Shown here piece by piece: positions 1-43,765 of a DNA stretch of 43,765 nt. Positions within the stretch are counted from its first letter, which is position 1. Each line of letters opens with the position of its first letter. This DNA comes from an archaeon (GTDB lineage Archaea > AGJL01 > Methanococci > Methanococcales > Methanocaldococcaceae): positions 1 to 43,765 of the forward strand of contig JAJRSC010000021.1 in assembly GCA_024278985.1 (NCBI GenBank), given 5' to 3'. A program made the translations under genes and the position numbers. The notes below the pieces were generated by a model. That model did not search any database. It saw nothing but the letters and a program-made list of their open reading frames with translations, and was not told the DNA's origin.

Positions 1-715
1 CTACAACATATGCCCCTTTTATTGCTGCATGTACTGAAAACCCTCCTGTATAACAACAAACATCTACAACCTTATCATTTTCTTTAACAAATCTCTCTAT
101 CTCTATCCTATTCTCCCTCTGGTCTAAAAAAAACCCAGTCTTTTGCCCTTCAAACGTTACCTTAAATTTTACATTCCCCTCTTTTATTATTGTCTCCTTT
201 TTTGTTCCATAAAGATGCTTTTCAAAATCCTCTAATCCAGCTCTTTTTCTATTTCTTCCAGAACTTTTTTCATAAATACTTTCAATTCCAAGGTCTATTA
301 ATGTCTCAACTATAACATCCCTAAACTTCTCAATTCCATAATTAAATATTTGGATTGTTGCTATTTCATTATATTTATCAATTATCAGGCCATTTAACCA
401 ATCAGATTGAGTATAAACCATTCTATAGGTATCCTTTAATTTTAAAAATTCTGTTCTATATTTATTAGCCTTAATTATCTTCTACCTTATGTAATTTTCA
501 TCTAATTCTTCCATTTTTAATGTCATTATTCTAACTTCATGAGGATTTTTAAATCCTCTACCTAAAAATTTTCCTCTTTTTGAGTAAATATCTACAACTT
601 CTCCAAGTTCAGCACTTTCAAAATCCTCCTTATTTAAGATGTTCTCTTTCTGTATTATTAGATTACCTTTTTCTATAGCTGAATAACCTCCAAAATCAAC
701 ATACAATTTAACCAT
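1..715 (-). pseudogene. Class I SAM-dependent rRNA methyltransferase (RlmI-like, PUA + MTase), 3' end beyond window; in-frame TAG at 482-484
   Basis: Start likely ATG 713-715 (MVKLYV). Reading past TAG the frame stays open to base 1: ENYIR*KIIKANKYR...YRMVYTQSDWLNGLIIDKY...GQKTGFFLDQRENR...VVDVCCYTGGFSVHAA, which are RlmI-family motifs. Probably an intact gene with one G>T lesion or error. Confidence 0.85.
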
Positions 716-807
716 ATTCTCACAGATTATTACCAACTTTTATATATTTTATAACCTTAATTAATATAATTAGGTAGAATAAAATAATTTATGGAGTGGA
801 GCTTTTT

Positions 808-1158
808 ATGGAACCTTGGAGATTAGAAAAAGTTAGTAAATGTTTTAATTGTGGTAAAGAAGTATCTCAAATAATTGAGATATTTCCCAATCAGGCATAT
901 ATAACCTGTTCAAATTGTGGAGCTAAAAGATACTACATTATTAGAAGGATAGGAATAGAAAATGAAGATATTATAATAAAGGAAAAAAATAAAAAACATA
1001 AATATGACATTTGGAGCTTAAGTAAAATTGCTGTATGTTTTAATTGTAAAAAAGAATATGTTCAGGAAATTTTAATTACAGAAACTAAACTTATTGTTAG
1101 ATGTAAAAATTGTGGATTCACAAGAGTTTATCAATTTCACATATTAGAGATAAAATAA
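808..1158 (+). CDS. Hypothetical tandem zinc-ribbon protein
   Basis: Four CxxC pairs in two similar halves (CFNC..CSNCG / CFNC..CKNCG). ATG 808 follows a GGAGTGG RBS; the track's GTG at 796 lies inside that RBS. Confidence 0.75.
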   Translation: MEPWRLEKVSKCFNCGKEVSQIIEIFPNQAYITCSNCGAKRYYIIRRIGIENEDIIIKEKNKKHKYDIWSLSKIAVCFNCKKEYVQEILITETKLIVRCKNCGFTRVYQFHILEIK

Positions 1159-1178
1159 TTATAAAATAATTTTTTTAG

Positions 1179-1832
1179 TTATAAATCAATTGGAACTCCT
1201 ATTTCAGGAACCACTACTTCAACCCCTAATGGTTCAACCTTTTTTATAAACTCTCTTACATCTGCTTGTATTACTGGGAATGTATTATAATGCATTGGTA
1301 TAACAACTTCTGGATATATTAATTCAGTAGCAACAACTGCCTCATCAATTCCCATGGTGTATCTTCCACCTATAGGTAATAATGCTACTTTAGGAGCATA
1401 TAATTCCCCAATTAGTTCCATATCTCCAAATAATCCAGTATCTCCTGCATGGTATACTCTATCATTTATAATATATCCTGCAGCTACTCCTCCGCTTATT
1501 GTTGGAGATATATCTGAAGAGTGTTCCGCTTTAACCATTGTTATTTTTGAGTTATTTACTATAACAGAGCCACCTATATTCATATCAATAGTTTCAACTC
1601 CTTTTTCATTTAAATATAATGAGATTTCATAAATACATACAACAGGAACACCATACTCTTTAGCTAAAGCTTCTGCATTTCCTAAGTGGTCACCATGTCC
1701 ATGAGTAACTGCTATAACTTCAACACCTTCCATAACTTCATCCATAGGAAGATTACATAATGGATTAGGAACAAATGGGTCAATAAGTACATTATCCACT
1801 TTAAAGCACGCATGCCCATACCAAGTTATCAT
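1179..1832 (-). CDS. Metallo-beta-lactamase-fold hydrolase (UPF0173 family)
   Basis: ITWYGHACF, THGHGDH, YHAGDT, IPMHY motifs. Confidence 0.9.
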   Translation of the reverse strand: MITWYGHACFKVDNVLIDPFVPNPLCNLPMDEVMEGVEVIAVTHGHGDHLGNAEALAKEYGVPVVCIYEISLYLNEKGVETIDMNIGGSVIVNNSKITMVKAEHSSDISPTISGGVAAGYIINDRVYHAGDTGLFGDMELIGELYAPKVALLPIGGRYTMGIDEAVVATELIYPEVVIPMHYNTFPVIQADVREFIKKVEPLGVEVVVPEIGVPIDL

Positions 1833-1903
1833 ATATGTATCACCAAAATTTTTATTATATTTTAAATATCATTATTTTGAGTTATATATACTTTTTTAAA
1901 TAT

Positions 1904-3085
1904 TTAATCATAGTCAATATCTGCAAGTTTTCTGCCAAATTCTTTCAATTTCTTAATATCTTCAGTAGTTGGTTTTAATCTAATAGTTAAACATTTATCT
2001 TCAACTATTTTATAATAAAGCTCTAAAAATACAGTTTTTATTTTATTTACAGCACATTCTACCCATCCATAAGAACCAAAAGCAACTCCTATTTTATCAT
2101 AAGGCCTAATATTCATAAGATAAGTTAAAAATTTACCAATATTAGGAGTTACATTTCTATTCATTGTTGGAGAGCCAATTAATAGATATTTACAATCTAA
2201 TACATCAGTCACTATCTTACTAATACTTGTCTTTGATACATCATATACTTTAGTTTCTACACCTCTCTCCATTAATCCACAAGCTAATGAATGTGCCATT
2301 ATTCTTGTAGAGCCATACATTGAATCATAAACAATAACAGCCTTATTTTTTACATTAAAAATCCAATCTTCATATTTTTTAATTATATTATTAATATATT
2401 TACACCAAATTACTCCATGTGCTGGAGCTATCATATCTAACTCTAAACATTTTAATTTTTCTATAATATCTGGAACCATAGATTTATAGGGCATTAATAT
2501 GTTTGCAAAATACTCCTTAGCATAATGAAATGAATAGTTTTTAATTTCATAATCAAATCTTTTAGAGCTTGCAAAATGTTGCCCAAATGCATCATTTGAA
2601 AATAGAATTTTATCATCTATACAGTAAGTCATCATATTGTCTGGCCAATGTAACATAGGAGTTAATATAAATTTAAAACTTTTATCTCCTAATTTTAAAG
2701 TAGTATTATCATTAACTATAATAAACTCCCAATTATCAGTATTATAATAAATTGATAACAATTCTTTTCCTTTCTCATTTGTTATAACTTTAGCTCCACT
2801 AATTTTAACAATATCCTCTAAACAACCACTATGGTCTTTTTCTGAATGTTGAGCAATAATATAGTCAATTTTTTTAGGATTTATAACTTCTGATATTCCA
2901 AATATTAATTCACTACAAAGCTCTTCTTTACATGTATCTATTAAAATATTTTTTTCTCCTGTTATTAGATAACTGTTGTAAGTTGTTCCAAAAGGAGTTT
3001 CATGAGAATGGAAATCCCTAATATCCCAATCCACTACTCCAACCCAATAAATATTTTCTTTTAATTTTACAGCCATATACACCAC
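1904..3085 (-). CDS. fprA: FprA-family flavodiiron protein
   Basis: GTTYNSYL, HSEKDH, PMLHWPD, SNDAFG, PAHG di-iron ligands; C-terminal flavodoxin (YDSMYGST, FGSYGW). Confidence 0.88.
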   Translation of the reverse strand: MVYMAVKLKENIYWVGVVDWDIRDFHSHETPFGTTYNSYLITGEKNILIDTCKEELCSELIFGISEVINPKKIDYIIAQHSEKDHSGCLEDIVKISGAKVITNEKGKELLSIYYNTDNWEFIIVNDNTTLKLGDKSFKFILTPMLHWPDNMMTYCIDDKILFSNDAFGQHFASSKRFDYEIKNYSFHYAKEYFANILMPYKSMVPDIIEKLKCLELDMIAPAHGVIWCKYINNIIKKYEDWIFNVKNKAVIVYDSMYGSTRIMAHSLACGLMERGVETKVYDVSKTSISKIVTDVLDCKYLLIGSPTMNRNVTPNIGKFLTYLMNIRPYDKIGVAFGSYGWVECAVNKIKTVFLELYYKIVEDKCLTIRLKPTTEDIKKLKEFGRKLADIDYD

Positions 3086-3162
3086 ATAAAATATTTTATT
3101 TTATTATTTAGGAGTTTCTCTAATTTATAATTTAACTAATAAAAAATAATAAAATATTTTAG

Positions 3163-4377
3163 TTAGAAGGTATTTACTTCTCCATTAACAATCATGTCCC
3201 TTACTTTTAAAATATTATTTAACCAGTTGTTTGCTATTTCTTCAGCTTTCTTTTTAATTTCTTCAAAATCTTTATCTTCATCAACTATTAACTCAATATC
3301 CAGAGCCTTAGGTTCATTTATTGGCTTACCGATTTGACTTAAAATTCTTACATAACATTCCTTAACTCCATCTAAATTAGCAATATCATTTGCTATTAAA
3401 TTAGCTAAAATATTATAGATTTTCCCTACATGATTTACAGGATTTTTTCCACTTGCTGCTTCCATACTCATAGGTCTAAATGGTGTTATTAAACCATTAA
3501 CTCTATTTCCTCTCCCAACTGACCCATCATATCCCATCTCTGCAGAAGTTCCTGTAACAGTTATATATACCGCTCCTCTTTCATAGTCATCTGCAGTATT
3601 AATATAGATTTTTACATCATAACCATTAGCAATTTTTTTAGCTAAATATTTAACTTTTTCCTCAATTTTTTTAATTACCTCCTTATATTCTTCTATATAT
3701 TTAACATATTTATCTACTATAGCTGCTGCAATAGTAAGTTTAATTTTTTTACCTTCTCTTAATCCCATAACTTTAATATCTTCACCTAATGCAGGAATTT
3801 CTTTTTTTGTTTCCTCACTATTTAGTAATTTCTCTGTTTCTAAAACTAATCTTTCAGTTGTAGATAGAGGAGCATAACCAACACCAAAAGATGTATCATT
3901 AGCCAAAGGTATTTTATCTTTCTGTCTTTCAAATACATCAACTAAATCAACACTACCCTGTCCAATTCTACAATCTACAATAACATCCTTATCCACATCT
4001 AAATTTCTTACAACTTTTTTTAAATATTCTTTAGCTGCTTTTATTGCAACAGTTCCGACAGGTAGTTTAATAATTCCTTTTTCTGTAGTTATCTGCATTG
4101 TTGCCCTTCCTGAAAGAAGAATGTATATAGGAGTAACCATTTCTCCTCCTCCAAATTTAGGATATGCATGACCTCCAACAACTTCAACCTGGTCGGTGTT
4201 ATGATGTAAAATAGTTCCAAATTTTTCAATATACATCTTACATAACGCTCTACTTACACTTTCAGCAATACCATCAGCTATTGAATCAGGATGACCCAAT
4301 CCTTTTCTTTCAACTATTTCAATTTCTTGCTCTTCAATTGGCTTACAATTCAACTTTTTTATAAATATATTTCTCAT
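3163..4377 (-). CDS. mat: S-adenosylmethionine synthetase (archaeal type)
   Basis: [37 protein letters not shown] motifs. Confidence 0.96.
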
Positions 4378-5189
4378 TTTATCTCACCTATTAAATTGTA
4401 ACTTGGGAACTTACCAAAGTTTATTACATAATTTGTATATTTTTTTAGCTCTTCAATTACAGAGCTATCAAAATTTTTATATTCAAAATCAATATAAAAA
4501 ATATATATTCCTAACAATCTTTTAGAGGGTCTTGACTCAATTCTTGTTAAGTTTATTTCCCTATCAGCAAATATCTTTAAAATTCTATATAATGCTCCAG
4601 GTTTATCTTCTTTTAACTCTAAAACTATTGACCCTTTATAATTTTTTGATGGTTTAAGTTTTAAATCATCATATCCAATTAATATAAATCTTGTGGCATT
4701 ATTTTTATAATCTTCTATTTTACTATCTAATATTTTTAAGTTGTATAATTCTGCCAACTCCTCTGAACCAATTGCTGCTAAACTTTCGTCTCTTTTTTTG
4801 GCAATAATATCAACTGCCTTGGCAGTAGATTCCACTGGTAGAACTTTCCAATTATGTTTTTTTATATAGTTTTTACATTGTGCCAATGCCTGAGGATGGG
4901 AAAGAATGGTTTTTATTTTTTCTTTGTTAAATCCTATTAAATTATGATGTATTGGGATAATTATTTCTGCTAAAATTTTTGGTTTATATTCTAATAATAA
5001 ATCCATTGTTAAAGAAACTCCTCCCTCTATAGAGTTCTCTATTGGTACAACACCATACCCTTTTTTTAAGTTCTCAAATATGTTATAAATTGTAGGACAG
5101 TAAAAAATTTCTTCTTTCTTTTCAATAAAATTTAAAAAATTTTTTGCTGCTATTGATGAATAACTTCCTTTTTCTAATGTATAAATCAT
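4374..5189 (-). CDS. pheA: Prephenate dehydratase
   Basis: [26 protein letters not shown] domain with [10 protein letters not shown]. Confidence 0.95.
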
Positions 5190-6706
5190 TTTTCTCCCTC
5201 AATTAAATAATTTCCTAAAAGTAAGTAATTAAATTTAGTTTTTAAAAAACTCTTTATTGCGTCTTCCTCTTTACATACTATTGGCTCACCATGTAAATTA
5301 AAGGAGGTATTTAAAACAACAGGAATATTTTTAGTGTCATAGACATATTTTATAATATCGTAATAGAGAGGATTACTTTCTCTTTTTAATGTTTGAGGTC
5401 TTGTTGTATTATCTACATGAACAACTCCCTCAATTTCTTTAACTTTTTCATCTTTAACCTTAAACAAAAAAGTCATAAATGGAGAATAAAAAGTATTTTC
5501 TAAATAATCATCAATAAACTCATAAAGTATAGTAGGTGCAAAAGGCATAAACCAATCTCTTTTTAGTAATTTATTAATCTTTTTTTTATTTTCTTTTGTT
5601 GGGAGTGATATTATACTCCTATTACCTAACGCCCTTGGCCCAAATTCCATTTTATCTCTTGCTAAACATACAATTTTATTGTTTATTATTAACTCCCCAA
5701 CAACTTCAGCAATCTCTTTATCTTCTATATATTTATATTTTAGATTATATTTATTTAAAAGATTCTCAACCTTTGAATTTTCTATTTTATAACCAAAATA
5801 AGTATTTTCTATTTTAATTCTATCTATTTTTTTGTCAGATAATGAACTACCAACTGATAAACCTTCATCTCCCATAAATGGTGGGACAAAGACACTATCA
5901 CAAATTTCAGCCACTTTACTATTCAATTTTACATTTTGAGCTACTCCACCAGTTAGTACAACATTTTTAATACCATATTCTTCAGTTAGATGTTTAACTA
6001 CCTTTAAAACACAGTCCTCTAAAATCCTCTGAGCAAATTTAGAAATCTTTACTTTTGTATTAAAGTCCAAATCTTTTATTTTTAAAAGTTCTTTTAATTT
6101 ATTTGTTGCCTCTCTACCAACAACATTTAAATAATTCCTAAAACTCCATATCTCTTTATGATAATCAATAACTTTAAGATTAATCTCCTCTTTTGTAGGA
6201 AAGGAAGATAATGACATAACTTTACCTTCATGTTCCATACTTCTAAATCCTAAAAGTTCAGTTATAGATGCATAAAAGTCACCAATTGAGTCAATATAAG
6301 AACTTTGTGTTATTATCTCCAAATCTTTATTTCCAATTGATGCCAAAAAAGATAATCCATCTCCAGCTCCATCCAGAGAAATAATTAAACATTCTTTAAA
6401 ATTGGATAATTTGTATAGATAACTATGAGAAAGATGATGATAAATATAAACAGTTCTTTTTTTTATCTTATCTTGAAAATCTCTAAGTTTTAATAATTTA
6501 TTTCTTCTTCTAAATGTAGAGCCAACAGTTATATATGATATCTCATCATTATTAATATTTGAAAACAAATAATTTAAAGCTTCATCTGGAAATCCTCTAT
6601 AATTCTTAATTCTTTTAAATCTTTCTTCACTTGCTGCAAAAATAATATTCTTTTTATTAATTAATGAAACACTTGCATTATGTCCATCATGTAACCCTAA
6701 AATCAT
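5186..6706 (-). CDS. Carbamoyltransferase, NodU/CmcH family
   Basis: SEERFKR, HHLSH, LDGAGD, EGKVM, EFGPRALGNRS, MPFAP, VHVDNTTRPQ, NTSFNLHGEPIV. Confidence 0.92.
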   Translation of the reverse strand: MILGLHDGHNASVSLINKKNIIFAASEERFKRIKNYRGFPDEALNYLFSNINNDEISYITVGSTFRRRNKLLKLRDFQDKIKKRTVYIYHHLSHSYLYKLSNFKECLIISLDGAGDGLSFLASIGNKDLEIITQSSYIDSIGDFYASITELLGFRSMEHEGKVMSLSSFPTKEEINLKVIDYHKEIWSFRNYLNVVGREATNKLKELLKIKDLDFNTKVKISKFAQRILEDCVLKVVKHLTEEYGIKNVVLTGGVAQNVKLNSKVAEICDSVFVPPFMGDEGLSVGSSLSDKKIDRIKIENTYFGYKIENSKVENLLNKYNLKYKYIEDKEIAEVVGELIINNKIVCLARDKMEFGPRALGNRSIISLPTKENKKKINKLLKRDWFMPFAPTILYEFIDDYLENTFYSPFMTFLFKVKDEKVKEIEGVVHVDNTTRPQTLKRESNPLYYDIIKYVYDTKNIPVVLNTSFNLHGEPIVCKEEDAIKSFLKTKFNYLLLGNYLIEGEK

Positions 6707-6735
6707 AATTTCACATTTAAGAGGAGGGTTTTTAT

Positions 6736-7521
6736 ATGATACCTAAAAGTCATCCAAGATATAAATCATTAATGATGAGAGAGAAATTAGTAGAGGCATT
6801 GGACAAGGGGATTTTAGCAAAAGCTGGATTAATTGCTCATGGTAGGGGAGAAACTTTTGACTACCTAATTGGAGAAAAGACAACTGATATAGCTTTAGAG
6901 TCTATTAAAGCAGCTGCTGCAATGTTAGTTTTAGCAAAAAATCCTATAATAAGTGTAAATGGAAATACAATTGCTTTGGCTATTGATGAAGTTGTGCAAC
7001 TTGCTAAAGAACTAAATGGAAAAATTGAAGTTAATTTATTTTATAGGACAAAAGAAAGAGAAGAAGCAATAAAAAGAGAATTTTATAAAAAATTTGGAGA
7101 AGATATAAAATTTAAAAAAATTGAAATTCATGGAATTGATGATGCAAACTATCAAATTCCAAACTTAGATAGTTTAAGGGGAAGAATATCAAAAGAGTTT
7201 TTTAATGCAGATGTTGTTTTAGTACCTTTGGAAGATGGAGATAGAACTGAGGCATTGGTTAAAATGGGAAAAAAGGTTATTGCTATTGATTTAAATCCTC
7301 TCTCAAGAACTGCCCAAAAGGCAACTATAACCATTGTTGATGAACTTACAAGGACTTTACCTTTGTTAATAAAATATGTTAAAGAATTTAAAAAAACTGA
7401 TAAAGAGAGACTAATAAAAATTATTAAAGAATATGATAATAAAAAAAACTTAAAAAAAATGTTATTATATATAAATGAAAGATTAAAAAAATTGGGTGAT
7501 GATGAAAATTTCGCTATCTGA
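6736..7521 (+). CDS. 4-phosphopantoate--beta-alanine ligase (phosphopantothenate synthetase)
   Basis: [37 protein letters not shown] motifs of the archaeal PPS family. Confidence 0.92.
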
Positions 7522-7556
7522 TAATTAATGATGACTACTCCCGCGGCTGAACCCAA
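7492..7556 (+). ncRNA. Box C/D methylation-guide sRNA
   Basis: Terminal stem TTGGGT(7492-97)/ACCCAA(7551-56); C box ATGATGA 7499-7505; 12-nt guide; D' CTGA 7518-21; C' ATGATGA 7528-34; 12-nt guide; D CTGA 7547-50. Confidence 0.92.
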
Positions 7557-7574
7557 ATCCTTTTTGGTGAAGAT

Positions 7575-8645
7575 ATGTTAAAAGATTTTGATAATTTTGA
7601 AATTATGGATATTCTTTCTAAAGCTCAAAAGTTGGAAAGAGAAGGGAAAGATGTTATACACTTAGAAATAGGAGAGCCAGATTTTCCTACACCTAAACCT
7701 ATAGTTGATGCTGCTAAAAAAGCATTAAAAGATAATAAAACATTTTACACAGATAGTAAGGGAATTATTGAACTAAGAGAAAAATTAGGAGAAAAATATA
7801 ATTTTAATCCTGATAATATTATAATTACAGGTGGAAGTTCTTTAGCATTATTTTTTAGTTTAGCATCAATTTTAGAGAAGGGTGATGAAGTTCTTATAAA
7901 AAATCCAACTTATCCATGTTATAAAAATTTCATAAGATTTTTAGGAGGAAAAGTTATTTATTTTAAAGATGAAAATGACCTATTAGAAAAAATAACCAAA
8001 AAAACAAAATGTATAATTTTAAATTCTCCTTCAAATCCAACAGGGGAAATATTAAATAAAGAGATATTTAAAATCTCTTATGAAGAAATTCCTTTTATTG
8101 TTTCTGATGAAATTTACAGTGGCTTAGTATATGAAGGAAAAAGCTACTCAATTAAAGATTTTGATGAAAATCTTGAGAAGAGTGTTTTAATAAATGGATT
8201 TTCCAAGTTGTATTCAATGACTGGCTGGAGATTAGGATACTTATTAACCAGTTTAAATATAATTGATGATATTTTAAAACTTCAACAAAATTTTTTTATT
8301 TCAGCTCCAACTATATCCCAGTATGCAGCTTTAAAAGCTTTTGATAAAGAAACATTAAAATATGTTGAGGAAATGAAAAAAGAATTTAATAGAAGAAGGA
8401 AATTAGTTTTAAAGTATATGAAAGAGTTTAATTGGTATGTTGGAAATCCTGTAGGTGCCTTTTATGTTTTTCCATATATTGGAAGTGATGGAAAAAAATT
8501 TTGTGAGGATGTTTTACAAAAAAAATTTGTTGCTTTAGCTCCAGGAGAAGAATTTGGAAGTAAGATGAATATAAGAATTAGCTATGCAAATTCATACAAC
8601 AAAATTAAGGAGGGTTTAGAAAGAATAAAAGAAATGATATTATGA
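7575..8645 (+). CDS. mfnC: Class I PLP aminotransferase, probably methanofuran-pathway transaminase MfnC
   Basis: EIGEPDF, NSPSNPTG, SDEIY, NGFSKLYSMTGWRLG; closely resembles M. jannaschii MJ0684 as recalled. Confidence 0.75.
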   Translation: MLKDFDNFEIMDILSKAQKLEREGKDVIHLEIGEPDFPTPKPIVDAAKKALKDNKTFYTDSKGIIELREKLGEKYNFNPDNIIITGGSSLALFFSLASILEKGDEVLIKNPTYPCYKNFIRFLGGKVIYFKDENDLLEKITKKTKCIILNSPSNPTGEILNKEIFKISYEEIPFIVSDEIYSGLVYEGKSYSIKDFDENLEKSVLINGFSKLYSMTGWRLGYLLTSLNIIDDILKLQQNFFISAPTISQYAALKAFDKETLKYVEEMKKEFNRRRKLVLKYMKEFNWYVGNPVGAFYVFPYIGSDGKKFCEDVLQKKFVALAPGEEFGSKMNIRISYANSYNKIKEGLERIKEMIL

Positions 8646-9139
8646 TAACTGTAGCAACTGCTGAATGTTTTACTCATGGAAAAATAGGATTAACTATTCA
8701 TAAAGCTGCTTCTGGATATAAAGATTTTGAATATAAATATCTATTTAATGAAGATGATTTAAAAATTATTAAAAATGTTAAAGTTTTAGTTTCTATGTTT
8801 CTACCATCTATATATGCCACCCAAAAACTTTTAAATATATCTCTTCCAGAGCCAGATTATTCCTATAACTATGCTAAAGCTTACTCTGAAGAGAAGGATA
8901 TTATTGTTGCTAAGCAAATAGCCAAAGCTTTAAAAGAAAAATTAAATGTTGATATTTCTATTGCTTCAACTGCAGGAGTTGGTAGAGGTGCAATAGCAAT
9001 ATATTCCAAAAAACTTCATATATTTACAACCGATATTTATGCTAATTTATTAACTCATGAGAATGTTATAGAAAGACAAAAAAATGGGATTGAAAAGGGA
9101 ATAAAAAAATTTTTAGAAATTCTTAACTCTGAGTTTTAA
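8642..9139 (+). CDS. hcgF: FeGP cofactor biosynthesis protein HcgF (UPF0254)
   Basis: MITVATAECFTH, KAYSEEKD, STAGVGRGAI, ERQKNGI motifs. Confidence 0.88.
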   Translation: MITVATAECFTHGKIGLTIHKAASGYKDFEYKYLFNEDDLKIIKNVKVLVSMFLPSIYATQKLLNISLPEPDYSYNYAKAYSEEKDIIVAKQIAKALKEKLNVDISIASTAGVGRGAIAIYSKKLHIFTTDIYANLLTHENVIERQKNGIEKGIKKFLEILNSEF

Positions 9140-9958
9140 TATTTTAAGAACCCCAGCATTTAAGAACCATGTATTAAAGATGTCTGCTATTAAAGCAATT
9201 ATTAAAACTGATGCAATATTTGATAAAATATCTGCTATTGGAACAAATAACTTAACTATTACTAATAAAATTAACATTGCTGTTATTGTTGTTAAAGTCA
9301 TAGTTAATCCAGTTTTAAAAGCTTCTTTATATATCTCATCAAATTCTTCATAGCTTCTTTTTAACAACTTTGTTGTTAATAAAATGTTACTATCAACAGC
9401 ATAACCAATAACCATTAATAATGCGGCTATTGTTGCTGATGAAAGTTCAATATTCAATAAAGACATTCCACCCAAGGCAATTATAATATCAGACAAGGCA
9501 CAAAAAATAATTGTTCCACTAACTACTGGATTTCTAAATACAATATATATAACAGCAGCCATAAATAAAAATGCAAATCCAACAGCTTTTAATCCCTCTT
9601 CAAAAAACTTAGAGCTTAATGTAGGTCCAACAACTTTTTCAGAGTAATTTAACTTATCTAAAGAATCAACTTTAAAAAATTCTAAGATTTTTTGCTTAAC
9701 TATATCAACATTTTCAGTTTTACATCTTATAACTATAAAATAACCATTGGCAGCTTTAAGTTCTTTTACATCAGCCAAATCTCCTAATTCTTCTTTTAAT
9801 TTTGTAATATCTACTTTTTCCTTTACTTCAATTGTTATTTCAGTACCTCCTGTTATATCTATACTCTTAGGAATTCCTTTAAATCCTATTAAAAGGATAG
9901 ATAAAATTAACAAAATTATAGGAATTATAATAGATATTTTTGGGTCTTTAATAATCAT
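9113..9958 (-). CDS. secF: Protein translocase subunit SecF
   Basis: SIDITGGTEI, VGPTL, IAALLMVIGYAVDSNILLT; 6 TM segments. Confidence 0.93.
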   Translation of the reverse strand: MIIKDPKISIIIPIILLILSILLIGFKGIPKSIDITGGTEITIEVKEKVDITKLKEELGDLADVKELKAANGYFIVIRCKTENVDIVKQKILEFFKVDSLDKLNYSEKVVGPTLSSKFFEEGLKAVGFAFLFMAAVIYIVFRNPVVSGTIIFCALSDIIIALGGMSLLNIELSSATIAALLMVIGYAVDSNILLTTKLLKRSYEEFDEIYKEAFKTGLTMTLTTITAMLILLVIVKLFVPIADILSNIASVLIIALIADIFNTWFLNAGVLKILKLRVKNF

Positions 9959-9971
9959 TTTTTCCCAGATA

Positions 9972-10253
9972 TTATTTTTTTAGATTTTCAATATACTTTC
10001 TTTGTAGGTCTTTATTATGTTCAATTAAAATTTTAAAAATTTTTAGACAGATATCTTTATCAACATTATAACATTTACAAAGTTCTTCAATACTTTTATA
10101 TTTTTCTTTTTCTCTATTTATGTCATTGATATCTAAGTTAAAGGAAAATTTTATTTTTGCAATATCTTTGGCTAGTTGATTTCTTTTAGCAATTAATTTT
10201 ATAATTTCCTCATCTATTCTATCAATTTCTTTTCTAACTTTATTTAATTCCAT
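9972..10253 (-). CDS. aroQ: Chorismate mutase (AroQ type)
   Basis: LNKVRKEIDRIDEEIIKLIAKR...DINRE...Q pattern. Confidence 0.88.
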   Translation of the reverse strand: MELNKVRKEIDRIDEEIIKLIAKRNQLAKDIAKIKFSFNLDINDINREKEKYKSIEELCKCYNVDKDICLKIFKILIEHNKDLQRKYIENLKK

Positions 10254-10271
10254 ATTTTCCCAACTAATAAA

Positions 10272-10553
10272 TTATTTAAAGAGAGAATCTATAACTTCAT
10301 TATCAATATATAATTTAAACTTTTTTGTTATATAATATCTCTTAGCCCTACCTTCCTCTAAGATTGTTTCACTTTTTACTAAATTAGCATTTTCAAGTTT
10401 TTTCATATGAGCATATAAAACAGGCCTTGATAGTTTTAAATATTTTGATAAATCATAAATTGTCATAGGTTTTTTATTAAGAATAGATAAAATTTTAATT
10501 CTTGTAGGGTTTGATAATGCATCACATATTTTACATATCTCATCCACATCCAT
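10272..10553 (-). CDS. ArsR/SmtB-like winged-helix transcriptional regulator
   Basis: ALSNPTRIKIL, LSRPVLYAHMKKLENANLV, GRAKRYY; N-terminal CxxC (CKIC). Confidence 0.85.
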   Translation of the reverse strand: MDVDEICKICDALSNPTRIKILSILNKKPMTIYDLSKYLKLSRPVLYAHMKKLENANLVKSETILEEGRAKRYYITKKFKLYIDNEVIDSLFK

Positions 10554-10557
10554 AAAC

Positions 10558-10779
10558 TCACTCTATTTCTTCCCATTTCTTCTCTAATTTTTTAACTGTT
10601 TCTTTAATTTCTTCAACATCTTTCTCTATTTTTATTAGTTTAACTTCATTTCTTGGTTTAAATATATTGTATAGAAGTAAAATAAGTATTAATATTAAAA
10701 GTATTATGATAACTATATCAGTCCAATGCCACATTACATTATTAGGAAAATAAGAATATTCATACCCTCTATAAGGCAT
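10558..10779 (-). CDS. Small single-pass membrane protein with C-terminal coiled coil
   Basis: Aromatic/Met/His N-terminus, one hydrophobic helix, IEKDVEEIKETVKKL heptads; GAGGGG RBS; 4 bp upstream of the regulator. Confidence 0.75.
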   Translation of the reverse strand: MPYRGYEYSYFPNNVMWHWTDIVIIILLILILILLLYNIFKPRNEVKLIKIEKDVEEIKETVKKLEKKWEEIE

Positions 10780-10920
10780 TTTTAACCCCTCAAAAATTTT
10801 TATTTATCAATATAAATATTTGAATAAATTATTTTAAGATATTATATCTAATAAAAGGGACACAATAATTTTAGAGATACTTTATATATTAAAATAACTT
10901 ATATTAAAATTTTTAAATAT

Positions 10921-10950
10921 AAAAATTTATATAATAGAAAAATTTATATA
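10921..10950 (+). promoter_or_regulatory. Duplicated BRE/TATA promoter element
   Basis: AAAAATTTATATA occurs at 10921-10933 and 10938-10950, upstream of the 11015 operon. Confidence 0.6.
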
Positions 10951-10965
10951 TGGGTTAATAAAATA

Positions 10966-10997
10966 TATCATATGTAGATAAAATACTACATATGTAG
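10966..10997. promoter_or_regulatory. Tandem operator-like sites
   Basis: Perfect palindrome CTACATATGTAG 10986-10997 and partial copy TATCATATGTAG 10966-10977; shared CATATGTAG repeated at 20-bp spacing over the expected start site. Confidence 0.6.
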
Positions 10998-11014
10998 GTA
11001 AAAGGTGATAAAAT

Positions 11015-11284
11015 ATGAAGAAAGTTTTGGGAATATTAGGAATAATATTTCTCCTTGTAGGTGCAGTATTTGCATTTAATAATACTACATCATTTAATAC
11101 TACAGACAATGGAGTAGTATGTCCATGCTGTGGAAATAACTGTTTATGTAACAATTATGAAAATTGTCCATGCTCAGAAAACTGTATATGCGAAGATAAT
11201 TGCACATGTTTAAATAACTGCCACCAATATTGCCACAATCATGAATTTAGACATTGTTGGGGTTTTAACAGATGTCATAGTTAG
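11015..11284 (+). CDS. Exported Cys/His-rich metallothionein-like small protein
   Basis: AAGGTGA RBS; signal peptide MKKVLG...AVFA; 15 Cys with repeated CxC and 5 His. Confidence 0.8.
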   Translation: MKKVLGILGIIFLLVGAVFAFNNTTSFNTTDNGVVCPCCGNNCLCNNYENCPCSENCICEDNCTCLNNCHQYCHNHEFRHCWGFNRCHS

Positions 11285-11307
11285 TCTTAAATACCAATTA
11301 TATTAAA

Positions 11308-11315
11308 TTTTTTTT
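11308..11315 (+). terminator. Oligo-T terminator candidate
   Basis: T8 run 24 nt after the stop of the Cys-rich gene. Confidence 0.35.
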
Positions 11316-11354
11316 CTTGTGAGTATTATTAACTACTTAAAAAGGTGATATAAA

Positions 11355-12917
11355 ATGATAAAGAAAATGATTTTATTCTTAGCATTATTAGTTCTACCCA
11401 TAGTTTCAGCAAATACAGTAGTATTAGTAAGTGATAACTTAGCAGATTATAATACTGCTTTAGATGTTGCAAATGTATTAAATGCAACTGTTATAACAAC
11501 AGAATGGGGAATATATAATGAAAGTTTAGTTAATACTATAATCTCCCTAAATCCAGATAAAGTTATAATCATTGGAGGTCCTTTAGCAGTAGTAGATAAT
11601 TATACAACAGCTTTAGAAAATGCTGGGATAAGTGTTGAAAGAATAGGGGGGCATGATAGATATCAAACCAATGCCATGGCACTTCTTCAATATAGAGAGC
11701 AATTTAGAGAAAAGTTTGGTAATAATTTATCTGCATGTGTATGTCATGGATTTGATGATATTGCTTTAAATGAATCCTTAAACTTAGTTAAAGAACATTA
11801 TATAACAGTCTTAACAAATGGTGTTAATTTAACTGTAAATGTCTCAAACTTAGGAGTTAAAAAAGTAGATGTTATTGTAAATCCTATATGTCCATTCTGT
11901 AACTATACAAAATTAATGCAAAGACTTAAAAGAGGAAATATTGTTGTTGAACAACTTGAAATTCCTCAAAATAAAATTAAATTAATGTTACAAAATAGAT
12001 TAAGAATATTAGAGAGAAGACTTATCAGATTAAAATTAATGGGTATTAATGATAGTGAATTAGAAAATAAAATTAAAGAAATTGAAGAGCTAATAAAACA
12101 AAATAAATATGAAGAAGCATACAAACTTATGATTCAATTAACAGACCAACAAAGAACTATGATAGTTTTACATTTCCATCCAATGGGTTATGGTAGAGCA
12201 ATGGGTATGAATAATGCTCCTCACATTTATCATCAAAATGCTAACAACTCTCAAATGATTAGAGGGCCAAAAGCTCCACATAGATATCAAAATGTTACCA
12301 ATTCACAAATGGGTAGAGGTAGAGTGTTTGTTGATAACAATGGAAATGTAAATGTTAGTTTAATGCATATGACTATTAATAACTTGCCAAAACAATCTAT
12401 AAGTGAAGAAGAAAAAGAGGGATTAATTGAAATGAGAGAAGAAGAAAAATTGGCAAGAGATGTTTATCTAACATTATACAATAAATGGAAATTACCAATA
12501 TTTAAAAACATTGCTGAAAGTGAACAAACACACACTGATTCCATCAAGTATCTTTTAAATAAATATAATATCTCTGACCCTGTTAAAAGTGATGAAGTTG
12601 GAAAATTCTCAAATCCAAAATATCAAGAATTGTATCAAAAATTAGTTGAGGAGGGTAATAAATCAGTTATTGATGCTTTAAAAGTTGGAGCTACTATTGA
12701 AGATTTAGATATAGCTGATTTACAATATTGGTTAAATAGAACAGACAATGAAGATATAAAACTTGTTTATGAAAACTTAATGAAAGGTTCAAGAAACCAT
12801 ATGAGAGCTTTCGTAAGTATGCTACAAAAGTATGGAGCCAATTACACTCCACAGTATATAAGTAAAGAAGAATATGAACAAATAATAAATAGCCCAATGG
12901 AAAGAGGTAGAAAATAA
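11355..12917 (+). CDS. Secreted fusion: cell-wall-binding-2-like domain + coiled coil + ferritin-like (DUF2202-type) domain
   Basis: Signal peptide; VIIIGGPLAV..RIGGHDRYQT (CWB2-like); C-terminal MREEEKLARDVY, ESEQTH, IEDLDI, GSRNH (ferritin-like); many N-x-S/T sequons. Confidence 0.8.
   Translation: MIKKMILFLALLVLPIVSANTVVLVSDNLADYNTALDVANVLNATVITTEWGIYNESLVNTIISLNPDKVIIIGGPLAVVDNYTTALENAGISVERIGGHDRYQTNAMALLQYREQFREKFGNNLSACVCHGFDDIALNESLNLVKEHYITVLTNGVNLTVNVSNLGVKKVDVIVNPICPFCNYTKLMQRLKRGNIVVEQLEIPQNKIKLMLQNRLRILERRLIRLKLMGINDSELENKIKEIEELIKQNKYEEAYKLMIQLTDQQRTMIVLHFHPMGYGRAMGMNNAPHIYHQNANNSQMIRGPKAPHRYQNVTNSQMGRGRVFVDNNGNVNVSLMHMTINNLPKQSISEEEKEGLIEMREEEKLARDVYLTLYNKWKLPIFKNIAESEQTHTDSIKYLLNKYNISDPVKSDEVGKFSNPKYQELYQKLVEEGNKSVIDALKVGATIEDLDIADLQYWLNRTDNEDIKLVYENLMKGSRNHMRAFVSMLQKYGANYTPQYISKEEYEQIINSPMERGRK
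12216..12323 (+). repeat. Imperfect tandem duplication in linker of the 520-aa protein
   Basis: APHIYHQNANNSQMIRG (from 12216) / APHRYQNVTNSQMGRG (from 12273), also similar at DNA level. Confidence 0.7.
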
Positions 12918-12930
12918 CGGTGAATGATTT

Positions 12931-13701
12931 ATGAGAAAATTTTTGGCTATCTTTTTATTTTTTTCTTTTTTAAGTTTATCTTTTGCTTGGAATGACTGTC
13001 CTTTTGGAGAAGTAAATTGTACATATCCAGGAAAATGTGGAAGATATATAGATACAAACCATAATGGTATCTGTGACCATAGTGAGCCAGCTCCAACAAC
13101 TAATAATATTAAACCAGTTGAAATAACAAATATAAATATTTCAAATCTATCAATAAAAGAATTTTGTTTAATGTATAACATTAATGTGAATATTTTTATT
13201 GATAAATTAAAGGAATTTTTAGAGAATAAACTAGGAATAGAAAATGTTATTGATATTAAGGGTAGTGAATTAAAAAAATTAACAATAAAAGAAGTATGTA
13301 AAATATATAATATCTCTCCAACTCTACTAATATCAAAATTAGGAGTTAATGTTGATGAAGACACCACATTTGAAGAATTAAAGGATAAATATGGAATAAC
13401 TCCAAAAAAAGCAAAAGAAATTATTGCTGAATGTATAAATGAAGAAAGATACTATAATAATGAATTAAATATTACTGAAAATACTAAGATAGGTTATATA
13501 ATTAAAACATATGATATAAATCCTGAAGATATAATAAACCTTGCTAAAGAATTGGGAGGAGTATACAATAATACTGAAACTTTAAATACAAATACTACAA
13601 ATACAAATAAAAATAATGAAAATATTATAGATAAAATATTATCCCTATTATTTACATATATTGATATAAAATCACTAATTCTTAAAATAATAGGAGGGTA
13701 A
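12931..13701 (+). CDS. Exported protein with 4-Cys N-terminal motif and helical repeats
   Basis: Signal peptide; CPFGEVNCTYPGKCGRYIDTNHNGICD; four T/S-I-x-E...Y-[ND G]-I repeats; T/N-rich linker; hydrophobic C-tail. Confidence 0.75.
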   Translation: MRKFLAIFLFFSFLSLSFAWNDCPFGEVNCTYPGKCGRYIDTNHNGICDHSEPAPTTNNIKPVEITNINISNLSIKEFCLMYNINVNIFIDKLKEFLENKLGIENVIDIKGSELKKLTIKEVCKIYNISPTLLISKLGVNVDEDTTFEELKDKYGITPKKAKEIIAECINEERYYNNELNITENTKIGYIIKTYDINPEDIINLAKELGGVYNNTETLNTNTTNTNKNNENIIDKILSLLFTYIDIKSLILKIIGG

Positions 13702-13708
13702 GTAATTT

Positions 13709-14407
13709 ATGGATAAAATTCAAATTTTAAGAAAAATTTCTCAAGTATTCTTTTTTATTCGTTTTGTTTTTATTAGCTCCTTATGTTTATGTTTTTATGG
13801 TGTATTAGAGCAAATATTTATTAGTGGTTCAACTGCATTAATACAAAAAATTATTATTATTGCTATTATAACATTAATTTTTGGTAGATTATTCTGTGGA
13901 TTTGCCTGCCCTTTTGGTTTTTTACAAGAATTAGCTTATAAAATAAAAAAAAGAAAAAAACTTCCTAAAATTAATAGAGAAATTCATAATAAATTAATAT
14001 ATTTAAAATATTTTGTTATGGTTGGTTTTTTATTGTTGGCTTATTACTTATCAACATATGCATTTTGTAATATCTGTCCTATTGGTTTTGTATCAAGATT
14101 ATCAGGAACTTTATTAGCTTTATTTTTAGCTATTTTATTTATAGTAATATCCTACTTTATTCCAAGGTTTTTCTGTAAATATATATGTCCATTAGGTGCA
14201 TTTTTATCTATTTTCTCAATATACCCAATATTTCAATTAAAATTAAATAACAACTGTGTTAAATGTAGATTATGTGAGTTTAAATGTCCTATGCAAATAG
14301 AAATTACTAAAAATATTACACAAAGAGAATGTATAAGATGCTTTGAATGTATGTCTGCTTGTAGAAAAGGAGGATTATCATTTAAACCATTTTTTTTTAG
14401 GAGATGA
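13709..14407 (+). CDS. Membrane 4Fe-4S binding protein (NapH/MauN/YccM-like)
   Basis: TM helices; FCGFACPFG and FCKYICPLG (CxxxCP) motifs; two C-terminal CxxCxxCxxxC motifs. Confidence 0.87.
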   Translation: MDKIQILRKISQVFFFIRFVFISSLCLCFYGVLEQIFISGSTALIQKIIIIAIITLIFGRLFCGFACPFGFLQELAYKIKKRKKLPKINREIHNKLIYLKYFVMVGFLLLAYYLSTYAFCNICPIGFVSRLSGTLLALFLAILFIVISYFIPRFFCKYICPLGAFLSIFSIYPIFQLKLNNNCVKCRLCEFKCPMQIEITKNITQRECIRCFECMSACRKGGLSFKPFFFRR

Positions 14408-14982
14408 AAAAAATGAAAATAAAAATAATTAGATTATCCCCTGGAAAATTTTTATTATTTTTTATTTTATTTATTTTAATTATGGGCCTATTATTTTTCT
14501 TATTATTTCCTCTCTTTTTATTATTGTTAATTATGGGAGTAATATTTATTATTTATCTCAAATTCAAAAAAAGATTAAAAGATATATGGTTAAACTTTAA
14601 GAAAAAAAGGATTAAAATTGAATATAAAGATAACTCAGGAAAAATAGATATTCATTTTCCAAAAAAGATACCTATTGAAGGAGAAAATGAAAATAAAAAA
14701 TATAATAATATAACTGATCCATTTGTCATTTATTTAAAAAAACTTGGTGCTAAAATTGATGAAAAAGGTAATATATATTTTAGAGGGTATAAAGTATATC
14801 CTATATTTAAAAAATCTTATCCTATAAATGAGATAATCTCATTGGACTATCCTGATGATATAGATGCAGTTGTTTTAGGTTTAAAAGGAGAACCATATGA
14901 ACCAAAGTTTTTATTTTTAATACCTAAAGAGAACTTAAAAAGAAGAATGAAATTAGATGAAATTAAAAGATTTATAATTTAA
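14404..14982 (+). CDS. Hypothetical membrane-anchored protein
   Basis: Long N-terminal hydrophobic hairpin; ATGA overlap with upstream gene. Confidence 0.7.
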   Translation: MKKMKIKIIRLSPGKFLLFFILFILIMGLLFFLLFPLFLLLLIMGVIFIIYLKFKKRLKDIWLNFKKKRIKIEYKDNSGKIDIHFPKKIPIEGENENKKYNNITDPFVIYLKKLGAKIDEKGNIYFRGYKVYPIFKKSYPINEIISLDYPDDIDAVVLGLKGEPYEPKFLFLIPKENLKRRMKLDEIKRFII

Positions 14983-16536
14983 CTACAGCTATATCTTTAA
15001 TATTAGGAATTTCTTTTAGCTTTTTTATAGCCTCTTCAGGAATTGGTTGGTCTAAAGATAAAACCATCACTGCCTCCCCACCAGGCTCTTTTCTACCTAC
15101 TTGCATACTTGCAATATTTACACCATACTCTCCTAAAATTAGCCCAACTTTTCCAACTACTCCAGGTCTGTCTATATGCTTAGTTATTGCCAAAATTCCC
15201 TCTGGAATAATATTTATTTTATATCCTTCTATTTCAGTTATAACTGGTTTATCATTAACAACTGTCCCAGCAATAGAGAATTTTTTACCATTTCTTTCTG
15301 CTATTACTTTTATATAGGTATCTTTTTCTGATGTCTTTGTTTCAATAACTTCTATTCCTCTATTTTTAGCTAATATCTCAGCATTAACTAAATTTACACC
15401 AGCCAATAATATAGGAGATAATAAACCTTTTAATAATGATTTTTTAATTAATGTTGTATCTTATTTAGATAACTCTCCAGAATAAATAATATTTATTTTC
15501 TTAACAGAACTATCTAAAACCTGCATAACTATATTTCCCAATGTCTCAGATAATATCATATATGGTTTTAACTTACCAATCTTTTCCTTTGGAAGATTTG
15601 GAAGATTTACAATATTCTCAGCTAACTCTCCAGATAATATTTTTTTATTTGCTCAGCAACTATTTTTCCAGCAGATTTTTGAGCTTCATCAGTTGATGCT
15701 CCTAAATGGGGGGTACATATTACATTATCCAACTCCAATAAAGGATTATTTTTTGGTGGTTCTTCTTCAAAAACATATAATGCAGCAGCTTTAATTTTTT
15801 TATCTTTAAGGGCCTTATATAATGCTTTTTCATCAATTAAACCTCCTCTTGCACAATTAACAATAATAGCATTTTTTTTCATTAGATTTATCTCTTTCTC
15901 TCCAATTAAATTTTTTGTTTTTGGAGTTAGAGGAACATGAAGTGTTATAATATCTGAAACTTTACATAGTTCTTCAATACTATCTAACAACTTAACTCCT
16001 ATACTCTCTGCCTTCTCTTTAGATATGTATGGGTCATAACCTACTAAGTTCATACCAAAAGCCTTAGCTCTTTTAGCAACTTGCTGACCAATTCTTCCCA
16101 ATCCAATTATTCCCAATGTTTTCCCATAAATCTCTATTCCTTTAAACCTCTTTCTATCCCATTCTCCTTTTTTAACTGAGTTGTTTGCTTGAGGTATATT
16201 TCTTGCAGCTGCTAAAATTAGTCCCATAGTAAGTTCAGCAACAGATATAGATGAAGAGTCAGGAGCATTAACTACAATAATCCCCTTTTCTGTTGCTGCT
16301 TCAACATCAATATTATCAACACCTACTCCAGCCCTTCCAATTATCTTTAATTTTTTTGCATGTTCAATAACTTCCCTATCTACCTTAGTACCACTTCTAA
16401 CTATTAAAATATCAGCATCTTTAATTTTCTCTAAAAGTTCTTCTTTACTTAAATTAGTGGCAACTTCAACATCTCCCAATTCTTTTAAAATGTTTATAGC
16501 ATCCTCATGTATTGGGTCAGTTATTAAAATCTTCAT
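14972..16536 (-). pseudogene. serA: D-3-phosphoglycerate dehydrogenase, interrupted by a homopolymer frameshift and an in-frame TAA
   Basis: [32 protein letters not shown]-terminal ACT domain. Adding one base to the T7 run at 15640-15646 and reading through TAA at 15461-15463 gives one 521-aa frame ([17 protein letters not shown]...SGELSK*DTTLIKK...LAGVNLVNA). Confidence 0.9.
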
Positions 16537-16538
16537 AA

Positions 16539-17396
16539 TTATCCCTTATAAACTTCCTCTATTATCTTTTTTATTTTATCCTTATCTTTTAAGCCATCAA
16601 TCCATTTTTTAGGAACTTTATTATAATAACTTCCTGCCAAAGCTCCATAAATACTGGCTAATGTATCAGTATCTCCACCTGCATTTATTGCCTTAATCAT
16701 TCCTTCCTCAAAGTTGTCAGTTAATATAAATGTAGCTATAGCAGAGGGAACAACTTGAAGAGTTGAAACTCCTGTACCAAAATAATCATAAGCTTCATCA
16801 ACATTATTAAAATCTTCTATTTTTAGCAACAACTTAGAAAATTTGTAACTAATATTTTCAATAAATTTACAACATCCAATTATATCCTTTTCTTCTTTAT
16901 ATATTATATAAGAAATAGCCAAAGCCCCTGCAATAGCAATATTGTTATTGTGGGTTATTTTAGATGATTTAATAACTTCTCTCTTTATTGTATTCAAATC
17001 ATTATAATAAAGTGGAATAGGATATATTCTCATTGCTGCTCCACAACTCTCACTATCTAAACCAGAAAAATCTCCTCTCATAAGTTTCATTATTGCCTTT
17101 AAAGAGGTATAACCTATATCTGGAGGATTAGTTTTAAACCACTCTATTAAATTTTTTGCAAATTTATTTAAATTAACACCATTCTTCTCCAAACTTTTCA
17201 TTAGGCAAATAGCCTGCTCTGTGTCATCAGTCCATTCACCTTTTTTTAGTTTTCCTGCTAAATAATTTTTAGGTTCAACATAATCAACAACTTTTCCATA
17301 TAGGAAAAGTATTTCATCTTTAGAAAGGTTTTCTGTTGGCATACCCAATGCATCTCCAACAACAGCTCCAAAAATTGTACTATATATTTTATCCAT
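16539..17396 (-). CDS. ADP-ribosylglycohydrolase family protein
   Basis: [33 protein letters not shown]; ATG 17394-96 preferred over GTG 17405. Confidence 0.9.
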
Positions 17397-17406
17397 AAAA
17401 ATCACT

Positions 17407-18384
17407 TTAATACTCTGGAATTGGTAAGCTGGTTAATCTTTTAAAACCATTCTTTTTTATAAGATATAAATCTTCTATTCTAACTCCAAATTTATTTTTG
17501 AAGTATAAACCTGGCTCTATAGTAATAACCATATTCTCCTTTAATATATAATCTTCCCTAAAAAATGGTTTTTCATGAACTTCCAACCCAACACCATGTC
17601 CTAAAGAATGGATAAAATATTTTTCATATTTCCCAAAAAAATTTCTTACAATCCTCTCCAAATCTTTAGTAGATACTCCTTCCCTTAAATTATCTTCAGC
17701 TAAAAGTTTAGCCTCATAAACTATATTATATATCTTAATTTTCTCCTTATCATTATCTAAAATATACGTTCTTGTTATGTCAGAACAATAACCTCTATAG
17801 TTTGCCCCAGCATCTATTAAAAGAATATTTTTAATAGTTCTATTTTCAGGAAGTGCATGAGGCAATGATGTTTTTTTATCAGATATTACTATTGTATCAA
17901 ATGCAGGTTTTAAAGAGTTGTTTATCTTTAAATTATATTCAATCTTAGCACAGACATTAATCTCATTATCATAAGTATCAATATCTTTTATTGCCTTATC
18001 CACAATATTAGCAGATTTTTTTATCTTTTTAATCTCATCCTTATCTTTTATTAATCTAAGTTCTTCTATTTTTTTAGAGATTATTTTATAGTTGTTAAGA
18101 TGTTCTAAAAATCTTATTGGAAGACTTTCCTCAACACCCTCAGCATCTTTAAAAATTTCTTTCCAACTTTTGAACTCCTTAACTTCTATATTACTATAGT
18201 TCTCAGCTAAGTCTTTATCCAACTTTCCAACATATAAGTATGGCTTATCTTCAAATACTAAGACACAAAAAGAAGGAAAATAATCTTCTAAAAAATAGTT
18301 TATATTTTCTTTTTTTAAAATAACTGATTTTTTTATATTCTCAGTTTCCATATACTCTAAGAATTTTTTAATTTTCCTATTCAT
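17407..18384 (-). CDS. pepQ: Xaa-Pro dipeptidase (M24 family)
   Basis: [37 protein letters not shown]. Confidence 0.88.
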
Positions 18385-18397
18385 AATATTATCCCTT

Positions 18398-19435
18398 CTA
18401 AATTATTGATAATTTAATTGCCTTATAGGGGCAGGATTCATAACAACAGTAGCATTTTATACATTTTTTAGTTATTTTATAATCTTCAGTTATAGCCTTA
18501 ACTGGACACACTTTTCTACAAATCCCACATTTCTTACATTTTTTATTTATTATTTTTGGTTTATAAGATAATAAATCAAATGACAATCTAACTAAAAAAG
18601 AAGGTAATGGTAATTTAGAGGTCAAAGGTTTTTTAAACTTAACAGGTTTAATCTCTTTATAGTTGTATATTTTTCCATTCTCAATAATTATTAAATCATT
18701 AAAATTTTTTAATAATTTATTAGTTAAAATCTTCTCTGGGTTGTAGTTAATATAATATGTTGCAAAATAATCAACTGCAACTGGATTTTTTGATGCTATA
18801 ACAATTCCCAAATTTTTAGGTTTTCCAGCAGATGGACCATTTCCTTCCAATCCAACAACTCCATCCATTACTGTTAAAATAGGCTTTTGAGATAAAAATT
18901 TATAATATTCTACCAAAAATTTACAAAAATCCTCTTCTGCAGGAAAATGTTTATGAATAACCCCCTTTAATCCACCTGGAATAATACCATAAAGATTTTT
19001 AACTGCTCCGGTAAATTTTGTTAAAACATGTGTTTTAAGTTTAGGTAAATTAACAATATAATCCACATTAAAAAATGTCTTAGGGATTAAAACTTCAACA
19101 TCTTTTATAACAACTTTCTTACTTTTATCCTTCTCAAAAGGATAATATTTAACTTTAAACTTTTTACAAACCTCCTCTATTCCAGAAACTTTAAAAGCTT
19201 TTTCTGTATGATATGCTGAAGAATCAGCAACAATTATCTCATCAACCTTATCTACTAAATACTCAATAACCCACTCTAAAAATTTTGGATGGGTAGTTAC
19301 AGCTCTTTCAGGTGGAAAAGCTCCTAAAATATTAGGTTTTATTAAGACTTTACCTTCTACATTCTTTAAAATATTATCTAAAAAATTTTTATTTAAATTA
19401 TCATATGTTTTATTTCTTTCAATAAAAACCTTCAT
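18398..19435 (-). CDS. DUF362 family protein with C-terminal 2x[4Fe-4S] domain
   Basis: LIKPN, TTHP, NLPKLKTH, TGAVKNLYG, EGNGP; two CxxCxxCxxxCP. Confidence 0.85.
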   Translation of the reverse strand: MKVFIERNKTYDNLNKNFLDNILKNVEGKVLIKPNILGAFPPERAVTTHPKFLEWVIEYLVDKVDEIIVADSSAYHTEKAFKVSGIEEVCKKFKVKYYPFEKDKSKKVVIKDVEVLIPKTFFNVDYIVNLPKLKTHVLTKFTGAVKNLYGIIPGGLKGVIHKHFPAEEDFCKFLVEYYKFLSQKPILTVMDGVVGLEGNGPSAGKPKNLGIVIASKNPVAVDYFATYYINYNPEKILTNKLLKNFNDLIIIENGKIYNYKEIKPVKFKKPLTSKLPLPSFLVRLSFDLLSYKPKIINKKCKKCGICRKVCPVKAITEDYKITKKCIKCYCCYESCPYKAIKLSII

Positions 19436-20310
19436 TCTTTCACAATCATAGTTCCAATACCTTCCTCAGTAAAAACCTCTAAGAGAAGAGCATGAGGTAT
19501 TTTTCCATTTATAATATGTACTGCTTTAACACCCTTTTCTAAGGCATTTATTGCAGCCTCTGCTTTAGGAATCATTCCACCAGTAATAATTTCAGAATTA
19601 ATAAGTTCTTTAAGTTCCTCAACTGTTAATTTTTTAAATAGTGTATTTTTATCATTTGGGTTTTCCATAATTCCATCTACATCAGTAATTAATATTAATT
19701 TTTCAGCCTTTAATGCCCCAGCAATATCTCCTGCAACTGTATCTGCATTTAAATTATAGGCTTCTCCTTTTTCATCTATACCAATTGGAGATATAACTGG
19801 AATATAATTATTATTTATTAGTATATCTAAAAGTTCAGTGTTTATTAAAACTGTTTCTCCAACTCTACCCAAATCAACCTCAATATTTTCTCCTTTATCA
19901 TTTTTTATAAACTTTTTCTTTTTCTTAGCTAATATAATTCTCCCAGATTTTCCTGATAATCCAACAGCTTTACCTCCAAATTTGGATATTTTTGAAACAA
20001 TTTCACCATTTATTTTTCCAGCTAAAACCATCTCAACAATATTTAATGTTTCTTCATCTGTAACTCTTAAACCATGTATAAATTCTGGCTTTTTCCCCAT
20101 TTTTTCCATTGCCTTATTAATTTCTGGACCTCCTCCATGAACTATAACAGGATTTATTCCAACATATTTTAATAAAACTATATCCTGAGCTGTCCAATTT
20201 TTTGCTTCTTTGTTAATCATTGCATGTCCTCCATACTTAATAACAAATATTTTATTGTGGAACTTTTGAATATATGGAAGAGCCTCTAACAGTATTTTAG
20301 CTTTTTCCAT
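19432..20310 (-). CDS. argB: Acetylglutamate kinase
   Basis: VIKYGG, VHGGGP, GLRVT, NLNADT, GGMIPK. Confidence 0.96.
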   Translation of the reverse strand: MEKAKILLEALPYIQKFHNKIFVIKYGGHAMINKEAKNWTAQDIVLLKYVGINPVIVHGGGPEINKAMEKMGKKPEFIHGLRVTDEETLNIVEMVLAGKINGEIVSKISKFGGKAVGLSGKSGRIILAKKKKKFIKNDKGENIEVDLGRVGETVLINTELLDILINNNYIPVISPIGIDEKGEAYNLNADTVAGDIAGALKAEKLILITDVDGIMENPNDKNTLFKKLTVEELKELINSEIITGGMIPKAEAAINALEKGVKAVHIINGKIPHALLLEVFTEEGIGTMIVKE

Positions 20311-20313
20311 TTT

Positions 20314-22236
20314 CTACCCTCCTTTTATTCCTCCTCTAATCTTAACTGCTAAACCAGAATCAAATTCTAAAAGTTCTCTACTATTTAATATAGATGTTCC
20401 ATAAGCTAATAATTCATCATCCTTATTTACTACTAAAACCTCATCATATGGGTAAATATTAGGATAACAATCAACTACAAACTTAGCAAATACATTTCTA
20501 CCTTTTTTAGCAAATTCTTCAGCCTCTTCACTAATAACAACCCTATATTTTGGAAAATCTAAATAATCCCATAGTAATTTAGCCCCTTCTTTTGTAGGAA
20601 TTAAAAAGTTATCATAACTTCTAACTGAAAATACAAGTTTATCCTCTAAATACACATATCTCAATCTACCTGTGTTTTTACTTCTCTCAACCTTAAATTC
20701 TAAGTCAATATCTACTCCATACTGATATTGTAGCATCTTTCTTATTCTATAACTATCTGAATTAAACTCTTTACTTTTGAAATAGTTAATATAATAGTTG
20801 TATGTAGTTATATCCAATATCTTCTCTTCTCCAATTTTATTTTTAAGCCAGTTTAAAAAATCTTTTTGGAAATCCTTATCATATTCAAATTCATAAAGTT
20901 CTGGATATTCATGTTGAGATAAAGGATAAACAGTATCTATATAGTAAGGAATATAACCAAAAAATGGATGTTTTATAAGAATATCTACATCAGTCTCAAC
21001 AACATTTAAGTTTTCACTGTAAGGTCTTTCAATATTTTTATTGATATCTGTTATATACACTTTATTATATTTTAATCTCTTTAATCTCTTTTTATGTCTA
21101 TACACCTCTGGCCTAAATCTTGATTCATAGCCAGAGTAAAAGAAGGCTGATTTTTTTGTTATAGGGTCAAATTTTTCAATAAATGATATATACTTTCTAA
21201 CTGTTCTATAAGCCTCTAAGAGTTTTGGATGACATCTAACTCTTTCCTCAACTAATTCCCACAATGAGTTTTCTCTTATTGCTTCTTTAATTCTTTTCAT
21301 TTCTTCAAATGTTACATATAAATTATGCTCAGCCAATAAACTTTCTCTATCTTTTTTCTCTAAACTTAACAATTCTTTAGGAGTATATGATGAACAGACA
21401 GGACAAGAACATGGAAATTCTTTAAGTTCCTCTAAGTGTAGAGTTCCAGTTTCTGTTAGGTATCTATCATCCTTAGCATATAAAGCATAGGCAGCAGAAT
21501 CAAATAAATCACAACCCAATAAAACAGCTAATGAAAAAAACATAGGATGCCCACAACCAAATAAATGAACTGGTTTATTAGTTGGTAAATACATTTTAGA
21601 GTTTAATATAATTTCTACAACATCCTTATATCTATACTCTTCCATTAAAGGAACAACTGCACCAATTGGATAGATATCAAAATTTAGACTACTCATCTCT
21701 TTAGCAGATAATTGTCTTAAATCTAAGAATGTAGACCCCTGAATAGTTCCATTTAATAATAAATTTATTTTTTTTTCTTCTCTTAATTTTATTGCCTCTT
21801 TAGCTCTTTTTAATGTCTCTTCTAAATCTTTCTCAGCTTTTTCTCTTTCAACATCTGGAGGAGTAGGAATATCTAAAATAGTCCCAACATCTACCCCTAT
21901 TTTATCCTGAAATAGTAATATCTCATCTGGTTTTACATCAATGTCTCCATATACTCCTAATTGATAGGAACCACTATCAGTAACAATAATCCCATCAAAT
22001 CCTATTAAGTTATGTACTCCTTCTTTTAGAGCTATCTCTCTGAGTTCTTCATTTTTGTAAATTATATAGGAGTTTGTAATAATAATCTTAGTAAATTTTT
22101 TGATTATTTTTATAGGAACTATTTGTTTTTTAGGATTTGGATGAACAACTGGCATTATTGTTGGCATTTCCAATTCTTTATTTTTTATTTTTATAGTTGC
22201 TATTTTTCCTAAACCATCTCTATCTTTTATGTTCAT
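20314..22236 (-). CDS. tgtA: Archaeosine tRNA-guanine(15) transglycosylase
   Basis: TDSGSYQ, HLFGCGHP, DLFDSAAY, CSCPVC..H zinc site, C-terminal PUA. Confidence 0.95.
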   Translation of the reverse strand: MNIKDRDGLGKIATIKIKNKELEMPTIMPVVHPNPKKQIVPIKIIKKFTKIIITNSYIIYKNEELREIALKEGVHNLIGFDGIIVTDSGSYQLGVYGDIDVKPDEILLFQDKIGVDVGTILDIPTPPDVEREKAEKDLEETLKRAKEAIKLREEKKINLLLNGTIQGSTFLDLRQLSAKEMSSLNFDIYPIGAVVPLMEEYRYKDVVEIILNSKMYLPTNKPVHLFGCGHPMFFSLAVLLGCDLFDSAAYALYAKDDRYLTETGTLHLEELKEFPCSCPVCSSYTPKELLSLEKKDRESLLAEHNLYVTFEEMKRIKEAIRENSLWELVEERVRCHPKLLEAYRTVRKYISFIEKFDPITKKSAFFYSGYESRFRPEVYRHKKRLKRLKYNKVYITDINKNIERPYSENLNVVETDVDILIKHPFFGYIPYYIDTVYPLSQHEYPELYEFEYDKDFQKDFLNWLKNKIGEEKILDITTYNYYINYFKSKEFNSDSYRIRKMLQYQYGVDIDLEFKVERSKNTGRLRYVYLEDKLVFSVRSYDNFLIPTKEGAKLLWDYLDFPKYRVVISEEAEEFAKKGRNVFAKFVVDCYPNIYPYDEVLVVNKDDELLAYGTSILNSRELLEFDSGLAVKIRGGIKGG

Positions 22237-22456
22237 TCCCTATCAACCTGTAAAATGTTTTTTACCTAATTATTTAAAGGTTCATTATTAATTAATGTTA
22301 TTTTTATATTAACTAACTTCAATTAAAGAAAATTTTAAATTATTTAAAATCAATTGTAATTATACTATAAAAATGCTAAAGGTATTTATGATATAAATAG
22401 AAAAATTTATTATATAGTAATAACAATTTTCTAAAAGTTATTACTAAGGTGGGACT

Positions 22457-22648
22457 ATGGATGATATAGATAAGAGAGCAATTGAGTTGTTGGTAAATGC
22501 TCCATTGTTAGATGATAAAGAACTAAAAAATGTTATTAGAATATTAAAAAAGTTGGCAAGAGCAAAAAAAAGAAATTCAAATATAAAAAAATCTATTAAT
22601 GATATTCTTGATTACTGGGCAAAAATGGCATATGAAGTTACTATTTAA
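22457..22648 (+). CDS. Small hypothetical protein
   Basis: GGTGGG RBS, upstream TATA-like element, plausible helical protein. Confidence 0.65.
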   Translation: MDDIDKRAIELLVNAPLLDDKELKNVIRILKKLARAKKRNSNIKKSINDILDYWAKMAYEVTI

Positions 22649-22662
22649 TATTATGTTATTAT

Positions 22663-24012
22663 TTAATCTTTAATTTTCTCCTTTATTGTTTTAATTGTAT
22701 TTTCAACAATTTGAGGAGCTAAACCAATATATGTATTGTAATCCATTAGTTTATTTATTTCCTTCTCACTTAAGTATTTTCTAATTTCTTCATTTTCTAA
22801 TAATACCTCTTTTAAGTGTTTATTTTCATTATATGCTTTCATTGCACAATCTCTAACTAATTTATATGCTGTCTGTCTGCCAATTTTTTTGGCAAGTTCT
22901 ATCATAACTCTCTCAGCCATTATTAAACCTTTTGTAAGTTCAAGGTTTCTTTTACATGCTTCTTTATTTACTTTAAGTTTTTTTATTCCTTTTATAGATA
23001 AATTTAAAATATGGTCTGTTAAAACACATACCTCTGCAAATATACACCTTTCTGATGATGAATTTGTTAAATCTCTCTCTTCCCATAGTGGAATATTATC
23101 AAGCTCAGCAATAACTAAAGATTTTATAACTCTTGACAAACCACATATTTGTTCAAAAGTTATAGGATTTCTCTTATGGGGCATTGTTGAAGAACCAACT
23201 TGTTTTTTATAATCAAACTCTTCCTCTAATTCTGCTATCTCTGTTCTTTGTAAGTTCCTAACTGTTACACCTATTTTATTTAAAGTTTGGGCAATTAATG
23301 CCATAAAATTAATAAATTCTGCATGTCTATCTCTTTGAATAACTTGATTAGTTATTAAATCAGGTTCTAAACCAAGAATTTCAGCAACCTTTTTATGAAC
23401 TTCTAAACCTTTCTCACCCATAGCAGCACATGTTCCAACAGCACCAGTCATTTTAGAAACAAGAACTCTTTTTTTTAGTTCTTCCAATCTTTCAAGATGT
23501 CTATATATTTCAGATGCCCAAAGGGCAAATCTCATTCCATATGTTGTGGGAATTGCATGCTGTCCATGAGTTCTTCCTACACAAACAGTATATTTATGTT
23601 CCTCAGCTTTCTCTAATAAGATTTTTAAAAGTTCCTTTAATCTCTTCTCAATTAACTCCAAAGTTTCTTTAATTAGTAGAGAGTTGGATGTATCAACAAT
23701 ATCGTTTGAAGTAGCCCCAAAATGAACATACTCCCTAGCATCTCCACACACTTCTGCTAAAGCTCTAACTAATGCCATAACATCATGTTTTATTTCTTTT
23801 TCAATTTCTTTTATTCTCTCTACAGAAACATATTTAATTGATGCCTTCTTATATATAATTTCAGATGCTTCTTTTGGAATTATTCCAAGTTCTCCCTGTG
23901 CCTTTGCCAATGCACCCTCAACCTTTAGCATCTTATCTATCTTATTTTTTTCATCCCAGATTTTTTTCATTTCTTCAGTTCCATATCTATAATCTATTGG
24001 ATGTACTATCAA
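22663..24012 (-). CDS. purB: Adenylosuccinate lyase
   Basis: HPIDYRY, HFGATSNDI, GRTHGQHA, GSSTMPHKRNP; TTG start after GGTGA. Confidence 0.96.
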   Translation of the reverse strand: MIVHPIDYRYGTEEMKKIWDEKNKIDKMLKVEGALAKAQGELGIIPKEASEIIYKKASIKYVSVERIKEIEKEIKHDVMALVRALAEVCGDAREYVHFGATSNDIVDTSNSLLIKETLELIEKRLKELLKILLEKAEEHKYTVCVGRTHGQHAIPTTYGMRFALWASEIYRHLERLEELKKRVLVSKMTGAVGTCAAMGEKGLEVHKKVAEILGLEPDLITNQVIQRDRHAEFINFMALIAQTLNKIGVTVRNLQRTEIAELEEEFDYKKQVGSSTMPHKRNPITFEQICGLSRVIKSLVIAELDNIPLWEERDLTNSSSERCIFAEVCVLTDHILNLSIKGIKKLKVNKEACKRNLELTKGLIMAERVMIELAKKIGRQTAYKLVRDCAMKAYNENKHLKEVLLENEEIRKYLSEKEINKLMDYNTYIGLAPQIVENTIKTIKEKIKD

Positions 24013-24023
24013 AGTTTCACCTT

Positions 24024-24791
24024 TTAAATTAGTTCTAAAAATATATCCTCAAGGGAATATTTAACTTCATATTTAACTACTTTTTCAGGCATCTCTCTTA
24101 AAATATTTATAGCTTCATTTTTATTAACTTCCTTTTTTAAGATTTTTCCATTATCAAGAATCTCAATATATACCTTTTCTCTGAATTTTAATTTTCCATA
24201 ATAAACAATATTCCCCTCTTTTAATATAGCCACTCTATCACATACCTTTTCTACATGCTCTAATCTATGAGATGAGATAATAATAGATTTATCTTTTTTA
24301 AGTTCATTAATTATATCAAGTAGAACTCTAACATTAACTACATCTAACCCAGAAAAAGGTTCATCTAATATAACTATATCAGGATTCTTAATTAATGAAA
24401 TGATAATTTGAACTTTCTGTTGGTTACCCTTAGAAAGTTCTTTTATCTTATAATCTAAATATTTATTTAGGTTTAATCTATCAATCCAATGTAATATTTC
24501 ATCAAAAGATACCTCAGCAAGCTCACAAAAAAATTTTAATATTGATTTAACAGTTTCCTCTTTATATAAACCCCTCTCTTCAGGAAGATATCCGACAGTT
24601 CCATAAATATTAACAATTCCATCATAATCTTTTATAATTCCTGCCAAAATTCTTAAAGTTGTTGTTTTACCTGCTCCATTATGTCCTAAAAAAGCAAAGA
24701 CTTCACCTTTATAAACTTCAAAAGATATATTATTTAGAACCTTTTTATTCCCAAAATATTTAGTTAAATTTTTTACTTCAACCATTAACAT
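24024..24791 (-). CDS. ABC transporter ATP-binding protein (exporter/NatA-like)
   Basis: GHNGAGKTT, LSKGNQQK, ILDEPFSGLD, SSH; start 24791 follows GGTGA RBS. Confidence 0.88.
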   Translation of the reverse strand: MLMVEVKNLTKYFGNKKVLNNISFEVYKGEVFAFLGHNGAGKTTTLRILAGIIKDYDGIVNIYGTVGYLPEERGLYKEETVKSILKFFCELAEVSFDEILHWIDRLNLNKYLDYKIKELSKGNQQKVQIIISLIKNPDIVILDEPFSGLDVVNVRVLLDIINELKKDKSIIISSHRLEHVEKVCDRVAILKEGNIVYYGKLKFREKVYIEILDNGKILKKEVNKNEAINILREMPEKVVKYEVKYSLEDIFLELI

Positions 24792-25020
24792 TATTTCACC
24801 AAATCTAAAACTAAAAAAGCCCATAAATTTTTTGTAAAAATTTGTAAAATCTGATAATTTCTTATTTTTATTTGAAATACTATAAAATATTTGTTATTTT
24901 TACTACCTAATATTTTAAATATGAGTATTTTATAGTTATGATAAAAATCTTATGAGTTATTTATATATTAATAGTTAATTTTTGATAATATAATAATAAT
25001 CTGGAAAATCTGGAGGAGAA

Positions 25021-25527
25021 ATGATGAATGGGCTGAATTTTATGGAAAAATTGCCAAACACAGTTTCTTTAACAGCAGGTAGTGGAGAAGGAGAAACAGA
25101 GTTAAATGCCTTTGATAGAGCTTTATTAAATGCAGGAGTTGGAAATATCAACCTTATTAAAATTAGTAGTATTATGCCTCCAAGAGCTGAAATAACACCT
25201 CTCCCAAAAATTCCCATGGGTTCATTAGTTCCTGTTGCATATGGAGCAATAATTAGCGAAGAACCTGGAGAGTTAATATCTGCAGCAGTTTCTGTTGCTG
25301 TTCCTAAGGATGAAAATTTATGTGGATTAATAATGGAATTTAGTGGAAAATGTTCCAAAAAAGAAGCTGAAAAGAAAGTTAGAGATATGGCTAAATATGG
25401 ATTTGAAATGAGAGGTTGGGAAATTAAAAAAATTGAAAGTATTGCAGTTGAGCATATAGTTGAAAAAATTGGTTGTGCCTTTGCAGGAGTAGTTTTATGG
25501 TATAAAAATAAAGAGGTGATAAGATGA
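25021..25527 (+). CDS. pdaD: Pyruvoyl-dependent arginine decarboxylase
   Basis: [18 protein letters not shown]|SIMPP self-cleavage site. Confidence 0.93.
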
Positions 25528-25895
25528 TAAGATATTTAGGAAAACACATTATCTTAGAATTATGGGGATGTGATAACAAAGCATTAGATGATGAAGAAGG
25601 AATTGGAAAAATGTTAAATGACTGTGTTAACGCATGTGGTGCAACATTAATTTGTACAAAAACACATAAATTTTCACCACAAGGAGTTACAGGTGTTGCA
25701 GTTTTAGCAGAGAGCCATATATCAATCCACACCTGGCCAGAGTTAGGTTATGCGGCTATGGATATCTTTACCTGTGGAGAACATGTTGAACCAATAAAAG
25801 CAGTACCAATAATAAAAGAGTTCTTAAAGCCAAAACATATTGAAATATTAGATTTAAAAAGAGGTATAAGAATAGAGGAGGGGGATAAAATTTGA
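25524..25895 (+). CDS. speH: S-adenosylmethionine decarboxylase proenzyme
   Basis: FSPQGVT, LAE|[16 protein letters not shown]. Confidence 0.94.
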
Positions 25896-26743
25896 AATTA
25901 GATTTATGGTTTTCTGAAGTTCATAATGATAATATTGCTTTTTCTGTAAGGGTTAAAGATATTTTATTTAAAGGAAAATCTAAATATCAAGAGATTGCCA
26001 TATTAGATACTTATGATTTTGGTAGGGTCTTAATCTTAGATAATACTTTCCAAACAACTGAAAGAGATGAGTTTATCTATCATGAGTTAATTTCCCATAT
26101 TCCCCTCTTTACTCATCCAAATCCTAAGGATGTTTTAGTTATTGGAGGAGGAGATGGAGGAACTGTAAGAGAAGTATTAAAACATGAAAGTGTTGAAAAT
26201 GTTGATTTTGTAGAGTTGGATGAAATGGTTATTGAGGCATGTAAAAAATATCTTCCTAAATTAAGTTGTAAAATTGATGATGAAAAAGTAAATCTTATTA
26301 TAACTGATGGTATTAAGTATGTTGCTGAGACAGATAAAAAATATGATGTTATTATAGTTGATTGTCCTGACCCTGTTGGGCCAGCTAAGGGATTATTTGA
26401 GAAAGAATTTTATAAAAATATATTTAAATGTTTAAAGGAAGATGGTTTAATGGTTCAGCAAACTGAAAGTCCATTATATGATTTAGAATTAATTAAAAAT
26501 ATTGTTAATTATCTAAAAGAGGCAGGATTTAAAATAATTATGCCATATCTTTACCCAATGCCAACATATCCAAGTGGTATGTGGAGCTTTACATTGGCAT
26601 CTAAAAAATATAATCCTTTGGAGGTAGATGAAGAACATATAAAAAATAAAATTAAAAATATGGATACAAAATATTATGATGAAAAAGTTCATAAAGGAAT
26701 ATTTTTAGCAACACCTAAGTTTTTAAAGGAGGTAGTAGAATAA
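25892..26743 (+). CDS. speE: Polyamine aminopropyltransferase
   Basis: [33 protein letters not shown]. Confidence 0.95.
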
Positions 26744-27575
26744 TGTTCATAGATTTAAGCACGTATATGCTTGCTGACTCAACCTACTCAAATGCTGATA
26801 TTGTTATTTTTTCTATACCCTATGATGGAACTACATCCTTTAAACCTGGAGCAAGAGATGGAGGTAAATCTATAAGAGAAGCATCATGGGGATTGGAGAG
26901 TTATAGCCCTATTTTAGATAAGGACTTAACAGAAATAAATTTTTGTGATTTAAAGGATTTAGATATATATGGTTCTCAAAAAGATATTTTTAATATGATT
27001 GAGAATGAAGTTAAAAGAATCTTAAAAGACAATAAAAAAATATGTATATTTGGGGGAGAACATTCTATAACTTATCCTATAGTTAAAGGAATAAAAGAAG
27101 AATATGATGATTTTGTTGTTGTTCAATTTGATGCTCATGCAGATTTAAGAGATGAATATTTAGGAAATAAATTTTCTCATGCCTGTGTAATGAGAAGAGT
27201 CAGAGAAATAAATAATAAAGTATTTCAGTTTGGTATAAGGAGTGGAGATAAAGAGGAGTGGGAATTTATAAAAAAGAATAACATATATTTAAAATCTACA
27301 TTACCATCTAAGGAAGATATAGAATATATAAAAGAGCTAAATTTACCTGTTTATTTAACTGTTGATATTGATGTATTAGACCCTGCCTATGCCCCAGGAA
27401 CAGGAACTCCTGAACCTGGAGGATATTCAAGTAGAGAGTTATTTAATTCTTTATATCTCTTTAAAGATTTGGATATTATAGGTTTTGATATTGTTGAGGT
27501 TGCCCCTATTTATGATATTGCCAATATAACTGCAATTACTGCTGCAAAAATAGCAAGGGAATTATTGCTGATATT

Positions 27576-27579
<4 letters not shown>
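26743..27579 (+). CDS. speB: Agmatinase
   Basis: [31 protein letters not shown]. Confidence 0.95.
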
Positions 27580-30510
<2,931 letters not shown>

Positions 30511-30571
30511 AATAGTTCATTTTTATTAACTGACAAAATTATCTCTTAGCTTTAATAAACTATAAATTATA

Positions 30572-31573
30572 TCATTCCAATGTATAAATAATCCAACCTT
30601 TTCCATATTTTTCAGATTTAAATTTAACATCTAAGAATTTCTCAACAACCCATATATTTGTTTTTGTATGGTTAGTTATTTCTGAAACTCCAACTTTTCC
30701 TCTTCCAAAACCTAAAAAAGGAATTATTTGGTCACCCATATATTTATCTAAAGCCATCTCTGTCTGTCTTTCTTTTATAATGTTATTAACAGCTCTTTCA
30801 GCAACAATTTCAGCCCTTAAACCTTTTTCTCCTAAATAACTACTTCCAATAGTATCATTCCATAAAACTATTCCTGCCCCAGTTGAGATACCTTTAGATT
30901 CTTCAATTTTTATATTTGGTATTAGAGAATTTTTATTTAATATATCAACTGCTCTTTTTCTCATTCTTTTAGCAATTTCAATAGGTAAATTTTGTATATA
31001 GCTAATACCTTCAACAATATTAACTTTTGAATGTTCAACCAAATTTATACGTTTTATTGTTGATGGATACATTTTAAAAATAACTTCTCCTCCACCTTCT
31101 GGATAAAATCCTCTTCTTCTTATAGTTATTTCTGTTTTAATTCCAAAATTTTTAAGAATTTTTAAGGTAATATTTTTTGTATAGTCAATAGGAGGTGCAT
31201 ATTTAACATCAGTTCCTCCAATAATTTTAAATTCACATATCTTATTTATTCCTAAAGATAAAGGTAAAAGTGATTGTATTACCAATGATATTGCTCCAGC
31301 TGAACCAATGTCTATTTTAAAACTTTTTGAAGATAACTTTTTAGGAATAAATACTACCTCATCAGAACCTTCATATAATCCCTCTACGTCTGCATTACAC
31401 AATTTTTTAACTGCTTTAATACAGGCAATATGCTGTTTCTTTAATCCTGGTTTTTTTCTTTTTTTTCTAATATTGTAAATTTTAACAGGCCTATTTAATA
31501 GTGCAGATAATGCTATTGCTGTCCTTAATATTTGCCCTCCTCCTTCTAAATAACTTCCATCTATTTCTATCAT
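30572..31573 (-). CDS. rtcA: RNA 3'-terminal phosphate cyclase
   Basis: [33 protein letters not shown]. Confidence 0.94.
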
Positions 31574-31602
31574 ATTTTCCCTCCTTGCTCGATATAATTA
31601 TT

Positions 31603-31640
31603 TTCGTTAAATGACGAATATTAAAAAAGTTTTTATATAA
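31603..31640 (+). promoter_or_regulatory. por operon promoter with upstream inverted repeat
   Basis: TTCGT-N6-ACGAA 31603-31618, then A-rich BRE and TTTATATAA ending 31640. Confidence 0.5.
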
Positions 31641-31687
31641 TTTATAATGATTAATAATGATAAATTAAATTATATAAGAGGGATTAC

Positions 31688-32230
31688 ATGATTGAAATTA
31701 GATTTCATGGTAGAGGAGGGCAGGGTGTTGTTACTGCTGCTCAATTATTAGCAGAAGCTGCTTTTTTTGATGGATATTATTGTCAGGCATTTCCATTTTT
31801 TGGTGTTGAAAGAAGAGGAGCTCCTGTTATGGCATTTACAAGATTAGATAAAGAAAAAATTTTATTAAGAAGTCAAATTTATGAACCTGATTATGTTGTT
31901 ATTATTGATGCTTCTCTTTTAAATACTGTCAATGTTTTAGAGGGATTAAAAGAGGATGGTGCAGTTATTATAAATACTGTTAAAAGTAAGGAGGAACTTA
32001 ATTTAGATTGTAAAAATATTTACTGTATAGATGCCACAGATATTGCTCTTAAAACTCTTGGAGTTCCTATAGAAAATACTGCTATGGTTGGAGCTTTTGC
32101 TGGAGCTACTAAATTAGTTAGCTTAGAATCAGTTAAAAAAGCTATTTTACATAGATTTCCAGGAAAATTAGGAGAAAAAAATGTTAAAGCAGCTGAATTA
32201 GCTTATAAAACTATATCTGGTGAAGAATAA
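31688..32230 (+). CDS. porC: Pyruvate:ferredoxin oxidoreductase gamma subunit
   Basis: [20 protein letters not shown]. Confidence 0.95.
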
Positions 32231-32490
32231 TGGTAACTATTGGAGCGGTTATATTTGAACCAGGAAATGCTGTTAAAAACAAAACTGGAGGATGGAGAAC
32301 TTTTAGACCTATATTAGATATTGAAAAGTGTATTAAATGTGAAATTTGTTATATATTTTGCCCTGAACCTGCTATTTATGAAGATTAAAATGGAAACTTT
32401 AGAATTAATTATGATTATTGTAGAGGATGCTTAATTTGTAAAACAGAGTGTCCTGTTGGAGCAATAACTTCAAAAAGAGAAGAAAAATAA
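32230..32490 (+). pseudogene. porD: Pyruvate:ferredoxin oxidoreductase delta subunit with in-frame TAA at 32386-32388 (missing from ORF track)
   Basis: [67 protein letters not shown]. Confidence 0.92.
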
Positions 32491-32499
32491 GGTGAAATT

Positions 32500-33660
32500 T
32501 TGAAAACTATCATAACAAGAGGAACCTATGCAGCTGCTGAAGCTGTAAGGTTGGCTGATGTTGATGTTGTTGCTGCTTATCCAATTACTCCACAAACTGA
32601 ATGTGTTGAAAAAATTGCTGAATTTATTGCCAATGGAGAACTTAATGCTGAATATATTAAAGCTGAAAGTGAACATTCAGCAATTTCTGCAATAATTGGT
32701 TCTTCAGCTACAGGAGCAAGAAGTTTTACAGCAACATCTTCACAAGGTTTAGCATTAATGCATGAAATCCTATACATTGCAAGTGGTTTAAGATTACCAA
32801 TAGTTTTAGTAAATGTTAATAGAGCATTATCAGCTCCAATAAATATATGGTGTGACCATCAGGATTCTATATCAGAAAGAGATACTGGATTTATTCAGTT
32901 ATATGTTGAAGATAATCAGGAAATATTAGACACTATTATTCAAGCATTTAAAATAGCTGAAGATAAAGATGTCCTTTTGCCTGTTATGGTTAATTTAGAT
33001 GGTTTTATATTGTCACATACATATGAACCTGTTGTTCTACCTGATGAAGAAGATGTTAAAGAATATTTGGGTGTTTATGAACCTCCTCACTATTCATTAA
33101 ATCCTGACAAACCTGTAACTGTTGGACCTGTTGGGGTACCTAAATACTATATGGAAATAAGAAAACAATTAAATGATGCTATAAATAACTCAGTTAAGAT
33201 TATTAAGAAAGTTAATAAAGAGTATAAAAAATTGTTTGGAAGAGAATATGGAGATGGATTAATAGAATGTTATAATTTAGATAATGCTGATACTGTTTTA
33301 GTGGCTATGGGTTCTGTTTGTGGAACTGTTAAGCATGTTATTAATAACCTAAAAAAAGAAGGTAAAGATGTAGGATTGGTTAAAGTTAGATGTTACAGAC
33401 CATTCCCAAAAAAGGAAATAAAAAAAGCCTTAAAAGATGCTGAAAATATTGCAGTTCTTGATAAAAATGTTTGTTTTGGTTTTGATATGGGAAGTTTAGG
33501 GTTGGATATTAATGCAACAATTAAAGATAAAAAAATCTGTAATTATATTGTTGGATTAGGTGGAAGAGATATCAAGATAGAGCATATAAAAGAAATTATA
33601 AACCATGTAGAAAAATCTAAAGAAAATACAACTAAATGGATAGGATTAAATAAATACTAA
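32500..33660 (+). CDS. porA: Pyruvate:ferredoxin oxidoreductase alpha subunit
   Basis: YPITPQT, ESEHSA, ATSSQGL, NRAL. Confidence 0.95.
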   Translation: MKTIITRGTYAAAEAVRLADVDVVAAYPITPQTECVEKIAEFIANGELNAEYIKAESEHSAISAIIGSSATGARSFTATSSQGLALMHEILYIASGLRLPIVLVNVNRALSAPINIWCDHQDSISERDTGFIQLYVEDNQEILDTIIQAFKIAEDKDVLLPVMVNLDGFILSHTYEPVVLPDEEDVKEYLGVYEPPHYSLNPDKPVTVGPVGVPKYYMEIRKQLNDAINNSVKIIKKVNKEYKKLFGREYGDGLIECYNLDNADTVLVAMGSVCGTVKHVINNLKKEGKDVGLVKVRCYRPFPKKEIKKALKDAENIAVLDKNVCFGFDMGSLGLDINATIKDKKICNYIVGLGGRDIKIEHIKEIINHVEKSKENTTKWIGLNKY

Positions 33661-33672
33661 TTGGGGTTAATT

Positions 33673-34572
33673 ATGAAACAGCCAAAATATCCAAGAGAAG
33701 AATATTTCGGTCCAGGACATAGAGGATGCTCTGGTTGTGGCGCAGCAATGGTTGCAAGAATGGTTTTAAAGGTTGCTGGAAAAGATAGTATTGTAGTTAC
33801 TCCTACAGGATGTTTAGAAGTTTTTTCTACACCTTATCCAGAAACTGCTTGGAGAGTACCTTGGATACATGTAGCATTTGAGAATGCTGGAGCAGTTGCA
33901 AGTGGGATAGAAGCTGCAATAAAAGCTTTAAGAAGAAAAAGAGGTATGTATAAGGATAGAAAAATTAATGTTATTGTTATAGCAGGTGATGGAGGAACTG
34001 CTGATATTGGATTTCAATCATTAAGTGGAGCAATGGAAAGAGGACATAATATTCTTTATATTATGTATGATAATGAGGCGTATATGAATACTGGAGTTCA
34101 AAGAAGTTCATCAACACCATTATTTGCATCTGCAACAACCTCACCACCAGGGAAATATAGTAAAGGAGAAGATAGACCTAAAAAAGATATGCCATTTATT
34201 ATGGCTGCCCATGGAATTCCTTATGTTGCAACAGCCTGTATTTCCTACCCAACTGATTTTATGAAGAAGGTTAAAAAGGCATTGTCTATTGAAGGACCTA
34301 AATTTATCCATGTTCTACAGCCATGTACTGTTGGGTGGGGTTTTCCTGCCAATGAAACCATTGAGATTGGTAGGTTAGCAGTAGAGACAGGTGTTTTTCC
34401 ACTGTTTGAAATAGAAAATGGTAAATTAAAAATAACCTATAAACCTCCAAAAAGAAAACCATTAAAAGAATATATCAAAAGACAGAAAAGATTTAGACAC
34501 TTGACTGATGAAGATATTGAGATTTTACAAAAATATGTTGATGAAAGATGTAAAATGTTAGGGTTAGATTAA
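33673..34572 (+). CDS. porB: Pyruvate:ferredoxin oxidoreductase beta subunit
   Basis: [27 protein letters not shown] motif; ATG 33673 preferred. Confidence 0.95.
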
Positions 34573-34587
34573 AGGAGGTGTATATTT

Positions 34588-35085
34588 ATGAAAAAAATCA
34601 TGATGATTAATGATTTTTGTAATAATTGTGGTGACTGTGTAAGAGCATGTCAAGAAAAAAACAAAGTTGCAAGAATAATGATATATGAGAAAGATAAAAA
34701 ATATTTACCTATAGTTTGCCAACATTGTGCTGCTGCTCCATGCAAAGAGGTTTGCCCAGTTGAAGCAATATACTTTAAAGATGGATATGTGTATTTAGAT
34801 GAAGAAACTTGTATTGGTTGTGGTCTTTGTGCTATTGCATGTCCATTTGGAGCTATAACAATGGATGATAAAGCTTATAAATGTATATTATGTAATGGAG
34901 AAGAACCTGTATGTGTAAAGGCATGCTCTAAAAATTCATTGGCTTTAGTTGATTTAACAGATATAGTCATGAAAAGAAGAGAGGATATTTTAGATATATT
35001 TAAAAAATTAAAAGTAGATTATAAGCATAGAGAAAAAAATGTTATAAATGCAGTAACTATTCCTGCTAAGATAGATATAGAATAA
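34588..35085 (+). CDS. porE: POR-associated iron-sulfur protein PorE
   Basis: Four Cys clusters (HycB/CooF-like); position after porB. Confidence 0.8.
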   Translation: MKKIMMINDFCNNCGDCVRACQEKNKVARIMIYEKDKKYLPIVCQHCAAAPCKEVCPVEAIYFKDGYVYLDEETCIGCGLCAIACPFGAITMDDKAYKCILCNGEEPVCVKACSKNSLALVDLTDIVMKRREDILDIFKKLKVDYKHREKNVINAVTIPAKIDIE

Positions 35086-35099
35086 TCTTTTTATATCTC

Positions 35100-35108
35100 T
35101 TTTTTTTT
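35100..35108 (+). terminator. Oligo-T terminator candidate between porE and porF
   Basis: T9 run in pyrimidine tract after the porE stop. Confidence 0.35.
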
Positions 35109-35143
35109 ATTATGTAGTATTATAAATTACTCCAGGTTGTTTT

Positions 35144-35542
35144 ATGATTGATTATAGTAAGTGTATTAAATGTAAAAATTGCATTGAGGCATGTCCAAAG
35201 AATGCAATTATTTTTTTAGATATTCCTATAAAATGTTTTCATTGTGAAAATGCACCTTGTATAAAGGTTTGTCCAGTTGAAGATATTTTTAGGGAAAATA
35301 ACAATATAATTATAGATGAAAATATTTGTATAGGATGTGGTTTATGCCTATCTGTTTGTCCATTTGGAGCTATAAAAATAGATAAAGTGGCTATAAAGTG
35401 TGATAACTGTTATAAATATAATAAAAAATACTGTATTGAAGCATGTCCTACTGGAGCAATTATAGAAGAAATAAATGAAATATTTGAGGAGAAGTATAAC
35501 AATTTTAAAAATAAAATTAAAAAAATTTATAAATATTTGTAA
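35144..35542 (+). CDS. porF: POR-associated iron-sulfur protein PorF
   Basis: Four Cys clusters, paralogous to the upstream gene. Confidence 0.78.
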
Positions 35543-35554
35543 AGAGGGATTATT

Positions 35555-37996
35555 ATGGAATTAAAGGAAAAAATTGAAAATTTACCTCTTCCAAAAAAGA
35601 TAAAAGAAGAATTATATGAAAAATTAAGCAAAGAAAATTTAAAAGAGGAAATTATTGATGAAATAATTCATGAAGTTCTGTATATGTATCAAAAGGCACA
35701 GATTGAACCTTTTGAGGCAGTTGGAATAATTGCAGCTCAATCAATTGGAGAGCCAGGTACTCAAATGTCATTACCATATGAAGAGAAAATTATCATCAAA
35801 GAAGGAGACTATATTAAAGTTGTTGAAATTGGAAAATTAGTAGATGAGATGATAGAAAAATATGGATTTGAAAAAGTTAATGAAAGTGATGTTTGTGACT
35901 TACCAATTGAAATATATGCCCTAAGTATTGACCAAGATGAAAAAGTTCATTGGAAAAAGATATTAAGCTGTATAAGACACAAACACAATAAAAAATTAAT
36001 TAAAATAAAAACAAAGTCAGGTAGAAGTATAGTAGCAACACCTTACCATTCATTTGTTATAAGAAAAGATAATAAAATAGTTCCTGTTAAAGGTAGTGAG
36101 TTAAAAATTGGGGATAAAATTCCAGTTGTAAAGTTTATTCCAGCGAATTGTGTTGAAGCAATAAATATTTCAAATCATCCACAAAATTCTATAAAGTTGG
36201 ATTATAACTTTGGTTACTTTATTGGTGTTTATTTAGCAAATGGAAAACTTGAAAATAATACTATAACTATAAAAAATATTGATGATGAAATAGCAAAAAA
36301 AGTTATAGAATTTACTAATAAAATGAATTTTAATTATTCAATTGGGGAAGATATTAGAATATATTCTCCTGAATTAACCAAATTCTTATCTAAGTTTGGA
36401 AATTTATATAAGAAAATTGATGATTTTGTATTTGGAGCTAATAAGGAGTTTATTAGAGGACTACTTAGAGGATTCTTTGATTTGTCTGGGTATGTAAATG
36501 GTAGAGGAATTATTATATCATCAAATTCTAAGGATTTAATTGATGGATTAGCTTTATTGTTAGCAAGATTTAACATATTCAGTATAAAATCAAAGATTAA
36601 AAATAATTATTATCTAACAATTCCAGAAATTGATAGGTTTTATAAAGAAATAAACTTTTCAATTGAAAATAAAAGGTTAGAATTAGAAAGGGCTTTAAAT
36701 AATATTAAAGGCTATAATGATACAATTCCAGAAATAGGAAATGCTTTAACTAAATTAGGAAAAATGGTTAATTATCCAGAGATAATTTTAAAGTTATATG
36801 AAAGAAAGCAGAAAATTAAAAGAGTAAAACTAAAAAGACATTTAGATAGAATAAAAGAGTTAGCTAATAAAAATAACATAAATATTAATGAAATTAAAGA
36901 ATTTTGGGTATTAAAAAAGGCAGTTGATAGTGACATAATTTGGGATGAGATTGTTGAAATAAAAGAAATTGAGTATAATAAAGAATATGTTTATGATATA
37001 AGTGTTGAAGGTTTAGAAACCTTTACAACCTTTGAGGGAATTTTAACACATAACACTATGAGAACATTCCACTATGCAGGAGTTGCTGAGCTTAATGTTA
37101 CCCTTGGTTTGCCAAGAATGATAGAAATAGTGGATGCAAGAAAAGAACCATCAACTCCAATAATGAAAATCTTTTTAATGGAGCCAGATAATAGAGAATT
37201 AGCTGAAAAAATTGCTAAAGAAATAGAAAGTTTAACTTTAGAGAATGTATCTAAAAATATAAGTATTGATTTATGGAAAAATGCTATTAAAGTAGAATTA
37301 GATGAGAAAATCTTAGAAGATAGAGACTTAACAGTAGATGAAATTATTGAAGCTATTAAAAAGAAGGTTAAGGTTAAAATTGATGTGGAAGGATATACAT
37401 TATATTTAAAAATAAAAACACCAAGTGTTAAATCTCTAAGAAAAAGAATACCAAAAGTTAAATCCATTCATTTAAAAGGAATTCCCGGGATTAAAAGAGT
37501 ATTAGTTAAAGAAGAAGAAATAAATGGTAAAAAAGAGTATGTCCTTTATACTCAAGGTTCTAATTTAAAAGAAGTGTTAAATATTGAAGGAGTAGACTAT
37601 AGAAGGACTACAACCAACAATATAATAGAAATTCAGGAAGTTTTAGGAATAGAAGCAGCAAGAAATGCAATAATTAATGAAATGAAAAGTACATTAGAAA
37701 ATCAGGGGTTAGAGGTAGATATTAGACATTTAATGATTGTTGCAGATATGATGACAGCTGATGGTATAGTTAAGGCAATTGGTAGAACAGGAGTTGCTGG
37801 AGAGAAGAAATCAGTTCTTGCAAGAGCTGCATTTGAGGAGACTGTTAAACATTTATATTCTGCTGCTGAAAAAGGAGAAGTTGATAATTTAAAGGGAGTT
37901 ATTGAGAATGTTATAGTTGGTAAGCCAATATTCTTAGGTACTGGTTGTATTGAGTTAATTATAGATAAAGAATATGAAGAGGGTAAAAAACAATAA
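35555..37996 (+). CDS. rpoA2: RNA polymerase subunit A'' (Rpo1C) precursor with intein
   Basis: AAQSIGEPGTQM | TMRTFHYAGV, LGLPR, VDIRHL, LARAAFE; 384 aa after intein removal. Confidence 0.96.
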   Translation: MELKEKIENLPLPKKIKEELYEKLSKENLKEEIIDEIIHEVLYMYQKAQIEPFEAVGIIAAQSIGEPGTQMSLPYEEKIIIKEGDYIKVVEIGKLVDEMIEKYGFEKVNESDVCDLPIEIYALSIDQDEKVHWKKILSCIRHKHNKKLIKIKTKSGRSIVATPYHSFVIRKDNKIVPVKGSELKIGDKIPVVKFIPANCVEAINISNHPQNSIKLDYNFGYFIGVYLANGKLENNTITIKNIDDEIAKKVIEFTNKMNFNYSIGEDIRIYSPELTKFLSKFGNLYKKIDDFVFGANKEFIRGLLRGFFDLSGYVNGRGIIISSNSKDLIDGLALLLARFNIFSIKSKIKNNYYLTIPEIDRFYKEINFSIENKRLELERALNNIKGYNDTIPEIGNALTKLGKMVNYPEIILKLYERKQKIKRVKLKRHLDRIKELANKNNININEIKEFWVLKKAVDSDIIWDEIVEIKEIEYNKEYVYDISVEGLETFTTFEGILTHNTMRTFHYAGVAELNVTLGLPRMIEIVDARKEPSTPIMKIFLMEPDNRELAEKIAKEIESLTLENVSKNISIDLWKNAIKVELDEKILEDRDLTVDEIIEAIKKKVKVKIDVEGYTLYLKIKTPSVKSLRKRIPKVKSIHLKGIPGIKRVLVKEEEINGKKEYVLYTQGSNLKEVLNIEGVDYRRTTTNNIIEIQEVLGIEAARNAIINEMKSTLENQGLEVDIRHLMIVADMMTADGIVKAIGRTGVAGEKKSVLARAAFEETVKHLYSAAEKGEVDNLKGVIENVIVGKPIFLGTGCIELIIDKEYEEGKKQ
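35768..37054 (+). mobile_element. Intein (429 aa) with LAGLIDADG-like domain
   Basis: Starts SLPYEE, block B TPYH, block F VYDISV, ends THN followed by Thr; splits the conserved TQM-TMRTFH motif. Confidence 0.95.
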
Positions 37997-38017
37997 TAAA
38001 AAATTTTTTTGGGATAA

Positions 38018-39406
<1,389 letters not shown>

Positions 39407-39417
<11 letters not shown>

Positions 39418-39574
39418 GAAATGTTATAAATGTAACTATTACACATTAAAAGATATCTGTCCAATTTGTGGAGAAAAAACAGGAACTGTTAAACCTCCAA
39501 GATTCTCATTAGAAGATAGATGGGGAAAATATAGAAGAATGTTAAAAAGACAACTAAAAAATATGAAAAAATGA
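39407..39574 (+). CDS. nop10: H/ACA RNP protein Nop10 (missing from ORF track)
   Basis: [55 protein letters not shown], 55 aa. Confidence 0.93.
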
Positions 39575-40041
39575 AAAAATATTTAATATTTTTCTTACTC
39601 TTTTTATGTATTAATATTAGTTATTCTTACAATTTTGGATATATAAAATTAAATGTAACTAATCCTATGTATATGAAAGAATTTTATATTGATAAAGCAA
39701 ATTATTCTTATATATTCTCCTTTAATCATTATGGTAATATAAATAAAAGTATGAAAATAGAAATATATCTAAATGAAAATTTAATTTATATTATTGATGA
39801 CTCAAATGATGGTTCTGGAAATTATAAAAAAAGTGTATCTTTAAATGTAAGTAAGTATCTAAGAAATGGTAAAAATATATTGAAAATTAAAGGATATTTA
39901 AAAAAAGGTAATTACTCTCCCTATTATGTTTTAAGTAATGCACAAATATCTGAACCATATACTGTTCCAATTAGTAATTTTATGGTGTTTATAACCTTAA
40001 TGATTTTGGGGATTATTGTTGTTTTTTTATATAAACCTTAA
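39571..40041 (+). CDS. Secreted, C-terminally anchored hypothetical protein
   Basis: Signal peptide, beta-rich body, N-glycosylation sequons, VPI motif + TM helix + Lys at the C-terminus. Confidence 0.75.
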   Translation: MKKYLIFFLLFLCINISYSYNFGYIKLNVTNPMYMKEFYIDKANYSYIFSFNHYGNINKSMKIEIYLNENLIYIIDDSNDGSGNYKKSVSLNVSKYLRNGKNILKIKGYLKKGNYSPYYVLSNAQISEPYTVPISNFMVFITLMILGIIVVFLYKP

Positions 40042-40142
40042 AGGTATTAACCTACATAATAGCATACACCATAATATACATAATATATATTTATATAATA
40101 CTTAAGTAATATTATAATTTATAGAGATTTAGGTAGATTTAT

Positions 40143-40367
40143 ATGAAAAATAATATTGAAAAAGAATATATTATAGACAATTTAATAGCTAAGATTGTAT
40201 TTATAGACAAAATGGTAAAATCTGAGGGATTTAAAATAATGATGATAAAAAATCTTATTGCTCCATATAGAAAAGAACCAGAAATAATAAATAAACTTTT
40301 AAAATTTTTTGAGAATAAAGATTTGGGAATATTTAAAATCTTAGATTATATTTTAAAAAGATTCTAA
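40143..40367 (+). CDS. Small hypothetical protein
   Basis: AGGT RBS-like element and upstream TATA-like sequence; no recognisable motif. Confidence 0.45.
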   Translation: MKNNIEKEYIIDNLIAKIVFIDKMVKSEGFKIMMIKNLIAPYRKEPEIINKLLKFFENKDLGIFKILDYILKRF

Positions 40368-41539
40368 TTAACAAATATCATTTTTTTATTGTCTAAAATT
40401 GAAGAATTTTTAATAAATGTATCAATTGCTTTTTTAGTGCCCCATCTATCTGAACCAGCTAATATATAGATATTACCAGATGAATAAGGATTTTTAATTT
40501 TTATAATCACTCCCTTGTTCTTTCCTGGATATGTGTTAGATATATTAATTATTAATCCTTTTTTTATGAGGTCTCTAACATATTTATTAACTACAGGACC
40601 ACCAATTAAAATAATATCTCTATCTGTATTAAATAAATTTGTTCCAATTATCTTATTTTCTCCAATATAGATAGTAGTGTCATTTATAGGTTTATTTTTA
40701 TAAAATATTTTTATTGAATTATTAATTTTTAATATATTTATATCTCCAAAATTAATAGGATAATTATTTGAGATTATAGTATTTATTTTTACAATTTTAA
40801 AATAGTTCATATTATAATATTTCTTAATATATTTAATTATATATTCACAATTATCAAATGTTAAATTTAATATTTTATTATTACATTCTAATGTTATATA
40901 TTTTGATGAAATATCTTTAACTTTAAAACCAAGAAAATTATCATTTTCTCTTATAAGTTTAATGTCATATACTTTAAAATGAAAAATTTTATTTTCATAT
41001 GAAACAAATTCTATGGCAAAATATTTAGTATATTTTGTTTCATTTTTATTAATCTTTACCTCTTCTGAATGATTTTGATTACTAATATTAATAATAACAC
41101 TATTACCATCTAAAGAAACTAAAATTACTTTAACTGTACAATTATTATATTTAAATGAGTAGTTTGTATAGATATCTTTAAAATTATCTGATTTTAATAA
41201 TAAATATTTATCTTTAAATTCTAAAGAATAATTTTTATAATATCTTTAAAGAATGTATATAGGAATTTTTATTTTTGTAAATATTGTTTTATTATAATAT
41301 ATAATAATATCATCAACATTTAAATAGTTATTGTTGGAAAAAATATACTCTGTTGATTTTTTTATAATCTCTGTTGTATTATTATGGGTGTTTATTTTAT
41401 AGTAGTTATAAAATTTGTCTAATAATGGTTTAGCATTGATATAATCAGGAGTTGATTTATTAACTACAATTATAGGGTCTGTTATTGCATAGCATAAATT
41501 TATCATTATCAACAGTAAAATTAAAATTGTTACTCTCAA
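40364..41539 (-). pseudogene. S-layer-domain surface protein with in-frame TAA at 41246-41248
   Basis: TTG start after GAGGTGA; signal peptide. The frame stays open for 145 codons after the TAA and joins the 40364-40810 ORF, which carries IILIGGPVVN, PGKNKGVI and LAGSDRWGT (S-layer C-terminal motifs). Confidence 0.82.
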
Positions 41540-41610
41540 AGTTATCACCTCTAAAATTTATAAACCTATATTAACATCTAAAAATATTTTTTATTTTTGG
41601 TGAGATAAAT

Positions 41611-42726
41611 ATGAAACCAAAAGAATATTTAAAAAATCTAAAACCCTATGTTCCTGGAAAGACTAAAGAAGAGATTATGAGGAAATATAATCTAAAGAGG
41701 ATTATTAAACTCAGTTCCAATGAAAACCCTTGGGGTGCAAGTGAAAAAATAAAGGATAAAATTTTAGAAGAAATTAAAAATATTCATCAATATCCAGAAC
41801 CAATAAATCCAATACTTATGGAAGAGTTGAGTAAGTTTTTAGATGTTGAGAAAAAAAATATTATTGTTGGTGGTGATGGGGCTGATGAAATATTAGATGT
41901 TATTTTTAAGACCTTTGTTGATAAAGATGATGAGGTAATTATTCCAATTCCAACATTTACTCAGTATAGAGTTTTAGCTAATATATATGGAGCAAAAATA
42001 AAATTTGGATGTTATAGATATGAGAACAATTTTGAGTTGGATGTAGATAGTGTATTATCCAATCTTACTAACAAAACAAAGGTTATTTTTCTTTGTAGTC
42101 CAAATAATCCAACTGGAAATATTATAAAAAACAGGGATATTAAAAAGATAGTTGAAGAAGCAGAGAACTCTTTAGTTGTTATAGACCATGCATATATTGA
42201 ATATTCTAAAAAAGAGTATGATTGGACTAAAAAGATTTATGAATATGATAATATTTTAATTCTTAGGACATTTTCAAAGGTTTTTGGATTGGCAGGAATG
42301 AGAGTAGGGTATGGAGTAGCAGATGAAAGAATAATTAATGAAATGTTAAAAGTTAAACCAGTTTTTAGCTTAACAAGATTAAGCCAAGTTGCAGCAATAG
42401 AGGCATTAAGAGATAAGGAATTTTTTAATTTTTCCGTTAGGGAGGGTATAAAAGTTAGAGAATATCTTTATAAGGAATTAAAGAAATTAAAAAATATAAA
42501 TGCCTATCCTTCTCAGGCAAATTATATATTGGTAGAATTAAAAAATCATACATCAGATTATGTTTGTGAAGAACTATTAAAAAGAGGTATTATTGTTAGA
42601 GATTGTTCATCATTTGATGGGTTAAATAATAGATATATAAGAGTTTCTATTGGAAAAAAGGAAGAAATTGATGAGTTTTTAAAAGAATTAAAGAATATTT
42701 TAGAGGGGGATATAAATGGAATGTAA
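41611..42726 (+). CDS. hisC: Histidinol-phosphate aminotransferase
   Basis: [37 protein letters not shown]. Confidence 0.95.
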
Positions 42727-43561
42727 TAAAAAATGTGACACATGTAATTTAAAAAATAACTGTCCTGATTTATTAACTATGCAAAACAACAAAATTAAAG
42801 AAAGAATGAGCAAAATAAAATATAAAATAGCTGTATTAAGTGGTAAAGGAGGAGTTGGAAAATCAACAGTTACTGTTAATTTAGCTGCTGCTTTGGCAAA
42901 AAAAGGTTTTAAAGTTGGAGTTTTGGATGCTGATATTCATGGTCCAAATATTCCCAAAATGTTAGGAATTGAAGGAGAACCAATGGTAGGGAAAAATGGA
43001 ATAATTCCAATTGAAAAAGGAAATATTAAAGTTATGTCAATATCTTATCTACTTCCTGATGAAAAAACTCCTGTTATTTGGAGAGGTCCTAAAGTTAGTG
43101 GAGCAATAAGGCAATTTTTAGCAGATGTGGATTGGGGAGAGTTAGATTTTTTATTAATAGATACACCACCAGGAACTGGTGATGTTCAACTGACTATTAT
43201 GCAATCTATTCCTTTAGATGGAGCTATTATTGTAACTGCTCCAGAAGAAATTTCATTAATGGATGTTAAAAAATCTATAACTATGGCTAATATGTTGAAT
43301 GTTCTAATATTAGGGATTATTGAAAATATGTCAGGATTCATTTGTCCTGAATGTGGAAAACTTGTTTATATTTTTGGAAAAGGAGCTGGAGAAAAGGCAA
43401 GTAAGGAATTTGGAATAGATTTTTTAGGAAGAATTCCATTAGATATAAAAGCAAGAGAGGCACATGAAAAAGGTATTCCTATGGTAGAAATTGATTGTAA
43501 GGCAAAAGAAGAATTTTTAAAAATAGTTGATAAGATATTAAAAAAGCTTAACATTCAATAA
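42716..43561 (+). CDS. Mrp/NBP35 Fe-S cluster carrier ATPase
   Basis: N-terminal Cys motif, [37 protein letters not shown]. Confidence 0.93.
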
Positions 43562-43765
43562 CTTTAATTATAACTGTCCTTACTCTTGGTCCATCAAATT
43601 CAGCAAAAAATATACCTTGCCAAGTCCCTAAAATAGGTTTATTATCTTTAATAATTATTATTTTTTCATTTCCTACTAAACTTGTCTTTATATGAGCATC
43701 AGAATTTCCTTCAATATGCTTAAAATTAAAATTTTTTGGAATTAAATAGTTAAGGAAATTTATGA
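43548..43765 (-). CDS. YjbQ/UPF0047 family protein, 3' part (start beyond window)
   Basis: ...KHIEGNSDAHIKTSLVG...[27 protein letters not shown]. Confidence 0.9.
   Translation of the reverse strand, partial: INFLNYLIPKNFNFKHIEGNSDAHIKTSLVGNEKIIIIKDNKPILGTWQGIFFAEFDGPRVRTVIIKVIEC

Follow-up and report, generated by a model that had tools for sequence, protein, structure and literature searches.

The closest described counterparts of the locus analyzed here are the flavinylated NapH-like systems, in which, according to the accessible text of PMC8238504, flavinylated domains outside the cytosol have NapH-like, MsrQ-like (PF01794), PepSY, and DsbD proteins as their partners in the membrane, the FMN-binding domain being located at the N-terminus of the NapH-like protein in 1926 clusters, and in a neighboring gene in 539. 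The binding of heme b by DUF4405 and FezC is described in the accessible part of PMC11334425, and the transmembrane transfer of electrons by NapH-type proteins is only proposed in the portions available from both sources (PMC11334425, PMC8238504). In rubrerythrin, a rubredoxin-like FeCys4 center feeds a di-iron peroxidase site. The ferritin-like DUF2202 family is represented by the structure of MJ0754 of Methanocaldococcus jannaschii (PDB 3q4n, 3q4o, 3q4q, 3q4r), and a search of the literature on these proteins recovered no functional paper.

The present locus shares three traits with the flavinylated systems, as these are portrayed in the accessible text of PMC8238504, that is, a membrane iron-sulfur protein (PF12801) combined with a small secreted domain, either fused N-terminally or encoded next to it, a variable extracytosolic end enzyme, and the occurrence of the same secreted domain with MsrQ-like, DsbD-like, and DUF4405 membrane modules. 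It differs in that the secreted partner is an MJ0753_N module with a Cys3-Asp signature, and that neither ApbE nor FMN_bind was found in any of 41 related genomes (0/41 each), whereas the control genomes returned them in 8/14 and 4/14 cases, respectively.

Organization and conservation of the gene cluster

The window (the whole stretch of DNA analyzed) consists of 43,765 nt of the forward strand of contig JAJRSC010000021.1 (GCA_024278985.1), from a member of the Methanocaldococcaceae, and the unit occupies positions 10272..14407. All seven genes of the divergent unit described in the original prediction were recovered at their predicted positions by ORF calls and family searches. The latter placed chorismate mutase and SecF to the left of the unit, and a 192-aa membrane protein of no known function and phosphoglycerate dehydrogenase on the right.

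The neighborhood is conserved, with the genes co-occurring in other genomes; among 20 loci drawn from 18 related genomes, the DUF2202 part, E, and F are contiguous in 13. In the genus designated g4, the clusters retain two CWB2-like genes, E, and F, with DUF2202 not adjacent, while DUF2202 stands alone in several genomes (L039 and L040). In the 41 genomes, some of them incomplete, A and E were found together in 17, A alone in three, E alone in 10, and neither in 11. Signal-peptide-like starts are present on C, D, and E, and these three proteins contain 2.7–4.5 N-glycosylation sequons per 100 aa (3.1 in D), against 0–0.7 in nine other proteins of the window. Judging by the counts of synteny, fusions, and operators, the cluster is a real, conserved unit, and its arrangement is far beyond chance.

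The secreted proteins

The first gene of the rightward operon, C (11015..11284, + strand), encodes a secreted peptide of 89 aa, with the 15 Cys predicted for it, five His, and four N-glycosylation sequons. It matches no Pfam or NCBIfam family, and no metallothionein family. In 13 of the 16 cluster operons, the gene ahead of the CWB2-like one encodes a protein with a signal peptide and a Cys-rich stretch that shares a CPC(C)G-type motif, and these C-type peptides differ widely among relatives in their sequence and in their number of Cys, which ranges from 8 to 15.

The second gene, D (11355..12917, + strand), encodes a protein of 520 aa with a signal peptide, a CWB2-like N-terminal part, and a DUF2202 C-terminal part. 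This predicted fusion of CWB2-like and ferritin-like parts holds for the window genome and three relatives, but elsewhere the parts are two genes, one for the CWB2-like protein and one for the DUF2202 protein, the latter with a signal peptide and lipobox of its own. In one genome (G009), the DUF2202 gene is interrupted, leaving a 185-aa C-terminal ORF without a signal peptide or lipobox, both of which are encoded by an upstream ORF of 74 aa. The resemblance to CWB2 was also upheld in part. A profile of 14 D N-terminal halves matches the CWB2 repeats of the clostridial proteins Cwp6, Cwp8, and SlpA (3.4e-12 to 9e-8), but the likeness is confined to a single domain (residues about 20–133, nt 11412–11753, + strand) rather than the clostridial triple repeat, and the Pfam single-sequence CWB2 score of D is below the cut-off. 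Unlike the clostridial bearers of CWB2, the host presumably bears an S-layer and lacks a polysaccharide wall.

The middle of D contains a Cys4 motif and a coiled region, followed by His/Tyr-rich APHxYHQN repeats. Its ferritin-like di-metal domain (residues 353–513, nt 12411–12893, + strand) matches DUF2202 (PF09968) at 4.7e-61, and its C-terminal 180 residues align end to end with MJ0754 (PDB 3q4n, 4e-93), which fits the hypothetical relatives in M. jannaschii named in the original prediction, as does the Pfam family MJ0753_N carried by E. The set of E, ExxH, E, and H residues is kept in 11 DUF2202 sequences, including those of CPR bacteria. In contrast to MJ0754, the domain in D is joined to a CWB2-type anchor within a secreted protein. 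The Pfam Rubrerythrin score is 17.5 bits, under the cut-off of 22.8.

The third gene, E (12931..13701, + strand), encodes a secreted protein of 256 aa assigned to PF27309 (MJ0753_N) by precomputed annotation and the Atlas, in a family of 858 clusters at E<=1e-3. A Cys3-Asp module (residues about 20–55, nt 12988–13095, + strand) begins at the predicted mature N-terminus, and is followed by helical repeats and a hydrophobic or amphipathic C-terminal tail. The protein had been described as a 4-Cys repeat protein, and four Cys do lie in the N-terminal module, but E has seven Cys in total, the module is not repeated, and the repeats are helical. Only three of the four module Cys are invariant, in that C23, C36, D41, and C48 are preserved in all 140 sequences. 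In the AF2 model, the helical repeats have a pLDDT >90, and the module, with a deep alignment, 74–83; the modeled module contains no regular secondary structure and found no match among solved structures. A 12-residue stretch resembles a calcium loop of the EF-hand, Excalibur, or TSP3 type (with weak EF-hand/Excalibur matches), and TSP3_bac is a neighbor of MJ0753_N at 0.76, so the module could be a structural calcium-binding, disulfide-stabilized domain rather than a redox center.

The E module is also found with a variety of partners. It is fused to a Fer4_5 polyferredoxin in the family member P0085, and E-F fusions are present in six of the 38 non-Methanococcales loci with an E ORF (L047 and L049–L053, in other archaea), where the extra span between the two parts fits a position of E outside and of the N-terminus of F inside. 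Fusions to DUF4405 occur in L070 (28 bits, above the cut-off) and, as a weak match, in P0067, and a rough regular expression detected the module together with a His-bearing membrane domain in 65 of the 150 best representatives. A Ferric_reduct/FAD/NAD protein is encoded directly downstream of E in L073, and in two CPR bacteria DUF2202 lies directly upstream of it (Pfam 2e-61 and 3.5e-67). The neighbors are uninformative at most of the 38 loci, and elsewhere they include genes connected with iron or with oxidative stress, such as VIT1-rubrerythrin, desulfoferrodoxin, two peroxiredoxins, and OsmC (L056), desulfoferrodoxin (L062), VIT1 (L054 and L068), ferritin and CutA1 (L069), or rubrerythrin and an EncFtn-like protein (L089).

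The membrane polyferredoxin

The last gene of the operon, F (13709..14407, + strand), encodes a protein of 232 aa with about four membrane spans, two CX3CP motifs, and two CxxCxxCxxxC motifs, and it follows E in nine of 10 Methanococcales loci. Its prediction as a NapH/MauN-like membrane 4Fe-4S protein was borne out by the matches to Fer4_5 (2.2e-24), Fer4_18 (3.5e-7), and the NapH/MauN subfamily (1.6e-24, at 86.8 bits under the cut-off of 213). Like NapH, MauN, NosR, and CcoG, F combines the CX3CP pair and membrane spans with a C-terminal two-cluster ferredoxin domain. It differs from all of these in that every equivalog score is far below its cut-off (NapH, 78.7 bits vs 234; NosR, 69.6 vs 1000; CcoG, 1.1e-11, 44.4 vs 316.7), that no nap, nos, mau, or cco genes lie near the unit, and that it has additional Cys on the predicted outer face, a CxC ending span 1 and a CxxCP after span 3. 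The Cys pattern is kept in 14 aligned sequences, and the outer pairs are specific to the copy of F that adjoins E. The known clusters of NapH face the cytoplasm, as, by analogy, do those of NapH-type proteins.

The regulator, its membrane partner, and the operator

On the left of the unit, A (10272..10553, − strand) encodes a putative repressor of 93 aa, a winged-helix protein of the ArsR/SmtB type (Pfam HTH_5, 2e-15, 56.8 bits, cut-off 22), which scores below the cut-offs of the NCBIfam HTH_metalloreg (49.5 vs 55 bits) and SdpR (7.8e-10, 38.5 vs 100 bits) families. Orthologues with ~60% identity were found in 20 of the 41 related genomes. The ArsR-like regulator with a CxxC was correctly recognized (Cys7-x-x-Cys10 is present), but the motif is missing from all six aligned orthologues, five without a Cys at that position and one with a single Cys, which makes the sensing of metals through it unlikely.

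The small membrane protein noted beside the regulator, B (10558..10779, − strand; 73 aa, one hydrophobic span), is encoded directly upstream of A in 7/7 linked loci, and in 10/10 loci in which the pair lies away from the cluster. This pairing, at 17/17 loci, marks B as the obligate partner of A, and it is B that is the constant feature of the regulator, the CxxC being, to judge from the alignment, peculiar to this genome. Seven sequences of B share 28 invariant columns, mainly in the C-terminal tail, and a charged, predicted cytoplasmic helix is strongly conserved; no Pfam or NCBIfam family scored above the cut-off.

An operator-like inverted repeat (10969..10994; 9-bp arms, 8-bp spacer), with the core TGTAG-N8-CTACA (10973–10990) read from the sequence, ends 21 nt ahead of the start codon of C, and a TATA-like TTTATATAT (10943–10951) lies upstream of it. 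As in ArsR/SmtB and SdpR/SdpI systems, a small HTH_5 protein is encoded beside a promoter palindrome of a divergent or shared operon, and, as with SdpR and SdpI, a membrane protein is its constant companion; A differs from ArsR/SmtB proteins in having no conserved metal-binding residues. The core occurs once in the 1,106,849-base assembly. With 0–2 mismatches, the repeat is found upstream of 16/16 of the cluster operons examined, while the background regions matched it in 0/369 cases with no mismatch and 2/369 with one. In the 41 genomes, 12 of the 13 matches to the strict motif lie at components of the system or a remnant of one, and A is present in 10 of the 11 genomes that have this motif. 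The regulon may be dispersed, as in G008, where D, E-F, and a Cys-peptide gene of the C type occupy three different loci, each preceded by the same repeat. The g4 clusters, whose genomes yielded no A, have no operator motif, and a DUF2202-E-F-F locus (G016) also lacks it. A is predicted to bind the TGTAG-N8-CTACA operator.

Proposed mechanism and alternative explanations

The cluster may represent an operon, under the control of a repressor, that encodes an extracytoplasmic chain of electron transfer needing neither flavin nor heme, a tentative reading whose probability is put a little short of even. In this mechanism, F would be reduced by cytoplasmic donors at the cysteines of its ferredoxin-type and CX3CP motifs, and would deliver the electrons to the outer face. 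The host lineage, which we take to be a cytochrome-free, quinone-free group of methanogens, could not use quinol as the donor. The outside acceptor would be the 35-residue N-terminal module of E, which would bind a redox-active metal or an iron-sulfur center in place of the flavinylated FMN-binding domain of the bacterial NapH-like systems, with E, probably glycosylated, probably held at the membrane beside F by its hydrophobic tail. Electrons would then pass to the di-metal four-helix bundle of D, which the CWB2-type domain would keep at the cell surface, and C would act as a metal or thiol partner. This resembles rubrerythrin in its proposed logic only, a small Cys-ligated center feeding a ferritin-like di-metal site. 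Rubrerythrin, desulfoferrodoxin, and peroxiredoxin genes lie near E in other phyla. Unlike rubrerythrin, E and DUF2202 are separate secreted proteins, and the Cys spacing is not that of rubredoxin. The terminal reaction would most likely be the reduction of peroxide or oxygen, or the cycling of surface iron between redox states, and the data do not separate the capture of metals from the detoxification of oxidants, the two functions originally suggested. The operon would be repressed by A through the operator, which would overlap the likely transcription start, and B would relay a signal to A. Weighing against this mechanism are the calcium-loop resemblance of the E module, the loci in which DUF2202 or the operator is missing, the imperfect co-occurrence of A and E, the uninformative neighbors of E at most of the 38 loci, and the sub-threshold Rubrerythrin score of D.

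An unlikely, although more substantial, alternative is the capture or homeostasis of metals at the surface with no catalytic electron chain. Metals would collect outside the cell on C, in the manner of a metallothionein, iron or the thiophilic metals of vents (Cu, Zn, Cd, Ni) would be bound by D, through its His/Tyr repeats and DUF2202, and by E, through its Cys/Asp module, and F, like CcoG, would reduce a metal ion, either Cu(II) or Fe(III), that is to be stored, imported, or exported. Cys, His, and Tyr motifs face outward in large numbers in C, D, and E and at the N-terminus of B-like peptides, which is consistent with this reading, as are the ArsR type of the regulator, the Fer4_5 and Fer4_18 pair with the weak CcoG match of F, the VIT1, ferritin, CutA1, cation-efflux, and ArsP neighbors of E in other phyla, and the inclusion of DUF2202, in the accessible text of a preprint, among the proteins conserved in ferrosome (fez) clusters. 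However, Pfam and NCBIfam reveal no metallothionein or transporter family in the unit, A has no conserved metal-sensing Cys and falls below the metalloregulator cut-off, the CcoG match is far too low, the C-type peptides are highly variable, and passive binding leaves the recurrent pairing of the E module with an electron-transfer membrane protein unexplained. It is improbable that F, in the manner of DsbD, exports reducing equivalents through its outward CxC and CxxCP to E, which would keep the cysteines of C, the CWB2 protein, or other secreted proteins reduced, or repair them. The outer Cys pairs of the copy of F beside E, the fact that the invariant Cys of the E module are odd in number, the DsbD-type proteins encoded near E in L068 and L087, the thioredoxin in its neighborhood in L060, and the Cys-rich secreted proteins that head the operon would fit such a relay, but no thioredoxin-fold protein was found in the unit with Pfam or NCBIfam, the CxxCP loop is absent from the E-F fusion proteins, and the di-metal DUF2202, linked to E in two distant lineages, would have no role.

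A peptide signal or toxin controlled by a pair similar to SdpR and SdpI is very improbable. Here, C would be a secreted bioactive Cys-rich peptide, sensed at the membrane by B, which would then sequester A, with the maturation of C or immunity left to the other genes, in keeping with the sub-threshold SdpR match of A, its constant pairing with a membrane protein, and the hypervariability of the C-type peptides. Nevertheless, SdpI is a multi-span membrane protein, unlike the single-span B, searches of Pfam and NCBIfam recovered neither a peptidase nor an ABC exporter nor a radical-SAM maturase among the genes of the unit, and the E-F and DUF2202-E links occur in lineages in which no C-type peptide was seen. 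The accidental adjacency of unrelated surface and membrane genes is scarcely credible, and is already disfavored by the data. It could draw on the flanks, which vary from genome to genome, on gene G, which overlaps F by 4 nt yet accompanies the dehydrogenase gene in other genomes, and on the scattering of the components in some genomes. Against it, and in favor of a single unit, stand the conserved synteny, the natural E-F fusions, the adjacency of DUF2202 and E in distant bacteria, and an operator that tracks the dispersed components.

Implications

The original interpretation is partly supported. Its central proposal, one functional, co-regulated, extracytoplasmic unit wired to a membrane polyferredoxin, is supported by the genomic evidence, and, as it had also stated, no functional description of the unit was found in the literature searched. 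If the electron-transfer reading is true, electrons would reach the cell surface of a methanogen without flavins or hemes.

Organization and conservation of the gene cluster

The region at 10272–14407, in a window of AT-rich base composition (20–33% G+C) which its named homologues assign to a Methanocaldococcus-like member of the Methanococcales, consists of two diverging transcription units, separated by a spacer of 235 nt. The leftward unit contains the gene of the small membrane protein B (10558–10779; 73 amino acids, one hydrophobic span), followed after 4 nt by that of the regulator A (10272–10553; 93 amino acids). The rightward unit encodes the cysteine-rich peptide C (11015–11284; 89 amino acids, with a signal-peptide-like start and 15 cysteines), protein D (11355–12917; 520 amino acids), which joins a single putative CWB2-type domain to a C-terminal DUF2202 domain, protein E (12931–13701; 256 amino acids), annotated to the MJ0753 family, and F, a NapH-type membrane polyferredoxin (13709–14407; 232 amino acids). 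The divergent arrangement of a regulator pair with secreted and membrane genes described in the original prediction is present in full, with three corrections. No Rfam match is found between 9900 and 15700.

The conservation of this neighborhood, which had been proposed as a check, was assessed by mapping 13 window proteins onto 20 loci around the homologues of D in 18 related genomes, and is borne out by the contiguity of the DUF2202 part, E, and F in 13 of these loci. In the other seven, a CWB2-like gene or a DUF2202 gene is all that is found, sometimes accompanied by the A-B pair. In most genomes, D corresponds to two genes, one encoding the CWB2-like protein and the other a DUF2202 protein that bears a signal peptide and a lipobox of its own; the fusion is found in the window and in genomes G008, G010, and G012. 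A second F paralogue comes next in six of the 20 loci. The first gene in 13 of 16 cluster operons encodes a signal-peptide protein with a cysteine-rich stretch. These head-gene products represent three sequence types with a common CPC(C)G-like motif, and a tiny membrane peptide, with a start (MP..(C)..Y.Y..FP) like that of B, is often encoded between the head gene and the CWB2 gene. In one genus (g4), two CWB2-like genes, E, and F are kept together, and DUF2202 is located elsewhere.

The ORF that follows F, denoted G (14404–14982, forward strand), encodes a 192-amino-acid membrane protein without a family; the two ORFs share 4 nt, where F ends and G begins. This ORF was considered as a member of the unit and excluded, because its sole other match, in locus L028, adjoins the dehydrogenase gene and is remote from the cluster. 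In the window, its position alone may cause G to be transcribed by readthrough from the operon. A serA-like phosphoglycerate dehydrogenase gene (14972–16536, reverse strand) is split by a frameshift and an in-frame stop into ORFs of 304 and 144 amino acids, while its orthologue in L028 is a single ORF of 524 amino acids. The break marks either a pseudogene or a fault of the assembly, which has 30 contigs.

The putative operator and the regulator pair

Regulator A is a winged helix-turn-helix protein of the HTH_5 family (PF01022; 2e-15, 56.8 bits, cut-off 22), which agrees with its proposed ArsR-like character. Metal sensing through its CxxC motif is unlikely: the motif is present in the window protein and in none of six orthologues, and the metalloregulator model NF033788 scores 49.5 bits against a cut-off of 55. 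An inverted repeat (10969–10994), with arms of 9 bp around a spacer of 8 bp, lies shortly before C. The core of this repeat, TGTAG-N8-CTACA, occurs once in the assembly of 1,106,849 bases, for which shuffled sequences give a mean of 0.85, and the 20 loci (353,518 bases) contain seven exact copies, each a short distance ahead of the gene that opens the operon. If each region is scored by its best core match at most 150 nt from the first gene, eight of the 16 cluster operons have no mismatch, six have one, and two have two, against none, two, and 14, respectively, of 369 other upstream regions. The exact 12-mer palindrome CTACATATGTAG was rejected as the common site, being found among the loci in the window only; it is the degenerate core that is conserved instead.

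The distance from this putative operator to the start codon is usually 41–59 nt in the cluster operons. A stricter pattern gives 13 hits in 41 Methanococcales genomes, against two for the reversed control, of which ten lie at cluster promoters, one upstream of a separate Cys-peptide gene in G008, one beside a remnant in G028, and one is unexplained. The operator is present at all three dispersed loci of G008, that is, those of D, E-F, and the Cys peptide. In G028, the copy (L117:1535–2036) lies beside a truncated or disrupted Cys-peptide-like ORF and an inserted HTH/transposase-like ORF, and looks like a decayed locus, since E is not found in this genome and the flanking genes are the same two that precede the cluster in locus L030.

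Orthologues of A occur in 20 of the 41 genomes, always accompanied by B (seven linked and ten unlinked loci), and are present in ten of the 11 genomes in which the strict motif occurs. The motif is missing from the clusters of genus g4, whose genomes yielded no orthologue of A, and, as an exception, from the DUF2202-E-F-F locus of G016. A TATA-like element is located 17–25 nt upstream of the operator, which would therefore overlap the transcription start, the classical position of a repressor site. We infer that A binds the operator and that B controls A. Autoregulation of the unlinked A-B pairs is not claimed, as the core, with one mismatch, appears in just two of ten upstream regions. Scans for sigma-70 promoters and terminators, which are not applicable to archaea, gave chance-level results.

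The secreted proteins C and D

Proteins C, D, and E contain 2.7–4.5 N-glycosylation sequons per 100 residues, against 0–0.7 in nine other window proteins, a density that fits secreted archaeal glycoproteins. The C-terminal part of D covers positions 1–161 of the 162 of the DUF2202 profile (PF09968; 4.7e-61, 205.7 bits against a cut-off of 22), and this domain matches the solved structure of MJ0754 in the PDB at 4e-93. In 11 sequences, the ligands E24, E50xxH53, and H142 are invariant, and E109 nearly so, and this part of D is, judging by its sequence, a ferritin-like domain with the di-metal ligand set of a four-helix bundle. No stretch of D passes the Rubrerythrin family (PF02915; 17.5 against 22.8 bits). 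In genome G009, the DUF2202 gene (L027:8772–9565, reverse strand) is interrupted, with a 74-amino-acid ORF that carries the signal peptide and lipobox, and a 185-amino-acid ORF, in another frame, that carries the domain. The solved MJ0754 chains align with this domain part only, so that the export signal may have been missing from the protein that was studied.

The N-terminal part of D, as a single sequence, falls below the cut-off of the Pfam family CW_binding_2 (19.4 against 24.9), whereas a profile built from 14 orthologues of this part matches solved CWB2 proteins at 3.4e-12 to 9e-8, with Cwp6 at 3.4e-12, Cwp8 at 4.9e-12, and SlpA at 8.9e-12. Clostridial CWB2 proteins are anchored by a unit of three tandem repeats, and no such triplet is found in D, where the match is limited to residues ~20–133, in one stretch in most hits. 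Residues ~128–182 (window 11736–11900), in the CWB2-like half, contain a CxC(H/Y)G ... CPFC motif that is kept within the same genus, not in the second family, and which may represent an extra metal site.

The membrane polyferredoxin F

Protein F matches Fer4_5 (PF12801) in two stretches (2.2e-24, 85.6 bits against a cut-off of 22), and 14 aligned F-type sequences share two invariant CX3CP and two invariant CxxCxxCxxxC motifs, formed in F by C63/C67, C156/C160 (C156 being near-invariant), C183/186/189/193, and C208/211/214/218. Its sequence identifies F as a NapH-like, multi-span iron-sulfur protein with a C-terminal two-cluster ferredoxin. It is far below the cut-off of all the named NapH, NosR, and CcoG equivalogs, with 86.8 against 213.05 for NapH/MauN (TIGR02163) and 78.7 against 234 for the NapH equivalog. 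The positive-inside rule, the analogy with the topology of NapH, and an extra span in the E-F fusions suggest a cytoplasmic location for the N-terminus, the ferredoxin domain, and the two CX3CP motifs. In the F copy next to E, extra cysteines are predicted at the outer face, in an FCLCF motif at the end of span 1 and a CxxCPIG motif after span 3. These cysteines are missing from the second F paralogue, and the E-F fusions keep the first motif only. It is conceivable that the cysteines of F form an all-cysteine path across the membrane. A 345-amino-acid ORF at 18398–19435 (reverse strand) clusters with the F family in an all-against-all BLAST, and is probably another polyferredoxin.

Protein E and the MJ0753_N module

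Protein E and all of its 33 homologues carry the precomputed annotation PF27309, named MJ0753_N in the Atlas, in a module that begins directly after the predicted signal-peptide cleavage site. A word-indexed search with the module alone retrieves only 16 close relatives, whereas a profile of 15 members, run over all representatives of 1.84 billion proteins, reaches 858 clusters at E ≤ 1e-3. In 140 aligned members, C23, C36, D41, and C48 (E numbering) are invariant, and P24, G26, P33, G34, Y39, and D49 nearly so, while the fourth cysteine of the module in the window (C30) is usually Asp in relatives. The second half of the module resembles a 12-residue calcium loop of the EF-hand or Excalibur/TSP3 type, with a cysteine at position 8, a likeness that appears as weak EF-hand and Excalibur rows and as a TSP3_bac neighbor in the Atlas.

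The module is unfolded in AlphaFold models from 15 sequences (pLDDT <50, against >90 in the helical repeats), and reaches pLDDT 74–83, without regular secondary structure, when 140 sequences are used. The best match of the E sequence to solved structures has E = 0.44; Foldseek gives no match at E ≤ 0.001 with either the full E model or the N-module model, the wide VIA fold search none at Z ≥ 2, and the Atlas search with full E no usable match.

Genomic partners of the module elsewhere

Among 54 loci, from one genome per species, an E ORF is recognized by custom HMMs in 48. Ten of these belong to the Methanococcales, where F follows E in nine, the tenth lying at a contig end. The other 38 loci include six E-F fusion proteins, confirmed with Pfam, in Thermococci and Methanofastidiosum MAGs, and in the representative P0085 the module and one helical unit are joined to a Fer4_5 polyferredoxin. 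The Pfam scan of the neighbors in these 38 loci took in 248 ORFs, which are all but the 27 outermost of the 275 that lie no more than 3 kb from E. Directly upstream of E, DUF2202 is found in two CPR bacteria (2e-61 and 3.5e-67), while a third CPR locus has a weaker ferritin-like lipoprotein upstream and a Ferric_reduct/FAD/NAD protein directly after E. In a Caldisericota locus, E is fused to DUF4405. ArsR-type genes lie near E in four loci, and iron or oxidative-stress genes in six, among them VIT1, ferritin, rubrerythrin, desulfoferrodoxin, peroxiredoxins, and OsmC; many of the 38 loci have uninformative neighbors. In two CPR loci (L076:4604–5068 and L073:4740–5180), the DUF2202-E pair is preceded by a gene for a secreted protein rich in His or Gly, whose C-terminal end, D-x-D-x-D-G-x-C-D, is like the second half of the module.

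In a rough, regex-based census of the 150 best representatives of the 858 clusters, one module is combined with a His-bearing membrane domain in 65 and with other hydrophobic spans in 52, and lacks a span in 13; one protein is a NapH fusion, and in six no module is recognized by the regex. The 13 remaining representatives (P0044, P0062, and 11 more) are secreted proteins with two to four or more tandem modules and no membrane span, reminiscent of multiheme, multi-flavinylated, or calcium-binding repeat proteins. In four Methanobacterium loci (L057:5616–6600, L078:5624–6531, L086:687–1726, and L088:5642–6573), the module forms one protein with a membrane domain in which His residues are conserved, and a stand-alone paralogue of that domain is encoded directly upstream. 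These methanogens are not known to make cytochromes, and the His residues may bind something other than heme. The related bacterial DUF4405 is described as binding heme b (PMC11334425).

Comparison with flavinylated systems

Bacterial NapH-like (PF12801) proteins are described as a transmembrane electron-transfer apparatus, whose extracytosolic partner is a flavinylated FMN-binding domain, either fused at the N-terminus (1926 clusters) or encoded by a neighboring gene (539), with MsrQ-like (PF01794), PepSY, and DsbD proteins as alternative apparatuses (PMC8238504). The same account gives flavinylation as rare in the archaea (~4% of genomes) and under-represented in the CPR (PMC8238504). In comparison with these bacterial systems, the E module occupies the slots of the FMN-binding domain, in lineages where flavinylation is rare. 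Neither ApbE (PF02424) nor FMN_bind (PF04205) is found in any of the 41 Methanococcales genomes, against 8/14 and 4/14 controls, respectively, and with regard to these two domains the unit is not a flavinylation-associated system. For DUF4405 and FezC, heme b binding is reported as shown and membrane electron transfer as proposed (PMC11334425).

Conservation of DUF2202 in ferrosome clusters is the sole mention of this domain found in the literature searched. Searches for the cluster, MJ0749–MJ0756, the PDB codes of MJ0754, and PF27309 recovered no relevant paper, the supplementary tables of the flavinylation and ferrosome papers lying outside their scope. All the domains of the unit are catalogued, none with a function, and the unit itself is absent from the searchable literature. 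Here, it is filed as a variant of the NapH-type extracytosolic electron-transfer systems.

Possible functions of the unit

The unit may represent a regulated chain at the cell surface, in which electrons would pass from F to E and on to DUF2202, with the reduction of an oxidant or the redox cycling of iron as the end reaction. This is the best supported of the readings, and we hold it at slightly less than an even chance. It is rather unlikely that the unit serves the passive capture of metal, with F as a CcoG-like reductase. Protein F scores 44.4 against 316.7 with the CcoG cupric reductase model (TIGR02745) and has no FixG_C row in Pfam, and C matches no metallothionein family, with no Pfam or NCBIfam family at E ≤ 0.01 and a single chance-level row at E ≤ 0.1.

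A thiol-disulfide relay, for which the DsbD-type proteins next to E in two of the 38 loci are of interest, appears a good deal less probable still. A peptide signal or toxin system is very improbable, and the idea that the genes are coincidental neighbors is disfavored by the data and hardly credible. Within the proposed surface electron chain, the chief objection to a redox role is the resemblance of the E module to a calcium loop.

It is possible, if doubtful, that the MJ0753_N module is a new extracytoplasmic redox cofactor domain, with a Cys3-Asp metal or iron-sulfur center at the mature N-terminus, used in place of c-type cytochromes and flavinylated domains by heme-poor, non-flavinylating anaerobes, and serving as a regulated surface electron outlet in the Methanococcales. 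If so, its users would include cytochrome-free methanogens, Methanofastidiosa, Thermococci, and CPR bacteria, its partners in the membrane would be modules of the NapH, DUF4405, and NOX/MsrQ types, and the secreted proteins with three to four modules would be the counterpart of multiheme or multi-flavinylated wires.

The Methanococcales are a textbook case of life that lacks both cytochromes and quinones, and we know of no route by which their electrons reach the cell surface. The known means of extracytosolic electron transfer would gain a new module from a regulated NapH-type system whose outside partner uses neither flavin nor heme, and a function would be given to the solved, unexplained structure of MJ0754 and to the MJ0753_N family, with its at least 858 clusters. 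Such a system would also provide testable hypotheses on surface protection or iron handling in strict anaerobes at oxic-anoxic interfaces. Together with the pair formed by the ArsR-type regulator and the small membrane protein, the conserved putative operator would define a compact archaeal regulon that is directly testable in genetically tractable relatives.
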